A stretch of DNA of 64,000 nucleotides from NCBI GenBank assembly GCA_964589445.1, contig CAZPQX010000002.1:91882-155881 (forward strand). Reading direction: 5' to 3'. Both the position numbers and the translations under genes were made by a program. Below, piece by piece: positions 1 to 64,000 of the stretch. Positions within the stretch are counted from its first letter, which is position 1. Each line of letters opens with the position of its first letter. Below the pieces are notes generated by a model. The model did no database searches. It was given only the letters and a program-made list of their open reading frames with translations, and was not told the origin of the DNA. Source of the stretch: an uncultured Candidatus Saccharibacteria bacterium (lineage in GTDB: Bacteria > Patescibacteriota > Minisyncoccia > Phycocordibacterales > WO2-35-19).

Positions 1-254
1 TAAGAGAAGCAAAAATTTTGGAAAATATTTTGGGTAAAGATAGGCTTCAAACAAATGATGTAACTGTAAGTATTGGTATTGCTTTTGGAGACAAGTATTC
101 AAATTGGGAACATATAATGAGCAATGCAGATAACACTGTATATCATTCTAAACACAGTGGTAGGGACAAAGTCTCTGTATTTGACCCAAAGGGTCAAGCT
201 CCTGTCGTTTCTAGTGAAGTCGATATAAATACTCTAAATAATTTCAAATCATAA
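1..254 (+). CDS. GGDEF-domain (diguanylate cyclase-like) protein, C-terminal fragment; 5' end lies outside window
   Basis: Frame continues to window edge; C-terminal GGDEF-like signature SIGIA...ADxxxYxxKxxGRDKV. Confidence 0.5.
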   Translation, partial: REAKILENILGKDRLQTNDVTVSIGIAFGDKYSNWEHIMSNADNTVYHSKHSGRDKVSVFDPKGQAPVVSSEVDINTLNNFKS

Positions 255-258
255 TTTT

Positions 259-522
259 TTGCTGAGTTGTGGGGTTGGTGGTAGGATGAATATTAGGAGA
301 GCTTCTATGTGTCTACGGGAACAGCAAGCTTTTTACCTTTTACCCAAAAGCCTCAATATGATCGGGAGTGTTGAGGGTGGGGGTGGCTTTACCTTGTACT
401 TTAAAAAATGGATTGGCCGCCGCGCCATACCATTTGGGAGAATAAGGTATATTCTCGGTATGACCGGGAAGGAAACTACTGTTAATTTTGACATGGGGCC
501 GCCCGAAAACTTCATCGGGTAG
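259..522 (+). CDS. hypothetical small protein (GC-rich ORFan)
   Basis: 87-aa ORF, GC clearly above neighbouring housekeeping genes; no recognisable motif. Confidence 0.25.
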   Translation: MLSCGVGGRMNIRRASMCLREQQAFYLLPKSLNMIGSVEGGGGFTLYFKKWIGRRAIPFGRIRYILGMTGKETTVNFDMGPPENFIG

Positions 523-552
523 GGCAGAAAGGAGCTTTTTGGAAAAGGCGGG

Positions 553-596
553 GTAAGGGCGGCAGTCTACGGACAGCTGCCCTTTTGAGTTTTTAA
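553..596 (+). terminator. GC-rich hairpin + T-run (repeat copy 1 of 2), terminator-like
   Basis: gggcggcagtctacggacagctgccc followed by ttttgagttttt; near-identical copy at 1189-1232. Confidence 0.5.
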
Positions 597-644
597 ATAT
601 TGTAATTTTATATAAATTGATGTATAATAATAATTAGGCCAGAT

Positions 645-1172
645 ATGTACAAAACGAGTTTGACTAAGCGACAGCTCTCTGCGCTTCGTGCAGAGGGTTT
701 TATTCATGTAACGGGAATGTCATATATCCCTTGTTATGAATCATCGGGCGGTAGGGAGTTTTATTTCCCCGAGTCTCAGCGTGGCAGGTGGGCTGAGCGT
801 GAGGGATTCATACTCGCTGTTCTGTGGAACGGCGAAGTGTGGATGAGGTATTCGGACAAAAATGTCCGATACAAAGAGGATGAGGAAGACACTCCTCTAC
901 TCATCGAAATCCCGACCAAGCTTCTCAATGAGACGCTAGGTCTTACTCGCGTGTCTTTCTCGGTCTTTGGGAGGCGGGGGATAGAGGAAGACAGCTTGAC
1001 GGATGGGTCTTTCCTCGAAGAGGTCTACCCACGGATCGCCAACCCCTACTATGGAGTCCGTTATTCCAATGACCCAAACCCAAACCAACCTCGGAAGAGG
1101 AAGAAGGGTAAAAGAAGAAAACCCAACGAGGTAGATTTCCTCGGGGATGAGTTTCTCCCTGGGAAATTTTAG
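645..1172 (+). CDS. hypothetical protein (GC-rich ORFan) with very basic C-terminal patch PRKRKKGKRRKP
   Basis: 175-aa ORF preceded by AT-rich promoter-like region; flanked on both sides by the same hairpin repeat. Confidence 0.45.
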   Translation: MYKTSLTKRQLSALRAEGFIHVTGMSYIPCYESSGGREFYFPESQRGRWAEREGFILAVLWNGEVWMRYSDKNVRYKEDEEDTPLLIEIPTKLLNETLGLTRVSFSVFGRRGIEEDSLTDGSFLEEVYPRIANPYYGVRYSNDPNPNQPRKRKKGKRRKPNEVDFLGDEFLPGKF

Positions 1173-1188
1173 CAGGCACTTGAGTGTA

Positions 1189-1232
1189 TGTGGGGCGGCG
1201 GTCTTCGGACAGCCGCCCTTTTGAGTTTTTAA
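1189..1232 (+). terminator. GC-rich hairpin + T-run (repeat copy 2 of 2)
   Basis: ggggcggcggtcttcggacagccgccc + ttttgagttttt; compensatory changes keep the stem. Confidence 0.5.
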
Positions 1233-1369
1233 AAATGTTAAAAAAATGGTTGCTATTGTACTTTGTGGTGTGGTCTAATTTGGGAGCAGAAGATTTAAAA
1301 AAGTACATTAAAATGGTAGAGTGTTTTTGTTGTTAATGGGTGCCTTCGCTAAGCTTACGGCAACCCAAA

Positions 1370-1454
1370 GGAGGGTTCGCATAGCGGTCTAGTGCAGTCG
1401 CTTGGAAAGCGGCCGTGGGGAAACCCACCAAGAGTTCGAATCTCTTACCCTCCG
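1370..1454 (+). tRNA. tRNA-Ser (anticodon GGA), long variable arm, CCA not encoded
   Basis: Acceptor GGAGGGT/ACCCTCC, D stem GCA/TGC, anticodon stem GTCGC/GCGGC with loop TTGGAAA, variable arm GTGGG-GAAA-CCCAC, T arm AAGAG-TTCGAAT-CTCTT, discriminator G. Confidence 0.8.
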
Positions 1455-1572
1455 CAATGATCCGCAAGAATGGATGGGAACCATTTGAGCGGGGCATCAT
1501 TTCGAGAGAGGGAAGAGATGAGAAAGACGGAGGCGGTATACAAGCGAGCAAAGCGAGGCTTGTCGCCGAGTC

Positions 1573-1630
1573 GGGGTCGCGGAAATTTTGTGCAACAAAA
1601 TTATCTGTGACCGAATCTCTTACCCTCCGC
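1573..1630 (+). repeat. tRNA-linked conserved hairpin element (GGTCGCGG...CTGTGACC with inner AT hairpin) fused to a 19-nt direct copy of the tRNA-Ser 3' end
   Basis: cgaatctcttaccctccgc at 1612-1630 repeats 1437-1455; the hairpin part is homologous to 8095-8141 next to tRNA-Gly. Confidence 0.6.
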
Positions 1631-1802
1631 TAAAAAACAATGACCTCAGTTTTTTTCTAATAATCACTGGCCTACGGCAGAATACCCTTCATGTCTCTAA
1701 AGATTAAAATATTTTAAATTGGTTCTGACCCATCTTAAAACCAAGCAGGAAAATTTTACTAAGATATCCTTACAAGGCTTGTGAATGTTGGGTAATTATT
1801 AC

Positions 1803-2759
1803 TTAAATTAGCTTATTCACTCTGAATTTATAGAATTCTTGGATAAATATTTTTAACTCCTCGAGTAATTTTTTATTTTGGTGGAAGCCAAATTTTATAG
1901 AATTCATAAGAGTATGATAATTGATAGTTTGGATTAACTCTTTTTTGTCCGTGATATCTTTTCTTTTGGAATTTTTTCCTGTTCCATATTTAGGGTATCT
2001 GGCGATAATCATAATCCTTGGGCTTAAAACAAAAGATTGCTCTCTTGATAAGAAATCATTTCCCCAAAATTTATCACTTAGAGAAATATCTTTATAAGGT
2101 GTATCGGTAGTAATGAATTCTCCTTTGTGTGATATATAAATTATCCAATACTTTGCAGATAATAAATTGCAAAAACCTGGGAAATTTTTAAATAGCTGCA
2201 TATGGTGCATATTCCCAAGATCAACAGAGTACTCTTCTTTGTCTGCAAAATCTATCATATCTTGTTTTGTGAGACCTGCTTTTTCTATCATTTTTTTCAT
2301 TTCTGGATCTTGATTAGAAAAACGAACAATCATCTTATTCATTTCTTTTATAATTCTTTCAGATATCTCCTGGGATTCTTGTCTATGTTTTTTCCCTCGG
2401 ATCCATAGAAATAACATAAATTCCGACAAGTGATATTTATCCACATATGTTATTTCTTGATTTTCCAATATCTTTTTTTCTAAACCTGGTAATTCTTTAA
2501 AGAAGATTGTTTCAATTTCCGTTAGAAATTCCTCCATTGTTTGACTTATATCATCTTCTTTACCAGTATGTTGGGCATAGAAATAGTTCTCATAACAAAA
2601 TCTGCTTGGTCCTGATTTTTCATTGAAAATATTAAGTTCAGGAGGTTCTTTATTTTCTATCCTTATTGGGTAAAAACTCTCTGATGAATCTGTCCATTGT
2701 CTTAGGTAGAATTGAGGAACGTAGTGCTGTTTTATTGTTTTTTGCTTTTCTTTAATCAT
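1803..2759 (-). CDS. DUF4238-family protein (defence-associated family; assignment from N-terminal HYVPQFYL motif)
   Basis: 318 aa; N-terminus MIKEKQKTIKQHYVPQFYLRQW matches my recollection of the DUF4238 hallmark; AT-rich. Confidence 0.5.
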   Translation of the reverse strand: MIKEKQKTIKQHYVPQFYLRQWTDSSESFYPIRIENKEPPELNIFNEKSGPSRFCYENYFYAQHTGKEDDISQTMEEFLTEIETIFFKELPGLEKKILENQEITYVDKYHLSEFMLFLWIRGKKHRQESQEISERIIKEMNKMIVRFSNQDPEMKKMIEKAGLTKQDMIDFADKEEYSVDLGNMHHMQLFKNFPGFCNLLSAKYWIIYISHKGEFITTDTPYKDISLSDKFWGNDFLSREQSFVLSPRIMIIARYPKYGTGKNSKRKDITDKKELIQTINYHTLMNSIKFGFHQNKKLLEELKIFIQEFYKFRVNKLI

Positions 2760-2842
2760 TAATATTAAAGATTCTGTTCTAAATATATCAATATTGCAAT
2801 CTCTAAAATCCCTAAATTTTATTTCAGTGGTATTATTTACTC

Positions 2843-3427
2843 ATGGAAAATGAAGAAGTGGGGGTGGTAGGGAATAGTGCAGAAGGCACTACAGAAAACA
2901 GTGTAGGAGTGCCTAGTGCTGTAGAGGCGCCTGTGGAGTCTAGTGTAGAAGCTCCGCAACCCGTCGCTGATACACCTGTGCAAACAGAAGTACCGGCGCC
3001 CGAGCAGCCTGCTGTAGAAACTCCAGTACAAGTAGAAATGCGTACAGAGTCTGCTCCTAACCCTACTCCTGAACCTGTGGCAGTGCAGAGTGATGCTCAA
3101 TCTACAAACTCAATAACAGAGATGGCTCAAGTGCCAGAGCAGGTGGAGCAGCCTGCAACGGAACCCATGCTTCCTGAGAAAAATAAAAGTTTTATAAAAG
3201 AGCTTTTTGCTAAAGGTGCGGCAAAAATACAACTAAAAAAGAGATTGGGAATAGAAAAAATCATGAGTTTGTTTGCAAAGAAACATCAAATAACAAATGA
3301 CGAGGTGGAGAAAGCTCTGCATGTCTCTGACGCTACAGCTACGAGGTACCTTGAGCAATTAGAAAAGGAAAATAAGATCAAACAAAACGGAAAGACTGGC
3401 AAGGGAGTCACATATACAAAAAACTAG
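2843..3427 (+). CDS. hypothetical protein: acidic P/E/V-rich low-complexity N-half, C-terminal winged-HTH-like segment
   Basis: 194 aa; C-terminal ...ITNDEVEKALHVSDATATRYLEQLEKENKIKQNGKTGKGVTYTK resembles a wHTH DNA-binding domain. Confidence 0.45.
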   Translation: MENEEVGVVGNSAEGTTENSVGVPSAVEAPVESSVEAPQPVADTPVQTEVPAPEQPAVETPVQVEMRTESAPNPTPEPVAVQSDAQSTNSITEMAQVPEQVEQPATEPMLPEKNKSFIKELFAKGAAKIQLKKRLGIEKIMSLFAKKHQITNDEVEKALHVSDATATRYLEQLEKENKIKQNGKTGKGVTYTKN

Positions 3428-3430
3428 GTT

Positions 3431-4813
3431 TTAACTCCTCTGATCCTCTGGGTCAAAGATGGATTTGGGGAGGGGGTCGCCGTTTATGAATTGTGAAATC
3501 CTCTTTGCGCCGAAGATGGAAGGTAAAATGCCGACGCCGTTGCAGCCGAGGTTGTAGAGGAGAGTAGGATTTACTGGCTCGGGACCTACGCGCCTAATAC
3601 CATTTGGAGTGTAGCCCATGAGGCCGTGCCAAGAAAAAGAATATTCTATTTTTTCGCCTGGGTATTTGGCATAATTTTTGCTCAAAAAGTCGTCTATCGT
3701 GTAATTTGTTTCTTCGGAGTGGAAGTCGTGGCGAGAGTAGGAGGCACCGTTTGGCAACACCTTTTCAGGTCCGCCGGTGCAGACTAAGTTGTATGAATCT
3801 TTCCCTTCGTGCTCGTGGGGGCGCCTCGTGAGATAAAAATAATTCTCGCCGGTCGGGTCGCTATTTTTGTCGTTTGTCTTTGGGAAATAGCTTATGGCGA
3901 TGGGGGAGTTGTTCATCGGTTCGAAGTAGCCAGACATGTAGCCGATGCGGCCGTTTACAGAATGATGAAAACTTGTGTCTATGTCACGCCCTGCTTGATT
4001 GTTTATGGTGAAATTTTCAAAACCGTTTGTGCATAGGACCACTCTCTCGGCTATTACTCTATGCTCTAAAACTTTGAGCTCTGTACTTTTTTCTTTGAGC
4101 AGCACTTCTTTGACGGGGCTGCCTTCATAAAAATCAAAACGCTCAGGATATTTGGCTATAAGGTAGCCTAAGAGCTCTTCGGAAAAGAGGGCGCTGTTTA
4201 GACATCCTTTTTGGTAGGAAAGGCAAGCTATGTAATCAGGATTGTCTGTTTCTAAAAGAGACATCAAATCTTTTTGAGGGACTATCTTGTATAAGTCTTT
4301 ATATTCTACGGGTATGTTTTTGAGCTCCGGCCACTCTTCGGCTACTACTATGGACTCGGTTTGCAAGCCGCCCGTGACGCGATGGCGGTTGTTTTGTAAA
4401 TGGAGGATAAGGTTTTCGAAACTAGAAACTCCAGCATAGCCGACAAATCTATACACCGGCACTTGGAGACGCGCTTCTTCTATTATTTCGTCTAGCAAAA
4501 TCCAAGCTGATTCTACTGACCTTTGACCGTCTATCGCCAAATCAAAACCAAACTCTTCTACCAAGTCACTGAGCGGCCTTTCGAAATAGCTGGCTATTTG
4601 CCCGGCGTTGTGACCTGTGGCTCCGTGGGCTACTTTGTCGGCTTCTAGAAGTGTGACTTTTTTGTCTGTATTTTTGAGAGTGAAAAAGGCTGTGGTGATG
4701 CCGGCTATGCCGCCGCCTACGATGGCTACATCGGTACTTATGTCTCCGCTTAAAGGTACGACTGGCCTAGATTGCTTGAGCTGCTGTATCCACGGTGAAT
4801 GGTTGGGTATCAT
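3431..4813 (-). CDS. FAD-dependent oxidoreductase (DAO/glycine-oxidase-like)
   Basis: N-terminal Rossmann dinucleotide motif VAIVGGGIAGITTA; 460 aa. Confidence 0.7.
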   Translation of the reverse strand: MIPNHSPWIQQLKQSRPVVPLSGDISTDVAIVGGGIAGITTAFFTLKNTDKKVTLLEADKVAHGATGHNAGQIASYFERPLSDLVEEFGFDLAIDGQRSVESAWILLDEIIEEARLQVPVYRFVGYAGVSSFENLILHLQNNRHRVTGGLQTESIVVAEEWPELKNIPVEYKDLYKIVPQKDLMSLLETDNPDYIACLSYQKGCLNSALFSEELLGYLIAKYPERFDFYEGSPVKEVLLKEKSTELKVLEHRVIAERVVLCTNGFENFTINNQAGRDIDTSFHHSVNGRIGYMSGYFEPMNNSPIAISYFPKTNDKNSDPTGENYFYLTRRPHEHEGKDSYNLVCTGGPEKVLPNGASYSRHDFHSEETNYTIDDFLSKNYAKYPGEKIEYSFSWHGLMGYTPNGIRRVGPEPVNPTLLYNLGCNGVGILPSIFGAKRISQFINGDPLPKSIFDPEDQRS

Positions 4814-4922
4814 GAGGTTAGATTATACCAAAAAACACAAAATCGGGTATAACAGAAATAAAATTAGCTTCTCTCACTCGATTTAAGTTTTGATTTTTGG
4901 AAAAAGTAGTAGTATTTGGTAA

Positions 4923-5153
4923 ATGAAAGAGAGAATAATAAAAGTAAAAGTGTCGGCGGGGGCAAAGACAGAAAAACTCGAGGAGATTGCTCCTGATGTT
5001 TTTAAGGTGAGGGTGTCTGCTCCGCCAGAAAAGGGGAAGGCAAATGCGAGAGTCGCAGAAATTTTGGCGAAACATTTTGAGGTACCAATGTCGAGAGTAA
5101 TGCTACTCAGTGGGCAGACTTATAGAGAGAAAATATTTTGTATACAAATGTAG
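4923..5153 (+). CDS. DUF167/YggU-family small protein
   Basis: 76 aa; EKGKANARVAEILAKHFEVPMSRVMLLSGQTYREK resembles the UPF0235 signature. Confidence 0.55.
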   Translation: MKERIIKVKVSAGAKTEKLEEIAPDVFKVRVSAPPEKGKANARVAEILAKHFEVPMSRVMLLSGQTYREKIFCIQM

Positions 5154-5156
5154 GTG

Positions 5157-5582
5157 CTAGCAGTCGCCACCTTCAAATTGCTCTAGGGTGCACCAAGGGC
5201 CGCCGCTTGGATCTACTTGCCACACTCCGCCAACTTTCCTTGCATGAATGATTATGTTTCCAAGGTCGCCTTCTTCACCTTTATTTACTATCATCTCCAC
5301 TGCATCATTTTTCCTTTTTTCTATCGATATATCGTATGAATTGGGCACACCTTTTGGAAGTTTGTATTCGTTCATAAAGGTGTCGACGGAATTTTTGAGC
5401 TGTTCTTTTTCGATATCTGAAAGTTCTATATTACTTGTCAGGGTTATCTCATTTTTTATCTGGGCTTTTTGTTCAACTGTAAGGTTGTCTCTGTCACTAG
5501 TATTTTTGTTTGTGTATGTGTAGGTAAATACCCCTGAGGCTAGTATCAGAATAATAAGTATAATTTTTTTATTCTTGGTCAT
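5157..5582 (-). CDS. hypothetical secreted/lipoprotein-like protein
   Basis: N-terminal hydrophobic signal-anchor KKIILIILILASGVF; 141 aa. Confidence 0.4.
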   Translation of the reverse strand: MTKNKKIILIILILASGVFTYTYTNKNTSDRDNLTVEQKAQIKNEITLTSNIELSDIEKEQLKNSVDTFMNEYKLPKGVPNSYDISIEKRKNDAVEMIVNKGEEGDLGNIIIHARKVGGVWQVDPSGGPWCTLEQFEGGDC

Positions 5583-5976
5583 TTATTTTATAAATACTAT
5601 TACAGGAATTAGAGAGATCTTGAATTTTTAATAGCAACTCTTTTAAGTTGCCGCCTTCTGCCATGGTCTGTGCATCGTCTAATTCTTCCCATACAAGCCT
5701 CGCGTAATTATCATCTCCTGAGCGTAACATATAAGTATAGGCAAGCTCTACTCGGAATATCACTTTTTCTTCTAGGGTTGTGCCTGGCCTGTCTGTCTCT
5801 TCGTATCTTTCATTTTTCCATTTAAAAAGTTTTTCTGGACTAAAATCATCCGGTATTTTGCTTAAGTCTAAACCAAATTCTGTAAAAAAAACATCAATCC
5901 TTCTTTTTAAATTTTCAAAGCTTTCTGCAATAGTAACTCTATTTTCTCGTTCAATTTTTTTATTTAAATCTTCCAT
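5569..5976 (-). CDS. hypothetical acidic protein; first gene downstream of sRNA candidate 1 and its terminator
   Basis: 135-aa ORF, overlaps next gene by 14 nt (operon-like). Confidence 0.4.
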   Translation of the reverse strand: MEDLNKKIERENRVTIAESFENLKRRIDVFFTEFGLDLSKIPDDFSPEKLFKWKNERYEETDRPGTTLEEKVIFRVELAYTYMLRSGDDNYARLVWEELDDAQTMAEGGNLKELLLKIQDLSNSCNSIYKINDQE

Positions 5977-6001
5977 GTAATTAAGTATATCAGAATTTTT
6001 T

Positions 6002-6101
6002 TATGAAAATGAAAAGGTCCGAGAGTTCATCACTCTCGGACCTAGGGTGGTAACCGCGGCTCGCTTTTGGAGCGGGCCATGACAGAATTACCATCCCAAC
6101 A
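6002..6101 (-). ncRNA. candidate structured sRNA-1 (~95 nt), identity unknown
   Basis: GC-rich island immediately downstream of a minus-strand TTGACA-N16-TATACT promoter; 5' GGGAUGGUAA pairs with UUACCACCC; ends in hairpin GGUCCGAGAGU...ACUCUCGGACC + UUUUCAUUUU. Confidence 0.4.
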
Positions 6102-6107
6102 TAATTA

Positions 6108-6135
6108 AGTATAGCATATATAAAAAACTTGTCAA
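6108..6135 (-). promoter_or_regulatory. sigma70-type promoter TTGACA-N16-TATACT (copy 1)
   Basis: Plus-strand tgtcaa 6130-6135 and agtata 6108-6113; 16-nt spacer. Confidence 0.55.
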
Positions 6136-6178
6136 GTATGAAAATGAATTATAAATGTATTTAAAAGGGGAGGGTTTT

Positions 6179-6442
6179 TATGAAAATGAAAAGGCTCGGA
6201 GACATCTTACGATAATCTTCCGAGCCAAACTTTAGAAGAGTGATACTTCCTCCCTACGTCTACTGCGAGTCGGCTAAATAGTGCCGCCACCAGACCCCGC
6301 ACATCAGCAACCTGCTGACCGGGGGAGTTAAACATCAGAGCTGTCTCCAGTAGTGGACCGCCTACGCGTATGGGGCGATGAAGAACTAAACGAGCCCGTG
6401 ACGCGCTGCGGCCGACCATAAAACTGGACTACCACTCTTCTG
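6179..6442 (-). ncRNA. candidate structured sRNA-2 (~260 nt), identity unknown (6S/SRP/other not resolvable by eye)
   Basis: Downstream of perfect-consensus TTGACA-N16-TATAAT; 5' CCAGAAGAGUG pairs with 3' CACUCUUCU (closing helix); ends in hairpin GGCUCGGAAG...CUCCGAGCC + UUUUCAUUUU. Confidence 0.45.
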
Positions 6443-6448
6443 GTATCA

Positions 6449-6476
6449 ATTATAGCATATATAAAAAACTTGTCAA
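6449..6476 (-). promoter_or_regulatory. sigma70-type promoter TTGACA-N16-TATAAT (copy 2, perfect consensus hexamers)
   Basis: Plus-strand tgtcaa 6471-6476, attata 6449-6454; surrounding ~80 bp duplicated from 6095-6180. Confidence 0.6.
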
Positions 6477-6522
6477 GTATGAAAATGAATTATAAATGTA
6501 TTTAAAAGGGGAGGGTTTTTAT

Positions 6523-6554
6523 GTATACTTTTGAAAAAGCGGGTATGGTTTAGT
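6523..6554 (+). repeat. partial duplicate of the tRNA-Gly promoter -10 region plus first 16 nt of tRNA-Gly
   Basis: gtatacttttgaaaaagcgggtatggtttagt identical to 7488-7519. Confidence 0.7.
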
Positions 6555-6637
6555 CTGTCTATTGATTAAAATATTTGGTTTGTTATAATTGTATTCATAT
6601 TTGGGGTTACCCACGTTCCCTCGAAAGAGGGAGAATA

Positions 6638-7027
6638 TCATGAATAAAGACGGAGAAATCCGTCCTTTATTTTTATAATATCTTTTTCGTCTAGAGTTCC
6701 CATTTTTTCATACATTCTCAAAAAGCTTAGAACTCTAACTTGTGCTAAGTTGGCGACAATGTCCTTTCCTTGAAAATTTATTTCTGTATACCAAGTTCCA
6801 GTTTTTCCTTTTGTTGAAAGAGGTATCGCGAGGAAACCATTTACACTTAATTTTTTATAAATATAAACTGGTCTAGAAAATGGCTTTCCTTTACCATTGA
6901 CCTCTATTCCTACATTTTCTCCGATAGCACACCACCAAACTTCTCCTTCTTTAAATAAAGGTGGCTTGTGCTCGTTTTTATGAATCTTTTCTTTTAGTCC
7001 AATCCATTCTAAAAATCTTTTTATCAT
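6638..7027 (-). CDS. MazF/PemK-family endoribonuclease-like toxin, no adjacent protein antitoxin ORF
   Basis: 129 aa; KEGEVWWCAIGENVGIEVNGKGKPFSRPVYIYKK...FLAIPLSTKGK...VANLAQVRVLS parallels MazF/EndoA motifs (GDVY..D...G.E..G.RP..V..., P.TS..K, Q.R..D). Confidence 0.55.
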   Translation of the reverse strand: MIKRFLEWIGLKEKIHKNEHKPPLFKEGEVWWCAIGENVGIEVNGKGKPFSRPVYIYKKLSVNGFLAIPLSTKGKTGTWYTEINFQGKDIVANLAQVRVLSFLRMYEKMGTLDEKDIIKIKDGFLRLYS

Positions 7028-7111
7028 TTTTAAAAATTTGTATCTTTTAAAATTAGTTGCATGAGATATTTAAATTATATCAATAAATATGATGATAATG
7101 GTGTTTGTTTA

Positions 7112-7365
7112 GGTAATAAGAAAGACCGCGTCCTATTGGGCGCGGTCTGTGAGGATTCTTGGAGCGTTCCAGTGTTTTCGCTCCTCAGGTCTTTGACCAA
7201 ATGATCCTCTTTGAAAAAGAGTCTGTTTCCAGGTCTCTCTGGAGTAGTGGTTACTGGAAGGAACACACTCCCGACGGGGTTTTCACCTGTCGTAAACTCA
7301 CGAGATAGTCACAACAGACCAATCCATACCACCTCCTTGCGGAGCAGGTAAGCTCGTGATTGTCT
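7112..7365 (-). ncRNA. candidate structured sRNA-3 (~255 nt) transcribed toward the MazF-like gene
   Basis: Starts ~7 nt downstream of TTGACA-N16-TATACT; contains CUCC-GCAA-GGAG (GNRA hairpin) and CACGAG...CUCGUG pairing; ends in AGACCGCG...CGCGGUCU + UUUCUUAUU. Confidence 0.45.
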
Positions 7366-7371
7366 GTTTAT

Positions 7372-7399
7372 AGTATAGCAGAACTATGGAATTTGTCAA
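7372..7399 (-). promoter_or_regulatory. sigma70-type promoter TTGACA-N16-TATACT (copy 3)
   Basis: Plus-strand tgtcaa 7394-7399, agtata 7372-7377. Confidence 0.55.
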
Positions 7400-7503
7400 T
7401 AGCAAAGTTAATTTTGTCTATGAGTATGGCAAAATATGTTTAAAAATAAGGGTTTTTTAGGAATTGGTAAAAATGAAGTACTTTGGTGTATACTTTTGAA
7501 AAA

Positions 7504-7574
7504 GCGGGTATGGTTTAGTGGTAGAATGCGGCCTTCCCAAGGCTGAGACGGGAGTTCGATTCTCCCTACCCGCA
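7504..7574 (+). tRNA. tRNA-Gly (anticodon CCC)
   Basis: Acceptor GCGGGTA/TACCCGC, anticodon stem CGGCC/GGCTG with loop TTCCCAA, T arm GGGAG-TTCGATT-CTCCC, discriminator A; TATACT -10-like element 10 nt upstream. Confidence 0.8.
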
Positions 7575-7583
7575 CACTAAATT

Positions 7584-7868
7584 TTGTTTAAAATTATGTT
7601 CTATGTATATGTTCTCGGTAGTTTGAAAGATAAAGATTTATACATAGGTTCTACTAATGATTTAAAAAGACGGGTGATAGAACATAATTCAGGAAAAGTT
7701 TTATCTACTAAAAATAGAGCCCCGTTTAGTCTCCTTTACTACGAAGCTTATACTACTGAGGGTGAAGCTCGAGATAGGGAGGCTAGTTTAAAACTCCGTG
7801 GTCAAGCTAGAGTCGGCTTGCTAAAAAGGATTTCCTTTACTATAAAACTTTTCAAAAACAAAAATTAG
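7584..7868 (+). CDS. GIY-YIG nuclease-superfamily small protein
   Basis: 94 aa; FYVYVLGSLKDKDLYIGSTNDLKRRVIEHN = GIY-YIG motif; followed by hairpin gtgcgggcgtacccgcac. Confidence 0.7.
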   Translation: MFKIMFYVYVLGSLKDKDLYIGSTNDLKRRVIEHNSGKVLSTKNRAPFSLLYYEAYTTEGEARDREASLKLRGQARVGLLKRISFTIKLFKNKN

Positions 7869-8094
7869 TGTGCGGGCGTACCCGCACAATAAGGAACGAA
7901 GTGACTATATTGTGCGAGGTAAGCAAAGTAAACTGCTTTACTTTGCGTGGGAGTGAGAAGCGAAAACTTGGAGCTTCGCAAGACCTTTGATAATTTTTAT
8001 GAGCTTTGCGAAATAAAAATAGAAAAGGTGTACAGCTTCTGTAGGAAGGCGAAAGCCGCAGGCATGTTTTTTGAGCACAAAAAACAGCCGAGGC

Positions 8095-8201
8095 GGGGTC
8101 GCGGAAATTTTGTTTTGACGAAAACAAAATTATCCGTGACCGATTCTCAGTCTTGCTGATTTTGTTACTGGTCCTGTAAGGACCGATTCTTTACCCGCAC
8201 A
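8095..8201 (+). repeat. tRNA-linked conserved hairpin element (GGTCGCGG...CCGTGACC) followed by two partial direct copies of the tRNA-Gly 3' end
   Basis: Homologous to 1573-1612; cgattctc (8141-8148) and gaccgattctttacccgcaca (8181-8201) echo tRNA-Gly 7557-7576. Confidence 0.55.
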
Positions 8202-8298
8202 TTTTCTATAGAGATAGCTTTGTTGACTTATATACCTAAAAGCTGTACAATATATAGTAGAAAAAGGTTTTGATAAACTCTTCTGAAAGGATGGCACC

Positions 8299-8628
8299 AT
8301 GGCAAAACGCTTTGCACGCTTTAGCGCAAAGGAGATGCAGGAGGCTCAAGAGAGTCTAGCGCAAATGAACTTAACCTGTGCCCGCCTCATCGAATCGATT
8401 TTGAATGTCGTGGATAAGGCCGAGGGAACACCTGCCTATAAGGAATCCCTGAAAGCAAACTTTCTCCTTTCTGCTGCAGGCGTCCTTCTTGGTGAGTCAC
8501 GCACTTCTCAAGGACTCGCCGATTCCTTACAGATGGTCGCAGATGATTTGCGAGAGTGCAAGAATCCGGCTGCAGGCGATGTTGAGGCGCTGGCGCACGC
8601 CATGAGAGCTTGGCTAAAACGCCGGTAG
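8299..8628 (+). CDS. hypothetical protein (GC-rich ORFan)
   Basis: 109 aa; GC-rich relative to flanks; followed by hairpin ctcagccgaaaggttgag + T-run at ~8663-8685. Confidence 0.4.
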   Translation: MAKRFARFSAKEMQEAQESLAQMNLTCARLIESILNVVDKAEGTPAYKESLKANFLLSAAGVLLGESRTSQGLADSLQMVADDLRECKNPAAGDVEALAHAMRAWLKRR

Positions 8629-8710
8629 CCAAAAATCGAACATAACCGAATGGATATGTAAGCTCAGCCGAAAGGTTGAGTTTTTCATTTATTAAAAATA
8701 TAAAAATAAA

Positions 8711-10096
8711 CTAAAGTAGTGAAGCAAGCGTCTTTCGTACCAAGCTATTTTCTTGTTTGTCTTCGATGACGAAACCAGCGGCTTCTATTTCTTTGCGAAG
8801 CTCGTCGCTTCTCTGCCAGTTTTTGTTGCTTCTAGCCTCGTCTCTTTCTTTTTGTGAATCCAAAATTTCTTCGGGGATCTCTGTGAAGAGAGACTCTGAA
8901 ATATTTTCTATATTTAAAGCTAAAACTCCATCTATTTTCCTAATTGCATTTTTGGATTTTGCTTCCTGAAGTAGGGCGATGGCTTTGGGGGTGTTGAGGT
9001 CGTCTGCTATCGCTTCTTCAAATTTTGATATTACCTCACTGTCGCTCTCGCTCGTCTCGGGCAAATCCCTGAAAGAGGCGACTATCTTTTCGAACGCCAC
9101 TTGTGAAGAAGATACCCCCTCCCATGTGAAGTTGGCTGGGGTTTTGTAGTGAGAGGTGAGAAGCCAGTATCGGAAAGATAGGGGGTGGATTTTTCTTTTT
9201 ATTATATCTTCGAGATAAACCACTACGCCTTCTGATTTTGAGATTTTGGCGTCGTCTATCTTGAGGTGATTTCTATGTAGCCAAAATCGTGAGAAAGGGG
9301 AAACACCGGTGTAGCTTTCGGACTGAGCGATTTCGTTGTTGTGATGCACTGGGATGTGCTCGATGCCACCTGTGTGAATGTCTATCTGCTCGCCCAAAAT
9401 ATCGATAATCATGGCAGAGCACTCGATGTGCCAGCCAGGGAAGCCAAGGCCCCAAGGGGACTGCCAGCCTACTTTGCCGTCTTTTTTCCAGAGGATAAAG
9501 TCGGTAGGATTTTTCTTGTTTGTACTTGTCACTCTTTTGCCTTCCTCTAAACCTTCTAGGTTTATGTTTCCAAGCTTGCCGTAATTTGGGAATTTGGCTG
9601 TGTCGAAATATACACCGTTCGAACCGACGTAAGCAAAGCCTTTTTCGAGAAGAGACTCAATCATTTTTATTTGTGAATCTACGTAGTCGGAGGCGTATGG
9701 GAAGATGGTGTCCTCAGTCTTTATGTTTAAGAGGGAGAGACTTGATAGGAAAACCGAGGCGTACTTTTCGGCAAGTTTCCTCATGTTGGCGAGGGTGAGC
9801 TCTAGGCCTTCTCTCTTTAGGCCTTTGGTCATACGGTCTTCGCCTTCGTCAGCTTTGCCCTCGTTGTCGCCTGAGAGGTGGCCGAAGTCTGTGAAGTTGA
9901 TGACTTGCTTTACCAAGAGCCCATCGTGTTCGAGAGTGCGCCTCAATATATCAGTAAAGACATACATGGAAAGATTGCCGATGTGTTGGGGGCCGTAGAG
10001 AGTGGGGCCACAGTGATACATTTTTACTACACCTTTTTCTTGAGGCTCAAAAGTTTCTTTTTTATTGGTCAGTGTATTTGTGAGTTTGATTTGCAT
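8711..10096 (-). CDS. cysS: cysteine--tRNA ligase
   Basis: Class I aaRS motifs HIGN and KISKSEG; CGPTLYGPQHIGN near N-terminus. Confidence 0.9.
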   Translation of the reverse strand: MQIKLTNTLTNKKETFEPQEKGVVKMYHCGPTLYGPQHIGNLSMYVFTDILRRTLEHDGLLVKQVINFTDFGHLSGDNEGKADEGEDRMTKGLKREGLELTLANMRKLAEKYASVFLSSLSLLNIKTEDTIFPYASDYVDSQIKMIESLLEKGFAYVGSNGVYFDTAKFPNYGKLGNINLEGLEEGKRVTSTNKKNPTDFILWKKDGKVGWQSPWGLGFPGWHIECSAMIIDILGEQIDIHTGGIEHIPVHHNNEIAQSESYTGVSPFSRFWLHRNHLKIDDAKISKSEGVVVYLEDIIKRKIHPLSFRYWLLTSHYKTPANFTWEGVSSSQVAFEKIVASFRDLPETSESDSEVISKFEEAIADDLNTPKAIALLQEAKSKNAIRKIDGVLALNIENISESLFTEIPEEILDSQKERDEARSNKNWQRSDELRKEIEAAGFVIEDKQENSLVRKTLASLL

Positions 10097-10105
10097 ATTT
10101 AATTA

Positions 10106-11008
10106 CTACATCCATTTCTTATACTTGAAGTAAGTAAACATGGCAAGGCTCATTAAAATCATGATGCTTATAATTACCCAAAAGTCGTAATTGAGGCCTA
10201 TTAGCGGCATATGTTGAGCATTCATGCCAAATATTGCAGCTACAAGCGATAGTGGGAATGTAACAAATGCAAGTATGGTGAATATCTTCATGGTCTCGTT
10301 TTGTTTGGTGGTCAACATGGAGTTGTTGGTCTCGCGAAGCTCGTCTATTGTGTCAGAAATATTTTTGACCAGTATCATGATCCTCTCCCATTCGCCCATG
10401 AGTTTTTTGGAATCTTTAACAAATTTGTCTCCAAATATGTGACCATGAGAATCTATGAGGGACGACCATATTATTTTTTGAGATCCTATAGTCCTATTGA
10501 TGCTGAGGATCTTCCTGCTTGTATTTGAAATACTCCATACCATCTCTTTTTCGAGACCCTTGAAAATATTTTTTTCAACTTCTTTTATTTCTTCTTGGAT
10601 GTATTCGACTTGATCCATAGCAAATTTGTAAACTTCTTGCATTACAAGAAAGAAAAGGTGGGAATCTTGATTTCGACCTAGTACTTCAGCTACTTCTATT
10701 TGTTTGGAAAAGTGATGTAGGGCATCGATGCTCTCGTACCTGACTGTGACTAGGTTGTTTTTTGTGATCAGGAAATCTATTTCTTGTTCGGAATATTCTC
10801 TTTGTGAGTTTTTGAAAAAGGGAACATGTATCACTGCATAAATCGAGTCACCAAATTCTTCTACTGTTTGTTTGGGTGTGGGTGTTAAAAAGTCTTTGGC
10901 TAGAATCGGGTTTATGCCTTGTGAGATGACTACGGAGTCAATTTCTTCTTTGTTTGGAGAGTTTAAGTCTATCCAGGTCTGCTCATTAAGTTTTCTTGTG
11001 ACTATCAT
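10106..11008 (-). CDS. corA: CorA-family magnesium/cobalt transporter
   Basis: GMN motif (FGMNAQHMP) followed by two C-terminal TM helices. Confidence 0.8.
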   Translation of the reverse strand: MIVTRKLNEQTWIDLNSPNKEEIDSVVISQGINPILAKDFLTPTPKQTVEEFGDSIYAVIHVPFFKNSQREYSEQEIDFLITKNNLVTVRYESIDALHHFSKQIEVAEVLGRNQDSHLFFLVMQEVYKFAMDQVEYIQEEIKEVEKNIFKGLEKEMVWSISNTSRKILSINRTIGSQKIIWSSLIDSHGHIFGDKFVKDSKKLMGEWERIMILVKNISDTIDELRETNNSMLTTKQNETMKIFTILAFVTFPLSLVAAIFGMNAQHMPLIGLNYDFWVIISIMILMSLAMFTYFKYKKWM

Positions 11009-11050
11009 TTTTGATACTAGTTAATTTATGATATATTATAACAGAAAATT

Positions 11051-12265
11051 ATGAATGAAAAATATAAAAATTTAGGGATATCTATTTTCCTTGCAATAGT
11101 GCTCTTGTTTGCAGGGATAAGGATAGGGGAGAATAGAGCGATTAATTCACAAAAGCCTACTGTTTTGTCAGGGCAAAATGCTGCAGCTGTGGATATGGCA
11201 CCGTTTTGGGATGCTTGGAAACTTTTGGATGAGAAGTTTTCTCCTGCTTCTTCGAGTACGCCCGATGTCGAGGCAAAGGACAAAGTTTGGGGGGCGATAC
11301 AGGGTCTCGCTGCTTCTTATGGTGACCCTTATACTGTCTTTTTCCCTCCTGAAGAAGCAAAGATGTTTGAAGAAGAGATTAGCGGAGCATTTGGAGGTGT
11401 GGGTATGGAAATAGGCATACAGGATGGTGTGCTCACTGTGATCGCCCCACTCAAAAACACTCCTGCTTACAGGGCTGGTGTGCAGGCTGGAGATAAGATA
11501 ATTTCTATAAACGGCGCTCCTGCTCTAGATATGAATACCGATGAGGCTATAAAAATAATAAGAGGAGAGATAGGGACTACTGTATCTATAAGTTTCGCAA
11601 GGAAGGGGGAAAGTGCTCCTATAGTAAAAGAGATAACAAGAGCTGCTATAGAAATACCAACTGTAAATACAAAAACTTTGCCAGGAGGTGTCTTCGTGAT
11701 AGAGCTTTACAACTTCTCGGCCAACTCACCGGCTCTCTTCCGTGATTCTCTTAGGGAATTTGTAAATTCTGGAAACGATAAGCTCATAATAGACCTCCGC
11801 AACAACCCGGGTGGCTACCTCGAGGCAGCCCTCGATATGGCGAGCTGGTTCCTTCCTGTGGGTAAGGTGGTAGTAAGTGAAGATTTTGGAAACGGTGTAA
11901 ACCCGAGAGAATATAGAAGCAAGGGTTACGATATATTTACAGACAGACTCAAGATGGCGATACTCGTAAATGGAGGCTCAGCTTCTGCTTCGGAGATACT
12001 TGCGGGGGCACTCAGTGAATATGGCAAAGCAACTCTCATCGGTAGCAAAACATTTGGTAAGGGTTCGGTCCAGGAACTTTTGCCTCTCACAAGCGATACT
12101 TCGCTCAAGATCACCGTTGCACACTGGCTGACTCCAAATGGAAACAGTATTTCAAACGGTGGGCTCGCTCCTGATATTGAAGTAGAAGTAAATGCAGAAA
12201 ATACAAAAGATGGAAATGATCCACAGCTAAATGCAGCGGTGAAATTCTTAACAACAGTGAAATAA
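11051..12265 (+). CDS. ctpA: S41-family C-terminal processing peptidase with PDZ domain
   Basis: PDZ segment GVQAGDKIISING, catalytic region LIIDLRNNPGGYL...GSASASEILAGAL...KTFGKGSVQ. Confidence 0.85.
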   Translation: MNEKYKNLGISIFLAIVLLFAGIRIGENRAINSQKPTVLSGQNAAAVDMAPFWDAWKLLDEKFSPASSSTPDVEAKDKVWGAIQGLAASYGDPYTVFFPPEEAKMFEEEISGAFGGVGMEIGIQDGVLTVIAPLKNTPAYRAGVQAGDKIISINGAPALDMNTDEAIKIIRGEIGTTVSISFARKGESAPIVKEITRAAIEIPTVNTKTLPGGVFVIELYNFSANSPALFRDSLREFVNSGNDKLIIDLRNNPGGYLEAALDMASWFLPVGKVVVSEDFGNGVNPREYRSKGYDIFTDRLKMAILVNGGSASASEILAGALSEYGKATLIGSKTFGKGSVQELLPLTSDTSLKITVAHWLTPNGNSISNGGLAPDIEVEVNAENTKDGNDPQLNAAVKFLTTVK

Positions 12266-12266
12266 T

Positions 12267-12710
12267 ATGAAAGTAATACTAAAACAGGATGTGAGAGGGG
12301 TGGGTAGAAAGGGTGATATAAAGGACGTAAACGAAGGATATGCAAACAACTTCCTTTTGCCAAAAAAACTAGCTGAATTTGCTTCAAAAGAAAATGTGGC
12401 TAAGTTTGAGAAAGAGAAAAAACACAAGCAGGAGGAAGAAGAAAAGCAAAAGAAAGAAATATCTGAGAAATTTAAAATACTAGAAAGTCAGACAGTTTTT
12501 CTCAAAAAGAAGTCCAACGAAAAAGGTCATTTGTTTGAAAAGATAAAGCCAGAAGAGGTGACTGCCTTTATAAATAAAAACTTCGGGATAAGTATAAATC
12601 CCGAGTTCTTAAAAATGGAAAATCCAATAAAGGAGATTGGAGAATCAGAAATCTCTCTAGAAATGATGGAAGTGAAGGGAAAGATAAAGATAAGAGTAGA
12701 AGCTCTCTAG
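12267..12710 (+). CDS. rplI: 50S ribosomal protein L9
   Basis: N-terminus MKVILKQDVRGVGRKGDIKDVNEGYANNFLLPKKLA matches L9. Confidence 0.85.
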   Translation: MKVILKQDVRGVGRKGDIKDVNEGYANNFLLPKKLAEFASKENVAKFEKEKKHKQEEEEKQKKEISEKFKILESQTVFLKKKSNEKGHLFEKIKPEEVTAFINKNFGISINPEFLKMENPIKEIGESEISLEMMEVKGKIKIRVEAL

Positions 12711-12718
12711 ACTGTAGT

Positions 12719-12991
12719 TTAGACTACAGAAACTACCTTTTTGACGATAGTGGTACCATCGAAATGAACCTTTCTTTTTGAGCTCATTTTAACTTTGCCT
12801 TCTCTAAGTGCGAAGATTGTGTGGTCTTTGCCTATATCAGTACCGTTGCCAGGCAACATTTTGGTGCCTCTTTGACGTACGATAATAGAACCTGTCTTTA
12901 CAGTCCCGCCGTCTTGAACCTTGACCCCGAGGTATTTAGCCTGCGAGTCTCTTCCGTTTTTTGTTGTACCGGCCGCCTTTTTATGTGCCAT
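12719..12991 (-). CDS. rpmA: 50S ribosomal protein L27
   Basis: [24 protein letters not shown] typical L27 N-terminus. Confidence 0.9.
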
Positions 12992-13013
12992 AGTGGTATA
13001 ATACTAAATCAAT

Positions 13014-13502
13014 ATGGAAGAAAATGCAAGCGAGGGAGAATATGTGGGGGAAGTCTATTTTGACGAAGAAGGGGAGTCTCGATTTGTCAAAAAGCTCAAA
13101 GTATTCCTTGAAAGCAGGTACTTTTTTGCGATTGTTGTAATAATGGTCGGGATTATAGCCTTCTTTTTAGGTGTATTTTGGAGTGCGGAGAGCCAGAAAG
13201 AGCCTTTGAGAGTTTATGAAAGAGAGGTGGCTAGTAGGGCAGCGGGAGCGAATAAAGAGGTGGCTTCTCCTCAAAATACAAATGGGCAAATAGGTGAGAC
13301 TAAGGATAGTGCGAGTGCCGTGCTCGCCCCGGTGGCTGGTAGTGAATCGGTGGTTGCTTCAAAGAACGGTACAAAGTATCATTACCCTTGGTGTGCTGGT
13401 GCAAAGCAGATTTCGGAAAAGAACAAAATAACTTTTGCTTCGATAGAGGAGGCGAGGGCCAAAGGCTACACTCCAGCGTCAAACTGTAAAGGTCTTAAAT
13501 AG
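13014..13502 (+). CDS. hypothetical membrane-anchored protein with C-terminal Cys-containing KYHYPWC...GYTPASNC motif
   Basis: One TM (FFAIVVIMVGIIAFFLGVFW), S/A-rich linker, conserved-looking C-terminal ~45 aa. Confidence 0.45.
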   Translation: MEENASEGEYVGEVYFDEEGESRFVKKLKVFLESRYFFAIVVIMVGIIAFFLGVFWSAESQKEPLRVYEREVASRAAGANKEVASPQNTNGQIGETKDSASAVLAPVAGSESVVASKNGTKYHYPWCAGAKQISEKNKITFASIEEARAKGYTPASNCKGLK

Positions 13503-13503
13503 A

Positions 13504-14781
13504 ATGGAAACACAAAAGAAAAAAATAAATCAGTTTTTTATATCACTTAGTCTTGGATTTTTTCTTGCCTTTAGGCAGGTGAGAAGATCAAGCAAGGCGA
13601 CTACTGCACTCATCATCTTCGTAATGACGCTCACTTTCCTAAACCTGGTGGTGGTGAGAGGTGTGCTCGTCGGGTTGATTGAAGGCTCTGTGCTCGTGTA
13701 TAGAGAGTATTCGACTGGTGAAGTTTTTATTTCTAAACTACCTAAAAAAAGCTATATAGAAAGCAGCCCAGATGTTTTGAAAAAGATAGAAGGTTTGCCG
13801 TGGGTGAGAACTTACTCTGCAAGATATTTGGAGTCAGGCACAATAGAAGCTGGGTACAAATCTAGGATAAACCTGACTGATGCCGCAAATAGTGCAGGGG
13901 GAGTCATCGCTGGTATCAACCCAATAAAAGAAGAATCCACCACAAATCTTTCGACTAAAATAGTAGAAGGATCTTTCCTTGGTCCAAATGATACTGAGTA
14001 TGTGGTGCTCGGATCGAGCCTCCTTAAGAAGTATGTGCCGGTAGAGTCGGCCAGCTTTTCTTTCCTTGAAAATGTAGAGATTGGCGACAAGGTCAGGATA
14101 AGTGTGGGTGGAAACACAAAAGAATTTATAGTAAAAGGAGTGGTCCAAAGCAAGGCTGACGAAGTGGACTTCAGAGCTTATGTGCTGGACTCTGTGCTCC
14201 GAAATATGATCGGTCGCACCGACTACAATGTCGACGAGATAGCTATAAAACTTGTGCCCGGGACTGACCCAAATTTGGTAAGGGACTCACTAATCCGGGC
14301 TGGGGTGGGGGAAACAGCTCGCGTACAAACTGCCGATGATGCACTTCCTAAATTCATCATAGATATCAAAAATACTTTTGCCATACTTGGGAACGTGGTC
14401 GGGTCTATCGGGCTCGTCGTGGCATCGATAACAATATTTATAGTTATATTCGTGAATGCAATCACGAGAAGAAAATTTATCGGTATCCTTAAGGGTATCG
14501 GCATAAGTGCTCAGGCGATTGAGATCGCTTATATATTTCAGTCGCTCTTTTATGCTGTGCTTGGTATCGGCATAGGGCTTATCATCTTGTATGGTGTTTT
14601 GGTGCCGTTTATATCGGCCAACCCAATCAAGTTCCCATTTAGTGATGGTATCCTTGTAGCGGAAGTCGGTGCTACATTCTTTAGGGTGTTCATGCTTATG
14701 TTTGCTACTCTCGTGGCTGGGTTCGTGCCGGCGAGGATAGTGGTCAAGAAGAATACGCTTGATTCGATATTGGGAAGGTAA
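13504..14781 (+). CDS. ABC transporter permease, MacB/FtsX family
   Basis: N-terminal TM, large extracytoplasmic domain, C-terminal FtsX-like 3-TM bundle. Confidence 0.8.
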   Translation: METQKKKINQFFISLSLGFFLAFRQVRRSSKATTALIIFVMTLTFLNLVVVRGVLVGLIEGSVLVYREYSTGEVFISKLPKKSYIESSPDVLKKIEGLPWVRTYSARYLESGTIEAGYKSRINLTDAANSAGGVIAGINPIKEESTTNLSTKIVEGSFLGPNDTEYVVLGSSLLKKYVPVESASFSFLENVEIGDKVRISVGGNTKEFIVKGVVQSKADEVDFRAYVLDSVLRNMIGRTDYNVDEIAIKLVPGTDPNLVRDSLIRAGVGETARVQTADDALPKFIIDIKNTFAILGNVVGSIGLVVASITIFIVIFVNAITRRKFIGILKGIGISAQAIEIAYIFQSLFYAVLGIGIGLIILYGVLVPFISANPIKFPFSDGILVAEVGATFFRVFMLMFATLVAGFVPARIVVKKNTLDSILGR

Positions 14782-14824
14782 TGATACGAAAAACCGTCGC
14801 ACTCCAAAGGACGTATCGTGCGAC

Positions 14825-15538
14825 ATGATTCCGCTAAATCATATGAATATAATTGAAGTAAAAAATTTAAGTAAATCTTTTAAGACAGGAGAGAAGGAGC
14901 TCAGAGTTTTGGACAGCATGTCTTTCTTTGTGGAGGAAGGTAGCTTCTTTTCGATAACAGGTAGGTCTGGCTCAGGTAAGTCGACTCTCCTTTATCAGCT
15001 CGGACTCCTCGATCATCCAAACTCTGGAGACATAATAATAAATGGTGTAAACGTGAGCTTGCTCGATCATGACGGCAGGACTGATTTTAGGCTCAGAGAG
15101 CTCGGATATGTTTTCCAGGATTATGCGCTTGTGCCAGAGCTTACAGCTGTCGAAAATACTGTGGTGCCTTTGCTTATGCAGGGAGTAGATAAAAGAGAGG
15201 CTTATGCAAAAGCAGAGAGAGCACTTTCGAAGGTGGGGCTCGGTGAGAGGCTAAACAACTTACCCAACCAAATGTCTGGAGGTGAGCAGCAGAGAGTTTC
15301 GATAGCTAGAGCCATAGCTCACGAGCCAAAAATAATTTTTGCTGACGAGCCTACTGCAAACCTGGACTCAGAAACTGCTGACACGGTCATGAAAGTTTTC
15401 CTAGAGCTCAATAGTAAGGGGCAGACTATCATCATGGTCACCCATGAGCCTGAGTACGCTTTGCTCACCAAAAGGGCTATAAGGATAGGAGATGGCAAGA
15501 TCCTTGAGGATGGTACGCCGGCCCAGATTATTCATTAA
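14825..15538 (+). CDS. ABC transporter ATP-binding protein (MacB/LolD-like)
   Basis: Walker A GRSGSGKST, signature LSGGEQQRVSIARA, Walker B IIFADEPT; start chosen at internal Met to avoid overlap with permease (track ORF begins 14759). Confidence 0.85.
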   Translation: MIPLNHMNIIEVKNLSKSFKTGEKELRVLDSMSFFVEEGSFFSITGRSGSGKSTLLYQLGLLDHPNSGDIIINGVNVSLLDHDGRTDFRLRELGYVFQDYALVPELTAVENTVVPLLMQGVDKREAYAKAERALSKVGLGERLNNLPNQMSGGEQQRVSIARAIAHEPKIIFADEPTANLDSETADTVMKVFLELNSKGQTIIMVTHEPEYALLTKRAIRIGDGKILEDGTPAQIIH

Positions 15539-15567
15539 AGAGAGAAGTTGTGTTAAAATAAAATCTT

Positions 15568-17100
15568 ATGAAATTTTTACAAATATTGAAATCTAAAAAA
15601 GTAATCGCACTAATTGTTGTCTTGATAATCATAGGCGCAGTATTCTTTTTTGGTGGCGAAAGTAGCAAACAGCTTGTGGTGGTGGAGAGGGGAGAAATAG
15701 TACAAGAAGTCGCGGCTACTGGTAAGGTGAAGCCAAACCAGAGCGTTGACCTCGGGTTTGATAAATCAGGACGAGTGGGCGCTGTGTATGCATTTGTCGG
15801 AGACTTTGTAGCCAAAGGTAACTTGATAGCCTCTCTAGAATCAGGAGAAGCTTCTTCTGATATAGCTAGGGCTAGAGCTGTGCTCGACGAGGAAATATTG
15901 AGACTTAGGGAAATAGAAAATAGCTCACCAAGGTCATATCAGGATTCAGTCAGATCTCTCGGGGTAGCTATAAGGGACGCCTTTCTCACTTCAGACAATG
16001 CAGTCAGGAACAAAGTGGACCAGTTTTTTAAAAATGGATCTACTAATCCTAGGTTTGAAGTGACTTTTACAGATGGTAACTTCATTCACTATTTCCCAGT
16101 GCCTTCGGAGCAGGTAATAGTCTTGAATAATGAGAGGAGAAATGTGGAGGCTGTGCTCGATAACTGGACTAGTTTAAATGTCGCACTGTCTCCTGAAAGT
16201 GCTTATGAGACTACAGACAAAGCTATAGGCGACATGAATAAAATTTTGAGCTTCCTTGATAAGGTGGCAGCGGCGATGAACTCATTTACTCCTGCAAACT
16301 TTGAATACGAAACTACTGTAAATGGCTACAAGACTGCAGTTTCAAATGCAAGGTCAGAGACAGCTGCTTCTCTAGCTAAACTCATCTCAGCAAGGGATGC
16401 CCTCAACTCAGCTCCTCAGCTAGATAGTCAGACTGGGCAATATAAAGATGTACTCATACAAAGAGCTAAGGTGGATCAGGCAAGGAGCTCACTCGCTGCA
16501 CTTGAGTCAGCTTTGGGCAAGTCAGCTATAATAGCCCCTTTTGATGGGGTGATCACTTTGCAAGATGCTAAGGTGGGTGCCGCTGTTTCCCCTGGAGAGA
16601 CTCTGGTGTCTATGACGAGCGATCAGGATATGTATATCGAGGCAAATATATCGGAAATAAATATTGGTAAATTGAGTGAGGGCAACCCAGTTTCTATAAA
16701 GTTCGATGCCTTCCCTGGAGAAGAATTTAATGGTTTTGTTTCTTTTATTGAGCCAGGCGATGTGCTTTTAGAAGGTGTGGTCAACTACAAGATAAGGGTT
16801 GATTTTGGTACGGTAGAAAAGCTTGAAGAAGGAGCAACTTGGAGTTATTGGAATAATGACGACACTGATGAGCGTATAAAGAACGGCCTGACTGCAGACC
16901 TCAAGATAGAGACTTCTAAAATCAGTGATGCCGTGACTCTGCCGCTCTATGCTGTGACTAAGGAAGAGGGTAAAAGCTTTGTAAACAAAATAGTAGACGG
17001 TAAGCCAGAAAAAGTGGAAATACAGCTTGGAAGAGAGGGAAGTGACGGGCTTGTGGAGGTGGTAAGCGGTCTCGTAGAGGGTGATTCGGTGGAATTCTAG
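15568..17100 (+). CDS. HlyD/MacA-like periplasmic adaptor (membrane-fusion) protein
   Basis: N-terminal TM, coiled-coil, then IIAPFDGVI...barrel/lipoyl-like segments typical of MFP family; completes permease-ATPase-adaptor trio. Confidence 0.7.
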   Translation: MKFLQILKSKKVIALIVVLIIIGAVFFFGGESSKQLVVVERGEIVQEVAATGKVKPNQSVDLGFDKSGRVGAVYAFVGDFVAKGNLIASLESGEASSDIARARAVLDEEILRLREIENSSPRSYQDSVRSLGVAIRDAFLTSDNAVRNKVDQFFKNGSTNPRFEVTFTDGNFIHYFPVPSEQVIVLNNERRNVEAVLDNWTSLNVALSPESAYETTDKAIGDMNKILSFLDKVAAAMNSFTPANFEYETTVNGYKTAVSNARSETAASLAKLISARDALNSAPQLDSQTGQYKDVLIQRAKVDQARSSLAALESALGKSAIIAPFDGVITLQDAKVGAAVSPGETLVSMTSDQDMYIEANISEINIGKLSEGNPVSIKFDAFPGEEFNGFVSFIEPGDVLLEGVVNYKIRVDFGTVEKLEEGATWSYWNNDDTDERIKNGLTADLKIETSKISDAVTLPLYAVTKEEGKSFVNKIVDGKPEKVEIQLGREGSDGLVEVVSGLVEGDSVEF

Positions 17101-17135
17101 TTAAAATAGGCTAAAAATAGGACAACAATACCTAC

Positions 17136-17164
17136 TTGACGTCAAGGAGGTATTGTGCTATAAT
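17136..17164 (+). promoter_or_regulatory. strong sigma70 promoter TTGACG-N17-TGcTATAAT (extended -10)
   Basis: ttgacg 17136-17141, tataat 17159-17164 with TG at -15/-14. Confidence 0.55.
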
Positions 17165-17170
17165 GGATAT

Positions 17171-17436
17171 ATATCCAGTAGAAAGCTGGATTTTCGTTTA
17201 TGAATCTTGTGTGAAGCTGTATGGGCTAAAAAGCCCTACACTACCATGCAAGATAGGGGATTTGTTTGTTAAAGCAGGGCAACAACAATGGTTCGCCGCT
17301 CTGATTCTTTCATTCAGGTTCCCCCTGAATCTCGAGAAACCTCTGCATTCTTATATTAGAGCAGGGAAGTCAAAAAAAAGTTTCTAGGGGCTAAGGATTA
17401 AAATTAAACAATTGGCTTATTTTACAAAATACCATT
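17171..17436 (+). promoter_or_regulatory. long structured 5' leader (~265 nt) upstream of the SLT-like gene; candidate cis-regulatory RNA/riboswitch
   Basis: Several hairpins (tgggct-aaaaa-gcccta; ttcagg-ttcccc-ctgaa), repeated gcaggg; no coding potential consistent with the promoter. Confidence 0.3.
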
Positions 17437-17919
17437 TTGGGATTTGTAATGATCGCTTCTAACCTCGGAGGAGGAATGGAAGCAAGTCCCGTAACAGTTC
17501 CTCTAAATTTGAAAACAGAAAGCGCGGTCACACAGGTAGTGCCTTCACAGAAAAAAGAATCACAAGAAAAAATTGAGAATCTTATGACTGTAGAAGAATA
17601 TGTCAGGGGATACTTCTCTGATATACCAGTGATGATCGAGATCGCAAAGTGTGAGTCAAGGTTTAGGCAGTATGACAAGAATGGTGAGGTGCTACGTGGA
17701 GATGTGAATTCCCTAGACAGGGGAGTAATGCAGATCAACGAGTACTACCACCTTGAGACTGCTGAAAAATTGGGCTATGACTTGCTTACGATAGAAGGGA
17801 ACACGGCTTACGCAAGATACATATATGAGAAGTCTGGCGTCAAACCTTGGGTCTCCTCTTCTCCCTGCTGGGGGAAGAGTGCAGCCTATAGTGAATATAA
17901 AGACTTAGCTGTAAAATAA
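17437..17919 (+). CDS. lysozyme-like / lytic transglycosylase (SLT-domain-like) protein
   Basis: AKCESRFRQ...GVMQINEYYH resembles SLT catalytic E-S and GLMQ motifs; hydrophobic N-terminus. Confidence 0.5.
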   Translation: MGFVMIASNLGGGMEASPVTVPLNLKTESAVTQVVPSQKKESQEKIENLMTVEEYVRGYFSDIPVMIEIAKCESRFRQYDKNGEVLRGDVNSLDRGVMQINEYYHLETAEKLGYDLLTIEGNTAYARYIYEKSGVKPWVSSSPCWGKSAAYSEYKDLAVK

Positions 17920-17932
17920 TTTTGAAAAACAA

Positions 17933-17990
17933 AATCCCTCTGCCTGAACTAAGGCGGGGGATTTTGTTTTTATTTTTTTATTTTTCTATT
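17933..17990 (+). terminator. rho-independent terminator
   Basis: aaaatcccc...gggggatttt hairpin followed by long T-run. Confidence 0.5.
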
Positions 17991-18087
17991 AATAGGTCTT
18001 GTGGGCGACAAACATTAGTAACGTCGCACAATATATCTTTTCGGTAATATAACTATATTTATATTATAATAATGAATAAGCCAGCCC

Positions 18088-18172
18088 TGGGTATATTCTT
18101 CGAAAAGCACGTCGACCCGGGAGTGGTTAATCAAGGCATTTCAGAGTCTTCCCGTTCAGGGATTTCTAAAAC
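18088..18172. repeat. MITE/REP-like element copy A
   Basis: Core ttcttcgaaaagcac...gggagtgg...caaggc shared with copies at 18569, 21454, 26145, 35107, 49566. Confidence 0.55.
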
Positions 18173-18189
18173 CTATAATCCCCTTTAAT

Positions 18190-18441
18190 TTAATTTTTAA
18201 AAAATTTATCGAGAGTGTTTTTTATAAAATCGATCGACATCTTGGCTAGTTTGACGAGTAGCTCGCTGTACTCGTTCCAACCCTTGGCTGACCAAGTGTA
18301 GGCTAAGTCTAGAAACTCTCTAAATTTACCGCTAGTCAGAAAGCCGACTACATCTACGTTGAATGCGTACCTGAGGGTTATAAGGACTCCTACGACGATG
18401 AGGGTGATACTTATGAAGCCTTTGTTGTTTGGTTTGGTCAT
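18190..18441 (-). CDS. hypothetical small membrane protein
   Basis: 83 aa with one TM (FISITLIVVGVLITL). Confidence 0.35.
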   Translation of the reverse strand: MTKPNNKGFISITLIVVGVLITLRYAFNVDVVGFLTSGKFREFLDLAYTWSAKGWNEYSELLVKLAKMSIDFIKNTLDKFFKN

Positions 18442-18468
18442 ACTATCTTTTATTTTTAAATTTAAGGT

Positions 18469-18520
18469 AAATCTGGTTTGATATATTCTTCGAAAAGCAC
18501 TATTCAGATTTCAAAGCAAT
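18469..18520. repeat. MITE/REP-like element copy B (short, 6-bp terminal IR aatctg/cagatt)
   Basis: atatattcttcgaaaagcac core. Confidence 0.45.
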
Positions 18521-18568
18521 TATATCGTGTTCGTTTATAAAAATCTTTGATAAATGTTGATGTTGGCC

Positions 18569-18662
18569 AGGTTCAGTATGTTCTTCGAAAAGCACCTCTA
18601 TCCATGAGAGTGGTCAATGTTCGTTCTTTGGTTCAAGGCTTTCCTCAGAACATACTGAACCT
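18569..18662. repeat. MITE/REP-like element copy C with perfect 15-bp terminal inverted repeats
   Basis: aggttcagtatgttc ... gaacatactgaacct; internal core near-identical to copy D (21454-21541). Confidence 0.7.
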
Positions 18663-18677
18663 TGCCTAGCGCTTCTT

Positions 18678-19955
18678 TTAGAAGTAAAGCATTGGGTCGA
18701 GGTATCCGTTGCTTGGGGCAATTGGGATATCTACATTTTTACAATTCTTGCTAGAAGTGTATCTTTGTATCTCGACTCCCTGGCTCGCATAGAGAGTAAA
18801 GTGAAGGTGTGGGCCGGTGGCGTAGCCAGTCTTGCCACTATAACCAATAATATCACCAGTAGAGACATTTTGATTTGCAGAGACCTTGATAAGGTCGAGG
18901 TGGGCGTAGAGACTCGTGAGACCGTTTGGATGCTCTATAAGGACCCATTGACCGTAAGAGTAGCAGCCTTTTTGAGCATCTGTATTACCAACACCTTTTA
19001 CAACTCCACTGAGAGCCGCTTTGACTGGCGTGCCTCGGGTCGCCCTGAAATCCACGCCGTTGTGGGTACCTGATACATAAAGCTTCTTGGCATCGACAGT
19101 TTTACCAAAGTATTGTGTAACAACGATGTTGTCGAGAGGGTAGCTGAGTATCCCCTTTCCGCTTGTAGGGAAGCTGCTTGGGTCTATAGCTCTCTTGAGT
19201 TGAGATTCGAAATTGAAAAGTTCTTTCTCAAATTTTTCTTTTTCAGCTTGTGCTAGGGCGAGCATATTTTTGTACTCGGTTTCTTTATTTTTTGTTTGAG
19301 TTAGGAGGCTCGTTTTTTCTTTTTTATTTATCTCGAGTATTTGATTTTTGTCTCCCAGCTCTGACTTGAGGCCTAGTAGGCTTTTCTTTTCTAATTCGGT
19401 CTCTTGTTTTTTGCCACCCAATTCTTCTTTGTAATTTGAAAGATCTTCGGACTGTTCCCTAACTTTGGTTTGGAATTGGACAGAGGTATCGTACTCCCCT
19501 AGCGCTTCAGCCAAACTCTGGCTCGAAAGAAATATTTCAACTAATGATCTGTTTTCTTTTTGGTCGAGCTCGCGGATAGACTTTTGTACAGCTTTTGAGT
19601 TGCTGCCTATTTTGATTTCTATACTGCTGATTTCGTCGCCAAGCTTTTCTAGGTTTAAGTTTGTTTTTTCTATGTTTGTCTCTGTCTTTTTTATTTCGGT
19701 AGTTATCTTCTTTTGGTTTATATCAAGAGTCTTTACGGCTGTCTGAAGGCTGCTTGCCTCTTTGCCCACTACCTCTATTTCTTTTTCATAAACTTTTATT
19801 TCTTGTTCGAGTTGTTTTATTTTTTCGCTGTGGCTGTTGATGTCTTCTTTTAGTTTGTCTACATTTTGAGAGTTTGCTTGTTTGCTATAAGGGCTGTAAA
19901 AAATAAAAACGGCAAAAACAAAAAATAGAATTGTTTTTGTAAATCCTTTTTCCAT
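18678..19955 (-). CDS. M23-family peptidase (EnvC-like) with N-terminal coiled coil
   Basis: C-terminal HNGVDF...GYSGKTGYATGPHLHF M23 zinc-ligand motifs. Confidence 0.8.
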   Translation of the reverse strand: MEKGFTKTILFFVFAVFIFYSPYSKQANSQNVDKLKEDINSHSEKIKQLEQEIKVYEKEIEVVGKEASSLQTAVKTLDINQKKITTEIKKTETNIEKTNLNLEKLGDEISSIEIKIGSNSKAVQKSIRELDQKENRSLVEIFLSSQSLAEALGEYDTSVQFQTKVREQSEDLSNYKEELGGKKQETELEKKSLLGLKSELGDKNQILEINKKEKTSLLTQTKNKETEYKNMLALAQAEKEKFEKELFNFESQLKRAIDPSSFPTSGKGILSYPLDNIVVTQYFGKTVDAKKLYVSGTHNGVDFRATRGTPVKAALSGVVKGVGNTDAQKGCYSYGQWVLIEHPNGLTSLYAHLDLIKVSANQNVSTGDIIGYSGKTGYATGPHLHFTLYASQGVEIQRYTSSKNCKNVDIPIAPSNGYLDPMLYF

Positions 19956-19962
19956 TCATTTA

Positions 19963-21381
19963 TTATAACAATTTTATGGCTGCAAGTACCCTATTTTTAC
20001 TTTCTTCTTCACCCAATATCTTCATGAGGGAAAACGGGTCCGGAGACTTGTCTTTGCCTGATAGGGAGAAGCGTAAAGGCCATAGTACTTCCCCCTTCCC
20101 TACTCTTTCGGCGAGTTGCATGATTTGGTCTGCTTCTCCAATAATTTTTAGTATTTCTTCGAGATTATTTTTGGCTTCTTCTTTTGTTTGCTTTTTCCAA
20201 CATATTTTTTCTGGCTCTGGGGCGGGTGCCTCAAATAGGTAGTCAAACTCGCCTGCAGTTAAGAGCTCCTCTACTTCACCCCACCTGTGTATCCTTTCGA
20301 GCAGTAAATCTAAAAAATTTTCTAAGAATTGAGTATCTTCTAGTTTTGGATTTTGGTTGAATCTTGTTTTTTCAAGCTGGGATTTTACATTTGAAATTTT
20401 GGATTCCCTCGAACTTTTTAGGATGTGTTGTTTGTTCACCCAATTTAACTTTTCGATATTGAAGACGCCGCCCTTTTTTTGGACCTTTGAAATATCAAAA
20501 TCTTTTATTAGTTCTTCTAGGGTAAAAATTTCTTTGTCTGTGCCTGGGTTCCAACCGACAAGACAGAGGAAGTTTAAAATTGCTTCTGGCTCATAGCCTT
20601 TTTCTTTGTAGTATTTTAAAGACACACTCTCTCCGTGTTTCCTTTTGGAAAGTTTGGACTTGTCTTCTGCTAAGACTAGAGGCAGGTGTGCGTAAATCGG
20701 CCTTTCTCCTCCCAAGGCTTCTAGTATCAATATTTGTCTTGGGGTATTTGATATGTGGTCTTCGCCTCTTATCACATGGGTCACTCCCATTTCTAAATCG
20801 TCTACTACGACAGTCAGGTGGTATAGAGGCTCGTTTATATTTTTGGCTATAACGAAATCATTTAAATCTCCTACATCTATCTCGACTTCTCCTCGTATAA
20901 GGTCTTGGAATTTTATTTTGCCTCCTGGGTTTTTGAATCTTACTACCCGCCCGCCATCGCTACGCCCGCCTGCTATGCGTTGCGAATCATTGCGGGCAGG
21001 CTCAGGCGTTAGCGGGCGGGCCTCTTTATTTTCGCTCGCCTCAGTCTCTTGCAAAGATTGGTTTGATTCTTCAGCCAAATAGGCAGCACCTTTCTTTATC
21101 AGTTCTTGAATTTTGTTTCTGTAAATTTCGGTCCTTTCACTCTGTCTCCAGATTTGGCCTTTGTTGTCATAATCAATACCGAGCCAGGAGAGGGAGTCAA
21201 ATATGTCTGTCTCGTATTCTTTTTTGCTTCTTTCTTTATCGGTATCTTCTATACGCATCAATAGTTCGCCTTGATTTTGTTTGGCAAAGATATAGTTATA
21301 TAGGGCTGTCCTCACACCCCCAACATGCAAGAGACCAGTGGGGCTTGGAGGGAACCTGACTATCACTTTTTTAGCTTCCAT
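19963..21381 (-). CDS. gltX: glutamate--tRNA ligase
   Basis: PSPTGLLHVGG (HIGH) and KLSKR motifs. Confidence 0.9.
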   Translation of the reverse strand: MEAKKVIVRFPPSPTGLLHVGGVRTALYNYIFAKQNQGELLMRIEDTDKERSKKEYETDIFDSLSWLGIDYDNKGQIWRQSERTEIYRNKIQELIKKGAAYLAEESNQSLQETEASENKEARPLTPEPARNDSQRIAGGRSDGGRVVRFKNPGGKIKFQDLIRGEVEIDVGDLNDFVIAKNINEPLYHLTVVVDDLEMGVTHVIRGEDHISNTPRQILILEALGGERPIYAHLPLVLAEDKSKLSKRKHGESVSLKYYKEKGYEPEAILNFLCLVGWNPGTDKEIFTLEELIKDFDISKVQKKGGVFNIEKLNWVNKQHILKSSRESKISNVKSQLEKTRFNQNPKLEDTQFLENFLDLLLERIHRWGEVEELLTAGEFDYLFEAPAPEPEKICWKKQTKEEAKNNLEEILKIIGEADQIMQLAERVGKGEVLWPLRFSLSGKDKSPDPFSLMKILGEEESKNRVLAAIKLL

Positions 21382-21453
21382 GAAGGCATTATAACAGATT
21401 TATAAGACTCTCCCAGCCCTCTTATTTATTTTAAAAGATGGTCTAGAAAACTC

Positions 21454-21541
21454 CTGTTCATAATTTTCCAAAAGCACATCTATCCATGAGAGTGGTCAAT
21501 GTTCGTTCTTTGGTTCAAGGCTTTTTCCAAATTATGAACAG
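21454..21541. repeat. MITE/REP-like element copy D (13-bp TIR ctgttcataattt/aaattatgaacag)
   Basis: Immediately 3' of murG. Confidence 0.65.
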
Positions 21542-21560
21542 AAGTGTTTGTCTAAGCTAT

Positions 21561-22694
21561 CTAATCAAGTTTTTGGTGAGAAATAGCTATCGAAAGTAGC
21601 TCTTGGGCTATGGTGTCTGCAGCACCTTGCTTGAAGAATTGTTTGCTGCCATTTTTCATGGACTCTATTATATTTTTATCTCCCAAAATCCTTCTTATTT
21701 CAGCTAAAAATATGTGGGATTTTAGATTTTCTTCTTTTATGACTGAGCAGGCACCATATTTGGCATATGAGAAAGCGTTTTTGACTTGATGGTCTCCGTT
21801 TGAATGAGTAATGGGGATGATGATGGAAGGTATGCCCCAAGCAGCTATCTCAAATATGGTCGAGCCACCACGGCTCACTATGACAGAAGATGCACCTGCT
21901 GCCATCATCATTTCTAGACTGTTTAAGTACTCGATTGGTTTGTATCTATTTTTATTGGGCTGGTTTATAAGGATGGCTTCTGCGGACTCTTTTACTGGTT
22001 CAAATTTTACTTTGCCAGTCTGGTGGATTATTTGGAAGTCTTTTACGAGATCAACGAGCGAGTCGAGCACGGCATTGTTTATCGTCTCTGAGCCTTGTGA
22101 GCCGCCCATTATAAAAATCGTAGGTATGCTTGACTCTAGGCCGAAAAATTCAAATGCGTTGGCTGTGATAGGTATTTTTTTGTCTTCTAATATCGGCTGT
22201 CCGGTCACTTCTGTTTTTTTAGCATCAAAATATTTGGCTGCCTCTTCGTAGGAGAGCGCAACTCTTGTGGCAAACCTGCCTGCAAATTTGTTTACTATCC
22301 CCGGCACTGAGTCTGACTCGTGCACCACAACTGGTATCCTCAAAATGAAAGCTGCGAGTACTGCTGGGAAGCTACCGAAGCCACCTTTGCTAAAAAGCAC
22401 ATCAGGAAATACGCTGAACATATCGAAGAATGCTATAAAAGAACCCCAGGCTGTCTTAAAAATATCGACAAAGTTCATTATGGAGAAATATCGGCGAAGT
22501 TTGCCCGCCGTCACCTTTTTGTATTTTATTTTGTGATCGTAAAGTATGCCTTGGTTGTAGGGGGTCGGTGCAAAGAAATAGAGTTCGGGAGAAATAAATT
22601 TTCTTTGCTGGGATATTTTTTGGATTGATTCGGCGACGGCGATGATGGGATAAAAGTGTCCACCTGTGCCTCCTCCTGTAAAAGCTATTTTCAT
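21561..22694 (-). CDS. murG: undecaprenyldiphospho-muramoylpentapeptide beta-N-acetylglucosaminyltransferase
   Basis: MKIAFTGGGTGGHFYP N-terminal G-loop, GT28 family length. Confidence 0.9.
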   Translation of the reverse strand: MKIAFTGGGTGGHFYPIIAVAESIQKISQQRKFISPELYFFAPTPYNQGILYDHKIKYKKVTAGKLRRYFSIMNFVDIFKTAWGSFIAFFDMFSVFPDVLFSKGGFGSFPAVLAAFILRIPVVVHESDSVPGIVNKFAGRFATRVALSYEEAAKYFDAKKTEVTGQPILEDKKIPITANAFEFFGLESSIPTIFIMGGSQGSETINNAVLDSLVDLVKDFQIIHQTGKVKFEPVKESAEAILINQPNKNRYKPIEYLNSLEMMMAAGASSVIVSRGGSTIFEIAAWGIPSIIIPITHSNGDHQVKNAFSYAKYGACSVIKEENLKSHIFLAEIRRILGDKNIIESMKNGSKQFFKQGAADTIAQELLSIAISHQKLD

Positions 22695-22707
22695 TTTTTT
22701 ATTATAT

Positions 22708-23829
22708 TTATTTCTTTGCTTGTCTTGATATATTCATCACTATCCCGACTTCAAGAAGGTTGATGAGAAGTGCTGTGCCTCCGTGGCTCACGAAGGGTAG
22801 TGGTATCCCCGTGAGGGGTAAAATGCCGATAATACCGCCTATATTTACCATCGCTTGGGATATGATAAGTATAACAATTCCCACAGAAAGTAGTCTACCA
22901 AAATCGTCTGGGGCTCTGCCTGCGACTTTGAGACCTTCTATTGAAAACATTATAAAGGCAGCTATCAGTATGAATGCTCCAACGAAACCAAATTCCTCTG
23001 CTGCTACGGCGAATACGGAGTCACCTATTGGCTCTGGCAGATAGCTAAATTTCTGGACACTTTGCCCAAAGCCCCTACCCCACATTTCGCCTGAACCGAC
23101 TGCGATGAGAGACTGCTGCAACTGGTAGCCAGTTGTTTGGCTGTTTGCGGCTGGGTCAATCAGTGTCTTTATCCTCTGCATGACATAGGGCCTTGTGAAA
23201 GCGAGTCCTGCTAATATCAGCACTCCTGCGATCGCTATCGCAAATATATGTTTCCATTTTGCTCCGGCTGTGATGTACATGGCGAGGCCGGCAAACATGG
23301 TGACTGCAAATGTATCAGTGTCTGGCTGTGCTAGGAGGACCAGACCTACAATGCTAGAGAATATTATGAAAGGCAAAAGTCCCCATTTGAATGTATCTAC
23401 CCGTTTTTTTATACCCGAAAGCCAAGCGGCAAAATATACAACGAAGCTTACTTTTAAAATTTCAGAAGGTTGGAATGAAATAAACTTTAGATCGATCCAG
23501 CGGTGTGCGCCACCATGCTCCATGCCTATGCCTGGGATAAATACAAAAAGTGTGAGGACTACAGATCCCACAAAAAACCAAAAACTAATTTTCCTCCATA
23601 TGTGATAGTCGACTCGTGCAAATATGATGCAGGCTAATGTACCAAGGAAGAGGCCGTAGAAAATTTGTTTGAATGCGACGCTTGAAAATTTGATTTCGTC
23701 GCGCGCGAGTACTCCTAAGGAAGCTGAGCTAAAAATAAAAAATCCCGCCACTACGAGAAGTATTGTCCACACCAAAAAAGGTCTGCTGATTTTGCCGATT
23801 CTTGCCATATAAAATTCATTATAACCCAC
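22708..23829 (-). CDS. ftsW: SEDS-family peptidoglycan glycosyltransferase FtsW/RodA
   Basis: 10-TM profile, conserved SEDS motifs; dcw context between murG and mraY. Confidence 0.85.
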   Translation of the reverse strand: MGYNEFYMARIGKISRPFLVWTILLVVAGFFIFSSASLGVLARDEIKFSSVAFKQIFYGLFLGTLACIIFARVDYHIWRKISFWFFVGSVVLTLFVFIPGIGMEHGGAHRWIDLKFISFQPSEILKVSFVVYFAAWLSGIKKRVDTFKWGLLPFIIFSSIVGLVLLAQPDTDTFAVTMFAGLAMYITAGAKWKHIFAIAIAGVLILAGLAFTRPYVMQRIKTLIDPAANSQTTGYQLQQSLIAVGSGEMWGRGFGQSVQKFSYLPEPIGDSVFAVAAEEFGFVGAFILIAAFIMFSIEGLKVAGRAPDDFGRLLSVGIVILIISQAMVNIGGIIGILPLTGIPLPFVSHGGTALLINLLEVGIVMNISRQAKK

Positions 23830-23939
23830 CCCACCCTTTTAAAAAATACGGGATAACTTTAACTCAGTAAATATATTGCATTTTAGTATAAATTGTGCTA
23901 TAATATGCATTAGTTGTACTTTGAAAGAAAGGAATTCCA

Positions 23940-25421
23940 GTGATTAAAAAAATGGCGAAAAATTTCGCCGAATTCAATCGCGTTTGGGTGTGGGGTACTC
24001 CCCTTGCCTACTTGCCGCTTTTTCTCCTGCTTGTCACCTGCTTCGTGCCGGCTTATCAAGAGTCGGCCCGGGTGTCTGAAAAGGAGCAACAGATTTTGCT
24101 CAGCCGTGTGCCTGATATGAATGCGGCTGACATCCTCCGTGAGGTCGAGTGCCTCGCGGATGAGATGATGCAGACCGACGCATCAGCCCCGGCAACTTCG
24201 CCGGATGTTGTTTTCATTTTGGTCGACCGGTCCCTCTTCTTAGAGAAAGTCTTGCAAAAGAGTCTCTACAAGTTTGGGAGGATGTCGAACCCGCAAGTTG
24301 ATGAGTTGGTAAAGGCGGAAGCCAAGCTGCTCACTCATGTGGGTGCACAAAAACCTCAGGTTTACACCCAGAGGGTAAGGCTCCAGAAGGAGCTCGTCGA
24401 TCGCTTTCAGGGAAAGACGAAAGAGTTTGATGCTCGGCTCGCTGCGTGGCGGGAGAAGCATCCGATTGACCAGATGCCCAAGTTGCCATCTCAGACATGG
24501 AGGCTCGCTAAGGAGGGCTATCTGCTCTCTGTCCTGGTTATGTTTTGCTTCTTTGTGATGCGCTTGTATCGTAAAGAGCAGATTGTATGGGTGGAGACGC
24601 CACGGATCTTGCTGTTCTCTATTCTTTGGCCCGTTGGACTCTTCGTTTATCCTACGGACAAAACAAAGATGGAGCAGCTGAGGCAAGCACTCCAGGTGCT
24701 CTGCTACTCGCAGTCTATCATCATGTCGATATTTGGTTTCTGGGGTTTGGGTGCCATGCAAATGGTCAAAGCCCAAGCTTCTAGTGGCCAGGCAAAGAGC
24801 AAGGTGAACGGAAAGGACCGGCGCTTTGAGATTGGCAAACCAGTCTTCGGTGCTGAGTTGTATCATGGGCAGGGCTTGCCTTCGGAAGAAGGTTTGATGC
24901 TTGCACCGTGGTATGCGATCAAATCTCGCTTGGGACCAGTGAGTGTCTCGCAATTTGGGTTTGTGGAGTTGGGGCAAAATAAGTCTCAGTTATTCACGAA
25001 CCATGCGGCGACTTTTACTCACGACAAGGTGCCATTCGCTTACCGCACTGAATCCGGCGGTTCGCCTAAGGGGGCCTTCTGGAGCGGCGGACCAGTAATC
25101 GTGCTGAGCCGGACTCCTGGGGTCCGCAAGGTCGTTGGGTCTGCTTTGCAGTCTCTTTCGGTCGCGCGCCTGGGGCGTATCCGAGGTTCGGGACCAGAGC
25201 AAGAGATTTTCTTTTCTTGGGCAACCAAGAAAGTCGCTTTAGGTTTTGGAGACATTTCTTTCGACGGCTTTTACCGGATTCGTCCGGGAGCCAAGTCGAA
25301 TGTCGGCCAACCTCGCCTCATCTTCCGGCCCAAAAACTGGAAGATCGCTACTATAAACTATGAGATGTGGTGGGTCGGCTACAAACCCACCCATCGAATC
25401 GGACTGGAATTCACTTTCTAA
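23940..25421 (+). CDS. hypothetical protein (GC-rich ORFan, 493 aa) ending in OMP-like C-terminal ...GLEFTF
   Basis: Markedly higher GC than flanking dcw genes; N-terminal TM; C-terminal alternating-hydrophobic segment with terminal Phe. Confidence 0.5.
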   Translation: MIKKMAKNFAEFNRVWVWGTPLAYLPLFLLLVTCFVPAYQESARVSEKEQQILLSRVPDMNAADILREVECLADEMMQTDASAPATSPDVVFILVDRSLFLEKVLQKSLYKFGRMSNPQVDELVKAEAKLLTHVGAQKPQVYTQRVRLQKELVDRFQGKTKEFDARLAAWREKHPIDQMPKLPSQTWRLAKEGYLLSVLVMFCFFVMRLYRKEQIVWVETPRILLFSILWPVGLFVYPTDKTKMEQLRQALQVLCYSQSIIMSIFGFWGLGAMQMVKAQASSGQAKSKVNGKDRRFEIGKPVFGAELYHGQGLPSEEGLMLAPWYAIKSRLGPVSVSQFGFVELGQNKSQLFTNHAATFTHDKVPFAYRTESGGSPKGAFWSGGPVIVLSRTPGVRKVVGSALQSLSVARLGRIRGSGPEQEIFFSWATKKVALGFGDISFDGFYRIRPGAKSNVGQPRLIFRPKNWKIATINYEMWWVGYKPTHRIGLEFTF

Positions 25422-25435
25422 ACCCTTCAGGTTTT

Positions 25436-25475
25436 CCCGCATGGCGCGCTTGCACGCCATGCGGGATTTTGTTTT
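25436..25475 (+). terminator. rho-independent terminator
   Basis: cccgcatggcg-cgcttgca-cgccatgcggg perfect stem + attttgtttt. Confidence 0.65.
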
Positions 25476-25538
25476 AAAAAAGAAACAGGGACTCTTTTGG
25501 AGTCCCTTGTGTTTGAGGTGTGGCGCGGCTGGCCGCGG

Positions 25539-26057
25539 CTACTTTTTCGGCCAGTTGAGGTAGCTGCGGAATTCGAAACTAATGAACGACTGTTTGTTCA
25601 ACTCGTCCAAGACAAACATTAGCCCTCTGTTAAAATCGCATACTAGGATGTCCTTCCCTCGTGTGAAGTGACAGTTCCCCTTATGGGTGACCCAATCGTT
25701 TGTCGCCCCGATCCAGGTGGTGTTGCCTTCCAGGTTGGTTTCCCATTGCCTCTGATAGGAGTCCTGGATACTCTCGATTTTGAGAGTGGCGTCAAGCATT
25801 AGTCGGGTGTCTAAGACCAATTGCACCCAGCCTTGCTCGTTAGAGTAGGCGAACCAAATAAAATTAACTGTGCGTCCCTTTTCGGCCCAGTATATACCCT
25901 TGCCCCAGCCCAAGGGGCGGGTCAGCCACTTCTTGGCAGCCTTGTGTTTGGAGTAGAATTGCATTTCTTTTCTAACAAAATCTGGAAGTTTTTCCGCGAC
26001 CGCTAAGGTCGCGAAGAGGTTGGTGAGCAAGACGAGCGTTGCTGTTAGTTTTTTCAC
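25539..26057 (-). CDS. hypothetical secreted protein (GC-rich ORFan)
   Basis: 172 aa with N-terminal signal peptide MKKLTATLVLLTNLFATLAVA. Confidence 0.45.
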   Translation of the reverse strand: MKKLTATLVLLTNLFATLAVAEKLPDFVRKEMQFYSKHKAAKKWLTRPLGWGKGIYWAEKGRTVNFIWFAYSNEQGWVQLVLDTRLMLDATLKIESIQDSYQRQWETNLEGNTTWIGATNDWVTHKGNCHFTRGKDILVCDFNRGLMFVLDELNKQSFISFEFRSYLNWPKK

Positions 26058-26144
26058 AGAGATCTCCTGTGATTAGAGTGATATATTTATTTACTTCTGT
26101 CAAACCTAAAAGTATAACCGCAACTATTTTAATTTAGGAAAACC

Positions 26145-26236
26145 CCCAGGAATATTAGGAGAAAAGCCTTGGACCAAAGAAGGAAAAGTGCTCGCTCCCG
26201 GGTTACAAGTGCTTTTCGGATAATATTCCTGAGGGG
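26145..26236. repeat. MITE/REP-like element copy F (reverse orientation)
   Basis: cccaggaatatta ... taatattcctga TIR; core is reverse complement of copy E. Confidence 0.6.
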
Positions 26237-26244
26237 TTAAAGAC

Positions 26245-27306
26245 TTACCCAATTAGAGCTAAGCTGATACCGAGAAGAGCGCAGACTGTAGAGAAGATCC
26301 AGTAACGCATAGTCACTTTGTAAGGAGGCCAGCCGAGGGCTTCAAAGTGGTGATGAAGGGGTGCAACACGGAAAACTTTTTTGCCGCGGAATTTTTTGGA
26401 AAATACTTGAATTAGATTTGAGAGGACTGTGATCACGAGTGGCATGGCGATGACCGGAAGTACCAAAAGCCCATAGCCATCCCCTAGCCTGTCAGTCATG
26501 AAGGCTACTACTGTGAGAGTGATAGTGAGGCCCATGCTGCCTGTTTCTGACATGTAAAACCTGGCTGGCGGGATGTTGAACCAGAGGAAAGCAAGCAGGC
26601 CTCCAGCGATGGTGGCGCAAAATGCTGCGAGGTCTATCTGCTGTTGATAAAAAGCGATGCCTCCGTATGCGGCAAACATGGTGGTGAAGATGCCACCGGC
26701 GAGACCATCTATGCCGTCTATCACTCCTCCTGCGTATATGAAGAGTGCTGTGAGGAGAAAGAGTAAAATGAAAAGAGGACCGAGGTAGAGCTCGCCAAGA
26801 CCGAAAGGAAGACCGATACCGACTACATCAAGCTTGTCATAAAACCACCAAGCAGATAAAAGTGCGATAACTGAAACTATGGTGAGCCTCTTTTTGAGTG
26901 AAAGACCACCACTGCTCGATTCTTTTATTTCTAGGTAATCGTCGACGAGACCGACGAGGGAGCCAGCGAGTAGAGTGGCAAAAGGGACCCAGGTTTGGTT
27001 TCTTGAAATAAAATCAAGCTTCACTAAAGTCTCGCCTCCTATGAGGTGTGAGAGTGCCCAGATGAATATCATGGTGAGGCTGGCGCTCAGCCATATGATG
27101 ATGCCTCCCATGCGAGGCGTGTTTACTTCCCTATCTTTGTGGAGCTCATTGAAAACTTTTGCTTCCTCACCGCTTATGGCTATTTTGCCTGCCTTCTTCT
27201 TCCAACATTTATATTTGTAGAGGTAATTGGTCAGAATGGGTGTAATGAGAACCCCGGCTACGAAAGAGCCAACTGCTGGCAAGAAAACTTTTACGATATC
27301 TATCAT
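26245..27306 (-). CDS. mraY: phospho-N-acetylmuramoyl-pentapeptide transferase
   Basis: Multi-TM; motifs VGLVDDYLEIKE and GGVIDGIDGLAGG. Confidence 0.9.
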   Translation of the reverse strand: MIDIVKVFLPAVGSFVAGVLITPILTNYLYKYKCWKKKAGKIAISGEEAKVFNELHKDREVNTPRMGGIIIWLSASLTMIFIWALSHLIGGETLVKLDFISRNQTWVPFATLLAGSLVGLVDDYLEIKESSSGGLSLKKRLTIVSVIALLSAWWFYDKLDVVGIGLPFGLGELYLGPLFILLFLLTALFIYAGGVIDGIDGLAGGIFTTMFAAYGGIAFYQQQIDLAAFCATIAGGLLAFLWFNIPPARFYMSETGSMGLTITLTVVAFMTDRLGDGYGLLVLPVIAMPLVITVLSNLIQVFSKKFRGKKVFRVAPLHHHFEALGWPPYKVTMRYWIFSTVCALLGISLALIG

Positions 27307-27311
27307 GGTTT

Positions 27312-28259
27312 TTAATTATTTGATTTTATGTATTTGAGGGCGGCGTTGACTAGGGCGAGCGAGTCGGTGAACCTCCCCTCTTTGCTTGAGCCAAGGACTG
27401 AAACTATGATCGGTCTTTCAAGCCCTGCGTTGAACGCGATGACGAGGTTGCCGCCAGCGAGGTCGGTAAAGCCAGTTTTTGAGGCTATAAGGCCAGGTAT
27501 CTCATCTACATGAGTATTGGTGTTGGTAGCTTCGTATGTGCGGGTGCCGCTTTGGAATGTGAGACTTTTGTACCGGGTGGCTTCGAGTAAGTCGGGGATA
27601 TTTCGCATTGCGTATTCAAAAAGCAAAGCAGTGTCTTTGGCTGAACCATATGCACCGCCCCTGTCGATGCTGGCGTCGAGTCCGTGAGCATTTAAAAAGT
27701 GACTATTTAGGAGACCTATTTGTACAGCAAGCTCGTTCATTTTTTGTATGAATTCTTCTTCGCTGTCTATTTCATTTGAAACTTCTGAAACTGCAGCGAG
27801 TGCGTATGCACCATCATTGGAAGAAGTGAGGAGCGTGAAGTCGCGAAGATCTTTTTGGTTCCACAAATCTCCAACGAGAAGGCCTGAGTCCCCTTCTGGA
27901 GAAAGATAATCTTCTTTTATCCTGATCATCTCTTGCTTCGGTAGATATTTGTCTGCTGTGACTGCTGTCATCACCTTTGTAAGAGAAGCTAGAGGGAGAG
28001 CTAAGTCTGCATTTTTGCTAAAAATTTCTCTTTTGTTTACGACATCCCAAACTACTACTGCTTTGGCTTCTAGCTCTATATTTTCGAAAGGATTGACGAT
28101 GACTTCTTTAGCAAGAGCCTCTTTTTTTTGGTGTGCCGAGTCGAGAGAAAACAGCATCGAGGCGAATACTATAACAGAAAGTATGCAAAAAGCACTGAGT
28201 ACTTTTAGGAAATATTTGGTCCTATTTTCGATTGTGAGTAATGGTTTAATTTTCTCCAT
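27312..28259 (-). CDS. dacA: D-alanyl-D-alanine carboxypeptidase (S11, PBP5-like)
   Basis: SLTK (SxxK), SSN (SxN), KTG motifs in order. Confidence 0.75.
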   Translation of the reverse strand: MEKIKPLLTIENRTKYFLKVLSAFCILSVIVFASMLFSLDSAHQKKEALAKEVIVNPFENIELEAKAVVVWDVVNKREIFSKNADLALPLASLTKVMTAVTADKYLPKQEMIRIKEDYLSPEGDSGLLVGDLWNQKDLRDFTLLTSSNDGAYALAAVSEVSNEIDSEEEFIQKMNELAVQIGLLNSHFLNAHGLDASIDRGGAYGSAKDTALLFEYAMRNIPDLLEATRYKSLTFQSGTRTYEATNTNTHVDEIPGLIASKTGFTDLAGGNLVIAFNAGLERPIIVSVLGSSKEGRFTDSLALVNAALKYIKSNN

Positions 28260-28782
28260 CTGTATTTGTAAGTATTTTTGAAATATTTTGTTTAAATTCT
28301 TTGAGGCTAGGCAATTCGGACGCGTCTCTTATGCCTAAGTGAGCAAAAAGATCGACTCTCGCCCTATATCTTGGCGATTTGTCATCTTCGCTTTGGTATT
28401 TTTCGATGAGCCCCCTCGTGGCGAGACTCCTCACTACGAAATATGAATTGACCCCTCTTATATAGTCAATCTCCTTCCTTGTAGCTCCTTCATTATACAA
28501 TATTATTGCCAATGTTTCTAAGCCTGCTTTGCCTATGTCGCGACTCATTTCTTCTTTGGCTATCTTTTCTACGAGCTCCTTGGCTTCGGGAGATGTGGCG
28601 AGGGAAACTTCTATTTTGTTGTCTAAAAGGCAAATGCCTCTTGTGCTGAGGGAAGCAGAAAGACTCTCCAGTGCTTTTGAAATTTCGCCGACCTCTACTC
28701 CGAGCACTGAAGCAAGCCAGTCTCTCCTCACGGGCTCGTTTTTATAAAAAAGTAAGGCTTCTATTTTTTGTTCTAAGTTCAT
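28246..28782 (-). CDS. scpB: segregation and condensation protein B
   Basis: IEALLF...two tandem wHTH pattern typical of ScpB; adjacent to scpA. Confidence 0.8.
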   Translation of the reverse strand: MNLEQKIEALLFYKNEPVRRDWLASVLGVEVGEISKALESLSASLSTRGICLLDNKIEVSLATSPEAKELVEKIAKEEMSRDIGKAGLETLAIILYNEGATRKEIDYIRGVNSYFVVRSLATRGLIEKYQSEDDKSPRYRARVDLFAHLGIRDASELPSLKEFKQNISKILTNTDGEN

Positions 28783-28792
28783 TGTTTAAATT

Positions 28793-29626
28793 TTAGTATT
28801 TTGGCACTAACACCTCATCTGTTTCCATTTCTATTTCATCGAAGCTGCTCTCTTGCTTGACTCGCAAGGCCCCTCTCTTGACTAGCTCGAGCATGGCGAG
28901 GAAGCTCACGATGACATTTATTTTATCTTCCTTGCTTGCTCCGCCACCTCTCCCAGAGAAGGAACTAAAACTCATTTTTAGATTTTTTTCTATCCTTTCA
29001 GAGAGCCTGCCTATCATTTCTTCAAGGCTTATTATCTTTGCTACGGAGATTTTTGGCAACACCTGGGGCTTGGGGATACTTTCGAGTACTTCAGAAAGTC
29101 TTTGCTTTAAATTTTCGAGAGTGATTTCGGCGGTTGGATTGAAGACCACTTCTTTTTGTTTCCTGTCTCTCGCGAAGTATAGGAAATTGCCAAATATTTT
29201 TGCTATTTGTTTGGAAGCTTCTTTGTACTCTTTGTACAGAGCTATCCTCCTCTCGAGCTCTTCTATGTTTTGCTCTTCTTCGGTCGAGAGTTCGAGAGTT
29301 GGTAGGAGGGATTTTGATTTGAGTAAAAGGAGGGTTGAAGCTATGAGTATGAAGTCGCTACTATCTTTGATCGGAAAGTCCTCGAAACTTTTGGTGTGTT
29401 CGATGAATTCGTCTGCCACTTGGGAAAGTGAGACTTGGCTGATGTGGAGTTTCCTTTTTTCTATTAGGTCTAGAAGCAGGTCGAGAGGACCTTCGAACTC
29501 CCCCGCCCGCACACTAAATTTACTATTTACGACTAATTTTGTCTCAGAATCGCTTTGCATTGCTGTCATTTTAGCATAAAAGTATTTTATGGCGTCGTTT
29601 AAAGGCGTTGTTGTGTTTTTAAACAT
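28793..29626 (-). CDS. scpA: segregation and condensation protein A
   Basis: FEGPLDLLLDLIEKRKLHISQVSLSQVADEF kleisin N-terminus. Confidence 0.8.
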   Translation of the reverse strand: MFKNTTTPLNDAIKYFYAKMTAMQSDSETKLVVNSKFSVRAGEFEGPLDLLLDLIEKRKLHISQVSLSQVADEFIEHTKSFEDFPIKDSSDFILIASTLLLLKSKSLLPTLELSTEEEQNIEELERRIALYKEYKEASKQIAKIFGNFLYFARDRKQKEVVFNPTAEITLENLKQRLSEVLESIPKPQVLPKISVAKIISLEEMIGRLSERIEKNLKMSFSSFSGRGGGASKEDKINVIVSFLAMLELVKRGALRVKQESSFDEIEMETDEVLVPKY

Positions 29627-29644
29627 ATTGTGATATAATTAGTA

Positions 29645-30211
29645 GTGGAGGTAAATTTAATGAACACCGTTTCGGGTGTTTTGTTTTTTGTCGCGTTTCT
29701 GCCCTACATCTGGGCCGTTATCAGTCGGGAGACCTTGCCGTCTCCTGTGTCGTGGGCGATATGGGCAAGCGTTGATACGCTAGCTTGGGTCGCCATGGTC
29801 AAAAAGAAAGCGGCCGTCGGGCAACTCACGGGAGCAATGATGGGTGCTTGGGTAGTCACTGGCCTCTCCCTTGTTCTGGGAAAGCCAACGATCGGCTCAG
29901 TTGAATGGGTCAGTATCGCTGGTGCTGCTTTGGGGATCATTCTTTGGCAGAAGACTGGTAACGCCGTCCTCGCGATCATTTGCTCGCAAATCGCAGTGTC
30001 CATCGGGGCCTTCCCCACATTTGCGAATGCGTACGCTAACCCCGCACAGGAAAATGCCTTGGCGTGGGTAATCTGGTTCCTTTCATGCGTTTGTGCCCTG
30101 CTTGCTGTTAAGAAGTGGGACCTTGCAAACGCATTGCAACCCGTCACTTTTACGACGATAGAGACCGTGATGGTCTTCCTTGTCGTCATCCGCCCCCATC
30201 TGGCTCCTTGA
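29645..30211 (+). CDS. hypothetical 5-6 TM membrane protein (GC-rich); paralog of 40222-40788
   Basis: 188 aa; PYIWAVISRETLPSPVSWAIWA aligns with LFYIAAIIKGTTKPSRATWFIWA of the AT-rich paralog (also 188 aa). Confidence 0.5.
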   Translation: MEVNLMNTVSGVLFFVAFLPYIWAVISRETLPSPVSWAIWASVDTLAWVAMVKKKAAVGQLTGAMMGAWVVTGLSLVLGKPTIGSVEWVSIAGAALGIILWQKTGNAVLAIICSQIAVSIGAFPTFANAYANPAQENALAWVIWFLSCVCALLAVKKWDLANALQPVTFTTIETVMVFLVVIRPHLAP

Positions 30212-30499
30212 GGAGCCGGGTGGGGCGTTTCGTTTTTGTATCGAAGAGTTTTAAAATCACACCAAAAAGTTATCCACAGGGGTGGGTTGCGGGGAGTTGT
30301 AAAGGGAGTATTATTAATCTCTTGGGAGTTCTTTGAGAAAATAAGTTTCGGGTTTCGTAAGACTTCCGGCCATTTCCTTGGAAGCTAGCTTCCTCCCATT
30401 TACCCTGCCGATGTCTTACATCACCCTTCTTCTTTTCTCTTAATTCTCATTGTTCTTTCCAAACCCCTCGCGTCGCGAGCGGGTTTTTTCGTTACTAAA

Positions 30500-30536
30500 A
30501 AACAAATGCCCCGATTGGGGCATTTGTTTTTTTTAT
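30500..30536. terminator. bidirectional rho-independent terminator (serves aspS on minus strand)
   Basis: aaacaaatgcccc-gatt-ggggcatttgttt perfect hairpin with T/A runs on both sides. Confidence 0.65.
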
Positions 30537-31963
30537 TTCTTACCTTCCTCTTTCTTTTCTACTTTTATACTTAGCTCTTTGAGTTGCTTTTCGGAAATTG
30601 GGCTTGGGGATTGCATCATCGGGTCTCTACCCTCTCCTGTCTTTGGGAAGGCGATGACTTCTCTGATGTTTGGCTCTCCTTGGAGAAGCATGACAAATCT
30701 GTCTAAGCCCCAAGCGATGCCGCCGTGTGGAGGTGTGCCAAGTTTGAATGCTGTGAGCATGTGCCCGAAATCTTTTTCTATTGATTCTTTTTCGTAGCCT
30801 AGGATTTCAAAAACTTTTTGCAAAGCTTCGTACTCGTGGTTCCTTATGCTGCCACCACCTATCTCGTAGCCATTGAGTACAATGTCGTATTGAGAAGTGA
30901 TGATGTCTCCGATGTTTTCTTTATTCATCAAGCTCTCCATATGCTCTTTGACTGGTCTTGAAAATGGGTTGTGAGTAAATGTCCACTCGCCTTTTGCTTG
31001 TGGGTTGTCTGATTTGTCTGTCCTCTCGAAAAATGGAAAATCTATAACCCAACAAAAAGCCAAGAGGTTTGGGTCGGTCTTGTCTTCTCTGATGTCTGGT
31101 CTGTCGCTACCATACTTTTCCATTGCTTCTTTGTAGCTGATACGAGGGAAAGGAATTTGCTGTATTTTTTTGTGAGGGTAAAGAGTTTGTACTATGGAGA
31201 TAAGAAGATCTTCGTTCATTTGCATCACGTTTTCTCTTTCGACAAAGCTCATTTCCATGTCTAGCTGGGTGAATTCTGGCTGTCTGTCGCCCCTTGTGTC
31301 TTCGTCTCGTAGGCATTTTGCTATTTGAAAATATCTTTCGATGCCACCTGTCATGAGGAGCTGTTTGTATTGCTGAGGAGATTGAGGGAGGGCGTAAAAT
31401 TCACCTGGATAAAGACGTGCAGGCACTACATAGTCTCTCGCTCCTTCTGGAGTTGATTTGGTTAGAAGCGGAGTTTCAACTTCTGTAAAATGGTTTTGGT
31501 CGAGGTGGTCTCTAATGAGCTTTATTATCTTGTGACGCATCCTTATGTTGTTTTGGACTCTTTCTGAACGAAGATCGAGGTATTTGTGTCTCAGTCTTAA
31601 ATTTTCGTCTATGCCAAAAGTATTTTGAGAAACTTCAAAAGGCAGAGTTTCGGCTTTGTTTAGGACCTCAATATTCAAAACTTCGAGCTCGATGTCGCCG
31701 TTTTGGACTTTGTCATTTATCATTTTTTCTGGTCTCTTGTTTACTTTGCCACCTACTTTGACTACGCATTCGTTTTTGATACTTCTAGCTAGGGCGACGA
31801 GCTCAGTGTTGCCTGGGAGGGCTACACCCTGCACTTTGCCGGTCATGTCACGGAAGTCAAAGAAGACCATTTTGCCTTGGTCTCTCACGACGTCTACCCA
31901 GCCGGATATTGACACTTCAGAGCCAATATTTTCTTTTAAGTCTTTTATATAAGTTCTTTTCAT
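30533..31963 (-). CDS. aspS: aspartate--tRNA ligase (short, archaeal/ND-type without the bacterial GAD insertion)
   Basis: 476 aa; N-terminal OB fold, class II motifs incl. GGGIRNHEYE...QKV region and GLDRFVML. Confidence 0.85.
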   Translation of the reverse strand: MKRTYIKDLKENIGSEVSISGWVDVVRDQGKMVFFDFRDMTGKVQGVALPGNTELVALARSIKNECVVKVGGKVNKRPEKMINDKVQNGDIELEVLNIEVLNKAETLPFEVSQNTFGIDENLRLRHKYLDLRSERVQNNIRMRHKIIKLIRDHLDQNHFTEVETPLLTKSTPEGARDYVVPARLYPGEFYALPQSPQQYKQLLMTGGIERYFQIAKCLRDEDTRGDRQPEFTQLDMEMSFVERENVMQMNEDLLISIVQTLYPHKKIQQIPFPRISYKEAMEKYGSDRPDIREDKTDPNLLAFCWVIDFPFFERTDKSDNPQAKGEWTFTHNPFSRPVKEHMESLMNKENIGDIITSQYDIVLNGYEIGGGSIRNHEYEALQKVFEILGYEKESIEKDFGHMLTAFKLGTPPHGGIAWGLDRFVMLLQGEPNIREVIAFPKTGEGRDPMMQSPSPISEKQLKELSIKVEKKEEGKK

Positions 31964-32015
31964 GATGTTAATATAGCAAATCTAAAAAATTACACCATAC
32001 TTGAGGGCGAGCAGT

Positions 32016-33824
32016 CTATTTGTCTTTTTGCATGCCCTGTTCGAACTTTTCTGCCTGGAGGGCGTAAAGTTTGGCGTATTCACCTTTGTCTTTCATTAGA
32101 GTTTCGTGAGTGCCGCTCTCTTTCACTTTGCCATCTTGGAGTACTATAATGTCGTCACACTCAGAGATGGTCGAGAAGTCGTGGGATATCATGATGGCGG
32201 TCATGGCGGGGATCTTATTCAAGCTCTCGAATATCTTGGCTTCGGACTCGGCGTCGACGGAGGCGGTGGGCTCGTCGAAGATGGTGACGAGCGCGCTCCT
32301 ATAAAGCATTTTGGCTATGGCGATCTTTTGCGACTGGCCGAACGAAGGCTCGATGCCGCCAAACTCCACTCCGAGCATGTGGTCGTATTTGTGTTCGAGC
32401 TTTTCGACGAATTCAGAAACTTGGGCGAGCTCTGATACATGGCGAACCTTGCCTTCGTTTACTCCCTCTTCTACTCTACCCATGGCTATCGCCTCTTTGA
32501 TCTTGAAATCATAACGAGAATATTCTTGAGACATGTAGCCGATATATGAAATCCATTCTTTGAGAGAAATTTCTCTGAGGTCGACGCCGTTTATAAGTAT
32601 CCTACCTTCGGTCGGGTCGTATATCCTGCAAATCAATTTGACCAGAGTGGTTTTGCCGGCTCCGTTGTTGCCCACGAGGCCGATTTTTTTGCCCGCAGCT
32701 AGTGTGAGATTTACATTTCGGAGGCTCCACTTTTTTTCTTCTTGAGGGTATTTGAAGCTGACATTTTCGAAGACGATGGTCGGAGGAGAAGTGAGATTTA
32801 GTTTGGTTGGATTTTTCGGACTGATTATAATTGGCTTTGTCTCGAAAAATTCAACCAAATCTTTTACTATCAAATGATCATCGTATTGTCGGCCAAACCC
32901 AGAAAGGATGGTGGTCACAGCTGAGCGCAAGTTGCCCAAAACTCCAAACATAAAGACGAGCCCTCCGACTGCCAAAGCTCCACTTGATACATCAGCTACT
33001 ATGAGATACATCGAATATGCAAAACCCATTACAGAAATTATCTGAGCTCCAGTGAGGAAGTAGAACTTACTTTTTTCGGTGGTTAATTGTTTTTTATTAA
33101 AATTTCTTAAAATATTATCTACCCAATTTATTATCCAGTTTCCGCTTTGTAGAAGTTTTGTTTCAGATATGTTTTGCCTTCCTGAAAAATGTCCGCGTAG
33201 GTCTGCAAATCTTCTTTGCTCGGGACTATCGCTAACCCAGATACTCCAAACATCTTGACTGTACTTGCCCTCCACTATGAGTCTAGGGATATTTGAGATT
33301 ATGATTATGAGGTAAATGGTCCAAGATACATTGGCTGTGATGATGGAACCAACAATAAGGGCTACTACAGTGAAAACTGTTTGTATAGTCGAATCTGCAA
33401 GTTTGAATATCGGCCAAAAACCATTTCTAAACGCTCTTTGTAGGAGATCTTGGAATTTGGGGTCTTCGTAAGTGGCGATATCTATACTGATCCTTTTCTT
33501 CATTACGAAGGTTTCCATGTAGGTTTGGAATTCGAAATACCACTTCTTGCTTATGAGGGTTTCGAAGCTGGATGTGATGCTGGGTATCGCACTCACGAGA
33601 GAGTAAATGATGAGTGTCGCTATGGCTGTACTCGCAGCTGCATTTTCAGAGATTATGGCGACAAGTTTGTTGACTAAGTCGCCTAGGAAGTACGAGCTTG
33701 CATAAGGCACTGCTCCACCTATAGCCATGAGGAGTGCTGTGAGTAATGTTTCTCTTGGTGCTATGGTGAGGGCAAACCCCATTGAGGTCCTGACGCTTTT
33801 GAGGAAGTCTAAAAATTTTCGCAT
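32016..33824 (-). CDS. ABC transporter permease/ATP-binding fusion (type I exporter, MsbA-like)
   Basis: 6-TM N-half; Walker A GNNGAGKTT, degenerate signature FGQSQKIAIAK, Walker B TIFDEPT. Confidence 0.85.
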   Translation of the reverse strand: MRKFLDFLKSVRTSMGFALTIAPRETLLTALLMAIGGAVPYASSYFLGDLVNKLVAIISENAAASTAIATLIIYSLVSAIPSITSSFETLISKKWYFEFQTYMETFVMKKRISIDIATYEDPKFQDLLQRAFRNGFWPIFKLADSTIQTVFTVVALIVGSIITANVSWTIYLIIIISNIPRLIVEGKYSQDVWSIWVSDSPEQRRFADLRGHFSGRQNISETKLLQSGNWIINWVDNILRNFNKKQLTTEKSKFYFLTGAQIISVMGFAYSMYLIVADVSSGALAVGGLVFMFGVLGNLRSAVTTILSGFGRQYDDHLIVKDLVEFFETKPIIISPKNPTKLNLTSPPTIVFENVSFKYPQEEKKWSLRNVNLTLAAGKKIGLVGNNGAGKTTLVKLICRIYDPTEGRILINGVDLREISLKEWISYIGYMSQEYSRYDFKIKEAIAMGRVEEGVNEGKVRHVSELAQVSEFVEKLEHKYDHMLGVEFGGIEPSFGQSQKIAIAKMLYRSALVTIFDEPTASVDAESEAKIFESLNKIPAMTAIMISHDFSTISECDDIIVLQDGKVKESGTHETLMKDKGEYAKLYALQAEKFEQGMQKDK

Positions 33825-34087
33825 CTTTCTATTATGAACTTTTTATTAAGTGTTGTATAGTGTGGGGTATGAGTTCTTTCCCCAGTACCGAGACGCTCAT
33901 CACGGCATCGATTTTTTTCTTGGTGCTGTTGGTGGGTGGTTTGGTTTTTTATATTATTTTTAGTGAGGGTGAATCTCATGGTCGAGATACGTATCGACGA
34001 TGAGGACCAATGACTTACCTCTCGCTCCCCCTCGGCTCGCTAACCTGCGAGCCGTTCACTTTTGTAATTTTTTAAAATTTTTTGTGC

Positions 34088-35035
34088 CTAATTTACTCCG
34101 ATGGCGCCCCTCACTTCGACCATTTTGGTCTTGGCTATCTCCCCCGCTCTTTGTTTGCCTTGTTCTAAGACTCTCTTGACTAGCTCCTCATCTTTTTCTA
34201 TTTCTTTCCTTTTTTCTCTGAGGGGTGTGATGAAATTTTTTAAATCTTGGATTAGGATTTCTTTGAGTGATTTGTATTTGCCTTTGTTTTCTTCGTACAC
34301 TTTTTCGAGCTCGCTTTCGGGTCTTAAAAGTTTGTGTATCGCATATACATTGGCTGGTCTCTCGCCTGACGAATCTGTGACTATAGACATCACTTTCTCT
34401 TCTATCTCGCTATCTTCGGCGAAAAGAGAGATGGTGTTGCCATAGCTCTTGCTCATCTTGCGGCCGTCTATACCTGGGACGGTCTCGACTTCTTTCATGA
34501 TGTACTCTTCGGGAAGTTTGAAAGTTTCTCCAAAGATACGATTGAACTTTTCGGCTGTGTCGCGAGCAAACTCTATGTGCTGCTTTTGGTCCTGGCCTAC
34601 TGGCACGATGTCTGGCTCGTAAAGCAAAATGTCAGCCGCCATGAGCATGGGGTAATTGAATGTGCCCATGCTTACTTTTTCTTCTTCACCCTTTTCGACT
34701 GCGTCTTTGTATGCATGAGCTCTTTTCATGTATGGCACTGTGGTGATAGTGTCAAAAATCCAAGCTAGCTCGGTGTGCTCGGGGATGTCAGACTGCTTGA
34801 AGAGGATGTTTTTTTCCGTATCAAAACCGAGCGCGAGGAAGTCTATGGCTACTTCCCTAGTCAGTCTTTTCATCTCCTCCGCGTTTTGTATGAAATTGAG
34901 TGCGTGGTAGTCGACGATGATACCAAAGACTTTTGCGTCTTTTTGCATATCGATCAACTGCTTCATCATCCCAAAATAGTTGCCTAAGTGCGGTCTGCCT
35001 GTTGGTTTGATGCCTGAAAGTATTGTTTTGCTCAT
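34088..35035 (-). CDS. trpS: tryptophan--tRNA ligase
   Basis: GIKPTGRPHLGN (HIGH-like) and KMSKS. Confidence 0.9.
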   Translation of the reverse strand: MSKTILSGIKPTGRPHLGNYFGMMKQLIDMQKDAKVFGIIVDYHALNFIQNAEEMKRLTREVAIDFLALGFDTEKNILFKQSDIPEHTELAWIFDTITTVPYMKRAHAYKDAVEKGEEEKVSMGTFNYPMLMAADILLYEPDIVPVGQDQKQHIEFARDTAEKFNRIFGETFKLPEEYIMKEVETVPGIDGRKMSKSYGNTISLFAEDSEIEEKVMSIVTDSSGERPANVYAIHKLLRPESELEKVYEENKGKYKSLKEILIQDLKNFITPLREKRKEIEKDEELVKRVLEQGKQRAGEIAKTKMVEVRGAIGVN

Positions 35036-35106
35036 TTATATTTAATTAGTTTTGATTTTTGTATTGTACAACAAAAACCTAATTTTCCAAAAGTAATGGC
35101 AGGGTT

Positions 35107-35209
35107 AAACCTGGGCAGGTATATTATTAGAAAAGCACCTGTAACCCGGGAGTGAGCACTTTTCCTTCTTTGGTCCAAGGCTTTCCTCATAACATACCTG
35201 ACCAGGTTT
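35107..35209. repeat. MITE/REP-like element copy E (20-bp imperfect TIR aaacctgggcaggtatatta / taacatacctgaccaggttt)
   Basis: Core gaaaagcacctgtaacccgggagtgagcacttttcc...caaggcttt. Confidence 0.65.
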
Positions 35210-35267
35210 TAGGATTCGTGAATGTTTTTTTGAGAATATACCCTCCTGTTTTGTTGGTTGGATTGAT

Positions 35268-36173
35268 TTAATTAAGATTTTCCCAAATTGAGAAAATCGA
35301 CATTGGGAGTACCTTGTCGCTCGCTTCTTGTTTGATAGCAAGCTCGCCTGCTGTGACTGCGCCTCCCTTTCCCTCCATCATATCAAGCAACATATTTGAA
35401 AGTGAAAGAGATGAGAGCTCCGTGGAGTACATGTTTAGTATTACAAACAAAGGAGTGTCTGAAAGCGCTTCACCACAAAGTTTTAAAAAATCAGGGAGTT
35501 TGGTTTCTGCTTTCCACACTTCCCCTTTTGGACCTTTGCCGTAGCTTGGGGGGTCCATGATGATGGCGTCGTACCCAGCCTCTTCGGCGGACATGCTTTC
35601 TCCCTCCACTTCGCTAAAGCCCCGCGGGGCAAGTCTTTTTATTTCTCTCTTCAAAAACTTGACTGCGTCGTCGACTATCCATCTTATAGGTAAACTTTCG
35701 AGGCCTGATATTTTTTGGTTTTCCCTTGCCCACTCAACGCTTTGCTTTGAGCTATCCACATGTGTGACCTCGGCGCCACTCGCTGCTGCGACGAGGCTCG
35801 CTATCCCAGTATAGCCAAACAAATTTAATACTTTTATTTTTTTGTTTGGATTTTGGGATTTGGAGTTTTTTATTTTTTGTTCGATCCATCTCCATTCGCC
35901 TGCCTGTTCCGGAAAAATGCCTATGTGTTTTGAAGCTTCTTTGAAATTTACCCTTGCTTTTACGCTAGCCACTCCTATCTCGACTGTTCCTTCTAGCTCT
36001 TTGGTGGTGTCGCTCCAGTCTTCTTCTTTTAGGGTTTTTTGCCACCAGGCTCTTGGCTCCTTTCTGATTATTCTATTGCCATTTATTTCCTCGAGCTTCT
36101 CTTTTTGCCCAGAATCAAGGAGTTTGTACCCTGGAAGCTCTGTATCCCAAATTTCTATCGCTTTGTTTTTCAT
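35268..36173 (-). CDS. class I SAM-dependent rRNA methyltransferase (RlmI/RlmK-like)
   Basis: VLNLFGYTGIASLVAA (SAM motif I) and IIMDPPSYGKG (motif IV DPPxF/Y). Confidence 0.7.
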   Translation of the reverse strand: MKNKAIEIWDTELPGYKLLDSGQKEKLEEINGNRIIRKEPRAWWQKTLKEEDWSDTTKELEGTVEIGVASVKARVNFKEASKHIGIFPEQAGEWRWIEQKIKNSKSQNPNKKIKVLNLFGYTGIASLVAAASGAEVTHVDSSKQSVEWARENQKISGLESLPIRWIVDDAVKFLKREIKRLAPRGFSEVEGESMSAEEAGYDAIIMDPPSYGKGPKGEVWKAETKLPDFLKLCGEALSDTPLFVILNMYSTELSSLSLSNMLLDMMEGKGGAVTAGELAIKQEASDKVLPMSIFSIWENLN

Positions 36174-36266
36174 AACCTAACAATACCAAAATATATGACT
36201 AATTTGAATATGCGAAGCTGAGCTTTGAATATAAGTAACAAAGTTTTTTGGGTCGGGTAATTTAAA

Positions 36267-37907
36267 TTAAAGGAAAAGGCGGACGAGGCGGAGGTCGTCG
36301 TAAGAGAATTTGGGGCCGAGCAGGTTTTTGACGGGCCCGAGCTTGTAAAACCCTTCTTCGGAAATACCCAATTTTTTGAAGGCTGCGTATATCTTTTTGA
36401 ATTTGGTTTGAGGGATGCCGTCTTTTAAATTGTAAATATTATAGCTTGGGTTTTCGGATTTGATTTCTTCGATGTGGTCTATGATGGTGCCAAATTTTAA
36501 TCCCCTCTTTTCTGCAATTTTTTTTATTTGCATCCCTTCGTTGAGCATCTTTTTGGTCTCTTCTACAGTGCTTAATTTTGGTTTTTTGGATGAACTTTTG
36601 TTTTCTATTTTGGTTTTAAACTCCTCGTGCATCTCTTTTACCTTCTCTTCTCCAAAGGTGCGGATGTGGAATGAGTTGGTCTCTGACATTTTTTTGAACT
36701 TACGGTCGAGCTCTAAAACTTCTTGGTTTACCTCTAGTGCCATCGCGTTTATGCCTTTGAGGAAGAGTCCGTCGAGCGAGCGTACGCGCGAAATAGCCAC
36801 ATAACCCATACCTCTTTCGAAGGATCTAGAAAGGTCTATCTCGGCCGCGTCGAGAGACATGCCTTGGCTTTTGTGGATGGTGATGGCCCAAGCAAGCCTC
36901 AAGGGGAACTGGCTTATTTCTGCTATTGTTTTGCCTTCTTCTTCTATTGCCCAATATTCCCTCTCGACATCTATGGTTTGGCCAGAAAGAGTTTTGACTC
37001 TGATGTCTTCGTATTCGCAGTTTTCAACTACTCCTAGTGTGCCGTTCACATAACCTTTTTCAAAATTGTTTTTTACGAACATAACCTTCGCCCCCTTTTT
37101 AAGCTCAAGATTTTCGGGTGCTAAGCAGCTCTTTTTTAGAGTTTCGATGATGGATTTTTTGCCGCTTGAACGCATGATGTATTCTATTTTTTTGCCTGAA
37201 ATTTTATCTAGCTCAGTGAAATTTTCTGTATCAACATTTGAGTTGTGAGTGTAGAGCTTTGTGGCGTCTAGATCTTTATTTTTTATAAAACGAGTTTGGA
37301 GTATCTCGCTGCTTTCGGAGGACACGCTGCCGGACCTGACTTCGTTTAGTATCTTGATCAGATGATCGTCTTTTTGACGGTGTTGTTCGGAGAGGTAGCA
37401 TATCTTGACTCCCATATCTTTCCAGCTTGTGCCATGGTACGCAAAAAGGGCCTCTATTTCTCCGCTCCTGTGTATTGGTGGAAGCTGAAAGAAGTCGCCA
37501 CAAAGTACGACCTGCATACCACCAAATGGTTTGTCGACTGATTTTATTTCTCTCACCACCTTGTCTACAAGGTCGAGGTGGTTGTGACTTAGCATGGATA
37601 TTTCGTCGATGATGAGTACAGAAGAGTCTTTTACCTTTTTTACTACATGAGACCTCTCGGCTATTTCAGATATTTCGGAGCTTGTGAGGGAGTTGTTGAT
37701 GCCGATGCCTGACCAAGAATGTATGGTGGTGCCACCCATGTGGGTGGCGGCTATGCCTGTTGATGCCGTGATGCCTATATTTGCATTTAATTCTTTGAGA
37801 TATTTGATGTATTCACGAAGGACGAAAGTCTTGCCGCTTCCGGCAGGCCCGGTGAGGAAAACATTCCTACCCGTTTTGAGTATGTCTAGAGCCTCTTTTT
37901 GAGTCAT
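36267..37907 (-). CDS. Pif1/RecD-family ATP-dependent DNA helicase with C-terminal HTH-like tail
   Basis: Walker A GPAGSGKT, LIIDEISM (Walker B), CGDFFQLPPI motif. Confidence 0.75.
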   Translation of the reverse strand: MTQKEALDILKTGRNVFLTGPAGSGKTFVLREYIKYLKELNANIGITASTGIAATHMGGTTIHSWSGIGINNSLTSSEISEIAERSHVVKKVKDSSVLIIDEISMLSHNHLDLVDKVVREIKSVDKPFGGMQVVLCGDFFQLPPIHRSGEIEALFAYHGTSWKDMGVKICYLSEQHRQKDDHLIKILNEVRSGSVSSESSEILQTRFIKNKDLDATKLYTHNSNVDTENFTELDKISGKKIEYIMRSSGKKSIIETLKKSCLAPENLELKKGAKVMFVKNNFEKGYVNGTLGVVENCEYEDIRVKTLSGQTIDVEREYWAIEEEGKTIAEISQFPLRLAWAITIHKSQGMSLDAAEIDLSRSFERGMGYVAISRVRSLDGLFLKGINAMALEVNQEVLELDRKFKKMSETNSFHIRTFGEEKVKEMHEEFKTKIENKSSSKKPKLSTVEETKKMLNEGMQIKKIAEKRGLKFGTIIDHIEEIKSENPSYNIYNLKDGIPQTKFKKIYAAFKKLGISEEGFYKLGPVKNLLGPKFSYDDLRLVRLFL

Positions 37908-37946
37908 GCGACTATTTTAGCAGAGTTTTGGCAGAAATTTAAAATT

Positions 37947-39629
37947 TTAAACTTTTGCTTTTGGTAGCTCTATAGTGAAAATGCTGCCCTTGCCCTCCCC
38001 TTCTGAAAATACTTTTATTTTGCCGCCTTGGTCTTCGGCCATCTTTTGGGCGATGTATAAACCTAGACCGGTGCCTATCACATTTGTCTTGTTTGCTGAT
38101 TTGCTCCTAGAGAATTTATTGAATAGTTTACCTACTTCACTTGGGTCGATGCCGATGCCGGTGTCTTTTATTTTTATCATCACCTTTTCGGAATCTGAAA
38201 GGAGCGATACGGTGATGCCTCCGTTTATAGTGTATTTTACTGAATTGTCTATAATGTTGCCTATCACCTGTCTTATCTTGTCTCTGTCTGCGTTTACTTC
38301 TGATTCGAAATTGTTTGGAATTTCAAGTTTTATTGATAGTTTGCTTTTTTCTATATTTAGTTTGTGTTCCTCTACAACTTCTTTTACCAAATCCTTTATT
38401 TGGAATACTGTTTTTTCATAAACCATTTTGCCTTGCTCAATCCTAGAAATATTTAGGAAGTCGTTGACTATGTTTATTAGGTTTTGGTTGGAGCGCATGA
38501 TCACTTTGACTGCTTCTTCTGCTTTTGGAGGCAGTGTGCCGAACTCTCCTTCGGTGAGCATGGATGTGTAACCTTTCATCGCTGTGAGGGGCGCGCGCAT
38601 CTGGTGGGAAGCGAGAGAGAGGAATTCGGATTTCATCTGATCGAGGTCAGTAAGTTTGCTATTTGCGAACTCCAAATCCTTGGCCAAAAGTTCTATTTTT
38701 TCTCTTTGCTCGACTTCACGCTTGACGGAGCGGATGAGGTATATTCCTAATATTGTGAAAAGCATCAGAGTTAGAGAAACCACAACCCGAGCATTTTCCA
38801 CTGTTCTAACAAAAAGTATAGATACTATCAAAAACCAAATAGAAGTTACTAAAACTTCTGAACCAATAATTTTTATATTAAAAGCTTTAAATCGCACTAT
38901 CTGATAACTGAGTATCCCCAAAAATACTGGTATTCCTATATATCCTATCTGCCCGATATACCAATTTTCTGTAATTACTTCTGCGATGTTACCAAGAGAG
39001 AAACTAAAAAGAAAAAGACATATGCCCAAAGCAGTAAAAATTATTTGTTTTCTTGTTGACCACTCTTTATTTTTTCTATATCTATCGAATGCCAGCAAGA
39101 CTACCCACAAAACTATTATGATCTCAACGAAGTAACCGTATTTGGGCAAAATTCCTTCTATGGCTACCCTGTCGCAGTTTGTAAGGTTAAAACCGGTAAG
39201 GGCTAGGCTTGTAGGCGCTAATAAGAAGGTTGGTATTAAGAGTGTGTAAGAAATTATTTTTGCTTTCAAATTTTCTTGTTTGTCAATAAACACGTAAAAA
39301 AATCTAAGGGCAAAAACATATATAAGTGGCTCCAGTATTATTTCTAAACTCCAAAAAAACATTGATAATTCTGGTCTGTCAGTTGCCCAAAGTACAAGAT
39401 CTGAAAAAAGCCAAGCACTTATTGCACATGTGAGGTAAAAGAGTATTTTATTCGTTAACCCTTTTTTATTATTTATAAATATAAAAAGACCAAAGAAAGC
39501 AACAATTATGAGTGTTCCTAAGTGTGAATAATAAATTAGCGGAGCAAATACGTTTTCTGAAAATATTAGAAATTTAGCCTCACTCCAGGCACATAATTTT
39601 ATTGTTTCTGTTACTATGTTGCCCTCCAT
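37947..39629 (-). CDS. membrane sensor histidine kinase (orphan; no adjacent response regulator)
   Basis: ~9 TM N-half; H-box LASHQMRAPLT; G1/G2 boxes GTGLGLYIA. Confidence 0.8.
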   Translation of the reverse strand: MEGNIVTETIKLCAWSEAKFLIFSENVFAPLIYYSHLGTLIIVAFFGLFIFINNKKGLTNKILFYLTCAISAWLFSDLVLWATDRPELSMFFWSLEIILEPLIYVFALRFFYVFIDKQENLKAKIISYTLLIPTFLLAPTSLALTGFNLTNCDRVAIEGILPKYGYFVEIIIVLWVVLLAFDRYRKNKEWSTRKQIIFTALGICLFLFSFSLGNIAEVITENWYIGQIGYIGIPVFLGILSYQIVRFKAFNIKIIGSEVLVTSIWFLIVSILFVRTVENARVVVSLTLMLFTILGIYLIRSVKREVEQREKIELLAKDLEFANSKLTDLDQMKSEFLSLASHQMRAPLTAMKGYTSMLTEGEFGTLPPKAEEAVKVIMRSNQNLINIVNDFLNISRIEQGKMVYEKTVFQIKDLVKEVVEEHKLNIEKSKLSIKLEIPNNFESEVNADRDKIRQVIGNIIDNSVKYTINGGITVSLLSDSEKVMIKIKDTGIGIDPSEVGKLFNKFSRSKSANKTNVIGTGLGLYIAQKMAEDQGGKIKVFSEGEGKGSIFTIELPKAKV

Positions 39630-39739
39630 TTTTTAGATAAAAAAAACAAAATATTTAAAATACAAATATCTGATTGATATTGCTACAACGGTAAGGATTA
39701 AGCCAATAACAAGACAAATATCTAGTACTTTAATTAACT

Positions 39740-40216
39740 TCATGTACTTTTATTATACACCTTCATAAAATAAGTAGGTATAAATGGAGTGTATTTCTTA
39801 ATTAATTTTTTAGGTAAATGTTGGATAGATTTTATTAATTTTCTACAGTTTTTATTTCTACAATTACATTCCATGTACCAAAAATTATCTATCTCTGTTA
39901 TAGAGTAGTCTATGGTAATTTCATCACCTTTTTTTATATTTTTCAGAGCAGTTACACTTACTTTTCCTTTTATACCGCAGTTGGGTTCACAAGAATGGTT
40001 TATATAGACACCAGGAGCAATAACATCCATCCATTTATTTTTACCTATACCTACCCAGTTAGGTCCGTACAGGGATGACTCTTCATCTGTTACTTTCCAG
40101 TCATCAATTATTTTTCCTCTAAAGATAAAAATTATATCCCCTCTCTTAAAATCTTTATTTGCGAATAAGCCGTTTCCTTGTATTTTACTTTCTCTAATTT
40201 CTATTCCCTTAGACAT
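39740..40216 (-). CDS. SET-domain protein (putative protein-lysine methyltransferase)
   Basis: GNGLFA, NHSCEPN, ITIDY motifs plus C-terminal Cys cluster (post-SET-like). Confidence 0.7.
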   Translation of the reverse strand: MSKGIEIRESKIQGNGLFANKDFKRGDIIFIFRGKIIDDWKVTDEESSLYGPNWVGIGKNKWMDVIAPGVYINHSCEPNCGIKGKVSVTALKNIKKGDEITIDYSITEIDNFWYMECNCRNKNCRKLIKSIQHLPKKLIKKYTPFIPTYFMKVYNKST

Positions 40217-40221
40217 GTTTG

Positions 40222-40788
40222 TTATTTTTTTCTGTATAAAATTCCAGTAATTATGCCATCTATAATGAATGTGTATATAGGATAAATTATAACACCAAAT
40301 AATAATTTGTCAATCGCAAAAAGATTAAGTAAATTACCAGTTTGTGTGATGGTCCAAGCAAAACGATCTTCTTCGTGAGGTTCTTGCCAAGATTTTTTTA
40401 TTGTAGGAAGCGCTGCGAAAAAATCTATTGCCAGGTTTGTTACTAATGCGACTATAGGTGAACCATATATCCACCAGAGAAGTAAACTAAAAAGAGAACC
40501 GACAAAAGCTATAATGTCGATTCTCTCTGCTCCTCCCTTACCATACTTTATGGCCAGCAAGGCTATGATAGTTGGGGCAATTGCTTCACTTACTGCTACC
40601 CAAACTGTATCCTCTGCCCCACTTTCCTTATAGCTTATGGCAAGTATTATCCCTATAAAAGCCCATATAAACCAAGTCGCTCGGCTTGGTTTGGTTGTGC
40701 CTTTTATTATTGCTGCTATATAAAAAAGATAAGCAGAGAATGAGAGTATCCCGGCTATTATCCCAAATTGGCTAGTATAACTAAGCAT
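40222..40788 (-). CDS. hypothetical multi-TM membrane protein (AT-rich paralog of 29645-30211)
   Basis: 188 aa; same length and N-terminal motif as GC-rich paralog. Confidence 0.5.
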   Translation of the reverse strand: MLSYTSQFGIIAGILSFSAYLFYIAAIIKGTTKPSRATWFIWAFIGIILAISYKESGAEDTVWVAVSEAIAPTIIALLAIKYGKGGAERIDIIAFVGSLFSLLLWWIYGSPIVALVTNLAIDFFAALPTIKKSWQEPHEEDRFAWTITQTGNLLNLFAIDKLLFGVIIYPIYTFIIDGIITGILYRKK

Positions 40789-40849
40789 TTATAAAAAATC
40801 AGAAATAAAATTACTATAAAATTCTACCACAGGTACTCTGGTTTTTAAA

Positions 40850-42232
40850 TTACAAGAAGTTCTTTTTTCGTTTTTTGCGGTGGAAGGTGATGGCGAAGCG
40901 GTGGGATTCGTTGTTTGCGAGGAGGATTTGCTTTTCGTAGGCGGTCGCCATTTTTGGGTCGCCAAGTATTTCGCGTGGTTTGTGTCTCTCATCTTTTACT
41001 ACGCTGACTAGTGCAATATTTAGATTTAGTTTTTGGAGGACGCTCCTCGCGGCACTGAGCTGCTGCTCTCCCCCATCTACAACTATAAGATTTGGCAGCA
41101 GCCATTCGCTGTGACCCATCCTCCTTTCTATGATTTCTTTTATCGCACCTGTGTCCCCTCTCGACTCTTCCCTCTTGATATTGAACATCCTGTATTCATT
41201 TTTGTTTATCTCGCCGTTTTCTATGACTGTCATCACTCCGACTCTGCTCTCGCCAGAAATGTGGGCAACATCGTAGCTTTCGATACGGAAAGACTGGCTC
41301 GTTGGTTCGGAATCATTTTTGATCAAGGCAATATCGTGTATATGCTTTAGTGCAAAAACCTTTTTCTTTATTTCGTCTGCTTTTTCAAAATCTTTTTGTT
41401 TAGCTAGAGCTTTCATATCCTTCTCGAGGTCGCTTATGAGTTTTCCTTTTTTGCCTTCAAAAAAAGTTTTGATATTTTCTATTATTTTTTTGTATTCCTT
41501 TTGACTTATCACCCCGGCACAAACTCCTGGGCAAAGGCCAATTTGGTAATTGAAGCAGCCTTTTACTGTTTTGAATAAATCCGAAGTATTGTCCTCGAGA
41601 GCAACTTTCGGACCACGACCGGTGGGAGAAGGAGGATATTTTTCAGCAGAAAAATAATCCGTTTGCTCGAGAGGATAATTCTGAGGATTTATTTTTCGGT
41701 TAATTTGTAATGGCATACACTTGTCCCTAAAAGGGAAAATTTTCCTGACAATTTTCATGGCTTCTCTTAGCTGCCCGCCGTTTGTGAATGGTCCAAATTT
41801 GTATTTGATATTTAATTCTTGAGGATTACGCTCGAGTTCTCTTTCTCTCCTCAGCAAAACCCTTGGGAACTCTTCGTCTGTGATGACTACATAATTCCAG
41901 CTTCTTTGGTCTTTGAGTGCAGTGTTGTATGGAGGTAGGTGTTTTTTTATTTCTCTAGCTTCGAGTATGAGGGCTTCGAGGACCGACTCGGTTTGTTCAA
42001 ATTTGATGTTTGCTATCTCCTCTACCATCTTGGCTATGAGAGGGCTTCTTTTTTCAGCAATATCAAGAGTAAAGTAGCTCCTCACTCTGTTTCGGAGAGA
42101 CGTCGCTTTGCCTATATAAAGTATGTTGTTTGTCTCCCCCAAAAATGTGTATATTCCGGGTGTAGTGGGCAAACCCTTTACTTTTGACTGTATTTCTTGC
42201 TGTTTTGGCATAATTACACTATAATTTATCAT
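40850..42232 (-). CDS. uvrC: excinuclease ABC subunit C (short form, 460 aa)
   Basis: N-terminal GIY-YIG (GIYTFLGETNNILYIGKATSLRNRVRSYF), central UvrBC motif region, C-terminal RNaseH-like endonuclease region; HhH tail apparently absent. Confidence 0.75.
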   Translation of the reverse strand: MINYSVIMPKQQEIQSKVKGLPTTPGIYTFLGETNNILYIGKATSLRNRVRSYFTLDIAEKRSPLIAKMVEEIANIKFEQTESVLEALILEAREIKKHLPPYNTALKDQRSWNYVVITDEEFPRVLLRRERELERNPQELNIKYKFGPFTNGGQLREAMKIVRKIFPFRDKCMPLQINRKINPQNYPLEQTDYFSAEKYPPSPTGRGPKVALEDNTSDLFKTVKGCFNYQIGLCPGVCAGVISQKEYKKIIENIKTFFEGKKGKLISDLEKDMKALAKQKDFEKADEIKKKVFALKHIHDIALIKNDSEPTSQSFRIESYDVAHISGESRVGVMTVIENGEINKNEYRMFNIKREESRGDTGAIKEIIERRMGHSEWLLPNLIVVDGGEQQLSAARSVLQKLNLNIALVSVVKDERHKPREILGDPKMATAYEKQILLANNESHRFAITFHRKKRKKNFL

Positions 42233-42234
42233 TC

Positions 42235-43536
42235 ATGTTTGGCTTAAGCAAAAAGAAAATTTCAATAGAGGGATACAAAGGCGTCAGGGATTTTTATCCG
42301 CGGGACAAGGCAATTCAAAATTTCCTCTTTAGTACTATGAGAAAAGTGGCTGAAAAGTATGGCTACGAAGAGTATGACTCCTCTGTACTCGAGCCCATCG
42401 AGCTTTATAAGGCAAAATCTAGTGAAGAAATAGTAAATGAGCAGATTTATTCTTTCGTAGATCGCGGAGGTCGCCAGGTGGCTTTGAGACCCGAGATGAC
42501 GCCGACTGTTTCGAGGATGGTGGGAGCAAAATGGCAAGACCTGCCTGCTCCTGTGAGATGGTACTCCATACCAAATGTTTTTAGATATGAAAAACCTCAG
42601 CGAGGGAGGCTCCGCGAGCACTGGCAGCTCAACCTCGACATCTTTGGGGTGAGCGGAGTGGCTGCTGACCTCGAAGTGATATCTGTGGCTTGTGGCATCC
42701 TCAAGGAGTTTGGTGCTACCGAAGATCATTTTACAGTAAAAATAAATAGTCGAGAGCTTTTGGACGAGCTTTTTGAGAGGGCTGATATAGAAGAAGACAG
42801 AAGAGTTTTTGTTTATAGGCTTCTCGACAAAAAGGAAAAGATGTCTGATGACGAATTTAGAAAGTCTCTCATCTCTCTTACAGATGAAAAGAGAGCTGGC
42901 AATATACTCGAAGCACTTTATATAAAAGAAGGTTTGCTTTCTGTGATGTCAGAGAGTCCAAAAGTCAGATACCTAAGCGAGCTCATCGCTGCTCTCAGAG
43001 CTAGTGGTATAAACAACATAGAGTTTGCTCCTACCTTGACTCGCGGCTTCGACTACTACACTTCGACTGTCTTTGAAATATTTGATAAGTCGCCTGACAA
43101 TCCACGATCTATTTTTGGAGGAGGTAGGTACGATGAGCTCGTTGGCTCTTTCGTGGGCGACAAGGTGCCGGCGGCTGGTTTTGGTATGGGAGATGTGACC
43201 CTTAAAGACTTCCTCGAGACTCACGGCCTTTTGCCACAAATAAATTCATCGGCTGATTTGTATATTTGTATTGCTCCAGAGACTCCCCTTTCTGAAGTAA
43301 ACAAAGTGGCCGATAATTTTAGAAATAAAGAAATCAATGTAGCCGTTGATATCTCGGGGAGGAAACTCTCGGATCAGCTTAGAAGTCTGGATAAAAGAAA
43401 TATCCCATTTGTACTCACTGTCGGGAAGGATGAAATAGAAAAAAATATTTTTGCTTTGAGGAACACCAAGACAAGAGAAGAGAATAAAGGGTCTTGTGAA
43501 GAATTGGCAGAGATTATAAAATCTACCAATTCCTAA
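42235..43536 (+). CDS. hisS: histidine--tRNA ligase
   Basis: Class II motifs; KGVRDF...RPEMTPTVSRM...FRYEKPQRGRLREHWQ; C-terminal anticodon-binding domain. Confidence 0.9.
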   Translation: MFGLSKKKISIEGYKGVRDFYPRDKAIQNFLFSTMRKVAEKYGYEEYDSSVLEPIELYKAKSSEEIVNEQIYSFVDRGGRQVALRPEMTPTVSRMVGAKWQDLPAPVRWYSIPNVFRYEKPQRGRLREHWQLNLDIFGVSGVAADLEVISVACGILKEFGATEDHFTVKINSRELLDELFERADIEEDRRVFVYRLLDKKEKMSDDEFRKSLISLTDEKRAGNILEALYIKEGLLSVMSESPKVRYLSELIAALRASGINNIEFAPTLTRGFDYYTSTVFEIFDKSPDNPRSIFGGGRYDELVGSFVGDKVPAAGFGMGDVTLKDFLETHGLLPQINSSADLYICIAPETPLSEVNKVADNFRNKEINVAVDISGRKLSDQLRSLDKRNIPFVLTVGKDEIEKNIFALRNTKTREENKGSCEELAEIIKSTNS

Positions 43537-43560
43537 TATTAAATAATACTAAACAGAAAG

Positions 43561-44139
43561 ATGAAAAAGATTGTTTTTGACATAGAAACTCAAAATACTT
43601 TTCAAGAAGTCGGGAGTAATGACCCGAGCCAACTCTCGATATCTTTGGTAGGTGTCTATGACTATGAGACAGGAGAATACTCGAGCTATCTCGAAAATGA
43701 ACTTGGTAGTTTGTGGAGGCTAATTGAAAATACAGAAGCACTCATCACATTCAACGGCGACCATTTTGATATTCCCCTTTTAAATAAGTATTACCCCGGT
43801 GATTTGCTCAAAATAAAAAGCGTGGACTTGCTAAAAGAAATGCAAAAGTCGGCTGGTCGTAGGATGAAGCTCGACCAGATAGCCGAAGGTACTCTAGGGG
43901 TAAAAAAGAGCGGGCACGGGCTCGACGCTATCAGGTGGTGGAAGGAGGGAGATATAGAAAGTATAAGAAAGTATTGTTTGGACGATGTGAAGATCACTAA
44001 AGATGTTTATGAATATGCTCTCAAAAACGGGAAACTTATTTTCAAAGAAGGTCCAAATTTAAATGAAGTGAAGCTCGACACTCGTGACTGGGAAAAGTTG
44101 GAAGACAAGGGCGCAATGAATTTCACTCTGCCTTTTTAG
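43561..44139 (+). CDS. DEDD-type 3'-5' exonuclease (RNase H-like fold, YprB/PolB-exo-like)
   Basis: FDIET (exo I), FNGDHFDIPLL (exo II), YCLDDV (exo III). Confidence 0.6.
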   Translation: MKKIVFDIETQNTFQEVGSNDPSQLSISLVGVYDYETGEYSSYLENELGSLWRLIENTEALITFNGDHFDIPLLNKYYPGDLLKIKSVDLLKEMQKSAGRRMKLDQIAEGTLGVKKSGHGLDAIRWWKEGDIESIRKYCLDDVKITKDVYEYALKNGKLIFKEGPNLNEVKLDTRDWEKLEDKGAMNFTLPF

Positions 44140-44297
44140 AGCAAAAATAAAAAACCTAAAACAAAATTATGATCTCCGTGGGAACCCTTTAGGGAGGAAC
44201 AGTCAATATTTTCGTTTTTATTTTTTGTAATTATATTTTAGACAAAACATCAAAAAACATGAAGCAGAATTTTGCTTCAGGTTTTTGTTTACTAGAT

Positions 44298-45077
44298 TTA
44301 CAAAAACAAAAGTATGGCTGCGGCGAGGAGAAGGCGGTAAACGATGAATGCGTTGAAGCTGTGATTTGAAAGGTATTTTACCAAGAATTTGATAGAAAGA
44401 ATGCCTGATACAAATGCAGCGATGAAGCCGGCTAGCATAGGCAAACTGACTATGCTTACAAGAGAACCCCATGAGTCTAGGAGTGTCTTGAGTGCTGCAC
44501 CTGCTATCACCGGGATACCAAGTAGGAATGCAAACTTGATAGACTCTTCTCTTGATAGTCCAGAAATGAGACCTCCTGAAATGGTGATGCCTGAGCGGGA
44601 AACTCCAGGGATGAGTGCGAGAGCTTGGAAGATGCCTATCAGGAAGCCTTTAGGCAAGCTGATGCCGCCCTTGTCTTTGCTTATCCTGTCTGCTATCCAA
44701 AAAACTGCACTGCCTGCCACAAGTGCATATGCTACATTTTCAGGGCTTCTAAAAATTTGCTCTATTTTGTCTTGAAAGAAGAAACCAGTTAAAACTGCGG
44801 GGATGCTGCCTAAAAGGATGGCATAAATAAGTTTGGAACTACGAGAACTCAAACCTTCTGATTTGGCGTCGAGCAAGAGTCTTTTTATTTCTCCCCAGAA
44901 AAAGTAAATGATGACGAGGAGTGTAGATAGGTGGAGGAGCACATCGAAGCTTATGCTGCCTGTGAGGTCGAGTCCGAGCAGCTCCCTCGCTAGTATCAGG
45001 TGACCTGAGGAGGATATGGGCATAAACTCTGTGATGCCTTGTACTATTCCTAAAATGATACCTTCGATGATGCTCAT
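44298..45077 (-). CDS. uppP: undecaprenyl-diphosphatase
   Basis: MSIIEGIILGIVQGITEFMPISSSGHLIL hallmark N-terminus; start moved to internal Met (track ORF extends to 45167). Confidence 0.85.
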   Translation of the reverse strand: MSIIEGIILGIVQGITEFMPISSSGHLILARELLGLDLTGSISFDVLLHLSTLLVIIYFFWGEIKRLLLDAKSEGLSSRSSKLIYAILLGSIPAVLTGFFFQDKIEQIFRSPENVAYALVAGSAVFWIADRISKDKGGISLPKGFLIGIFQALALIPGVSRSGITISGGLISGLSREESIKFAFLLGIPVIAGAALKTLLDSWGSLVSIVSLPMLAGFIAAFVSGILSIKFLVKYLSNHSFNAFIVYRLLLAAAILLFL

Positions 45078-45114
45078 GATTTTGGTCTGTGTTATTATTA
45101 TGATTATATTATAC

Positions 45115-45831
45115 ATGAAAGACAATCTATTGCTTCCAATTTCTATAGTAGTGGCTGGGCTCATCATAGGGGCTGGCTTTTACTTTTCTAGGACTCCTGG
45201 TACACCACTCGCCACTCCTCAAGGTCCAAACAACCCAGAACAAATCCAAAAACAAGCTGATCTCATGGCTAGTATGAGAGAAATAGATAGGAACGACCAT
45301 GTGCTCGGCGATAGTGACGCCCGGATCGTGCTAGTAGAATACTCTGACCCTGAATGCGCTTTTTGTAAGATGTTCCACTCCACCATGCTCTCTCTCATGG
45401 ATGAATACGGCAAGGCGGGGCAGCTTTCTTGGGTTTATCGTCACTTCCCCATCACTGAGATACATCCAAATGCTTTTAGAAAGGCAGAGGCTATGGAGTG
45501 CATCGCAGCTCTCGGGGATGAAAATAAATTTTGGCAATTTACAAACTTGATGTATGAAAGATCGGCAGAAGATGGGAGTCTCGCTCTCACGGAGCTTCCA
45601 AAAATAGCAAAGGAGGTGGGCGTCGACGAAGCGAAAATGCGTGTGTGTATGGAGAGCGGCGAGATGACAGCGAGAGTAGAGATGGACGTCAACAACGCGC
45701 GAGAAATGGGCTTCACAGGCACTCCGCAAAGTATATTGATAGACAGGAAGACCGGAGACACCTACCCCATCCAAGGCGCATTCCCTTATTTCCAAATGAA
45801 GCAGGCTATTGATTTGATACTCGAATCTTAA
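45115..45831 (+). CDS. DsbA-like thiol:disulfide oxidoreductase (thioredoxin fold), membrane-anchored
   Basis: CAFC active site (EYSDPECAFCKMF); N-terminal TM; start chosen at internal Met to avoid divergent overlap with uppP. Confidence 0.7.
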   Translation: MKDNLLLPISIVVAGLIIGAGFYFSRTPGTPLATPQGPNNPEQIQKQADLMASMREIDRNDHVLGDSDARIVLVEYSDPECAFCKMFHSTMLSLMDEYGKAGQLSWVYRHFPITEIHPNAFRKAEAMECIAALGDENKFWQFTNLMYERSAEDGSLALTELPKIAKEVGVDEAKMRVCMESGEMTARVEMDVNNAREMGFTGTPQSILIDRKTGDTYPIQGAFPYFQMKQAIDLILES

Positions 45832-46400
45832 GGAATAAATTTGAATGTGGAGAGGATTTCATTCAATAATTTTTCATTTTTGGAAGAAAAATTAAATATT
45901 CCAAAATTTGTCTTTTGTTCGTAAGAAATATTTTTTTCATAATCCTCATATCTGGTCCATTCAAAATCACCTGTTTTTATTTGCTTAGTATTTAACTTAG
46001 GAGGATAGGTTATTTCTATATCAGGATTTAAGTTTACAAAAGTTAATTCCTGAATTTCTTTTTTGGGTGAATAAAATAAATAAATCGTGTCTTTTTGAAT
46101 ATCTGTTGTCCATTCTTTTGGTATCTTTATTTCAAACCCGTACTCCTCATTTCTGTACGTCTGCCAGCCGGTCATGTCGGTCGAAGTGGCTACTTCTGCG
46201 GCTGTGGCTCTGTGGACTCTTGGTGTATAGGCGTATTCTGTATCGTCGTATGCATAAAGATAGGTAGAAATAAACCAGATAGCATAGCCTCCGGAGAGGA
46301 ACATGATAGCTACAAGAGTGATCAAAAAGTCGTAGCTTTTTTGGGGGTTTGGCCCTATTTTTTTTGGAGTTTCAAAATGGCTTTGTACGTCTGGAATCAT
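45828..46400 (-). CDS. hypothetical membrane-anchored protein
   Basis: 190 aa, one N-terminal TM. Confidence 0.4.
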   Translation of the reverse strand: MIPDVQSHFETPKKIGPNPQKSYDFLITLVAIMFLSGGYAIWFISTYLYAYDDTEYAYTPRVHRATAAEVATSTDMTGWQTYRNEEYGFEIKIPKEWTTDIQKDTIYLFYSPKKEIQELTFVNLNPDIEITYPPKLNTKQIKTGDFEWTRYEDYEKNISYEQKTNFGIFNFSSKNEKLLNEILSTFKFIP

Positions 46401-46470
46401 TTTTCTTTAATTATAATTTTTGTGAGTCTCTTGTGCTAGTGCTGCTGTTGATAATAATTTGGAATCTAAT

Positions 46471-46641
46471 TTTTTCTGCAGTATTTGCATTCTGGGTCTT
46501 CGCATACTTCGTCCAAGAGATTGCCAGACATAACTTTTTCAATAAGTATTTTTATTTTTTCTGCAGTATTTGCATTCTGGGTCTTCGCATACTTCGTCCA
46601 AGAGATTGCCAGACATAACTTTTTCAATAAGTATTTTTATT
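46471..46641. repeat. perfect tandem direct duplication, 2 x 85 bp, overlapping the 3' end of the helicase-nuclease gene
   Basis: ctgcagtatttgcattctgggtcttcgcatacttcgtccaagagattgccagacataactttttcaataagtatttttatttttt repeated with period 85. Confidence 0.85.
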
Positions 46642-49448
46642 TTTTCTTTCAGATCTTCCTCGTCCTTTTCTGAAATCGGCAAAGTGACTGTCCTGCACTC
46701 ACCTTTGTCATTTGGTTTTATGAAGACAAGGCTCGGGGTGACTCTCTTGCCTTGGTATTTTTTATGGCCCCCAAGAAGTATTTTATAAAAGACTAGCTGC
46801 CTGAAATAATCTCCCGTGTCGCTCGCTGTTTCGCCTCGTATCGCCTTCTCACTCATAGCTTCTTTTGTTTTGTAGTCATAGACGAGTATTTCATCTTCTT
46901 TTTCAAGCACTAGGTCCATTTTGCCGTGGAGCCTGACCTCCACTTCAGTGCCCCCCATATTTGATACAAAGTTGGTTTCAAACCATCTCTCCGAGCTAGC
47001 CTCGCCCTCTTGGTTGAAGTGTGTCAAAAGTTCGCTCGCAACTACGGGCGCATTTTTGATCAACTCTTCTTGTATAGCTTCTTTTTCATGTTTTATGAGG
47101 AGCGATTTTTTGAAGTAGTTTTGTATTGAAGTCTTTATTGTTTCTTCTATTTCCTCTTTTGTTTTTGAGTTAGTATTCCAGACATTTGACATGGCTTCGT
47201 GCATGGCATTGCCTCTCTCTGAAGTCGCGTTTGGCGCCTCGGGCATCTTGAGGATGCTCTTGTAGAAAAAACGATTGGGACAATCTAAAAAGTGATTGAG
47301 CGCAGTCACTGAAAGTCCTTTTTCGAGCAAGACTCTTTTTGCGAATTCTTGTTTTTCTATTTTGCCAGGGTCGTTTGTGACTTGGGATGCACTTATTATT
47401 TCTTTGTACTCAGGTATAGCTTTGTTTTCTATGAGAGATTGGTCAAGCTCCGATATAAATCTTAATGCAGTAGTTGGTTTGCCTGCGAAGTTTTCGGAGT
47501 GGCTGGTGATAGCTATGTGCTTCTTGCTTCTCGTCAGCGCCACATAAAAAAGTCTTCGCTCGTCCCTTATCTCATCATATTGCTCTTTTTCTTTTGGAAG
47601 TACAAAGTACGAATTTCTGATTTTGCTTATCCAAGACTCTTCGGTGGCATATGGCACTAGTACCGACTCAAACTCGAGTCCTTTTGATGAGTGAGCTGTA
47701 GTGATGATGATATCTGATTTGGTTTTGCCCCCGTTTATTTTGACTATTTTGTTTTCAGCTGTTTTTTTGTATTCAAGAAGTGTTTTTATGATTTCCCTAT
47801 GATTTTCTGTTTTATTTTGTCTCGCTATTTCTTGGCTAAGGTTTATTATCGCTCTCCAAACCTCGACATATAGAGGGTCTTTGCTGGCCATTTTTACGAT
47901 ACCTGAAATCTCACCTATCTTGATAAGGTATTCAACACCGCTCGACTCACCCAGGATATTTTGTAGATTTTTTATAGCTGGCAACTTTTCTTGGAGCTCG
48001 GCGAGGTCGCCATTTTTGATTGCTCTTATACACTCGACTTCAGTCTTGAAGTCGAGCCCCCAAAGTCCTCCCGAAAAAGTTTCGGCGAGCGGCTCGATGA
48101 CAGATGGGTCGTTTAAAAACTCGAGTATCGAAAAAAACATGCTACCAACTCTGCTTTGAAATATATCAGCTCCCCTTTCGGCGCTAGCTTCTACTCCGGC
48201 TCTCCTCAAGATATCAAAAATCCTCGATACATAACGATTTTTCCTTGTGATGATGGCGATCTGACCGTACTTCTTTTGCATCTCTTTCACTTTTTCGACA
48301 AGGAAAACTTCTTCGTCAGAAATCTTTTCAGCCATGCATATTTCTATCGGAGTTCTTTCGGCTCCATTTCCGGATAGTAGTTTGATGCGAAGTTCTTCAT
48401 TTTCTTTTTCTGCATAATTATTTTCTATCATGCTAAAAGTAGAGTCGAGGATACCCTGGTGAGACCTGTAGTTTTCTTCGAGTTGTATCAGCTTCATGCC
48501 GCTCCAGATCTTTTGGAACCGCAAGAAATTTTCTACCGACGCACCCTGAAATCTGTATATCGCCTGCTTTTCGTCTCCCACTACAAATATGTTTGGATTA
48601 TCAAAAAACTCACCTATTTTTTGGACAATTTCGTTTTGGGTGCTGTTGGTGTCTTGATGCTCGTCGACTAAGATGTACAAGTATCTCTCTTGAAGTATCT
48701 GGAGCAGTAGCTCGTCTTGCCGGAGTGTTAGAAGTAATGCAAAAATAAGGTCGTCGAAGTCTATTTTGTTTCTTTCTTTTTTTAGGCTTTCGTAACTCTC
48801 ATAAACCTCTGAAAAAAGTATAGTTTTTTCGCACTTTTCTATACGCTTCAAAGCTTCGCCTTTTAGCATGCCTTTTGTTTTGCCTCTCGAAGATATAGAC
48901 TCTTCACTATTTTTTATCCTCTCGATTTCACTTTCTGCAAAATCTTTGATCATGCTAGGCTCCCAGGCTTCTTGTTTGGAGTCGCTGATCGCGCCAAGTA
49001 TCTTGCCGATATAAAACTCGCTGTCGCCGGCTGGGCGAAGGAGTCTGTATTTATTGTCGGTAAGTATTTCCCTTATGTAGCTTTCGGCTTCGATATCAGT
49101 GATTTGCTCGCAATTTTTGAGATGGGTAAAGTGCTCGGGAAATTCGAGTGTGATACTTTTTGCGAAGCCATGAAATGTATTTATCTGCACATCAAAAGCC
49201 GCCTCGCCTATTATCTTGCGAAGCTTTTCTCTCATGGATTTGACTCCTGACTCGGTGAATGTGAGCGCTAAAATCGAAGAAGCCCCTGCGTCGGTCTTTC
49301 TTAAAATGTTTGCGATACGGAGCGTGAGGATGGTCGTCTTGCCTGTGCCTGGGCCCGCCACCACCATCACGGGGCCGTCGATGGTGTCGACCGCCTCTCT
49401 CTGTTTTTTGTTTAGTTTTGCGTATTCTTGGTTAAATACCTCTTCCAT
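46539..49448 (-). CDS. UvrD-like helicase fused to C-terminal PD-(D/E)xK nuclease with 4-Cys Fe-S motif (AddB/Cas4-like)
   Basis: GPGTGKTT Walker A, UvrD motifs; C-terminal DCP...GNAMHE...GKMDLVLE...ILVYDYKTK...RQLVFY...CEDPECKYC. Confidence 0.8.
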   Translation of the reverse strand: MEEVFNQEYAKLNKKQREAVDTIDGPVMVVAGPGTGKTTILTLRIANILRKTDAGASSILALTFTESGVKSMREKLRKIIGEAAFDVQINTFHGFAKSITLEFPEHFTHLKNCEQITDIEAESYIREILTDNKYRLLRPAGDSEFYIGKILGAISDSKQEAWEPSMIKDFAESEIERIKNSEESISSRGKTKGMLKGEALKRIEKCEKTILFSEVYESYESLKKERNKIDFDDLIFALLLTLRQDELLLQILQERYLYILVDEHQDTNSTQNEIVQKIGEFFDNPNIFVVGDEKQAIYRFQGASVENFLRFQKIWSGMKLIQLEENYRSHQGILDSTFSMIENNYAEKENEELRIKLLSGNGAERTPIEICMAEKISDEEVFLVEKVKEMQKKYGQIAIITRKNRYVSRIFDILRRAGVEASAERGADIFQSRVGSMFFSILEFLNDPSVIEPLAETFSGGLWGLDFKTEVECIRAIKNGDLAELQEKLPAIKNLQNILGESSGVEYLIKIGEISGIVKMASKDPLYVEVWRAIINLSQEIARQNKTENHREIIKTLLEYKKTAENKIVKINGGKTKSDIIITTAHSSKGLEFESVLVPYATEESWISKIRNSYFVLPKEKEQYDEIRDERRLFYVALTRSKKHIAITSHSENFAGKPTTALRFISELDQSLIENKAIPEYKEIISASQVTNDPGKIEKQEFAKRVLLEKGLSVTALNHFLDCPNRFFYKSILKMPEAPNATSERGNAMHEAMSNVWNTNSKTKEEIEETIKTSIQNYFKKSLLIKHEKEAIQEELIKNAPVVASELLTHFNQEGEASSERWFETNFVSNMGGTEVEVRLHGKMDLVLEKEDEILVYDYKTKEAMSEKAIRGETASDTGDYFRQLVFYKILLGGHKKYQGKRVTPSLVFIKPNDKGECRTVTLPISEKDEEDLKEKIKILIEKVMSGNLLDEVCEDPECKYCRKNKNTY

Positions 49449-49565
49449 TTACTCATGATATCATAGTCTCAAAGTGTTAAATAACCTATGTTCCAAATGT
49501 TGACCATATGCTTACTTTAAAACCAAACGGCTCAAACCTTTCGGTTTGAGCCGTTGAGGAAACTG

Positions 49566-49652
49566 GGTGTGTTCTGGAGAAAAGCCTTGAACCAGAAAAG
49601 GAAAGGAAAAGCACTCCCGAGCTAGGAGTGCTTTTCGGAAGAATACACCCGA
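49566..49652. repeat. MITE/REP-like element copy G (reverse orientation), between rpoD 3' end and a strong hairpin at 49523-49553
   Basis: gaaaagcactcctagctcgggagtgcttttc perfect internal palindrome; ggttcaaggcttt core. Confidence 0.6.
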
Positions 49653-49677
49653 TTTCTTTTCCGGCTTGTTTCTATTT

Positions 49678-50889
49678 TTACAAGAAATGCTGCAAGCGTT
49701 TTGCTTTTTCGTGTTGGCGCATTTTTTCGAGCGCCTTGGCTTCTATCTGTCTGATACGCTCTCTTGTGACACCAAACTCCTTACCCACATCTTCAAGGGT
49801 GTGGTACACACCGTCGATGAGGCCATTTCTCATTTCTATTATTTTCTTTTCTTTTGGAGGCAAGTCTTTAAGTATTTCTTGAAGCTGGTCTCTGATGATG
49901 CGGTGGTTTGACTCTTGGTCAGGCGCCATTATTTTGTCATCAGCAAGGAAGTCTCCAAATGTTGACTTATCGTCTTCATCGCTGCCGTTTATCGGAGACT
50001 CGAGTGAAAATGTGCCTTGGTCAATCTTTTCGATCATGTATATTTTTTCTGGTTCAAGCCCCATCTCTATCGCTATTTCTTCTGGGAGTGGGTCACGGCC
50101 GAGGTCTTGAGAAAGGCGTCTCACTACTTGTTTGTACTTGGCGATAGTCTCCACCATGTGCACCGGCACGCGGATAGTACGAGACTGGTCTGCCAAGGCT
50201 CTCGTGATAGCTTGTCTTATCCACCAAGTGGCGTAGGTTGAAAACTTATAACCTTTTGTGTAGTCAAACTTGTCTACTGCTTTGAAAAGCCCCAAGTTTC
50301 CTTCTTGGATAAGGTCGAGGAGAGAGAGGTCTGAGCTCCTACCAACATATTTTTTGGCGATAGAAACCACAAGACGGAGGTTTGCTTTGGCGAGCAAGTT
50401 TCTTGCGCCATCGTCCCCTGCTGCTATTTTCTTGGCCAAGTCTTTTTCTTGTGAGCCTGAGATGAGTTGGTGTCTGCCTATTTCCTTGAGGTACATTTGT
50501 ATAGAGTCGTAGGAAGCCTCGTCCTTAAACATTTCCTTTTTTACTGTCAGGTTGTCTTCGAGCAGTCTGCCGCTCTCGAGGATATCTATACCCATCGAAG
50601 CACACTCTTCATAAAGATTTTCTAGGAGCTCCACATTGTCTTCAACTGTTGGAAACTCTTTTATGATTTCATCGAAAGTGATAAAACCTCTTTCCTTTCC
50701 TTTTGCTATAAGTGTTTCTTTTTTTGATTTTTCTTCGTCTCTTGCTGCACTTTTTTTGACCACTTTTTCCTTGGTTTTCTTTACAGCAGGTTTGGCTTTT
50801 GGAGCCTTTTTAGACACCTCTTTTTTGACTGTTTTCAGTCTTTTTTGTTTTATTTTTTGATATTTTGTTTTGTTGTTTTTTGTAGCCAT
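49678..50889 (-). CDS. rpoD: RNA polymerase sigma factor RpoD
   Basis: Regions 2.x-4 incl. [13 protein letters not shown] and C-terminal [13 protein letters not shown]. Confidence 0.9.
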
Positions 50890-50904
50890 TTTTAATTTTT
50901 TTAA

Positions 50905-52575
50905 TTAGTCTCTTAAATTTGATATTTGTTTTTGTAACTCGTTTATCTCCTTAGAAATTGCGACTTCATCTTCTTTATTTAAATTTTTATTGTCTAGCAA
51001 TAAACTTTTTTCTTTCAATTTCTTTTTTAATATATGAAGTTCTAATCTTTTCAAAATGTCTTTTTTGGTTGATTCGAGTCTTTCTTTTGTCATGTTTTGC
51101 CTCTCTATTTCAAAGGTCATTTTTTCTTTGTATTCTCTTTTTGATTCTATGAGTAGGTTTGTCTTTTCTTTACCGAGTATTTCCTCTAGCTTTTTCCTGG
51201 TCTCACTTTCTCCCGAAGTCTCTTCAGAGAAGACTATTGCGACTGCCATTTCTTCAAGAGTCGGTGGTCCAGAACTCTTGGCTACCTCACTCTGTCTTTC
51301 GCTAAATCCTGTTTTATTTTTTTCAAAATCATTCCAAACTGATGATTCGCTTGCGCCTGTTATCTTGGATATTTTGTTTATTATTCTCGATTTTTCCATG
51401 TCACTTTTTATTAGCGACAATACTGGAAACAGCGTTGTTTTTATTTCTTTTATCAGTCTTTCTCCTTTTTGAGACTTTGATATTTTTTCTAATACAAAAT
51501 CAGCAAAGTGCATTGATTTTTTTATGGACTCTATCCATTCCTGTTTATCTTCTTTTATTATCGAAGCAGGGTCTTCATTTTCTTTTATAGGAGCTATCTT
51601 TGTTTCCATCTCGAGAGAGAGTGCTATCTCGGCGGCTCTTTTGGCAGCGTTTTCTCCTGCCTTGTCTCCGTCATATGCTATCACTATTTTGTTCGTTAGC
51701 CTCTTTATTTTTTTGAGGTGTTCTTCTGTGAGTGCTGTGCCCGAAGAAGCGACTGTGTTTGTGACTCCAGACTGATGAGACATGACCAAATCCATCTGTC
51801 CTTCTACCAAGATTGCATAATCAGATTTCCTAATTTGATTTTTGGCGAAGTTGAATCCATAAAGCACTTCTGATTTTTTGAAGAGTTTGGTTTCCGGTGA
51901 GTTGAGGTATTTGGGAGATTTACCGTCGTCGTGAAGTATCCTCCCTGAAAATGCTATCACTTTGCCGCTTGGGTCAAAGATAGGAAACATCACACGACCT
52001 CTAAAAGTGTCGTAGTGCTTGTCAGCGTCTGGTACCTTTTTTATGAGACCTGCTTCAAGCATTACTTTTTTAGAAAATTTAGAAGAAAGAAGTTCATCGT
52101 GCAAATCTCGCCACTCGTTTTTTGCAAGTCCTATCCTCCACTTAGATATACTGCTCTCTGAAAGACCTCTATTTTTTAGGTACTCTAGTGCCTCTTTGTT
52201 TTTTGAAAGATTATTTTCATAAAACTTCGTGGCTTTTTCCATTATTTCAAAGAGCTCACCAGTTTCATCCTTTTCTTTTTTAGGACCACTCTTTACAAGC
52301 TCTACGCCAGCTCTCGAAGCGAGCAGCTCAAGCGCCCCTTTGAAATCTGTACTTTCGAACTTTTCAACGAAAGAAAAAATATCCCCTTTTTCCCCGCAAC
52401 CAAAGCAGTAAAAAGACTGCCTTTCCTCTGATATGAAGAAAGAGGGGGTCTTTTCATTGTGGAACGGGCACCTAGCTTTGTAGTTGATGCCCGCTTTATC
52501 TACTTTTATATAAGAAGATATAAGATCCACAATATTAATTTTTTCTTTTATTTTTTCTATGTCGGAAGAAGACAT
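50905..52575 (-). CDS. dnaG: DNA primase
   Basis: Zinc ribbon CPFHNEKTPSF...CFGCG, TOPRIM region EGQMD...DGD. Confidence 0.9.
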   Translation of the reverse strand: MSSSDIEKIKEKINIVDLISSYIKVDKAGINYKARCPFHNEKTPSFFISEERQSFYCFGCGEKGDIFSFVEKFESTDFKGALELLASRAGVELVKSGPKKEKDETGELFEIMEKATKFYENNLSKNKEALEYLKNRGLSESSISKWRIGLAKNEWRDLHDELLSSKFSKKVMLEAGLIKKVPDADKHYDTFRGRVMFPIFDPSGKVIAFSGRILHDDGKSPKYLNSPETKLFKKSEVLYGFNFAKNQIRKSDYAILVEGQMDLVMSHQSGVTNTVASSGTALTEEHLKKIKRLTNKIVIAYDGDKAGENAAKRAAEIALSLEMETKIAPIKENEDPASIIKEDKQEWIESIKKSMHFADFVLEKISKSQKGERLIKEIKTTLFPVLSLIKSDMEKSRIINKISKITGASESSVWNDFEKNKTGFSERQSEVAKSSGPPTLEEMAVAIVFSEETSGESETRKKLEEILGKEKTNLLIESKREYKEKMTFEIERQNMTKERLESTKKDILKRLELHILKKKLKEKSLLLDNKNLNKEDEVAISKEINELQKQISNLRD

Positions 52576-52611
52576 GTGAAAATTGTTATCTTCCCGGATG
52601 CGATCTGGCCT

Positions 52612-55600
52612 TTACATATTTCGGTCCAAATCTTCCTGAAGTTTCTTGATGAGTTCGTACTTCTCGCTTCCCTTAAATCCTGAACCTGCTGGTATAAGTC
52701 TTCCGATAATGACATTTTCCTTGAGTCCTTTGAGTTCATCTTCTGTACCTTTGAGTGCGTTTTGGATGAGCATTCTTGTGGTGTGTTGGAAGGAAGCAGA
52801 TGAGAGGAAGCTCTTTCTTGAAAGAGAAACTTCTGTGATACCAAGGAGCAAATCTTCTCCTGTAGCAACTGTCTTGCTCTCTTCTTTTATTAGCTCGTTT
52901 TCGTTTATGAATTCACCTTCTGGTACTGTGTCGCCTTGTGAGAATTTGGTGTCTCCAGGAGTCTTGATTTTCTTTCTTGAGAACATCTGCCTTATGATCA
53001 CCTCGATGTGTTTCCTTGAGATAGGCTCTCCTTGTAGCTCGTAAATCTTTGTGATTTCGTGAATGATGTAGTTTTGAGTGACCACTTCGCCAGCATACTT
53101 GAAGAGTTCTTCGAGGTCTGCTGAACCGTCAGTCATGATGTCACCCTTCTTAACCTTATCCCCTACTTTGACGAGGATTGTCCTCATGTAGCTCACTGGA
53201 TACTCTGCTTCATTTTTTGCTTTTACCTTGCTTGTTTGTTTTGTAGCTTCGTCTGGTAGCAAGATGATAAATCTGTCTTTGCCCTCTATCTTTATCTCAG
53301 TCACTGTGCCGTCTACTCTCGCTACTACAGCTGGGTTTTTAGGAGTTCTGTTTTCGAAGATTTCTTCAACTCTAGGAAGACCAGATGTGATGTCTCCACC
53401 GACTGATGCTGTACCTCCTGAGTGGAATGTTCTCATTGTGAGCTGAGTACCTGGTTCACCGATAGCCTGTGCTGCCACAGTACCTACTGCTTCACCGAGC
53501 TCGATGACTTTGTTCTTTCCTAGGTCTGAACCATAACATTTAACACAAATACCATTGATTGTTTTGCAGGTGAGAGGAGATCTTACTTTTACTGTTTCTA
53601 TTTTAGCTGCTTCTATTTTTGCAGCGTCGTCTCTACTTAGGAAGTGGTCTCTCTTAAACAATACATTTCCTTCAGAGTCTTTCACGTCTTCTGCCAAAAA
53701 TCTTCCTCTTGAAAGTTTGGCTATTGAAACTTCCATTCCAGAAGGAGTCACTTTGTTTAGGAGTACTCCCTCTTTGCTTCCACAGTCTTCTTCGTAAATC
53801 AAACTGTCCTGTGCCACATCAAAGAGTTTCCTTGTGAGGTATCCGGCCTTTGCTGTGTTGAGGGCTGTGTCGCTCATACCTTTTCGGGCGCCGTGAGTGG
53901 TGATGAAGTATTCGATTGGAGTCAAACCTTCTTTATAAGAAGATGTGATTGGGAAGTCGATAGTCTCTCCTGTAGTGTTGACGATGAGACCTTTCATACC
54001 TGCCATCTGAGTGAGCTGACCCATGGAGCCTCTAGCTTCAGATTTCACGAGGTCATAAACAGATCCAGTCTTGTCCAAGTTGTCTTGTAGAAGTTTTTGA
54101 ACCTCGTCTTTTGCTTCTGTCCATTTCTCGATATTTTTTATCTTCTTTTCGTTTTGTGAAAGAAGTCCTGATGCGTATTGCTCTTCTATAAGTGCAACTT
54201 TTTCTTTTGCTCTGTCTATTATTTCTTGTTTTGCTGCTGGTACTTTGATGTCGTCTATACCCCAAGTTGTACCCGAAACAGTGGCATATTTGAATCCGAA
54301 TTCCTTTACCTTGTTCATTATGTCAGGGATTGATTCGATGCCGTATTTTTGTATAAGGTCGTCGACGATAGAAGACATTTTCTTCTTGTTCATCTCTGTA
54401 TTTAGGTAAGGATAGTCTTCTGGCATGACCGCATTGAAGAGCAGTCTCCCTATAGTTGTCTCAAAAAGACCTCCATTGAACTCTGCGTATTTGAGAGAAT
54501 TTGTAGGTAGTACTTTTATCTTTGCTCTGAAATCAAGCACATCGAAGTCATAAGCTGTGATTGCGCTGTTTGGACTTTCAAATATAAGACCCTCACCTTT
54601 TTCTCCTGAAACCTCTTTTGTCATCCAGAAACATCCAAGGATGATGTCGAGTAGCTTGTTGGAAATAGTAGGATCTCCTGATCCCGGCTTCAATATGTTT
54701 TTGTCAGAAGCCATGATCATCTTTGCTTCCATTTGAGCTTCTGGAGAAAGTGGTACGTGTACGGCCATTTGGTCTCCGTCGAAGTCGGCGTTGAATGCAT
54801 TACATACTAGAGGGTGCACCTGGATAGCGTTACCTTCTATAAGTACTGGTCTGAAAGCCTGTATACCAAGTCTGTGCAAAGTAGGAGCTCTGTTTAGGAG
54901 TACATATCTGTCCTTGATTATTTCTTCGAGGATTGCCCATACCTCAGGTATTTTGTCTTCTATAAGTCTCGATGCGCCTCTTACGTTGTAAGCAAGCTCC
55001 TGTTTCAAAAGTTCTGAAATTACAAATGGTTTGAATAGTTCAAGAGCCATGTGTTTAGGAAGTCCGCACTGGTCAAGTTTGAGCTCAGGACCGACGACGA
55101 TCACTGATCTACCAGAGTAGTCGACTCTCTTACCGAGAAGGTTTTGTCTGAAGATACCTCTCTTGCCTTTCAGGTTGTCAGCAAGGCTTTTTAGTTCTCT
55201 TGTTTTGCTTGCCTGAGCTGTTTGCTGCTGGCTGTTGTTGTGTCTTATGGAGTTGTCGAGGAGTGCATCCACCGCTTCCTGGAGAATTCTTTTTTCATTT
55301 CGAAGGATCACGTCAGGCGCGCTGATTTCTTTTAGTTTCTTCAACCTGTTGTTTCTGTTGATCACTCTCCTGTATAGGTCGTTCACGTCGCTAGTAGCGT
55401 ATCTACCACCATCGAGAGGCACCATTGGTCTCATTGCAGGAGGAATGACTGGTATCCTGTTTAGGAACATCCACTCAGGTCTAGAGCCAGATCTGATCAT
55501 TGTTTGTATCAAAGATAGTCTCTTTGCTATTTTTGTTGATTCAATTGATTTTGATTTTTCAAGCTCCTCTTTGACTTTTGTTTCAAGTTTACCCAGGTCG

Positions 55601-56295
55601 AGAGACTTAAATATTTTGTATATTGCTTCAGCACCTATTTCGGCTTCGAAGAATGTTCCGTAGTCTTTTGAATATTTGTGGTATTCGATTTCGTCGATGA
55701 CCTTACCCTCGACTATGCCTTCTATTTCCCTCTTTCTTGAAAGCAAACTGTCCTTGAGGCTATCTTTGCTCTTTTCATCAGTCAGGTTTTTTATCTTTGC
55801 TTTAAATTCAGCATCGAGGTCTCGGAGTAGTGAAGCTTTTTCTTCTTCAGAAACTCTTGTGATGATGTATCCAGCGAAATAAATCACCTTCTCAACTTCT
55901 GCAGATGTAGTGCCGAGGAGGAGTGCTATACGTGAAGGCATGCTCTTCAGGAACCAGATATGAGAAACAGGAGCCGCGAGGTCGATATGGCCCATCCTCT
56001 CCCTTCTCACTATTGAGCGAGTGATTTCAACTCCACATTTTTCACAAACGATACCTTTGTATCTTATGCCTTTGTATTTTCCACAGTAACATTCGTAGTC
56101 TCTGTCAGGACCGAATATCTTTTCATCGAAAAGTCCGTGCCTTTCGCTTCTCTGGGTCCTGTAGTTTATAGTTTCAGGTTTTGTGACTTCTCCGAAAGAC
56201 CAATTTTTTATCACTTCTGGGGAAGCGAGAGAGAGCTTCATTAGGTCGAAATCTGGGTTGATGCCTTGATGATTTTTATTTTGCATGTTTTGCAT
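52612..56295 (-). CDS. rpoC: DNA-directed RNA polymerase subunit beta'
   Basis: 1227 aa; NADFDGDQM active site, Zn-finger Cys near N-terminus. Confidence 0.95.
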   Translation of the reverse strand: MQNMQNKNHQGINPDFDLMKLSLASPEVIKNWSFGEVTKPETINYRTQRSERHGLFDEKIFGPDRDYECYCGKYKGIRYKGIVCEKCGVEITRSIVRRERMGHIDLAAPVSHIWFLKSMPSRIALLLGTTSAEVEKVIYFAGYIITRVSEEEKASLLRDLDAEFKAKIKNLTDEKSKDSLKDSLLSRKREIEGIVEGKVIDEIEYHKYSKDYGTFFEAEIGAEAIYKIFKSLDLGKLETKVKEELEKSKSIESTKIAKRLSLIQTMIRSGSRPEWMFLNRIPVIPPAMRPMVPLDGGRYATSDVNDLYRRVINRNNRLKKLKEISAPDVILRNEKRILQEAVDALLDNSIRHNNSQQQTAQASKTRELKSLADNLKGKRGIFRQNLLGKRVDYSGRSVIVVGPELKLDQCGLPKHMALELFKPFVISELLKQELAYNVRGASRLIEDKIPEVWAILEEIIKDRYVLLNRAPTLHRLGIQAFRPVLIEGNAIQVHPLVCNAFNADFDGDQMAVHVPLSPEAQMEAKMIMASDKNILKPGSGDPTISNKLLDIILGCFWMTKEVSGEKGEGLIFESPNSAITAYDFDVLDFRAKIKVLPTNSLKYAEFNGGLFETTIGRLLFNAVMPEDYPYLNTEMNKKKMSSIVDDLIQKYGIESIPDIMNKVKEFGFKYATVSGTTWGIDDIKVPAAKQEIIDRAKEKVALIEEQYASGLLSQNEKKIKNIEKWTEAKDEVQKLLQDNLDKTGSVYDLVKSEARGSMGQLTQMAGMKGLIVNTTGETIDFPITSSYKEGLTPIEYFITTHGARKGMSDTALNTAKAGYLTRKLFDVAQDSLIYEEDCGSKEGVLLNKVTPSGMEVSIAKLSRGRFLAEDVKDSEGNVLFKRDHFLSRDDAAKIEAAKIETVKVRSPLTCKTINGICVKCYGSDLGKNKVIELGEAVGTVAAQAIGEPGTQLTMRTFHSGGTASVGGDITSGLPRVEEIFENRTPKNPAVVARVDGTVTEIKIEGKDRFIILLPDEATKQTSKVKAKNEAEYPVSYMRTILVKVGDKVKKGDIMTDGSADLEELFKYAGEVVTQNYIIHEITKIYELQGEPISRKHIEVIIRQMFSRKKIKTPGDTKFSQGDTVPEGEFINENELIKEESKTVATGEDLLLGITEVSLSRKSFLSSASFQHTTRMLIQNALKGTEDELKGLKENVIIGRLIPAGSGFKGSEKYELIKKLQEDLDRNM

Positions 56296-56313
56296 GATAG
56301 TCTTGTTTTTTTA

Positions 56314-59300
56314 TTAATTATTTTTCTTGATCAAATCAACGTTTAGCGAAAGTCCTCGGAGGTTGCTTAGAAGCACGTTGAATGCTGCGGGTAGGTTTTC
56401 GACCAATATCCTTTCTCCTTTAACTATCGAATCAAATGCTGCGCTCCTTCCCTGTATGTCGTCAGACTTTATTGTGAGCATTTCGCGAAGAGTGTAAGCC
56501 ACACCGTGACCGAGGAGTGCCCAGACTTCCATTTCTCCAAATCTCTGTCCTCCACCTTGTGCTTTTCCTCCAAGAGGCTGCTGAGTGATGAGAGAGTAAG
56601 GACCGATAGAACGCATATGTATCTTGTCCTCCACCATGTGGTCCAGTTTGAGCATGTACATATATCCGACTGCTGTAGGTTTCTTAAAGGCTTCTCCAGT
56701 CCTTCCGTCAAAGAGTTGTACTTTACCGTTCTCGTCCCAACCAGCTTTTTTGAGCTCTTCTTTGACTTCAGTGTCAGTTGCTCCTGCAAAAGGAGGCACG
56801 ACAGCCTGGTATCCAAGGCTCTTTGCTGCAAGCCCTAGGTGAAGCTCGAGGATCTGTCCGAGGTTCATTCTTGATGGCACACCGAGAGGAGTAAGTACCA
56901 TATCTACTGGTGTACCATCTGCCATGTAAGGCATGTCTTCAACTGGAAGTATCTTTGAGATAACTCCTTTGTTTCCGTGTCTTCCGGCGAGCTTGTCACC
57001 CACTGATACATTTCTTACCTGTGCGATTTCAATGTGTATTCTCTTTATGATGCCTGACTCAAGTTTGTCGCCCCTCTCTCTTGAAAATACTTGTATATTT
57101 ATGATTCTTCCTTTCTTTCCACCCTCAACTCTCTTTGATGTGTCTTTCACATCTCTTGATTTTTCACCAAAGAGTGACCTTAGGAGTCTTTCTTCTGGAG
57201 TAAGTTGGGTCTCACCTTTTGGAGTGATTTTTCCTACAAGGATGTCACCTGGAGCCACTTCAGCACCGATCCTGATGATGCCGTCTTCGGCTAGGTTCCT
57301 GAGTTTGCTCTCTCCGACATTTGGTATGTCGCAAGTAGTCACTTCAGGTCCAAGTTTTGTATCGCGGACATTTACTACCACTTCATCTATATGTACAGTT
57401 GTAAATTTGTTGTCTCTGATCAACTTTTCTGAAAGTATGATCGCGTCTTCGTAGTTTGCTCCAGACCATGAAAGGAATGCTATCAAGATATTTTGTCCGA
57501 GAGCCATTTCACCCTTCACGCTTGTGAGAGTGTCAGCCAGCACGCCACCTTTCTTTACTTTATCCCCAAGGTTTACTGAAGGCCTCTGGTGGAAACAAGT
57601 CGCGCTGTTTGTTTTTGAGAAGTTTACAAGTTTGTATTCTGTCTTGTTGCCCTTGCTATCAGTTGTTTCTATTGTTTTACCATCAACCTTTGTGACAGTA
57701 CCTTCTGCTTCAGCCAAGATGAGTCTGCCTGTGTCTCTCATAGCAGCTCCTTCGATACCAGTAGCGACTAGAGGCGCTTCTGGATCTACACAAGGAGTTG
57801 CTTGTTTCTGCATGTTCGAACCCATGAGTGCTCTGTTTGCATCGTCGTGGTTTAGGAATGGGATCATGGCTGTAGCGATAGAAAAGGCTTGTCCTGTAGC
57901 TACATCCATATAGTCAACTTTGTCTTTTGTTACGATGCCTGGATTTCCGTTTATTCTCACTTCTACTGTGTCACCTTTTATTTTGCCGTTTTCGTCTCTG
58001 TCTACCGCGGCGTGAGCAATAGCGAAGTTTTCTTCTTCAAGTGCATTCAAATATTCTATTTCTGCTGTCACTACACCGTTTTTGACTTTGGCATAAGGAG
58101 TTTCGATCATTCCAAACTCGTTTACTCTAGCAAATAGAGCAAGGTGGAGGATAAGACCAATGTTTGGACCTTCTGGTGTATGTATAGGACAAAGTCTTCC
58201 GTAGTGAGAAGGGTGCACGTCGCGGACTTCAAATCCTGCCCTGCTCCTATTTAGACCGCCGGGACCTAGAGCCGAGAGGAGTCTTAAGTGCTCAATTTCT
58301 GAAAGAGGGTTGTCCTGATCCATGAACTGAGAAAGTTGGTTTGTAGTGAAAAACTCTTTCACTCTTGCTTGCAAAGGTTTGGTGACTACAAGCTGGATAG
58401 GTAGAGTGACATCAGTGTCTAGAGTAGACATTTTGTTCTGCATGTTTCTCTTTATCTGGGCCATACCCATCCTAAACTTCTGCTGCATCATTTCACCCAC
58501 ATATCTCACTCTTCTGCTACCTAGGTGGTCCACATCGTCTTCGGTTGCGTCTGGGGTGTTGTTTAGTTTGATTATTTCATTCACTACGAGCTTTATGTCC
58601 TCGAGGTTTAGAGTTCTTCTATCAAATTCTTTCCCTGAAGTTGGGAGGCCAAATCTGGCATTAAAACGGAACCTACCGACTCTCTGGAGGTCATATCTCT
58701 CAACATCAAAAAGGTTTTTGAAGAATTCTTTTGCGTTTTCTGCAGTAGCAAGGTCGCCATCTCGGAGCCTTCTGTATATTTCGACGAAAGATTCCCCTGC
58801 TGTCTTTGCATGGTCCTTTGCGATTGATTTTTCTATGTATTCTTTTGCGTCTGAGTTGCCCTTAAATAGGTCAAAGATTTCTGAGTCTGTCTCAGCTCCA
58901 AAAGCACGGAGCAAAGAAGCGACCGAAAACTTCCTCTTTCTGTCTATTCTTACATATATTACTTTGTCCGCATCAGTCTCTATTTCTATCCAAGCACCTC
59001 TTGAAGGGATGATTTTTGCACCAAAAACAGGCTTGCCTTTTGCTTCCATTTTTGTGAAAAACACACCAAATGACCTTGCGAGTTGAGGTACGATGACTCT
59101 CTCCACACCACTTATGATGAATGTACCGTGGTTGGTCATCATTGGGATTTCAGTCATGAAAACTTCCTGTTCTTTTTCAACATTCAAAGTCTTGTTTGTA
59201 AGCTTCACTTTTGCTTTGAGGGTAGCTTCATAAGTGAGCTTTTTTTCCTTTGCAAAGTATTCGTCATACTTTGGCTTCTCTATACTGAAACCAGTGAACT

Positions 59301-59478
59301 CAAACTTGAACTTTTTGCCTGTGAAGTCGTTTACTGCTGTAAACTCGTCCATCACTTCCTTCACGCCTTTTTCAAGTAGCCACTTGAAAGACTCCACCTG
59401 GTCTTTCACCAAGTTTGGCATCTGAGCCAGGTCTTTTTTGTACTTATCGAAATACTTTTTTGGCAAGACTTTTTCCAT
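56314..59478 (-). CDS. rpoB: DNA-directed RNA polymerase subunit beta
   Basis: 1054 aa; conserved beta-subunit blocks, immediately upstream of rpoC. Confidence 0.95.
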   Translation of the reverse strand: MEKVLPKKYFDKYKKDLAQMPNLVKDQVESFKWLLEKGVKEVMDEFTAVNDFTGKKFKFEFTGFSIEKPKYDEYFAKEKKLTYEATLKAKVKLTNKTLNVEKEQEVFMTEIPMMTNHGTFIISGVERVIVPQLARSFGVFFTKMEAKGKPVFGAKIIPSRGAWIEIETDADKVIYVRIDRKRKFSVASLLRAFGAETDSEIFDLFKGNSDAKEYIEKSIAKDHAKTAGESFVEIYRRLRDGDLATAENAKEFFKNLFDVERYDLQRVGRFRFNARFGLPTSGKEFDRRTLNLEDIKLVVNEIIKLNNTPDATEDDVDHLGSRRVRYVGEMMQQKFRMGMAQIKRNMQNKMSTLDTDVTLPIQLVVTKPLQARVKEFFTTNQLSQFMDQDNPLSEIEHLRLLSALGPGGLNRSRAGFEVRDVHPSHYGRLCPIHTPEGPNIGLILHLALFARVNEFGMIETPYAKVKNGVVTAEIEYLNALEEENFAIAHAAVDRDENGKIKGDTVEVRINGNPGIVTKDKVDYMDVATGQAFSIATAMIPFLNHDDANRALMGSNMQKQATPCVDPEAPLVATGIEGAAMRDTGRLILAEAEGTVTKVDGKTIETTDSKGNKTEYKLVNFSKTNSATCFHQRPSVNLGDKVKKGGVLADTLTSVKGEMALGQNILIAFLSWSGANYEDAIILSEKLIRDNKFTTVHIDEVVVNVRDTKLGPEVTTCDIPNVGESKLRNLAEDGIIRIGAEVAPGDILVGKITPKGETQLTPEERLLRSLFGEKSRDVKDTSKRVEGGKKGRIINIQVFSRERGDKLESGIIKRIHIEIAQVRNVSVGDKLAGRHGNKGVISKILPVEDMPYMADGTPVDMVLTPLGVPSRMNLGQILELHLGLAAKSLGYQAVVPPFAGATDTEVKEELKKAGWDENGKVQLFDGRTGEAFKKPTAVGYMYMLKLDHMVEDKIHMRSIGPYSLITQQPLGGKAQGGGQRFGEMEVWALLGHGVAYTLREMLTIKSDDIQGRSAAFDSIVKGERILVENLPAAFNVLLSNLRGLSLNVDLIKKNN

Positions 59479-59862
59479 AATTTTTTATTAACACAATAAA
59501 ATAACCCCCAAGATTTCTTAGGTTTATAATTTCCCCCCTTTTTAACTATTTGTTTTTAAATGAGTCAAACCAGAGAATTTGCTTTTAATCGGTCCCCCCT
59601 CTAGAGACTTGCCAAAAATTTGGCTTATGCTCTAGACGATTTTGGTTGTAAACAACCCCTCTATTGACAACCATAACTCATCCCTCATCAATGTAAGCTT
59701 TAGTATATACCTGAGTTAAAGTTTGTCAACTAAGTCAAGATGCACCTGTGGATAGTGAAATCCGCGTTAACCCACCTATTTCTCTGGGGAAACAAAATGG
59801 TCAATAGTACTAAAGGCTTTTATTCAATTCATATTTACAATAGTTTGCGTCTTTGCTAAGGT

Positions 59863-60204
59863 TTGAATTCTAGAGGTTCTATGCAAGAAAAATTGGTTGG
59901 TATCGGTTCGACGGTAACCGTCGAAGTCTATCTTGGAGAGGTAAAGATTGAGGGTTTCGGTCAGTCTCGGAGGAGATATCTCTCCTATGCTTTACATAAC
60001 AGCCAAACCTTGGTTATCACAAAAGACGCTGCAGATCTAGGTGGTAAAGGTTTACACCCCGACTCCTTTGCCGGGAGAGCTCTTTTGGGTTGTAGGGTTG
60101 CTGATGAGGTAGAGGTAAATATTGGGGGTCTCCCAGTCGAGCAGGTTAAGGTGGGTCAAGCAACTGGTAACCACCTCAAGTATAAAGTTCTCTCAATCAG
60201 CTAA
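59863..60204 (+). CDS. GreA/GreB C-terminal (FKBP-like) domain-only protein, Rnk-like (GC-rich ORFan)
   Basis: ...DAADLGGKGLHPDSFAGRALLGCRVADEVEVNIGGLPVEQVKV matches GreA C-domain pattern S..SP.G.ALLGK.VGDEVEV. Confidence 0.45.
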   Translation: MNSRGSMQEKLVGIGSTVTVEVYLGEVKIEGFGQSRRRYLSYALHNSQTLVITKDAADLGGKGLHPDSFAGRALLGCRVADEVEVNIGGLPVEQVKVGQATGNHLKYKVLSIS

Positions 60205-60218
60205 TCAGTAGTCAAGTA

Positions 60219-60247
60219 AAAGCGGAGCCATAGGCTCCGCTAGTTTT
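60219..60247 (+). terminator. rho-independent terminator
   Basis: agcggagcc-atag-gctccgct + tttttt. Confidence 0.6.
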
Positions 60248-60249
60248 TT

Positions 60250-60469
60250 ATAAACAGAAAGACCGCTCGGGATGGCACCCGTGGCGGTCTGGTTTTTTAT
60301 TTTTTGTCTTACCGCAACAATCTAGCGATTATTGCGGTGTTGCCTGGCGGCGCCTTTATTCCAATAAATGACGCCATCTACAATCCAGTAACGCGGCATA
60401 GGACACACCTCCATTTAAAGCCCTAAAATAAGGCACTAAATGGAAGTGTCCATACGCTTACTATCTAAC
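60250..60469 (-). ncRNA. candidate structured sRNA-4 (~220 nt); 3' hairpin homologous to that of sRNA-3
   Basis: Downstream of TTGACA-N16-TATACT (copy 4); long helix AUGGACACUUCCAUUUA/UAAAUGGAGGUGUGUCC; ends in CAGACCGC...GCGGUCUUUCU. Confidence 0.3.
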
Positions 60470-60476
60470 TACCTAT

Positions 60477-60504
60477 AGTATAGCATATATACAAACTTTG
60501 TCAA
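60477..60504 (-). promoter_or_regulatory. sigma70-type promoter TTGACA-N16-TATACT (copy 4)
   Basis: Plus-strand tgtcaa 60499-60504, agtata 60477-60482; flanking tatagcatatata motif shared with copies 1-2. Confidence 0.5.
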
Positions 60505-60545
60505 GTATTAAAATAGAGTTTTTTGAGGTGTAGTTTTGGGTCTTT

Positions 60546-61586
60546 TTACCTCCCTGCCCGGAGGAGTGCCACTACAAAGAGCGACTCTGCCCAGCCGAGT
60601 GGGGTGTTTTCGTTGGGTTTATTGGAGTCAGAGTAATAAAGCTCGGGGATTTGGCCGTTGTACGCTATTGCCTTAGATTTTTCGAGATACTCATGAGCTT
60701 TTTCTATGTTCCCCATTTCTCCATAAATGATCGAAGCCCAAGGGAAGCCAAAACACCATTCAGCTTCTTCGCTATAGCCATCATCATTTTTGTTGTAGTA
60801 TCGGTCGTTTTTGTATCTTATTATTCCGCGGTCCCTTTCTAAGTGGTACTCGAGGTGCCTCAAAATTTCTGTTTTCATTCTTTCTGAAACCATATCAAAT
60901 GGATAAATGAGCGAGAGTAGTGCTAGGTCGGTAAATTTGGTCTTAGACTCTCTGGGCAAAAGAGCGAGCAAGGCGTCTTCGCCATTTTTGATTAGATATT
61001 CCGGCACAGTCACATACTCCAAATTTTTCATTTTTTTGAGTCCGGCGACGCAAGCTCCGATAGACGAAGCGTGTACTTCTTCATATTCTTCCCAGACTCC
61101 GTTGTCACTGTCGTGCCAATACTCTATCGACTCAAGGTAATTTACAAGAAGCTGCAGCATGTACTTTTCTTCTTCTGTCTCTATTATCCTGATTCCCTTT
61201 TCTTCCAAATCCCCTATCTTGAAAAGCACCGCACCCACAGCGTCGTTTTGCTTGTTGCCCCACTCCTCCCAAAATTCCTCGAAGCTTTCTGGGTTGTAGC
61301 GGGCATGGATATATTGAAATGTAGAAGTGGGCTTGTTCTTGCTTGCCCAATCTATTTTGTCTTTGTGTTTTATAAATACAGCAAGCAGAGCCTTCCAAAC
61401 CTTCTTCACCGTCTCGACTTCCCCCACTTCTTCAAAAGCGAGGCAAGTGTAAAAGTTGTCCCTGATCCAAGCTTTGTTGTAGCCAGTCGAGACATCACTA
61501 CGGGAAGCCATAAAGAGGCCCGAAGCCGAGCCAAGCGATCTTATATTATCTAGGTGTCTCTCGACTAAATCATTTTCGATAATCAT
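60546..61586 (-). CDS. glycoside hydrolase family 15-like (glucoamylase-related) protein
   Basis: GLFMASRSDVSTGYNKAWIRDNFY resembles GH15 N-terminal catalytic motif; (alpha/alpha)6-like repeat pattern. Confidence 0.6.
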   Translation of the reverse strand: MIIENDLVERHLDNIRSLGSASGLFMASRSDVSTGYNKAWIRDNFYTCLAFEEVGEVETVKKVWKALLAVFIKHKDKIDWASKNKPTSTFQYIHARYNPESFEEFWEEWGNKQNDAVGAVLFKIGDLEEKGIRIIETEEEKYMLQLLVNYLESIEYWHDSDNGVWEEYEEVHASSIGACVAGLKKMKNLEYVTVPEYLIKNGEDALLALLPRESKTKFTDLALLSLIYPFDMVSERMKTEILRHLEYHLERDRGIIRYKNDRYYNKNDDGYSEEAEWCFGFPWASIIYGEMGNIEKAHEYLEKSKAIAYNGQIPELYYSDSNKPNENTPLGWAESLFVVALLRAGR

Positions 61587-61678
61587 TCGATTTTGCGAAA
61601 TTGTGCGATTCCCCAGAATCGTGCCGTGTTAATGTCTGTTGAAACACGGCCCAGTCCACTGGAGGACGGCCAATTTTT

Positions 61679-61999
61679 TTAGCTTAATAATGACTGCTCA
61701 TAAAGCTTCTTAGCCTCAAGCAAGAGGTCTTTGAGGTACGGTCTCTTGTTTTCCATTAGTTCCGCCATGAGCGGATAACTTTCTTTTGCCTCAACATACA
61801 GAGTCATCACTTTTTCTTCTTGCTTGAAAAACTCGAGCATTTTTAGAGCTATTTTTTCGTCGTAGTAGTTGTCACTCTTGCCTTTTTCGTCAGAAGGTTT
61901 GTTGCTTCTTATTTTTTCTATTATCTCTTTTGCTATATCCGTATCAAGCTGAGCCTGAGCGAGCATAAAGTCTAGCGGATTTTTAACTTCTTTTTTCAT
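61679..61999 (-). CDS. hypothetical protein
   Basis: 106-aa ORF, no motif recognised. Confidence 0.35.
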   Translation of the reverse strand: MKKEVKNPLDFMLAQAQLDTDIAKEIIEKIRSNKPSDEKGKSDNYYDEKIALKMLEFFKQEEKVMTLYVEAKESYPLMAELMENKRPYLKDLLLEAKKLYEQSLLS

Positions 62000-62229
62000 A
62001 TCTATTTTTTAAAATCTCTCTGCCAAGACACCGTGAGCCTTTATCATCTCAGGAGTTATTTCGTGATTATTAAACATTTCCAAAATTCTTGCCTCTGCTT
62101 CCTGATTTCTATCGCCCACTTCTACTGTCTCTACTTTGTTTGTTGTACCTATTCCCTCCATGGTTTTGAAAATTATAAATAAATTATTACTTATAATTAT
62201 ACACCCACCCCTGCCTTACCCCTGGGGAT

Positions 62230-62257
62230 ATCTAAAAAGTTGAAATATGGACATTTT
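62230..62257 (+). promoter_or_regulatory. sigma70-like promoter TTGAAA-N16-TAGTAT
   Basis: ttgaaa 62230-62235, tagtat 62252-62257. Confidence 0.4.
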
Positions 62258-62263
62258 GTTGTA

Positions 62264-62446
62264 GTATGCTTGTCAGAAATCGATATGATCTGGGCCATTC
62301 ATCATGGTCTGGGTGTCGAGGGTTGCATCCGTGACCACTGGAAAAACTGCGAGTATAGGGTACTCGAAAAGCCTCGCTAGCTTTCTTCCTACTTGTTCAT
62401 AGTTATCAAACCAAAGCCACGGGCACTCCCCGCGGCTTTTAATTAT
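62264..62446 (+). ncRNA. candidate sRNA-5 (~180 nt) or remnant; GC-rich island with terminator
   Basis: Ends in aaagccacgggcactccccgcggcttt + ttaattatttatttt; only a 31-codon ORF inside. Confidence 0.3.
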
Positions 62447-62548
62447 TTATTTTATTTCCTTTTTAATTTTTTTATATTTATACACTTTTTCTTTTCGCGG
62501 TCGCGAAATTCTGTATATAACAAATGGAACAATTGTTCCATTTGTTGA

Positions 62549-63193
62549 CTAAAATTTTTTTTTCTCTCCCCTCCTCCACTCCTCAATCTTTTTGTGATTT
62601 CCGGAAAGAAGTACTTTTGGTACTTTGTATTTTTTGTTTTTATAAACCAAAACTTCAGGTCTCGTATAAACTTCGCTGCTCGCCACTCTGTTTTCCTCTA
62701 CAGATTCTATTTTCCCTAGGACTCCAGGTATCCTCCTCGCCACTGTGTCCATTATTATCATCGCCGGCAGCTCCCCACCCGTCAAAACGAAAGGCCCGAC
62801 AGAAATACTCTCTGTTTTAAAAACTTTCCTGACTCTCTCGTCTATCCCCTCATACCTGCCGCATATCACGATGAGGTCTTTTATCTTTTTATATTTATCT
62901 GCCTTCTCGTTTGTAAACTGCTCTCCGCTTGGGCTAAGCCATATTATTTTTGAGCTTTTTGATTTTCCTTTTGCTTTAGCCACAGCCTTTATTACTGACT
63001 CTGCTTCTATGACCATGCCTGGGCCGCCGCCATACGGTTTTTGGTCTACCCTCCTGTGCTTATCTCTCGTGAAGTCGCGCGGGTTATAAAATTTAACTTT
63101 TATTTTTTTATCGGCAATAGCCCGCCCTAGGATAGACGAGTTTATATAAGAGTCGAAGCTCTCGGGGAAAAGTGTTATAAAATGAAAATTCAT
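62549..63193 (-). CDS. trmD: tRNA (guanine37-N1)-methyltransferase
   Basis: MNFHFITLFPESF..., GRYEGIDERV, YTRPEV motifs; start set at internal Met (track ORF begins 63211). Confidence 0.85.
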   Translation of the reverse strand: MNFHFITLFPESFDSYINSSILGRAIADKKIKVKFYNPRDFTRDKHRRVDQKPYGGGPGMVIEAESVIKAVAKAKGKSKSSKIIWLSPSGEQFTNEKADKYKKIKDLIVICGRYEGIDERVRKVFKTESISVGPFVLTGGELPAMIIMDTVARRIPGVLGKIESVEENRVASSEVYTRPEVLVYKNKKYKVPKVLLSGNHKKIEEWRRGEKKKF

Positions 63194-63240
63194 CGTCTCC
63201 TTAATATACAATATTTATCCAAAAAATCAATAAAGAGAAA

Positions 63241-63264
63241 GGGCGGGCCGCAAGCGGCCCGCCC
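63241..63264. terminator. perfect GC hairpin terminator (serves upstream minus-strand gene)
   Basis: gggcgggccgcaagcggcccgccc followed on minus strand by tttctctttattgatttttt. Confidence 0.65.
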
Positions 63265-63273
63265 CACTAAAGA

Positions 63274-63987
63274 TCAGTACACACCACCATCGAGCAGGTG
63301 GCGCTCGATTCCAACTTCCTCGAGAGTGAACCCCCACTCCTTCACTGCCTTATCGGCAAGGGCGCAGAGTCGGCTTCGGTTGGGCATATTGGCCCAATCC
63401 TCCTCCTTGCTCAGGAATTCACGTCTCGCCTCCTCCCTCACCTTATTAACCTCTCGGTGGAGGAGTTTATTGAGATATGGTCTTATTTCAGGGGGCTCAT
63501 CACTTTCGTCAAAGAACCTCCTCTCAAGCTCCTCAAAAAACTCAATCGGGTCTTTATTCTCGCAGTACCCTATGAGTTTCCCGGAGGCCATCATGGTCCT
63601 AAGACTTTGTATGACCTCCTCTTCGATGCCAACATTCGGGGAACCTCCCCTTAACCTGTTGATACCGTATTTGGTTTGCTCCTCTGGTGTCGGAAAGGGT
63701 GTCATAAAGGACATTCTGACATCCAGATCCTGATATGCCCTTGCAATCTTGTAGAGCTCACAGAGCTCCTGCTCCCGCACCAGGGCTTTTGGGGCAGGCC
63801 TCGTCTTGTTCAAGTAATCGTATCCTTTGGCCAGGTCTCTTAACCTGGCCTTCCTTTCTCGCGCAAGTACCTTTTTTTCGAGTGCGACTCTAGATTTTTC
63901 GGCCTCAGCCTGTTGGTGTTGGTTGTTTTGGTATATCCCAAAACCAACAAACCCAGCGCACACAACCATAAGCCAGCCTTTGTTCAT
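63274..63987 (-). CDS. hypothetical protein (GC-rich ORFan) with N-terminal TM
   Basis: 237 aa; GC well above trmD next door. Confidence 0.45.
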   Translation of the reverse strand: MNKGWLMVVCAGFVGFGIYQNNQHQQAEAEKSRVALEKKVLARERKARLRDLAKGYDYLNKTRPAPKALVREQELCELYKIARAYQDLDVRMSFMTPFPTPEEQTKYGINRLRGGSPNVGIEEEVIQSLRTMMASGKLIGYCENKDPIEFFEELERRFFDESDEPPEIRPYLNKLLHREVNKVREEARREFLSKEEDWANMPNRSRLCALADKAVKEWGFTLEEVGIERHLLDGGVY

Positions 63988-64000
63988 GTGAAGGTCTCCT

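Follow-up and report, generated by a model that had tools for sequence, protein, structure and literature searches.

The segment of a tRNA gene that runs from the T-loop to the 3' end is a classic sublocation of tRNA-targeting integrases. Guides related to flanking or tRNA sequences are found elsewhere, in that the omega-RNAs of TnpB and IscB have flank-derived guides and the homing guides of type V-K CAST match tRNA genes. To our knowledge, there is no documented mechanism that yields an insertion flanked by both an inverted and a direct copy of a ~19 nt target. Patescibacteria genomes are small and are regarded as poor in mobile DNA. Our analysis concerns a 64,000-nucleotide stretch (the window) from an uncultured Candidatus Saccharibacteria bacterium, an organism that its CysRS and GIY-YIG homologues place among the Paceibacteria-type Patescibacteria. 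The original prediction for this DNA described an intact tRNA-Ser(GGA) followed by a hairpin fused to a duplicated tRNA 3' end, interpreted as a degenerate attP-arm/attR scar of a tRNA-targeting integrase. We find that this hairpin is one arm of a three-way junction and that the Ser feature represents a complete copy of a non-coding structured cassette of ~100-250 bases, widespread and so far uncatalogued, that is located 3' of Patescibacteria tRNA and tmRNA genes. The features of the Ser locus, in window coordinates, are as follows.

1370..1455, + strand: tRNA-Ser(GGA), detected by ARAGORN and by Infernal with the Rfam tRNA model (48.9 bits)
1437..1455, + strand: t, the tRNA-Ser segment C56..C74, CGAATCTCTTACCCTCCGC, probable template of both arms
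1456..1501, + strand: H0 hairpin with base AATGAT...ATCATT, beginning directly 3' of C74
1508..1519, + strand: S1 antisense arm GAGGGAAGAGAT, complement of ATCTCTT(A)CCCTC in the tRNA 3' end and DR
1520..1526, + strand: conserved junction GAGAAAG, a variant of TTCGAAAG
1526..1572, + strand: P2 (G-N-C / G-N'-C, with GAC/GTC at this locus), an internal loop GGA/GA, and hairpin H2, which is variable
1573-1574: linker GG between P2/H2 and P3
1575..1612, + strand: P3 hairpin (the hairpin of the original prediction), with invariant base GGUCG/UGACC, a conserved G.U, and a bulged A
1612..1630, + strand: DR, an exact sense copy of tRNA-Ser C56..C74
1508..1631, + strand: match to the core-family covariance model, 75.2 bits, E = 1e-22
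1803-2759, minus strand: DUF4238 gene (Pfam E = 1.9e-31), the downstream gene named in the original prediction

The tRNA-Ser gene is intact as claimed, with G73 at 1454 and C74 at 1455 and with CCA not encoded, and the 19-nt copy of its 3' end occurs at 1437-1455 and again at 1612-1630. The sequence from 1456 through 1630 constitutes a single unit composed of H0, S1, a three-way-junction core (P2 and P3), and DR, in which the stem that closes the junction consists of the antisense and sense copies of the tRNA 3' end. The intervening stretch had also been called structured, and 1456-1635 is indeed strongly structured relative to shuffles (z = -5.4). The conserved base of H0 is found in units at other tRNAs as well (L104, L137, L094, L161, L117, and L156). 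Only two copies of the hairpin GGGGTCGCGGAAATTTTGT..ACAAAATTATCYGTGACC exist in the window, one at 1573-1612 and the other at 8095-8141, just where a second copy had been reported beside tRNA-Gly. When up to 3 mismatches were allowed, the hairpin pattern had 3 matches in the window (2 of them exact) compared to a chance expectation of 0.25, and 0 of 100 shuffles gave 3 matches.

A scan of metagenomes with a degenerate P3 pattern matched at least 120 contigs, and a covariance model built from 28 copies identified 159 copies in metagenome loci among the matches listed. The model also recognized more divergent copies in MAGs bearing a Paceibacterota or Patescibacteria label (L002, L005, L017, and L064). 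A same-strand tRNA lies no more than 700 nt upstream in 114 of the 142 copies having enough upstream sequence, and a tmRNA gene precedes at least five of the remaining copies. The unit-bearing tRNAs comprise ~19 identities (Ala, Arg, Asn, Asp, Cys, Gln, Glu, Gly, Ile, Leu, Lys, Met, Phe, Pro, Ser, Thr, Trp, Tyr, and Val), across which the bases 3' of GTGAC copy the locus's own tRNA from C56 onward. The proposal of one element family joined to tRNA-specific 3' sequences at different tRNAs is borne out, with the same core at ~19 identities, and the 19-nt identity at the Ser locus is no local accident. Units occur singly, interleaved in tRNA arrays, or in tandem runs, with 2-6 copies per contig. 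Tandem arrays of 2-4 units were found in L194 (up to four), L064, and L096, the last having the order Cys-unit-Leu-unit-unit-Lys-unit-Leu-unit, and partial units terminate the tandem arrays in L064, L114, and L119. Within loci selected for carrying a unit, 101 of 162 tRNAs have a unit on their 3' side. A second core type, in which GGTACTGACCCTGTAAGG directly precedes the border with KTCGA, occupies the same slot with the same arm design and has left a remnant in the window at the Gly locus.

The anatomy of the unit consists of H0, S1 (sometimes split by a hairpin, H1), the three-way-junction core (P2/H2 and P3/H3), and DR. Among 130 aligned copies, 96% of cells were paired, as opposed to 75% for shuffled and ≤54% for slid-partner controls, with these pairing counts inflated by the fitting of the covariance-model alignment to the model's own structure. 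Double-sided changes were present in 31 of the 33 pairs of the same copies. Covariation beyond that attributable to descent or templating was found for P2, H2, P3, and H3, and the inner P2 pair N/N' takes all four Watson-Crick forms (G-C 41, C-G 32, A-T 23, and T-A 5). The closing helix P1 did not show such covariation. As both P1 strands are copies of the local tRNA, the apparent covariation of this helix is not evidence of selection, and just 6 of 483 cells departed from the tRNA sequence by a compensatory change. Because G.U combinations far exceed A.C combinations (252 vs 50) and a G.U occupies one P3 pair in 119 of 128 sequences, we can conclude that the core folds on the tRNA strand. The left border of the core falls between TTCG and AAAG and the right border between GTGAC and CGAA, which places the core inside TTCGAA, the palindromic sequence of the T-loop, and leaves CG on each side.

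The two arms bear a regular relationship to the adjacent tRNA. S1 is its continuous reverse complement all the way from the T-loop to C74, with the discriminator and C74 included and often with H1 inserted near position 65/66, and in L002, L191, and L143, t-H0-S1 forms one long near-perfect palindrome. The arms match the tRNA best beside the T-loop, where identity is 0.95-0.98, and less well outward, such that at C74 S1 retains 0.42 and DR 0.73. Of the 37 cases with diverged DRs, 31 have an S1 that is a better partner for the tRNA and 3 have one that is a better partner for DR. C74 is the usual end point of DR; in some units, such as tandem or partial ones, DR continues for another 10-29 nt or more as a copy of the trailer. 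Taken together, the continuity of S1, the outward decay, the tracking of the tRNA by S1, and the T-loop borders suggest that both arms were templated from the target tRNA when the unit formed. Other explanations of these segments were considered and rejected. A copy of the tRNA 5' acceptor/T-stem strands is inconsistent with the antisense sequence of S1, which is continuous and covers the discriminator and C74. Selection on a long P1 helix is inconsistent with arms that follow the tRNA and not one another. A retroviral-type primer-binding site would agree with the complementarity of S1 to the tRNA 3' end, but S1 lacks the TGG for pairing with CCA, and a DR derived from a mature CCA-tailed tRNA is at odds with CA following only 4 of 41 exact DRs in cases where CCA is missing from the gene.

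Comparisons between genomes indicated that the presence of the unit varies. A complete unit lies directly 3' of tRNA-Asp C74 in L191, whereas the closely similar L198 has none there; the two share their downstream sequence, and L198 has the same core further along a shuffled array. A deletion between direct repeats would explain this difference equally well. tRNA-Gly(CCC) has neither the GIY-YIG cassette described below nor a unit in L202, a relative with 74% CysRS identity. L002 and L005 carry a unit at tRNA-Arg(TCG), and L004 does not. Cores that are ~90% identical were found at different tRNAs in different contigs. Recent intragenomic bursts were also considered and rejected, as copies at the same locus were no more alike than copies across loci (similarity of 0.49 within loci vs 0.485 between loci).

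The Gly locus of the window is more complex, and its features are as follows.

7504..7575, + strand: tRNA-Gly(CCC), detected by ARAGORN and the Rfam tRNA model, with A73 at 7574 and C74 at 7575
7576..7888, + strand: GIY-YIG cassette inserted 3' of tRNA-Gly C74, containing a left inverted repeat ACTAAATTT and a right inverted repeat AAATTAGT
7596-7868: GIY-YIG ORF of 90 aa, with a catalytic-domain match to Pfam PF01541 (E = 1e-14)
7889..8200, + strand: composite or nested non-coding unit, 3' of the GIY-YIG cassette
7911-7921: anti-acceptor TGTGCGAGGTA of the composite unit
7922-7947: H1 hairpin of the composite unit
7948-7960: TGGGAG+TGAGAAG in the composite unit
8037..8160, + strand: match to the core-family covariance model, 98.5 bits, E = 2e-30
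8097-8141: P3 hairpin followed by CGATTCTC, within the core match
8170-8184 (also given as 8170-8189): second-core-type remnant GGTCCTGTAAGGACC of the composite unit
8184-8200: degenerate tRNA-Gly 3' copy CGATTCTTTACCCGCAC, beyond a second mini-hairpin

The region corresponding to Ser 1456-1635 is again strongly folded (z = -8.8). Compensatory changes had been reported between the Gly and Ser hairpins, but their stems are identical; the Gly hairpin differs in having an extended apical stem (TTTT/AAAA, with a GACG loop) and a single U-to-C change by which a G.U pair becomes G-C. The reported fusion of this hairpin to tRNA-Gly 3' copies is correct for the 8 nt of CGATTCTC that directly follow it, whereas the fuller, degenerate copy appears only at 8184-8200. 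The same composite is present in L208, a 97% relative. As for the GIY-YIG cassette, its terminal hairpin GTGCGGG-CGT-ACCCGCAC comprises an antisense copy of the tRNA-Gly end, a loop, and a sense copy, and repeats in miniature the antisense-loop-sense design of the units. The closest relatives of the GIY-YIG gene, in L002-L005, have the same cassette anatomy 3' of tRNA-Gly(TCC/GCC). The 465 GIY-YIG homologues come mainly from Patescibacteria, and the more distant ones are located upstream of tRNAs and flanked by duplicated tRNA 5' parts. The slot 3' of C74 is host to at least three kinds of insert.

We also examined the gene neighborhoods of the units. A Pfam search of all ORFs identified no integrase, transposase, or reverse transcriptase within ~5 kb of either window locus. 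Clustering of the neighbor ORFs at 131 hairpin-pattern occurrences, among the matches listed, revealed nothing enriched except occasional GIY-YIG genes, with no recombinase cluster. Likewise, HUH, TnpA, and TnpB genes were found neither among these clustered neighbors nor near the window loci, and the integrase or TnpA/TnpB genes that the original prediction suggested looking for at other element loci were not found among the clustered ORFs. Physical coupling of units to GIY-YIG genes is weak, as a GIY-YIG gene is near the hairpin pattern in only 5 neighborhoods of these listed occurrences and a confident unit is borne by only 4 of 80 GIY-YIG loci. Rfam 15 gave no match over the element at E ≤ 1 for window positions 1-12000 and nine other loci, a search that covers tRNA, tmRNA, group I/II introns, self-cleaving ribozymes, and the IS605 and HEARO motifs. 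The pattern had no match among 2.9 million viral contigs, which argues against a phage origin, and full-text literature searches returned no description of the element. It thus appears to be unreported within the literature and Rfam entries searched. Two known RNA classes were compared directly and rejected. A group I/II intron in the T-loop is contradicted by a putative intron end of C instead of G, the absence of a GUGYG start, and the lack of an Rfam match. The hammerhead core consists of CUGANGA and GAAA in a three-way junction, and the helix order of the units does match that of a type II hammerhead, but their junction strands are NNGAAAG, GG, and GA, with CUGANGA absent.

No promoter-like or terminator-like site lies between tRNA-Ser and the unit in the window; co-transcription is therefore likely, and the window unit is most likely transcribed as a tRNA 3' trailer. 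Many H0 hairpins resemble terminators, which would limit read-through transcription. The predicted minimum free energy fold of 1370-1650 has a swapped topology: the tRNA 5' strands pair with DR, leaving the 3' end of the tRNA to pair with S1. This fold is predicted to be nearly isoenergetic with a normal tRNA plus a self-closed trailer; co-transcriptional folding should favor the normal tRNA.

In our estimation, there is an even chance that the units are a family of selfish, ORF-less, structured cassettes that target the T-loop-to-C74 segment of tRNA and tmRNA genes, with target-templated arms and a copying enzyme supplied in trans. By this mechanism, arm copying would begin at the palindromic T-loop sequence TTCGAA and proceed outward, with the arms later decaying except for the few pairs that close the junction, and the cassette could spread to any gene having a T-arm and an acceptor 3' strand. 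The tRNA would be kept intact by insertion after C74, where DR would serve as the partner of the cassette's own antisense strand, and arrays would grow, shrink, and shuffle through recombination between t repeats. Any enzyme that makes new copies would have to act in trans, and the GIY-YIG endonucleases of the same slot are a candidate partner. Several results are less favorable to the selfish cassette. The lack of an enzyme linked to the units counts against it, as do the lack of a documented mechanism for such an insertion, the possible deletion at the tRNA-Asp site of L198, and the terminator-like H0 hairpins; the similarity values described above argue against recent bursts, and the covariation of the core across lineages whose CysRS are 55-75% identical fits an RNA useful to the host equally well.

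Such a host-useful RNA is a possible, if doubtful, alternative. It would be a 3' trailer RNA of tRNA operons, acting as a processing, stability, or termination module or as a stable small RNA released by tRNA-processing enzymes, with the tRNA-derived arms merely closing the fold. Besides the strong covariation, it is favored by the invariant junction nucleotides, the more than 150 copies, the invariable location of units on the tRNA strand, their interleaving in tRNA arrays (L096 and L134), where they are necessarily co-transcribed, and the presence of a unit at both of the two window tRNAs. It is favored further by the lack of promoter-like and terminator-like sites between tRNA-Ser and the unit in the window. 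Against a host-useful trailer are the occurrence of up to four tandem units behind one tRNA, the presence and absence of the unit at the same tRNA in related genomes, the restriction of units to 101 of 162 tRNAs even in loci chosen for carrying them, the decay of the distal arms, the sharing of slot and arm design by a second core type, and the occupation of the same slot by a homing-endonuclease-type gene.

Another reading, which we regard as unlikely, is that of a new class of mobile element in which the homing step belongs to the core itself. The core, a small structured nucleic acid, would home to the universally conserved T-loop palindrome of tRNA and tmRNA genes and form its closing helix from outward copies of the target on either side, acting as a ribozyme-like agent or as a guide scaffold with an unlinked enzyme. 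If so, every Patescibacteria tRNA gene would be a landing pad that is not inactivated by the insertion.

Alternatively, the folded entity might be single-stranded DNA, with its hairpins recognized by an unlinked enzyme such as an HUH/Y1 transposase, a Rep protein, or an attC-type recombinase, for which IS200/IS605, REP/RAYT, and the T-shaped ends of parvoviruses provide parallels. We consider this quite unlikely. The T- or Y-like shape with two hairpin arms and inverted-repeat closure would suit it, as would the conserved hairpin bases with variable tips, the arrays ending in partial units (L064, L114, and L119) that are expected of rolling-circle copying, and the many terminator-like H0 hairpins, which would block transcription. 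However, HUH, TnpA, and TnpB genes were not found in the neighborhoods described above, RNA would more typically account for the conserved G.U and the many G.U intermediates, and IS200/605 elements do not leave a direct repeat of their target. The last point and the absence of TnpA and TnpB also speak against the subterminal IS200/605-like hairpin that the original prediction had offered as an alternative.

It is very unlikely that the unit specifies a guide RNA, in which the core would be a protein-binding scaffold and S1 (5') or the ~19-nt DR (3') would guide an unlinked enzyme (nuclease or recombinase) to tRNAs or their genes, in a layout like that of an omega-RNA or crRNA. The combination of a scaffold with a 16-21 nt target-matched segment would fit, and S1 follows the actual tRNA sequence and not DR. 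Nonetheless, no partner protein was found among the clustered neighbors, the distal part of the guide has decayed, identity being as low as 0.42 at C74, and S1 and DR are mutually complementary such that each would mask the other.

The integrase interpretation, by which the units are attR/attP-arm remnants of islands integrated in the tRNA T-loop by a tyrosine integrase, is highly improbable and already largely refuted, for although the direct repeat does run from the T-loop to the tRNA 3' end, no integrase is present at the window loci or enriched at the hairpin-pattern loci, the unit is just 100-250 nt long, one core serves ~19 tRNA identities, more than 150 copies retain a conserved covarying core that is unexpected for decaying arm-type sites, an antisense arm is present unlike in att sites, units form tandem arrays, and the 2.9 million viral contigs have none.

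If the selfish cassette is the correct reading, Patescibacteria would bear a widespread, conserved element that recognizes the one structural feature common to all tRNAs and tmRNA, which would be notable in view of the genome properties mentioned above. Its target-copied arms with a core in the T-loop would amount to a rule of target choice and self-assembly that fits no described transposon, intron, or integrative element. The units would also constitute a new structured RNA/DNA family, for which catalysis, protein recruitment, and hijacking of the tRNA scaffold are candidate activities. For genome annotation, duplicated tRNA 3' ends in these genomes should not be counted as prophage or island boundaries.

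In comparison with known systems, the units resemble tyrosine-integrase islands and prophages in their tRNA/tmRNA 3' target, their direct repeat from the T-loop to the 3' end, and the intact tRNA. Those elements are kilobases long and carry an integrase, whereas the units are 100-250 nt long and have none, and unlike them the units place one core at nearly all tRNA identities, contain an antisense copy of the target, and form tandem arrays. The bounding tRNA 3' repeat is shared; an adjacent integrase and lineages restricted to one or a few tRNAs are lacking. MITEs and REP/REPIN repeats are likewise small, ORF-less, multi-copy, rich in hairpins, closed by inverted repeats, and presumably mobilized in trans. 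However, the inverted repeats of the units copy the local target instead of being element-specific, such that the arms differ for each tRNA, and the transposase-recognized, element-specific terminal inverted repeats and short, fixed-length target-site duplication of MITEs are missing; the units are also found strictly at tRNA/tmRNA gene ends, and their core covariation is RNA-like and strand-specific. IS200/IS605 ends and the omega-RNAs of TnpB and IscB share with the units a structured scaffold beside ~16-20 nt of flank-derived sequence and subterminal hairpins. Unlike these, the units have no TnpA, TnpB, or IscB nearby (TnpA and TnpB being absent from neighbors and window loci alike), they carry a ~19 nt direct repeat of the target and an internal antisense arm, and they do not match the Rfam omega-RNA and IS605 motifs.

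Free-standing GIY-YIG homing-endonuclease cassettes (such as T4 SegB in a tRNA cluster) use the same slot after tRNA-Gly C74, both here and in L002-L005, but the hairpin unit has no ORF and the two are seldom physically coupled. With respect to tRNA-like structures, acceptor/T minihelices, and the tRNA-like domain of tmRNA, the closing helix mimics the stacked T-stem and acceptor 3' strand of a specific tRNA. The original suggestion of a tRNA-like mini-structure is accurate to this extent, since the 3' copy pairs with the internal antisense strand to form a continuous acceptor/T-like helix, but the T-loop is replaced by the core, a complete antisense arm also pairs the discriminator and C74, and the Rfam tRNA and tmRNA models give the units no score. 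Finally, tandem inversion duplications, which arise by snap-back at quasi-palindromes, have the same arrangement of t, rc(t), and t, and in the units a long palindrome, t-H0-S1a (L002, L191, and L143), forms the first junction, with the palindromic T-loop as the site of the second. Core-less versions were found at only 1 of 212 tRNAs, with a 6-nt gap in place of the T-loop, and unlike tandem inversion duplications, the units have their second junction occupied precisely by a foreign core, 60-110 nt long and conserved.

In the minimum-free-energy fold of tRNA-Ser(GGA) and its trailer (window 1370-1650), the pairing partners were found to be swapped, such that the downstream copy of the tRNA 3' end closes the tRNA body and the antisense arm of the unit pairs with the tRNA's own 3' end. 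This predicted fold would yield a tRNA-like molecule with a ~175-nt insertion in its T-loop. In some units from the metagenome loci used for comparison (L085, L113, L131, L157, L164, L168, L175, and L181), an additional small hairpin, such as GCGTAATCGCG or GTGTATTCACGG, separates CGAAT from the T-stem 3' strand in the downstream copy and marks a further insertion point within the former T-loop. In long-form units such as L083, L087, and L166, the same small motifs recur in the optional extensions of the H2 and H3 arms, namely tandem GA/GA internal loops (CGAG...CGAG) and the loops CAGCAG or GACGG, suggesting shared tertiary or protein-binding modules. In 4/41 exact-repeat units (L094, L149, L177, and L181), CA follows the downstream copy to read N73-CCA, and the tRNA gene itself ends as N73-C before continuing into element sequence. 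It looks as if an encoded CCA had been split by insertion between C74 and C75.

The tRNA genes of the window that precede units, tRNA-Ser and tRNA-Gly(CCC), are flanked by the following protein genes:

1803-3427, DUF4238 gene (minus strand) and gene for a protein of 194 aa whose C-terminal domain is of the winged-helix type
6638-7027, minus strand, MazF/PemK-like toxin gene (Pfam E = 7.5e-7)
7075-7266, minus strand, small ORF just upstream of the toxin gene
7576-7888, insert carrying a GIY-YIG nuclease gene (90 aa), directly 3' of C74 of tRNA-Gly(CCC)

The Ser unit is followed immediately by the DUF4238 and winged-helix protein genes, and no link was found between that unit and these adjoining genes. 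The MazF/PemK-like gene and the small ORF, which may constitute a toxin-antitoxin pair, adjoin the tRNA-Gly locus.

The GIY-YIG insert is bounded by the inverted repeats ACTAAATTT and AAATTAGT, and it ends in a hairpin in which the acceptor 3' strand of tRNA-Gly is copied twice, once in antisense and once in sense orientation. The nearest relatives of its gene (66-77% identity) are similarly placed after tRNA-Gly(TCC/GCC) in other Patescibacteria. More distant GIY-YIG genes (L006, L028, L031, L053, L072, L076, and L078) have a tRNA immediately 3' and are flanked by a duplicated tRNA 5' part spanning up to positions 1-36, which is further interrupted by small GC-rich palindromes in some cases. 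At L078, the copied anticodon stem contains the start codon of the GIY-YIG ORF.

The post-tRNA slot can also hold a second, distinct conserved core, ..CCCGATTG..CAATCGGGGTACTGACCCTGTAAGG followed by KTCGA (L160, L179, and L198), whose antisense and sense arms follow the design of the first. A remnant of this core, GGTCCTGTAAGGACC followed by GATTC, is found at the Gly locus (window 8170-8189). Units likewise follow tmRNA (ssrA) genes at L107, L162, L188, and L189, and probably at L196 and L197, with the repeat matching the tRNA-like 3' end of the tmRNA. At L194, a tRNA with the anticodon UUA, which ARAGORN calls as tRNA-Stop and which is possibly a suppressor tRNA, is followed by a tandem array of four units.

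Follow-up and report, generated by a model that had tools for sequence, protein, structure and literature searches.

A Paceibacteria (Patescibacteria/CPR) contig carries two successive units on its minus strand. Each consists of a promoter, a G+C-rich body and a terminator, and the signals at the ends of both units are nearly the same. This raises the question of what kind of RNA each unit encodes, and how one set of expression signals came to enclose two different bodies. To our knowledge, descriptions of regulatory or structural RNAs from Patescibacteria are few, and a literature search on structured RNAs in CPR/Patescibacteria found nothing relevant. The stretch of DNA that was analysed, referred to here as the window, is 64 kb long, and the features of the locus are collected in Table 1. 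The preferred explanation, to which a probability of about 0.6 is assigned as a whole, is that the units are two stand-alone minus-strand non-coding RNA genes, the first (sRNA-2) representing a new RNA family and the second (sRNA-1) being young, with a shared scaffold that recombines.

Table 1. Predicted elements of the sRNA locus, in window positions (L002 is a sister strain)
Feature	Position	Strand	Remarks
Duplicate of tRNA-Gly -10 box and first 16 nt of tRNA-Gly	6522..6554	+	exact 33-nt repeat with 7487-7519
Promoter block, copy 1	6445..6523	-	79-nt direct repeat, 97% identity to copy 2
TTCATTTTCATA motif of promoter block copy 1	6489..6478	-	
-35 box TTGACA, copy 1	6476..6471	-	
Extended -10 box TGCTATAAT, copy 1		-	hexamer ends at 6449
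sRNA-2, predicted transcript	~6442..6190	-	~211-nt core (6442..6232), terminator hairpin, U-tail
sRNA-2 P1, 5' strand GAAGAGUGGUA	~6430..6441	-	pairs with ~6234-6245; inverted repeat
sRNA-2 P2 (UCCAG/CUGGA) and enclosed long hairpin D1	6346..6428	-	
sRNA-2 domain 2	6250..6340	-	closing helix D2a (CUCU/AGGG), covarying; helix 6 of the alignment
sRNA-2 P1, 3' strand UAUCACUCUUC	~6234..6245	-	invariant GGAAG just before
sRNA-2 terminator hairpin	6226..6193	-	in MFE fold; missed by a simple terminator scan
Terminator tail, copy 1, CCUUUUCAUUUUCAUAAAAA	6175..6194	-	left boundary repeat of sRNA-1 unit
Promoter block, copy 2	6104..6182	-	other member of the 79-nt repeat; upstream of sRNA-1
-35 box, copy 2	6135..6130	-	
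-10 hexamer TATACT, copy 2	6113..6108	-	
sRNA-1, predicted transcript	~6101..6010	-	53-nt bulged hairpin (6097..6045), terminator hairpin, U-tail
sRNA-1 terminator	6043..6015	-	perfect 12-bp hairpin (terminator scan)
Terminator tail, copy 2, CCUUUUCAUUUUCAUAAAAA	5998..6017	-	right boundary repeat of 177-bp sRNA-1 unit
Extended -10 box TGATATACT of downstream ORF135 (5569-5976)	5984..5992	-	ends 7 nt before ATG
Six RNAs without Rfam match	sRNA-1, sRNA-2, 7115-7368, 60250-60472		also RNAs A and B of L002

Shared promoters and terminators

A preliminary description of the locus reported a near-identical block with a sigma70 promoter in each unit, and this is borne out by the 79-nt repeat (97% identity). 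A promoter scan finds TTGACA-N16-TATAAT at 6476..6449 upstream of sRNA-2, matching the consensus at 12/12 positions, and TTGACA-N16-TATACT at 6135..6108 upstream of sRNA-1, matching at 11/12; both are on the minus strand, at the positions first reported, and both have the TG of an extended -10 box. The 30-nt core of the block (copies at 6110 and 6451) has a chance expectation of 0.00 in the window. A search for further copies, which the preliminary description had suggested, located within the window a third core at 60479-60508, with three mismatches, that precedes a third RNA (60250-60472). The core CTTGACAAGTTTTTTATATATGCTATA is present in the same letters upstream of sRNA-2 in two related contigs, L082 and L083. 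As a search string, the promoter core of the scaffold is CTTGACAAGNNNNNNNNNNNNTGNTATA.

The units also end alike, as had been claimed: each has a terminator hairpin (6043..6015 in sRNA-1, 6226..6193 in sRNA-2) followed by the identical 20-nt tail CCUUUUCAUUUUCAUAAAAA, an exact repeat with a spacing of 177 and a chance expectation of 0.06. Only the promoter block and the tail are common to the units, and the bodies give no alignment with BLAST; the view that one scaffold has been reused around different RNAs holds. The transcript ends are predictions from consensus elements alone, and with starts predicted near 6101 and 6442, the sizes first given (~95 and ~260 nt) are right within a few bases.

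Sibling sRNA pairs that arose by tandem duplication include OmrA/OmrB in Escherichia coli and PrrF1/PrrF2 in Pseudomonas. Like these, the RNAs described here are predicted to be adjacent, same-strand and stand-alone, with near-identical promoters and similar intrinsic terminators that point to a local duplication. However, the siblings in such pairs share a body or seed, whereas here the bodies are unalignable and very different in size, and in the sister strain the scaffold encloses different bodies again. An OmrA/B-type sibling pair was therefore rejected.

sRNA-2 is a conserved structured RNA

Homologues of sRNA-2 are present in three related metagenomic contigs (L083, 1421-1660; L082, 943-1226; L003, 1-231), in each of which the RNA lies directly upstream of the same ORF (ORF135), as it does in the window. 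The window copy folds better than shuffled sequences, both as a whole (z = -4.7) and when the terminator is left out (z = -3.3). The fold is a three-way junction of P1, of P2 with its 75-nt side hairpin, and of D2, and not a 6S-like rod. A long helix closing the 5' and 3' ends had already been noticed, and it is real: P1 is an inverted repeat in which 6430-6441 pairs with 6234-6245. Eleven of its 12 pairs never vary, and the window copy carries a 1-bp deletion that is compensated on both strands. Three stacked helices make up the D1 hairpin, which is interrupted by a 4x4 internal loop (UCAC/CAUA) and capped by a U-rich apical loop of 17 nt, UCGUUUAGUUCUUCAUC. The interior of domain 2 varies among the carriers, being larger in L082 and smaller in L083.

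The curated alignment has 41 pairs, whose cells are 95.9% paired. Both sides have changed in 12 of these pairs, against 5.3±1.5 for shuffles (0 of 500) and 1-3 for slid controls. The alignment comprises four sequences, all close relatives and one of them 5'-truncated, and the pair counts are inflated because the alignment was hand-curated to fit the structure. Nine of the doubly changed pairs are in the helices of P2 and D1 (helices 2-5 of the alignment), and RNAalifold adds four further double compensatory changes in domain 2 between the window and L003. The compensatory substitutions between lineages, together with a junction that does not change, show that the RNA is selected for its fold. 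A protein-coding role was rejected: the 70-aa ORF within sRNA-2 lacks a start codon in both L082 and L083, and it has no Pfam match. A hammerhead-like CUGAUG in the window copy was discarded, since it is not kept in L003.

A covariance model of P2 and D1 (R1) scores all four copies at E = 2e-26 to 8.5e-11, and across the window and 15 related loci it detects no copy beyond these four and no paralogues. The pattern GGGCTCGTTTAGTT-N60-90-GCGGGGTC had 0 matches in GTDB genomes and four in soil metagenomes, all by chance. A pattern covering the 3' strand of P1 and the terminator had 0 matches in both GTDB genomes and IMG/VR, where the 14-mer of sRNA-2 alone gave 72 matches, all by chance. Neither synteny nor sRNA-2 was found in loci retrieved with more distant homologues of ORF141 (L085-L095). 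sRNA-2 has so far been seen only in four closely related Paceibacteria contigs. With its covariation support, it is a concrete candidate for a new RNA family, and its architecture is clear enough for probing, pull-down or structure solution.

Comparison with known RNA families

The preliminary description had proposed a comparison with the 6S, SRP, RNase P and tmRNA families in Rfam, and neither RNA proved to be a known housekeeping RNA, even at E<=10. Over the whole window, Rfam 15 at the gathering score reports only tRNAs. With relaxed filters and E<=10, positions 5800-6700 match no 6S, SRP, RNase P, tmRNA or other family, and at E-value thresholds the regions 7040-8300 and 60100-60560 and the contigs L002-L005 contain only tRNAs and sub-threshold noise. 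ARAGORN identifies two tRNAs and no tmRNA in the window, and its scan of L002 and L003 is empty; a tmRNA identity was therefore dismissed for either RNA. An RNase P identity for sRNA-2 was also rejected: no model matches, the core is only ~211 nt, and its AGUCC string pairs locally as P2. The earlier rejection of sRNA-1 as a 4.5S SRP RNA can be upheld, because its predicted apical loop is CCAAA, the AGCA and GGAA loops of domain IV are absent from the fold, and no SRP model matches at E<=10.

The suggestion that sRNA-2 resembles 6S or SRP-type RNAs was not supported by the comparison of folds. sRNA-2 has in common with 6S RNA (RF00013) a size of ~200 nt, a strong promoter and a helix closing its 5' and 3' ends, but its conserved fold is a branched three-way junction, in contrast to a rod with a central bubble, and the 6S model does not match at either the gathering score or E<=10. 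One could still imagine sRNA-2 as a highly divergent housekeeping RNA that Rfam misses, most plausibly an RNA polymerase-binding regulator of the 6S type. The sequences of 6S RNAs show little conservation, the ~211-nt core is within their size range, the consensus promoter is presumably very strong, and a long helix joins the ends. However, the covariation-supported junction with its 75-nt side hairpin is difficult to reconcile with a rod, one domain of sRNA-2 varies freely in size between close relatives, other RNAs replace it at this locus in L002, and none of the 6S, RNase P, SRP and tmRNA models matches even with relaxed filters. This origin is therefore quite improbable.

sRNA-2 also resembles raiA, OLE, ROOL and GOLLD, large structured bacterial RNAs discovered through comparative genomics: these too are G+C-rich and stand-alone, contain several helices, are backed by covariation and lack an assigned biochemical role. 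sRNA-2 differs from them in being smaller (~211 nt), in its distribution, so far limited to four contigs, and in matching none of their Rfam models. The window and the L002 contig together contain six strongly promoted, well-folded RNAs without an Rfam match (Table 1). If these RNAs prove abundant, they would be useful markers of, and handles on, an uncultivated lineage.

Relationship to the downstream gene

Given that sRNA-2 is directly upstream of ORF135 and on the same strand in four out of four carriers, it could be a cis leader of this gene (a riboswitch, a protein-binding attenuator or a transcriptional-interference module), since the arrangement could reflect a cis relationship and not mere relatedness. 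P1 and the terminator hairpin are also unusually invariant in sequence, and the 5' strand of P1, CAGAAGAG, resembles the 5' arm of the terminator, CGGAAGAU (CAGAAGAU in L083). Because of this similarity, an alternative pairing of 5-6 bp is possible: formation of P1 would favour the terminator, and pairing of the 3' strand of P1 (UCUUC) with GAAGA of the terminator 5' arm would lead to read-through. Such an antiterminator of just 5-6 bp would be weak, and although its sequence is conserved, it has no covariation.

The genome is predicted to be mostly leaderless and nearly devoid of Shine-Dalgarno sites: in 13 of 41 genes, against 0.74 expected, a -10 box lies 5-9 nt ahead of the start codon, and Shine-Dalgarno-like sites are present in 2 of 41. 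ORF135 fits this pattern. Its TGATATACT-N6-7-ATG arrangement also occurs in L003, L082 and L083, and its mRNA is predicted to be leaderless because the -10 box ends 7 nt before the ATG in the window. A read-through transcript would therefore bury the ATG without a ribosome-binding site. Furthermore, in the window a full promoter-RNA-terminator unit, that of sRNA-1, lies between sRNA-2 and ORF135, and L002 keeps ORF135 without sRNA-2 upstream. Assignment as a riboswitch or attenuator was not adopted, since a 5' UTR location is not predicted for sRNA-2 given the gene's own -10 box and lack of a Shine-Dalgarno site. A leader function is thus unlikely, and both RNAs are probably stand-alone transcripts, as suggested by the leaderless, Shine-Dalgarno-poor genome and the proximity of the -10 box of ORF135 to its ATG. 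AlphaFold predicts ORF135 to be an all-helical bundle (pLDDT 79.5), for which Foldseek finds no PDB match below E = 0.39.

As stand-alone RNA genes, each would be transcribed from a near-consensus sigma-70-type extended -10 promoter and released at an intrinsic terminator. In sRNA-2, the near-invariant P1 of 11-12 bp would join the ends and close the three-way junction, with P2 and the long hairpin (4x4 loop and 17-nt U-rich loop) as one arm and the helix closing the lineage-variable domain as the other. We infer that sRNA-2 is a trans-acting RNA that binds protein to form a ribonucleoprotein. Its recognition surfaces may be the invariant junction strands, the internal loop and the U-rich loop, with domain 2 in a peripheral position. 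Complementarity to the P1 strand elsewhere in the window, which might have pointed to targets, was not above chance.

Origin of sRNA-1

sRNA-1 is a different case. Its whole transcript folds well (z = -7.3 against shuffles), and the body without the terminator has z = -2.9, where 3 of 200 shuffles fold equally well. No homologue occurs in any related locus retrieved, and its 21-mer has 0 matches in IMG/VR. In L003, which is without sRNA-1, the terminator of sRNA-2 abuts the promoter of the ORF. To judge from the sequences compared, sRNA-1 is a lineage-specific orphan, and sRNA-2 is the conserved element of the pair. The 177-bp sRNA-1 unit, bounded by the 20-nt tail repeat, probably arose by duplication of the junction between terminator tail and promoter block, and sRNA-1 itself may be a minor regulator or functionless.

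The same features could be read another way, with the units (mainly sRNA-1) as recombination debris or as small, mobile G+C-rich elements of the MITE type, flanked by terminal inverted repeats and caught between a promoter and a terminator. sRNA-1 has no homologue, its body fold is moderate, a 20-nt direct repeat bounds it, and the locus beside tRNA-Gly is an insertion hot spot, where L083 has a hairpin without a promoter at the same position. This is hard to extend to sRNA-2, where compensatory substitutions and the invariant junction indicate selection on the fold. Both units also have intact consensus promoters and terminators, and the window and the related loci carry each body as a single copy only, unlike MITEs, which form many dispersed copies; a MITE assignment was rejected for this reason. 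Overall, debris is an improbable source of the units.

The ancestral junction of tRNA-Gly with promoter block 1 can be recognised by the exact 33-nt duplicate of the tRNA-Gly -10 box and gene start (Table 1). In L002 and L082, an intact tRNA-Gly directly abuts the promoter block. Small insertions accumulate at this locus, a hot spot beside the tRNA gene, and the hairpin of L083 at the position of sRNA-1 is unrelated to it.

Proposed exchange of RNA genes between strains

The flanks of the locus in the sister strain L002 are 93% identical to the window. Between them L002 has, in order, tRNA-Gly, promoter, RNA A (~400 nt), tail, promoter, RNA B (~470 nt) and tail. RNAs A and B, the latter well folded (z = -5.9), are unrelated to those of the window and have no copy within it, and the same promoters and tails enclose them: homology between the two strains breaks just after the -10 box and returns at the U-tail. 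The tails are homogenised within each genome, as UUUUCAUUUUCAUAAAAA in the window and UUUCUAUUUCAUAAAAA in L002.

A common expression scaffold would thus serve sRNA-1, sRNA-2, the RNA at 60250-60472 and RNAs A and B. As this scaffold occurs more than once, homologous recombination within it could swap entire transcribed bodies or move them elsewhere, which would explain the presence of different RNAs between such similar flanks. The reuse of one promoter and terminator, with replacement of the transcribed segment alone, suggests a route for shuffling RNA genes in reduced genomes.

It is tempting to go further, and to regard the promoter core and tail as a landing pad at which whole structured-RNA genes are swapped by recombination at the transcript ends, in a modular system of RNA cassettes. 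Each strain might then have its own repertoire of abundant, elaborate RNAs beside tRNA-Gly; the bodies, unrelated to one another, number at least five, span 90-470 nt and are absent from Rfam. The repertoire might be linked to an episymbiotic way of life or to phage conflict, and sRNA-2 would be the one member that is broadly retained. All of this is speculative and rather doubtful. The likeness to integron-type cassette arrays lies in modular, repeat-bounded units whose content varies by strain between conserved flanks. However, an integrase and attC-like sites were not found here, and, in contrast to such arrays, each unit would be expressed from a promoter and ended by a terminator of its own, what it carries is RNA, and the expression signals themselves serve as the repeats.

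Neighbouring genes

In every contig a GNAT acetyltransferase or PemK gene is preceded by structured RNAs that have terminators. The region, which lies next to a tRNA gene, differs between strains, and a PemK-like ORF (6638-7027) has no adjacent protein antitoxin. The RNAs might on this basis belong to a toxin-antitoxin or anti-phage island, as type III-kind antitoxins or defence RNAs for the PemK/MazF-like toxin or the GNAT acetyltransferase. Against this, neither body contains ToxI-like tandem repeats, and L082 and L083 carry sRNA-2 without a PemK-like gene; a ToxI-like RNA was rejected on both grounds. The same GNAT gene is also preceded by different RNAs in different strains. PADLOC finds nothing among the neighbouring proteins, for which NCBIfam was likewise uninformative. 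A role of the two RNAs in such an island is very improbable, and a separate antisense candidate on the plus strand (6596-6675) is a better candidate for a PemK antitoxin.

Two RNA units in a common scaffold

Two units follow one another on the minus strand from 6523 to 5977, each leading from a promoter through a G+C-rich body to a terminator hairpin and a tail. The preliminary description had claimed two such promoter-RNA-terminator units, and every particular is borne out, since the 79-nt repeat, the 12/12 and 11/12 promoters, the hairpins, the identical tails and the fold scores were all found. Against dinucleotide shuffles, the whole predicted transcripts have fold z-scores of -4.7 (sRNA-2, ~6442..6190) and -7.3 (sRNA-1, ~6101..6010); with the terminators removed, these are -3.3 and -2.9.

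Coordinates of features in the window
Feature	Position	Strand	Remarks
Promoter block, 79-nt direct repeat	6104-6182 and 6445-6523	-	97% identity (repeat search)
sRNA-2 promoter TTGACA-N16-TATAAT	6476..6449	-	12/12, TG extended -10 element
sRNA-1 promoter TTGACA-N16-TATACT	6135..6108	-	11/12, TG extended -10 element
sRNA-2 helix P1 (junction helix)	6430-6440 with 6235-6245	-
sRNA-2 helices P2 + D1	6346-6428	-	4x4 internal loop UCAC/CAUA; 17-nt U-rich loop
sRNA-2 domain 2 (arm closed by D2a)	6250-6340	-	interior size varies among lineages
sRNA-2 terminator hairpin	6226..6193	-	predicted fold
sRNA-1 terminator	6043..6015	-	perfect 12-bp stem (terminator scan)
20-nt tail CCUUUUCAUUUUCAUAAAAA	5998-6017 and 6175-6194	-	identical behind both hairpins (repeat search)
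12-nt motif TTCATTTTCATA	6137-6148, 6478-6489, 6002-6013, 6179-6190	-	four copies
Third RNA with promoter core	60250-60508	-	core 60479-60508, RNA 60472..60250
ORF135	5569-5976
Next ORF	5157-5582
PemK/MazF-like ORF	6638-7027
GNAT (acetyltransferase) 5'-end remnant	7040-7082
Possible ~80-nt RNA	6562-6675	+	promoter TTGATT-N16-TATAAT with TG (10/12); terminator 6649-6664
RNA nc3	7115-7399	-	promoter TTGACA-N16-TGCTATACT, 7399..7372
33-nt direct repeat	6522-6554 and 7487-7519		exact
tRNA-Gly 3'-end repeats ACCCGCAC	7568, 7880, 8193
GIY-YIG nuclease ORF	7584-7868
Cysteinyl-tRNA synthetase	8711-10096

Neither RNA is explained by a known family such as 6S, SRP, RNase P or tmRNA. At gathering thresholds, Rfam 15 gave nothing in the 64-kb window beyond two tRNAs. 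With relaxed filters (E<=10), positions 5800-6700 showed no resemblance to 6S, SRP, RNase P, tmRNA or riboswitches; the matches listed were plus-strand noise in A+T-rich spacers. ARAGORN found no tmRNA. The earlier reading, of promoter-RNA-terminator units that reuse one scaffold around different bodies, is essentially right. Two stand-alone RNA genes remain the best-supported reading, placing the pair among the bacterial stand-alone structured sRNA genes. A toxin-antitoxin or defence role for the units has no specific support.

The 30-nt core of the promoter block (chance expectation 0.00) occurs twice at the locus. A search for the block, covering the 64-kb window, added one copy with 3 mismatches, which precedes a third RNA ending in a similar tail (CUUUCUGUUUAUAAAAAA). 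This stand-alone RNA of ~220 nt (z = -6.9) has no Rfam match. All window copies of the 12-nt motif TTCATTTTCATA lie at the sRNA locus: one directly precedes each -35 box, and each terminator tail contains another. The motif may be an UP-element or a regulator site, or may simply belong to the duplicated junction.

Conservation and structure of sRNA-2

Related loci were reached in short metagenomic contigs via homologues of ORF135, downstream of sRNA-1, and of the next ORF; gene orders were taken from BLAST and inspection. In L003 (ORF135 63% identical), sRNA-2 and its terminator lead directly to the ORF135 promoter, and the sRNA-1 unit is absent. The order in L082 is tRNA-Gly, the different RNA nc3, a GNAT gene, promoter core, sRNA-2 and ORF135, while in L083 it is tRNA-Gly, a spacer element, GNAT, promoter core, sRNA-2, an unrelated promoterless hairpin and ORF135.

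The four sRNA-2 copies (window, L003, L082, L083) are only ~72-80% identical. P1 is almost invariant (GAAGAGUGrGUA / UACUCACUCUUC); one nucleotide is missing from each strand of the window copy, and the helix stays continuous. The strings GUAGUCC, GAGAC and GGAAGUA are invariant, the U-rich loop of D1 retains a GUU..GUU.U.C pattern, and in the common hairpin the stem sequences diverge with pairing kept. Pairs were counted (41 pairs, 145 cells) on an alignment of just these four close relatives that was built by hand, fitted to the structure (P1, P2, three stacked D1 helices, D2a) and used unchanged: 95.9% of cells hold a standard pair, against 86.4% in shuffles and 34-54% in a slid-partner control, and 12 pairs changed on both sides, against 5.3±1.5 in shuffles (0/500 reach 12) and 1-3 with slid partners. 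For domain 2, RNAalifold found 4 further double compensatory changes between the window and L003 copies. Judged from these comparisons, sRNA-2 is a conserved structured RNA with a predicted three-way junction. The preliminary description had hinted at a 6S-like RNA, and a divergent 6S is disfavoured by this branched fold.

A 70-codon ORF inside sRNA-2 has no Pfam match and lacks its start codon in L082 and L083. A covariance model of P2 + D1, run against the window and 15 related loci, recovered only the four known copies, and no others came from pattern scans of GTDB genomes, JGI metagenomes and IMG/VR. As a candidate new RNA family, sRNA-2 has a narrow known distribution. It would act in trans, most likely by binding protein, because it combines a complex junction and invariant unpaired strands with a change-tolerant peripheral domain.

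Predicted leaderless genes and the position of ORF135

The window can be assigned to the Paceibacteria/Parcubacteria part of Patescibacteria, because its cysteinyl-tRNA synthetase shares 74% identity with proteins named Candidatus Paceibacterota. A Shine-Dalgarno-like 4-mer precedes 2 of 41 genes (~5 at random positions), and a -10 box (>=5/6) ends 5-9 nt before the start codon in 13 of 41 (0.74 expected); most mRNAs of this genome therefore appear to be leaderless. At ORF135, TGATATACT ends 7 nt before the ATG, and the junctions read in three relatives (L003, L082, L083) retain this arrangement. ORF135 has no Pfam family, and fold comparison of its structure model (pLDDT 79.5) was uninformative.

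The strict synteny of sRNA-2 with ORF135, like the invariance of P1 and the terminator, would suit a cis-acting leader of that gene. However, ORF135 has its own predicted leaderless promoter in an SD-free genome, the sRNA-1 unit intervenes, and the sister strain L002 keeps ORF135 without sRNA-2; a leader is therefore disfavoured relative to a stand-alone gene.

Proposed exchange of RNA bodies between strains

L002 (ORF135 94% identical, flanking DNA 93% identical) has the order tRNA-Gly, promoter block, RNA A, tail, promoter block, RNA B, tail, GNAT, ORF135. Its positions 160-1128 enclose RNA A (~400 nt, z = -2.8) and RNA B (~470 nt, z = -5.9; 5'/3' closing helix GCGGAC/GUCCGU), which match no Rfam family, lack similarity to sRNA-1 or sRNA-2 and are absent from the 64-kb window. 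In pairwise alignment with the window, homology runs through the promoter blocks to the -10 hexamer, stops, and picks up again within the U-tail; what differs is therefore precisely the transcribed bodies, including their terminator stems. The core CTTGACAAGTTTTTTATATATGCTATA also stands upstream of sRNA-2 in L082 and L083, as a predicted promoter. Because the two tails are identical within a genome and different between genomes (UUUUCAUUUUCAUAAAAA in the window, UUUCUAUUUCAUAAAAA in L002), they seem to be under concerted evolution. The repeated core and tail may serve as homology arms through which recombination moves or replaces RNA bodies. An expression scaffold held in common around strain-specific bodies is the most unusual aspect of the locus.

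sRNA-1 is absent from every related locus examined and from viral contigs (IMG/VR), L003 displaying the state without it. The 20-nt tail repeat delimits the unit, whose length is exactly 177 bp and which is made up of the promoter block, a 53-nt bulged hairpin, the terminator and the tail. Its terminator stem (GGCUCG...CGAGCC) differs from that of sRNA-2 (GGUCCG...CGGACC) by two swapped base pairs and looks like a diverged copy. The preferred reading is that the tail-plus-promoter junction was recently duplicated around a new body. The only signs of function are that the expression signals are intact and that the fold is moderately stable (z = -2.9). The unit is lineage-specific and its function doubtful, and an origin as debris or a MITE is plausible for sRNA-1 alone. 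Where the window has sRNA-1, L083 carries the unrelated promoterless hairpin CACACACAUUAGUGA...UCAGUGAUGUGUGU (1665-1770), downstream of the sRNA-2 terminator and ahead of the ORF135 promoter; this position seems to be a hot spot for insertions.

Elements around tRNA-Gly

nc3 is a stand-alone RNA of ~255 nt with its own terminator (z = -3.4) and no Rfam match, 94% conserved in L082 (221-473). In the window it precedes the PemK-like ORF, in L082 a GNAT gene. The 33-nt repeat comprises the tRNA-Gly -10 box and the first 16 nt of the tRNA. Its two copies flank a 932-bp segment with the PemK/MazF-like ORF, the GNAT remnant and nc3, an arrangement suggestive of insertion or recombination at the tRNA-Gly 5' end. 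The possible plus-strand RNA (z = -4.5) might be an RNA antitoxin for the PemK-like ORF, because it is antisense to the 3' end of that ORF, which has no adjoining protein antitoxin gene. The GIY-YIG ORF lies between the first two of the three tRNA-Gly 3'-end copies, and segment 7880-8193 is conserved beside tRNA-Gly in L083 (730-998); these repeats resemble att-like scars of small integrated cassettes.

Follow-up and report, generated by a model that had tools for sequence, protein, structure and literature searches.

Within a 64,000-nucleotide window of DNA from an uncultured Candidatus Saccharibacteria bacterium, a MazF-like toxin gene (mazF) and a small-RNA gene converge from opposite strands. 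Comparative evidence points to an RNA partner for the toxin. Judged from sequence, it is this convergent small RNA, and not the larger structured RNA upstream (sRNA-3), that is the toxin's conserved partner at about 100 related loci. We rate as about even the chance that the locus is a self-contained two-gene module of ~0.55 kb, comprising a toxin and an RNA antitoxin, that is mobile and widespread in Patescibacteria. Briefly, the toxin would be a MazF-fold endoribonuclease from a subfamily without a MazE partner. The proposed partner is a small RNA of ~50–80 nt that has a strong sigma-70 promoter of its own, on the strand opposite mazF, and would fold into two conserved hairpins and end at a terminator. 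It would control toxin mRNA by antisense, as in type I systems whose RNAs overlap at the 3' end: the duplex could trigger decay, converging polymerases could collide, or both.

A sequence-only reading of the same DNA had proposed that sRNA-3 controls the toxin in a type III (ToxIN-like) layout. The toxin ORF, the absent MazE and the upstream RNA unit that it described have all held up, as has the broader idea of a MazF-fold toxin with an RNA partner and no protein antitoxin. The link between upstream RNA and toxin, and the ToxIN-like layout, have not. Features of the locus are listed in Table 1.

Table 1 Features of the mazF locus, in window positions
Feature	Position	Strand	Description
33-nt exact direct repeat, left copy	6522..6554		tRNA-Gly nt 1–16 and the 17 nt upstream thereof
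Small-RNA promoter	6562..6589	+	sigma-70; TTGATT, 16 nt, TATAAT, TG extension
Convergent small RNA, candidate RNA antitoxin, ~80 nt	about 6597..6675	+	5-nt leader, H1, H2, H3 and U-tail
Hairpin H1	6602..6613	+	UGGG-GUUA-CCCA; covariation
Hairpin H2	6616..6633	+	UUCCCUC-GAAA-GAGGGAG; itself the terminator in most other clades
Hairpin H3 and U-run	6649..6664	+	probable small-RNA terminator in this clade; within the last mazF codons
mazF toxin gene	6638..7027	−	MazF/PemK-fold, 129 aa, intact ORF
Candidate own mazF promoter, extended −10 (TGATATAAT)	7074..7082	−	putative; 48 nt upstream of ATG
sRNA-3, GC-rich RNA candidate, ~255 nt	7112..7366	−	adjoins the module, outside the conserved module
sRNA-3 promoter	7372..7399	−	TTGACA, 16 nt, TATACT, TG extension; score 11/12
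33-nt direct repeat, right copy	7487..7519		part of an intact tRNA-Gly (7504–7574)

A MazF-fold toxin gene without a protein antitoxin

MazF is a textbook type II toxin and is annotated as such by default. The sole Pfam match of the 129-aa ORF is PemK_toxin (PF02452; residues 26–124, E 7.5e-7), at 29.8 bits against a curated cut-off of 23.1. Its best family match is phrog_9567, 'MazF-like growth inhibitor' (residues 4–122, E 7.6e-15). NCBIfam and PADLOC gave no match for the ORF. In a PDB profile search, the best match was B. subtilis EndoA/MazF (E 9e-5). An AlphaFold2 model of the protein (pLDDT 84) was compared with the PDB using Foldseek, the structure-based check that the sequence-only reading had suggested. 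MazF and MoxT proteins took all of the 50 best places, with TM of about 0.6–0.78; the leading match had E 2.3e-7 and probability 1.00. As modelled, the protein has the SH3-like barrel fold of MazF and Kid.

The catalytic residues of the MazF/PemK family also have counterparts. R52-P53 is invariant in the family and aligns with Arg25-Pro26 of B. subtilis MazF. S/T71-T72 is conserved and lies within 2–3 alignment positions of Thr48, the exact register being uncertain. Arg25 and Thr48 are the catalytic Arg and Thr/Ser of the B. subtilis protein. An N-terminal helix, residues 2–18, is specific to this MazF subfamily. The helix is basic and amphipathic (K3, R4, K12, K14), and F5, W8 and K12 are invariant. 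We infer that the protein would be a sequence-specific endoribonuclease and toxic.

No MazE-like protein was found near mazF in the window when the flanking ORFs and nine small ORFs around the gene were scanned with Pfam. The nine small ORFs had no match at E<=1; the flanking ORFs encode one GIY-YIG protein and otherwise proteins of unknown family. An adjacent protein antitoxin (MazE/PemI; AbrB, RHH or Phd fold), as in type II MazEF, was not detected. Neighbouring ORFs were also clustered across 92 distinct loci, 600–700 nt either side of mazF, and no conserved ORF family emerged. The most widely shared family occurred at 8 of these 92 loci, and all 8 cases were antisense artefacts. Genes upstream of mazF differ with context and include those for a membrane protein, glycosyltransferases, an mreD-like protein and an amidase, and rpoC-adjacent genes. 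The results support the assignment of this ORF as a MazF-fold toxin gene without a protein antitoxin; on both counts, the sequence-only reading was right.

A promoter for mazF itself can be proposed. Read from the sequence, TGnTATAAT at 7082–7074 is placed between the sRNA-3 terminator and the mazF ATG. Across the family, a −10 element ends 5–9 nt before the start codon at 33 of 79 loci, compared with 3.5% of control ATGs. Hence, with the −10 right at the start codon, leaderless mazF mRNAs are suggested in many family members. The toxin-gene promoter is weak, with a −10 element only, whereas the small-RNA promoter is consensus.

A predicted convergent small RNA overlaps the 3' end of mazF

The small-RNA gene is on the strand opposite mazF, with its promoter just past the stop codon. 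The predicted start is ~40 nt beyond the stop and the RNA converges on mazF, overlapping its 3' end. In the clade of the window, the RNA is antisense to the mazF 3' UTR and the last 12 codons. The extent of overlap between mRNA and small RNA is an assumption, because no intrinsic mazF terminator was seen on the sense strand. Hairpin H3 is listed by a terminator scan. The predicted fold has an energy of −29.9 kcal/mol (z = −4.5), and a covariance model has a single match in the 64 kb (6595–6649, 46.8 bits, E 5e-9). No Rfam family matched the small RNA, which would form a family new to Rfam. The RNA is probably transcribed. This + strand gene, at 6562–6675, is absent from the sequence-only reading.

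The convergent element is present in all 78 distinct homologue loci examined. The covariance model matched 87 of 88 sources, in each case on the opposite strand to mazF. The matches abut the mazF 3' end except at one locus (L074), where the small RNA is 1.5 kb from mazF. Some small RNAs, such as that of L016, stop before they reach the coding sequence. The −10 lies at a fixed distance from a conserved ATT(C/T)GG anchor, ending exactly 8 nt ahead of it in 72 of the 78 distinct loci, and 42 have the TG extension. Promoters scoring >=10/12 were found at 69% of loci and in 0.6% of shuffles. At least 4 U occur within 8 nt after H2 at 59 of 78 loci. In the clade of the window, a GRCGGAGAAA hairpin recurs after H2.

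Both hairpins covary. For H1, the alternatives are C-G:44 versus U-A:40 at one pair and G-C:64 versus C-G:21 at another, with no one-sided changes at either. For H2, both-side changes occur at all 6 modelled pairs. Paired cells make up 93.6%, against 78.2% in shuffles, and none of 500 shuffles reaches the observed value; double-change cells number 143 against 43.6. Slid controls of pairing gave at most 62%. The antisense strand of the element folds better than the sense strand (Wilcoxon p = 2.6e-4) and has 29 G-U pairs, compared with 10. Unpaired bases are also invariant: A-U-U in the leader and C-G in the linker. A peptide-coding reading of the element was rejected because stem length changes by non-multiples of three bases. 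Among metagenome 19-mer matches, 16 of 17 were real small-RNA copies, 13 with an intact convergent mazF and 3 with decayed mazF remnants. Comparison across loci demonstrates that the predicted small RNA has a promoter, a conserved structure and a defined strand, and that it is strictly linked to mazF.

The small RNA is fully complementary to the mazF 3' UTR and, here, to the last 12 codons. Hence, antisense control of the toxin mRNA would be its most likely action. Duplex energies of cognate and non-cognate pairs did not differ at the mazF translation start (p = 0.42) or at mazF codons 19–48 (rank 0.50). Antisense action would therefore be confined to the 3' overlap. On these results, a second site that pairs in trans was rejected; pairing showed a weak general excess over shuffles (mean z = −0.65), which was not counted because it stems from the similarity of H2 and the hairpin coding for PPLFKEG. 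The small RNA presumably neutralises the toxin, and antisense is the putative mode.

The candidate structured RNA upstream of mazF

As a sequence feature, sRNA-3 is well defined, in line with the earlier description of a promoter, structured RNA and terminator. GC content is 0.46–0.52 within sRNA-3 and 0.16–0.33 in the flanks. The minimum free energy is −86.8 kcal/mol (z = −3.3), and a 3' hairpin with a U-tract is visible in both sequence and fold. The terminator is missing from the terminator-scan list because the hairpin loop is 10 nt. Comparable promoter/terminator units precede sRNA-2 and sRNA-1, so that the recurrence reported earlier for sRNA-1 is confirmed. Tandem Repeats Finder reported nothing in 5900–7500, in agreement with the earlier statement that the RNA is not a repeat array. 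Rfam at gathering thresholds found two tRNAs only in the whole 64 kb, and at E<=10 gave nothing credible over 6595–6675 or 7112–7366 when 5900–7650 was searched. A housekeeping role for sRNA-3, which would have undone the earlier proposal, was rejected, as was one for sRNA-2 or sRNA-1; Rfam and ARAGORN found no RNase P, SRP, 6S, tmRNA, T-box or riboswitch.

The comparative data contradict a role for sRNA-3 as antitoxin or regulator of the toxin. The window does contain the order promoter, RNA, terminator and toxin, and the 33-nt direct repeats bracket sRNA-3 together with mazF, which may mean a joint arrival. However, blastn of sRNA-3 against 96 mazF-homologue loci gave no match, and sRNA-3 was likewise not detected in syntenic relatives located by way of CysS. 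At the homologue loci, mazF either follows a gap of <=73 nt or overlaps the gene upstream. A conserved order of upstream RNA, terminator and toxin was hence not seen across the 96 loci. Furthermore, sRNA-3 has no tandem repeats, mazF has its own −10 element past the sRNA-3 terminator, and the toxin belongs to the PemK family rather than to ToxN, AbiQ, CptN or TenpN. No match to sRNA-3 was found in viral contigs. Contigs with the neighbouring 135-aa protein end inside the repeated promoter; because the break falls there, they say nothing on the presence or absence of sRNA-3. We regard the upstream-RNA model as extremely unlikely. On comparative grounds, sRNA-3 is an unrelated neighbour of the toxin module.

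Distribution and mobility

The toxin family comprises 1664 representatives at 50% identity (E<=1e-10). It is widespread in Patescibacteria, patchy and multicopy. Several genomes carry two module copies; H2 differs between copies in 8 of 8 such pairs and H1 in 6 of 8. One copy lies within an mreC-mreD-pbp2 gene cluster. Contigs that carry the module also include one IMG/VR viral contig and contigs from MAGs labelled Hyphomicrobiales. Pseudogenised toxin genes retain an intact small RNA beside them. In the window, the two copies of the 33-nt repeat bracket the small RNA, mazF and sRNA-3. Comparison of loci demonstrates mobility of the module. The patchy multicopy distribution, varied contexts, pseudogenes and crossing of phyla favour a selfish module rather than a housekeeping one. 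Genomes with two copies, dead toxins with intact RNA, varied sites and a weak toxin promoter opposite a strong RNA promoter are typical hallmarks of such a module.

Relation to known toxin–antitoxin systems

The protein resembles the toxins of MazEF and PemIK (Kid-Kis) in its MazF fold, PF02452 match and catalytic Arg with a nearby Ser/Thr, and the gene is likewise small, mobile and multicopy. Unlike MazEF, none of the 92 distinct loci has a MazE/PemI gene, and the candidate partner is an RNA. The protein also carries the extra conserved N-terminal helix, and its gene, instead of coming second in an operon, often has a promoter of its own at a leaderless position.

Convergent RNAs that overlap the toxin gene at its 3' end are known from type I systems, namely txpA/RatA, bsrG/SR4, bsrE/SR5 and yonT/SR6 of B. 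subtilis and Fst RNA I/RNA II of E. faecalis par. As in these compact modules, the candidate antitoxin here is a small RNA with its own strong promoter and an intrinsic terminator; it converges on the toxin gene, to whose 3' end it is complementary. As far as geometry goes, a predicted cis-encoded RNA with a conserved promoter, antisense to the mazF 3' UTR or to the 3' coding end, occurs at 78 of 78 loci. However, the toxin is a soluble RNase-fold protein of 129 aa and not a hydrophobic membrane peptide, typically <60 aa. The RNA is shorter (~50–80 nt), with a sequence conserved throughout a superphylum, and a second pairing site at the toxin translation start was not found. To our knowledge, type I toxins are small membrane peptides except for SymE and RalR. 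By analogy, this would count against antisense control of a MazF toxin. E. coli SymE/SymR is a precedent for an RNA-cleaving, MazEF-related toxin held by a cis-antisense RNA; SymE has an AbrB/MazE fold, not a MazF fold, and SymR overlaps the 5' end and ribosome-binding site.

The type III toxin ToxN shares a Kid/MazF-like fold. Systems of this type (ToxIN, CptIN, TenpIN, AbiQ/antiQ) resemble the present locus in combining a Kid/MazF-related endoribonuclease fold with a structured RNA and no protein antitoxin. They differ in that their RNA is a tandem direct-repeat array placed upstream with an intervening terminator, whereas the RNA here is a single unit, downstream and convergent. A ToxN/AbiQ, CptN or TenpN toxin was not found by Pfam, PADLOC or among the Foldseek matches listed. 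As read from these loci, the geometry of the module is type I-like, not type III. A literature search found no description of a MazF toxin paired with a convergent small RNA. For a MazF toxin, this small RNA would be the first candidate RNA antitoxin.

Alternative explanations

The same module could work differently, with the small RNA binding the MazF dimer directly as a structured pseudo-substrate, in a type III-like manner, and overlap with the mRNA being incidental or secondary. The invariant unpaired bases, retained over protein divergence down to ~47% identity, are not needed by a purely cis-antisense mechanism and point to a sequence-specific partner, which could be the toxin protein itself. 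The basic amphipathic helix might, as modelled, be an RNA-binding addition. Intact small RNAs persist beside dead toxin genes, and the RNA stops short of the coding sequence at some loci or lies far from mazF at L074. The kinship of fold with ToxN fits as well. Yet the RNA has neither tandem repeats nor processing sites, its gene lies downstream and converges on mazF instead of preceding it within one operon, and the strict convergent geometry over 78 loci would be unexplained if free RNA alone mattered. We consider direct binding possible, though tentative. With similar reserve, it can be imagined that MazE has been replaced by a single-unit, repeat-free structured RNA that binds the toxin dimer with the aid of the N-terminal helix. 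With the geometry of type I and the mechanism of type III, such a hybrid would give the MazF superfamily its first RNA antitoxin.

Two further readings do away with an RNA antitoxin altogether. The protein may be a non-toxic RNA-processing or regulatory nuclease, with the small RNA as its substrate, its cofactor, or an antisense brake or insulator. So wide a spread in Patescibacteria would suit this reading, and the helix and strongly conserved RNA could reflect a dedicated ribonucleoprotein. It is nevertheless unlikely, given a patchy, multicopy, pseudogene-bearing module that crosses phyla, retention of the catalytic Arg and Ser/Thr, and a phage growth inhibitor as the best family match. Alternatively, the element past the stop codon might act as DNA, as a recombination or cassette site (integron attC-like, folded single-stranded) that mobilises the ORF. 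The ORF and its 3' structured element are found in many unrelated contexts, and Watson-Crick covariation by itself cannot separate DNA from RNA. However, the consensus sigma-70 promoter at a fixed 8-nt spacing, the U-rich tail after H2 and the strand-asymmetric excess of G-U pairs all favour a transcript, and neighbour clustering over 92 loci linked no recombinase to the element. We consider a DNA site very unlikely. The preferred reading is still a toxin controlled by antisense.

Implications

The subfamily, with about 1,700 representatives at 50% identity, spans the Candidate Phyla Radiation and has spilled over to contigs of MAGs labelled Alphaproteobacteria and to an IMG/VR viral contig. 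If the small RNA is the only conserved partner, this would account for the many 'orphan MazF' calls in these genomes. The module would also break a rule, namely that a toxin under RNA control is a membrane peptide (type I) or a ToxN-like enzyme with a repeat array (type III). Whether an RNA antitoxin targets the message or the protein would be directly testable within 0.55 kb. Moreover, the small RNA would constitute a new family, absent from Rfam, with >100 covarying examples. In uncultivated bacteria with reduced genomes, few small-RNA genes are conserved and have both a clear promoter and a clear terminator; this would be one of them.

The lone toxin gene encodes a MazF family protein

The 129-aa open reading frame (ORF) had been read from sequence alone as a MazF-like toxin gene without a MazE partner. 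Both statements hold. The ORF matches Pfam PemK_toxin with 29.8 bits (curated threshold 23.1; residues 26-124). A stronger match is to phrog_9567, a phage family annotated 'MazF-like growth inhibitor' (E 7.6e-15, residues 4-122). An AlphaFold2 model, with 36 homologues as input, reached a pLDDT of 84. The best 50 PDB structural matches of this model were all MazF or MoxT (best E 2.3e-7; TM 0.6-0.78). Residues R52-P53 do not vary in the family alignment and align with catalytic Arg25-Pro26 of B. subtilis MazF. A conserved S/T-T adjoins the position of Thr48. Sequence, fold and catalytic residues all place the protein in the MazF/PemK family. No MazE-like protein was found near the gene.

Unlike canonical MazF proteins, this family has a conserved, basic amphipathic helix formed by its N-terminal 25 residues, outside the Pfam PemK domain. 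Here, F5, W8 and K12 are invariant. The helix may serve to bind RNA or to shield the substrate groove. Close homologues number 271 (E<=1e-3), and a profile search of a representative library returned 1664 representatives at 50% identity (E<=1e-10). For the most part, homologues come from Patescibacteria MAGs.

Coordinates of features in the window
Feature	Position	Strand	Remark
Small RNA -35	6562-6567	+	
Small RNA -10	6584-6589	+	
Small RNA predicted start	~6597	+	
Small RNA hairpin H1	6602-6613	+	
Small RNA hairpin H2	6616-6633	+	
Small RNA hairpin H3	6649-6664	+	
Small RNA end	~6675	+	
Covariance model hit	6595-6649	+	46.8 bits
mazF ORF	6638-7027	-	129 aa
N-terminal helix, residues 2-25	6951-7024	-	MIKRFLEWIGLKEKIH
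Upstream ORF	7028-7066	-	10 codons, MQLILKDTNF
mazF -10-like element	7082-7074	-	TGATATAAT; between sRNA-3 terminator and ATG
sRNA-3 promoter	7399-7372	-	near consensus, TG extension
sRNA-1	6005-6102	-	GC-rich promoter-RNA-terminator unit; fold z -6.7
sRNA-2	6195-6443	-	GC-rich promoter-RNA-terminator unit; fold z -3.4
Promoter module common to sRNA-1 and sRNA-2	6104-6182; 6445-6523		79 nt, 97% identical
Shared sequence past terminator	5998-6017; 6175-6194		20 nt, identical
Direct repeat	6522-6554; 7487-7519		33 nt, exact
Putative island	~5157-7500		
GIY-YIG ORF	7584-7868	+	94 aa
Inverted repeats	7569-7589; 7856-7876		21 nt

The upstream RNA is not conserved with mazF

The sequence-only reading proposed that sRNA-3, a 255-nt RNA upstream of mazF, partners the toxin. 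The sequence features on which this rested are all present: a promoter, a GC-rich stretch (GC 0.46-0.52 versus 0.16-0.33 in the flanks) with a fold that beats shuffles (z = -3.3), and a hairpin with U-tract ~85 nt upstream of the mazF ATG. As that reading also stated, no tandem repeats were found in sRNA-3. A check for housekeeping RNAs in Rfam matched no known family, even at E<=10.

Comparison with other loci points away from sRNA-3. A blastn search with sRNA-3 and its neighbours sRNA-2 and sRNA-1 found nothing credible among 96 mazF-homologue loci; the sole sRNA-2 match was 16 nt long and occurred by chance. The gene upstream of mazF varies among loci, and can encode a membrane protein (after a tRNA), glycosyltransferases, a large secreted protein, an amidase or, within an mreB-mreC-pbp2 cluster, an MreD-like protein. 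At sites of differing context the upstream gap is at most 73 nt, with gene overlap at one of them. Hence, a 255-nt RNA cannot fit there. Paceibacterota relatives (74% CysS identity) keep the CorA-CysS-tRNA-Gly neighbourhood and have neither sRNA-1, -2 and -3 nor mazF at this site. Judged by these comparisons, sRNA-3 is not the partner of the toxin.

At 33 of 79 loci, a -10 element ends 5-9 nt ahead of the mazF start codon, compared with 3.5% of control ATGs, and 24 of the 33 have a TG extension. Hence, the toxin gene usually brings its own promoter, often in a leaderless position. An extended -10 so near the start codon implies that such toxin mRNAs would be leaderless. Loci with this arrangement include L006-L008, L011, L017, L025, L037 and L065. 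The window mazF departs from this pattern: its -10 element lies 48 nt ahead of the ATG, and the short upstream ORF sits between this candidate promoter and the ATG.

A predicted convergent small RNA accompanies mazF

Every homologue has a ~45-nt conserved element immediately past the mazF stop codon. On the opposite strand, a sigma-70 promoter precedes the element and is directed into the mazF 3' end. At 72 of 78 distinct loci, its -10 hexamer ends exactly 8 nt ahead of a conserved ATT(C/T)GG. A TG extension is present in 42 promoters, and 69% match 10 or more of the 12 consensus positions, compared with 0.6% of shuffles. The predicted small RNA begins at a conserved A and comprises a 5-nt leader (A-Y-A-U-U), hairpin H1 (4-5 bp), a 3-4 nt linker and hairpin H2 (6-10 bp). 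A U-rich tail follows H2 at 59/78 loci. In the clade of the window this tail is weak, and a third hairpin (H3) with a U-run, within the last mazF codons, is the likely terminator. The window RNA has a predicted fold of -29.9 kcal/mol (z = -4.5).

At some loci the mazF ORF reads through the element and so acquires a C-terminal extension, for example ...KNRPPAVSGGSRG (L013, L021, L026-L028, L030, L033, L045, L047, L050, L061, L065 and L068). The RNA -10 then abuts the stop codon. Hence, the two strands of this DNA specify different products, a protein tail and the RNA.

H1 covaries cleanly. One H1 pair is C-G in 44 cases and U-A in 40, and a second is G-C in 64 and C-G in 21, with no one-sided changes at either. 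Changes on both sides occur at 6/6 modelled H2 pairs. Overall, 93.6% of cells are paired compared with 78.2% in shuffles, a level reached by 0/500 shuffles; slid controls gave at most 62%. Double-change cells number 143 (43.6 expected). The strand opposite mazF folds better (Wilcoxon p = 2.6e-4) and has threefold more G-U pairs than the other (29 versus 10).

We built a covariance model from 74 sequences. In the 64-kb window it has a single hit; across 88 sources it has 91, every one on the strand opposite mazF. The sole source with no hit is a contig ending 10 nt past the mazF stop codon. Two additional hits accompany second mazF copies, one a pseudogene, and the mazF partner of a hit at a locus edge was recovered later. 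At locus L074, a 1.5-kb insertion displaces the small RNA from mazF. This insert (2888-4438) is a repeat element of short ORFs with the motif HRETVE..VVVRR.DVSTI.ME. Rfam contains no family matching the small RNA. A divergent variant, with H1 CGAC-AAUUA-GUCG, occurs at L089 (3770-3830, minus strand) and L122 (3374-3430, minus strand). The former, a weak model hit, adjoins a membrane-protein gene, has no mazF and may be an orphan copy; the latter is paired with a mazF homologue at 47% identity.

Linkage was also tested from the RNA side, by scanning a metagenome collection for a 19-mer of the leader and H1. Of 17 matches, one arose by chance within a coding region and had no model hit; the other 16 carry both promoter and H2. 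Intact convergent mazF adjoins 13 of these copies. The remaining three adjoin decayed mazF: in one the gene is frameshifted, and the other two are copies of a remnant reduced to its first 18 codons. No neighbouring protein family is conserved across 92 distinct loci.

The module moves between contexts

With its own promoter, mazF and the convergent small RNA behave as a compact selfish module. The module sits in unrelated contexts, including a cell-shape gene cluster, and on decay the toxin goes first. Several genomes contain it twice; the co-resident RNAs then differ in H2 (8/8 pairs) and H1 (6/8). Complete modules also occur on GC-rich contigs of MAGs labelled Alphaproteobacteria (L073, Methylocystaceae; L077, Hyphomicrobium; L088, Hyphomicrobiales; L096, Alphaproteobacteria) and on an IMG/VR contig classed as viral (L122). 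These cases reflect either horizontal transfer or binning contamination.

In the window, the small RNA, mazF and sRNA-3 lie between two copies of a direct repeat. The repeat comprises nt 1-16 of tRNA-Gly(CCC) and the 17 nt upstream of that tRNA, and resembles the product of an insertion in which the tRNA 5' part was duplicated; no integrase was seen with it. This bracket, in this genome only, is the sole hint that sRNA-3 travels with the module. The surrounding block is absent from the CorA-CysS-tRNA-Gly relatives, and hence has the appearance of an island next to tRNA-Gly that is specific to this lineage. Downstream of mazF and sRNA-3, sRNA-2 and sRNA-1 are tandem units of the same kind, with a common promoter module, identical sequence past the terminator and unrelated bodies. 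Neither matches Rfam. Nearby, inverted repeats that include the tRNA-Gly 3' end flank a GIY-YIG ORF; together these may form a small, mobile nuclease element beside the tRNA. The 14-nt motif TACCCGCACA(C/A/T)T.. occurs three times across this region (7567-8205), spaced 312-313 nt.

Antisense control is the favoured mechanism

A weak toxin promoter set against a consensus RNA promoter is the customary logic of RNA-antitoxin systems. In the B. subtilis type I pairs txpA/RatA and bsrG/SR4, and in the E. faecalis par locus, a convergent RNA is complementary to the toxin 3' end. The small RNA described here has the same geometry. Because of this likeness, antisense control of the mazF message is the most likely mechanism, at about an even chance: RNA from the consensus promoter would pair with the mazF 3' end. 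When a second pairing site was sought, neither the translation start nor the coding region showed a cognate-specific signal. Alternatively, the small RNA might act in a type III-like manner on the MazF dimer, whose additional N-terminal helix is basic. We consider this rather unlikely. In its favour, unpaired leader and linker bases are invariant, while the proteins have diverged to ~47% identity. A cis-antisense mechanism does not need such bases; hence, their conservation points to a partner that recognises sequence, which may be the MazF dimer.

Lacking a protein antitoxin, the system falls outside type II. Nor is it classical type I, for which the toxin would be a small membrane peptide. 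Its architecture does not fit type III either: the RNA lies downstream of the toxin gene and forms no repeat array, and the toxin does not resemble ToxN. The ToxIN-like layout first proposed is thus incorrect, as was the RNA named. An RNA partner for a MazF without MazE is nevertheless probable. The original observation is confirmed in part, and its interpretation is likewise supported in part. We found no description of mazF paired with a convergent small RNA in the searchable literature. By analogy, its mode of action would be closest to that of 3'-overlap type I systems, here with a toxin of the type II class, and the pairing merits experimental follow-up.
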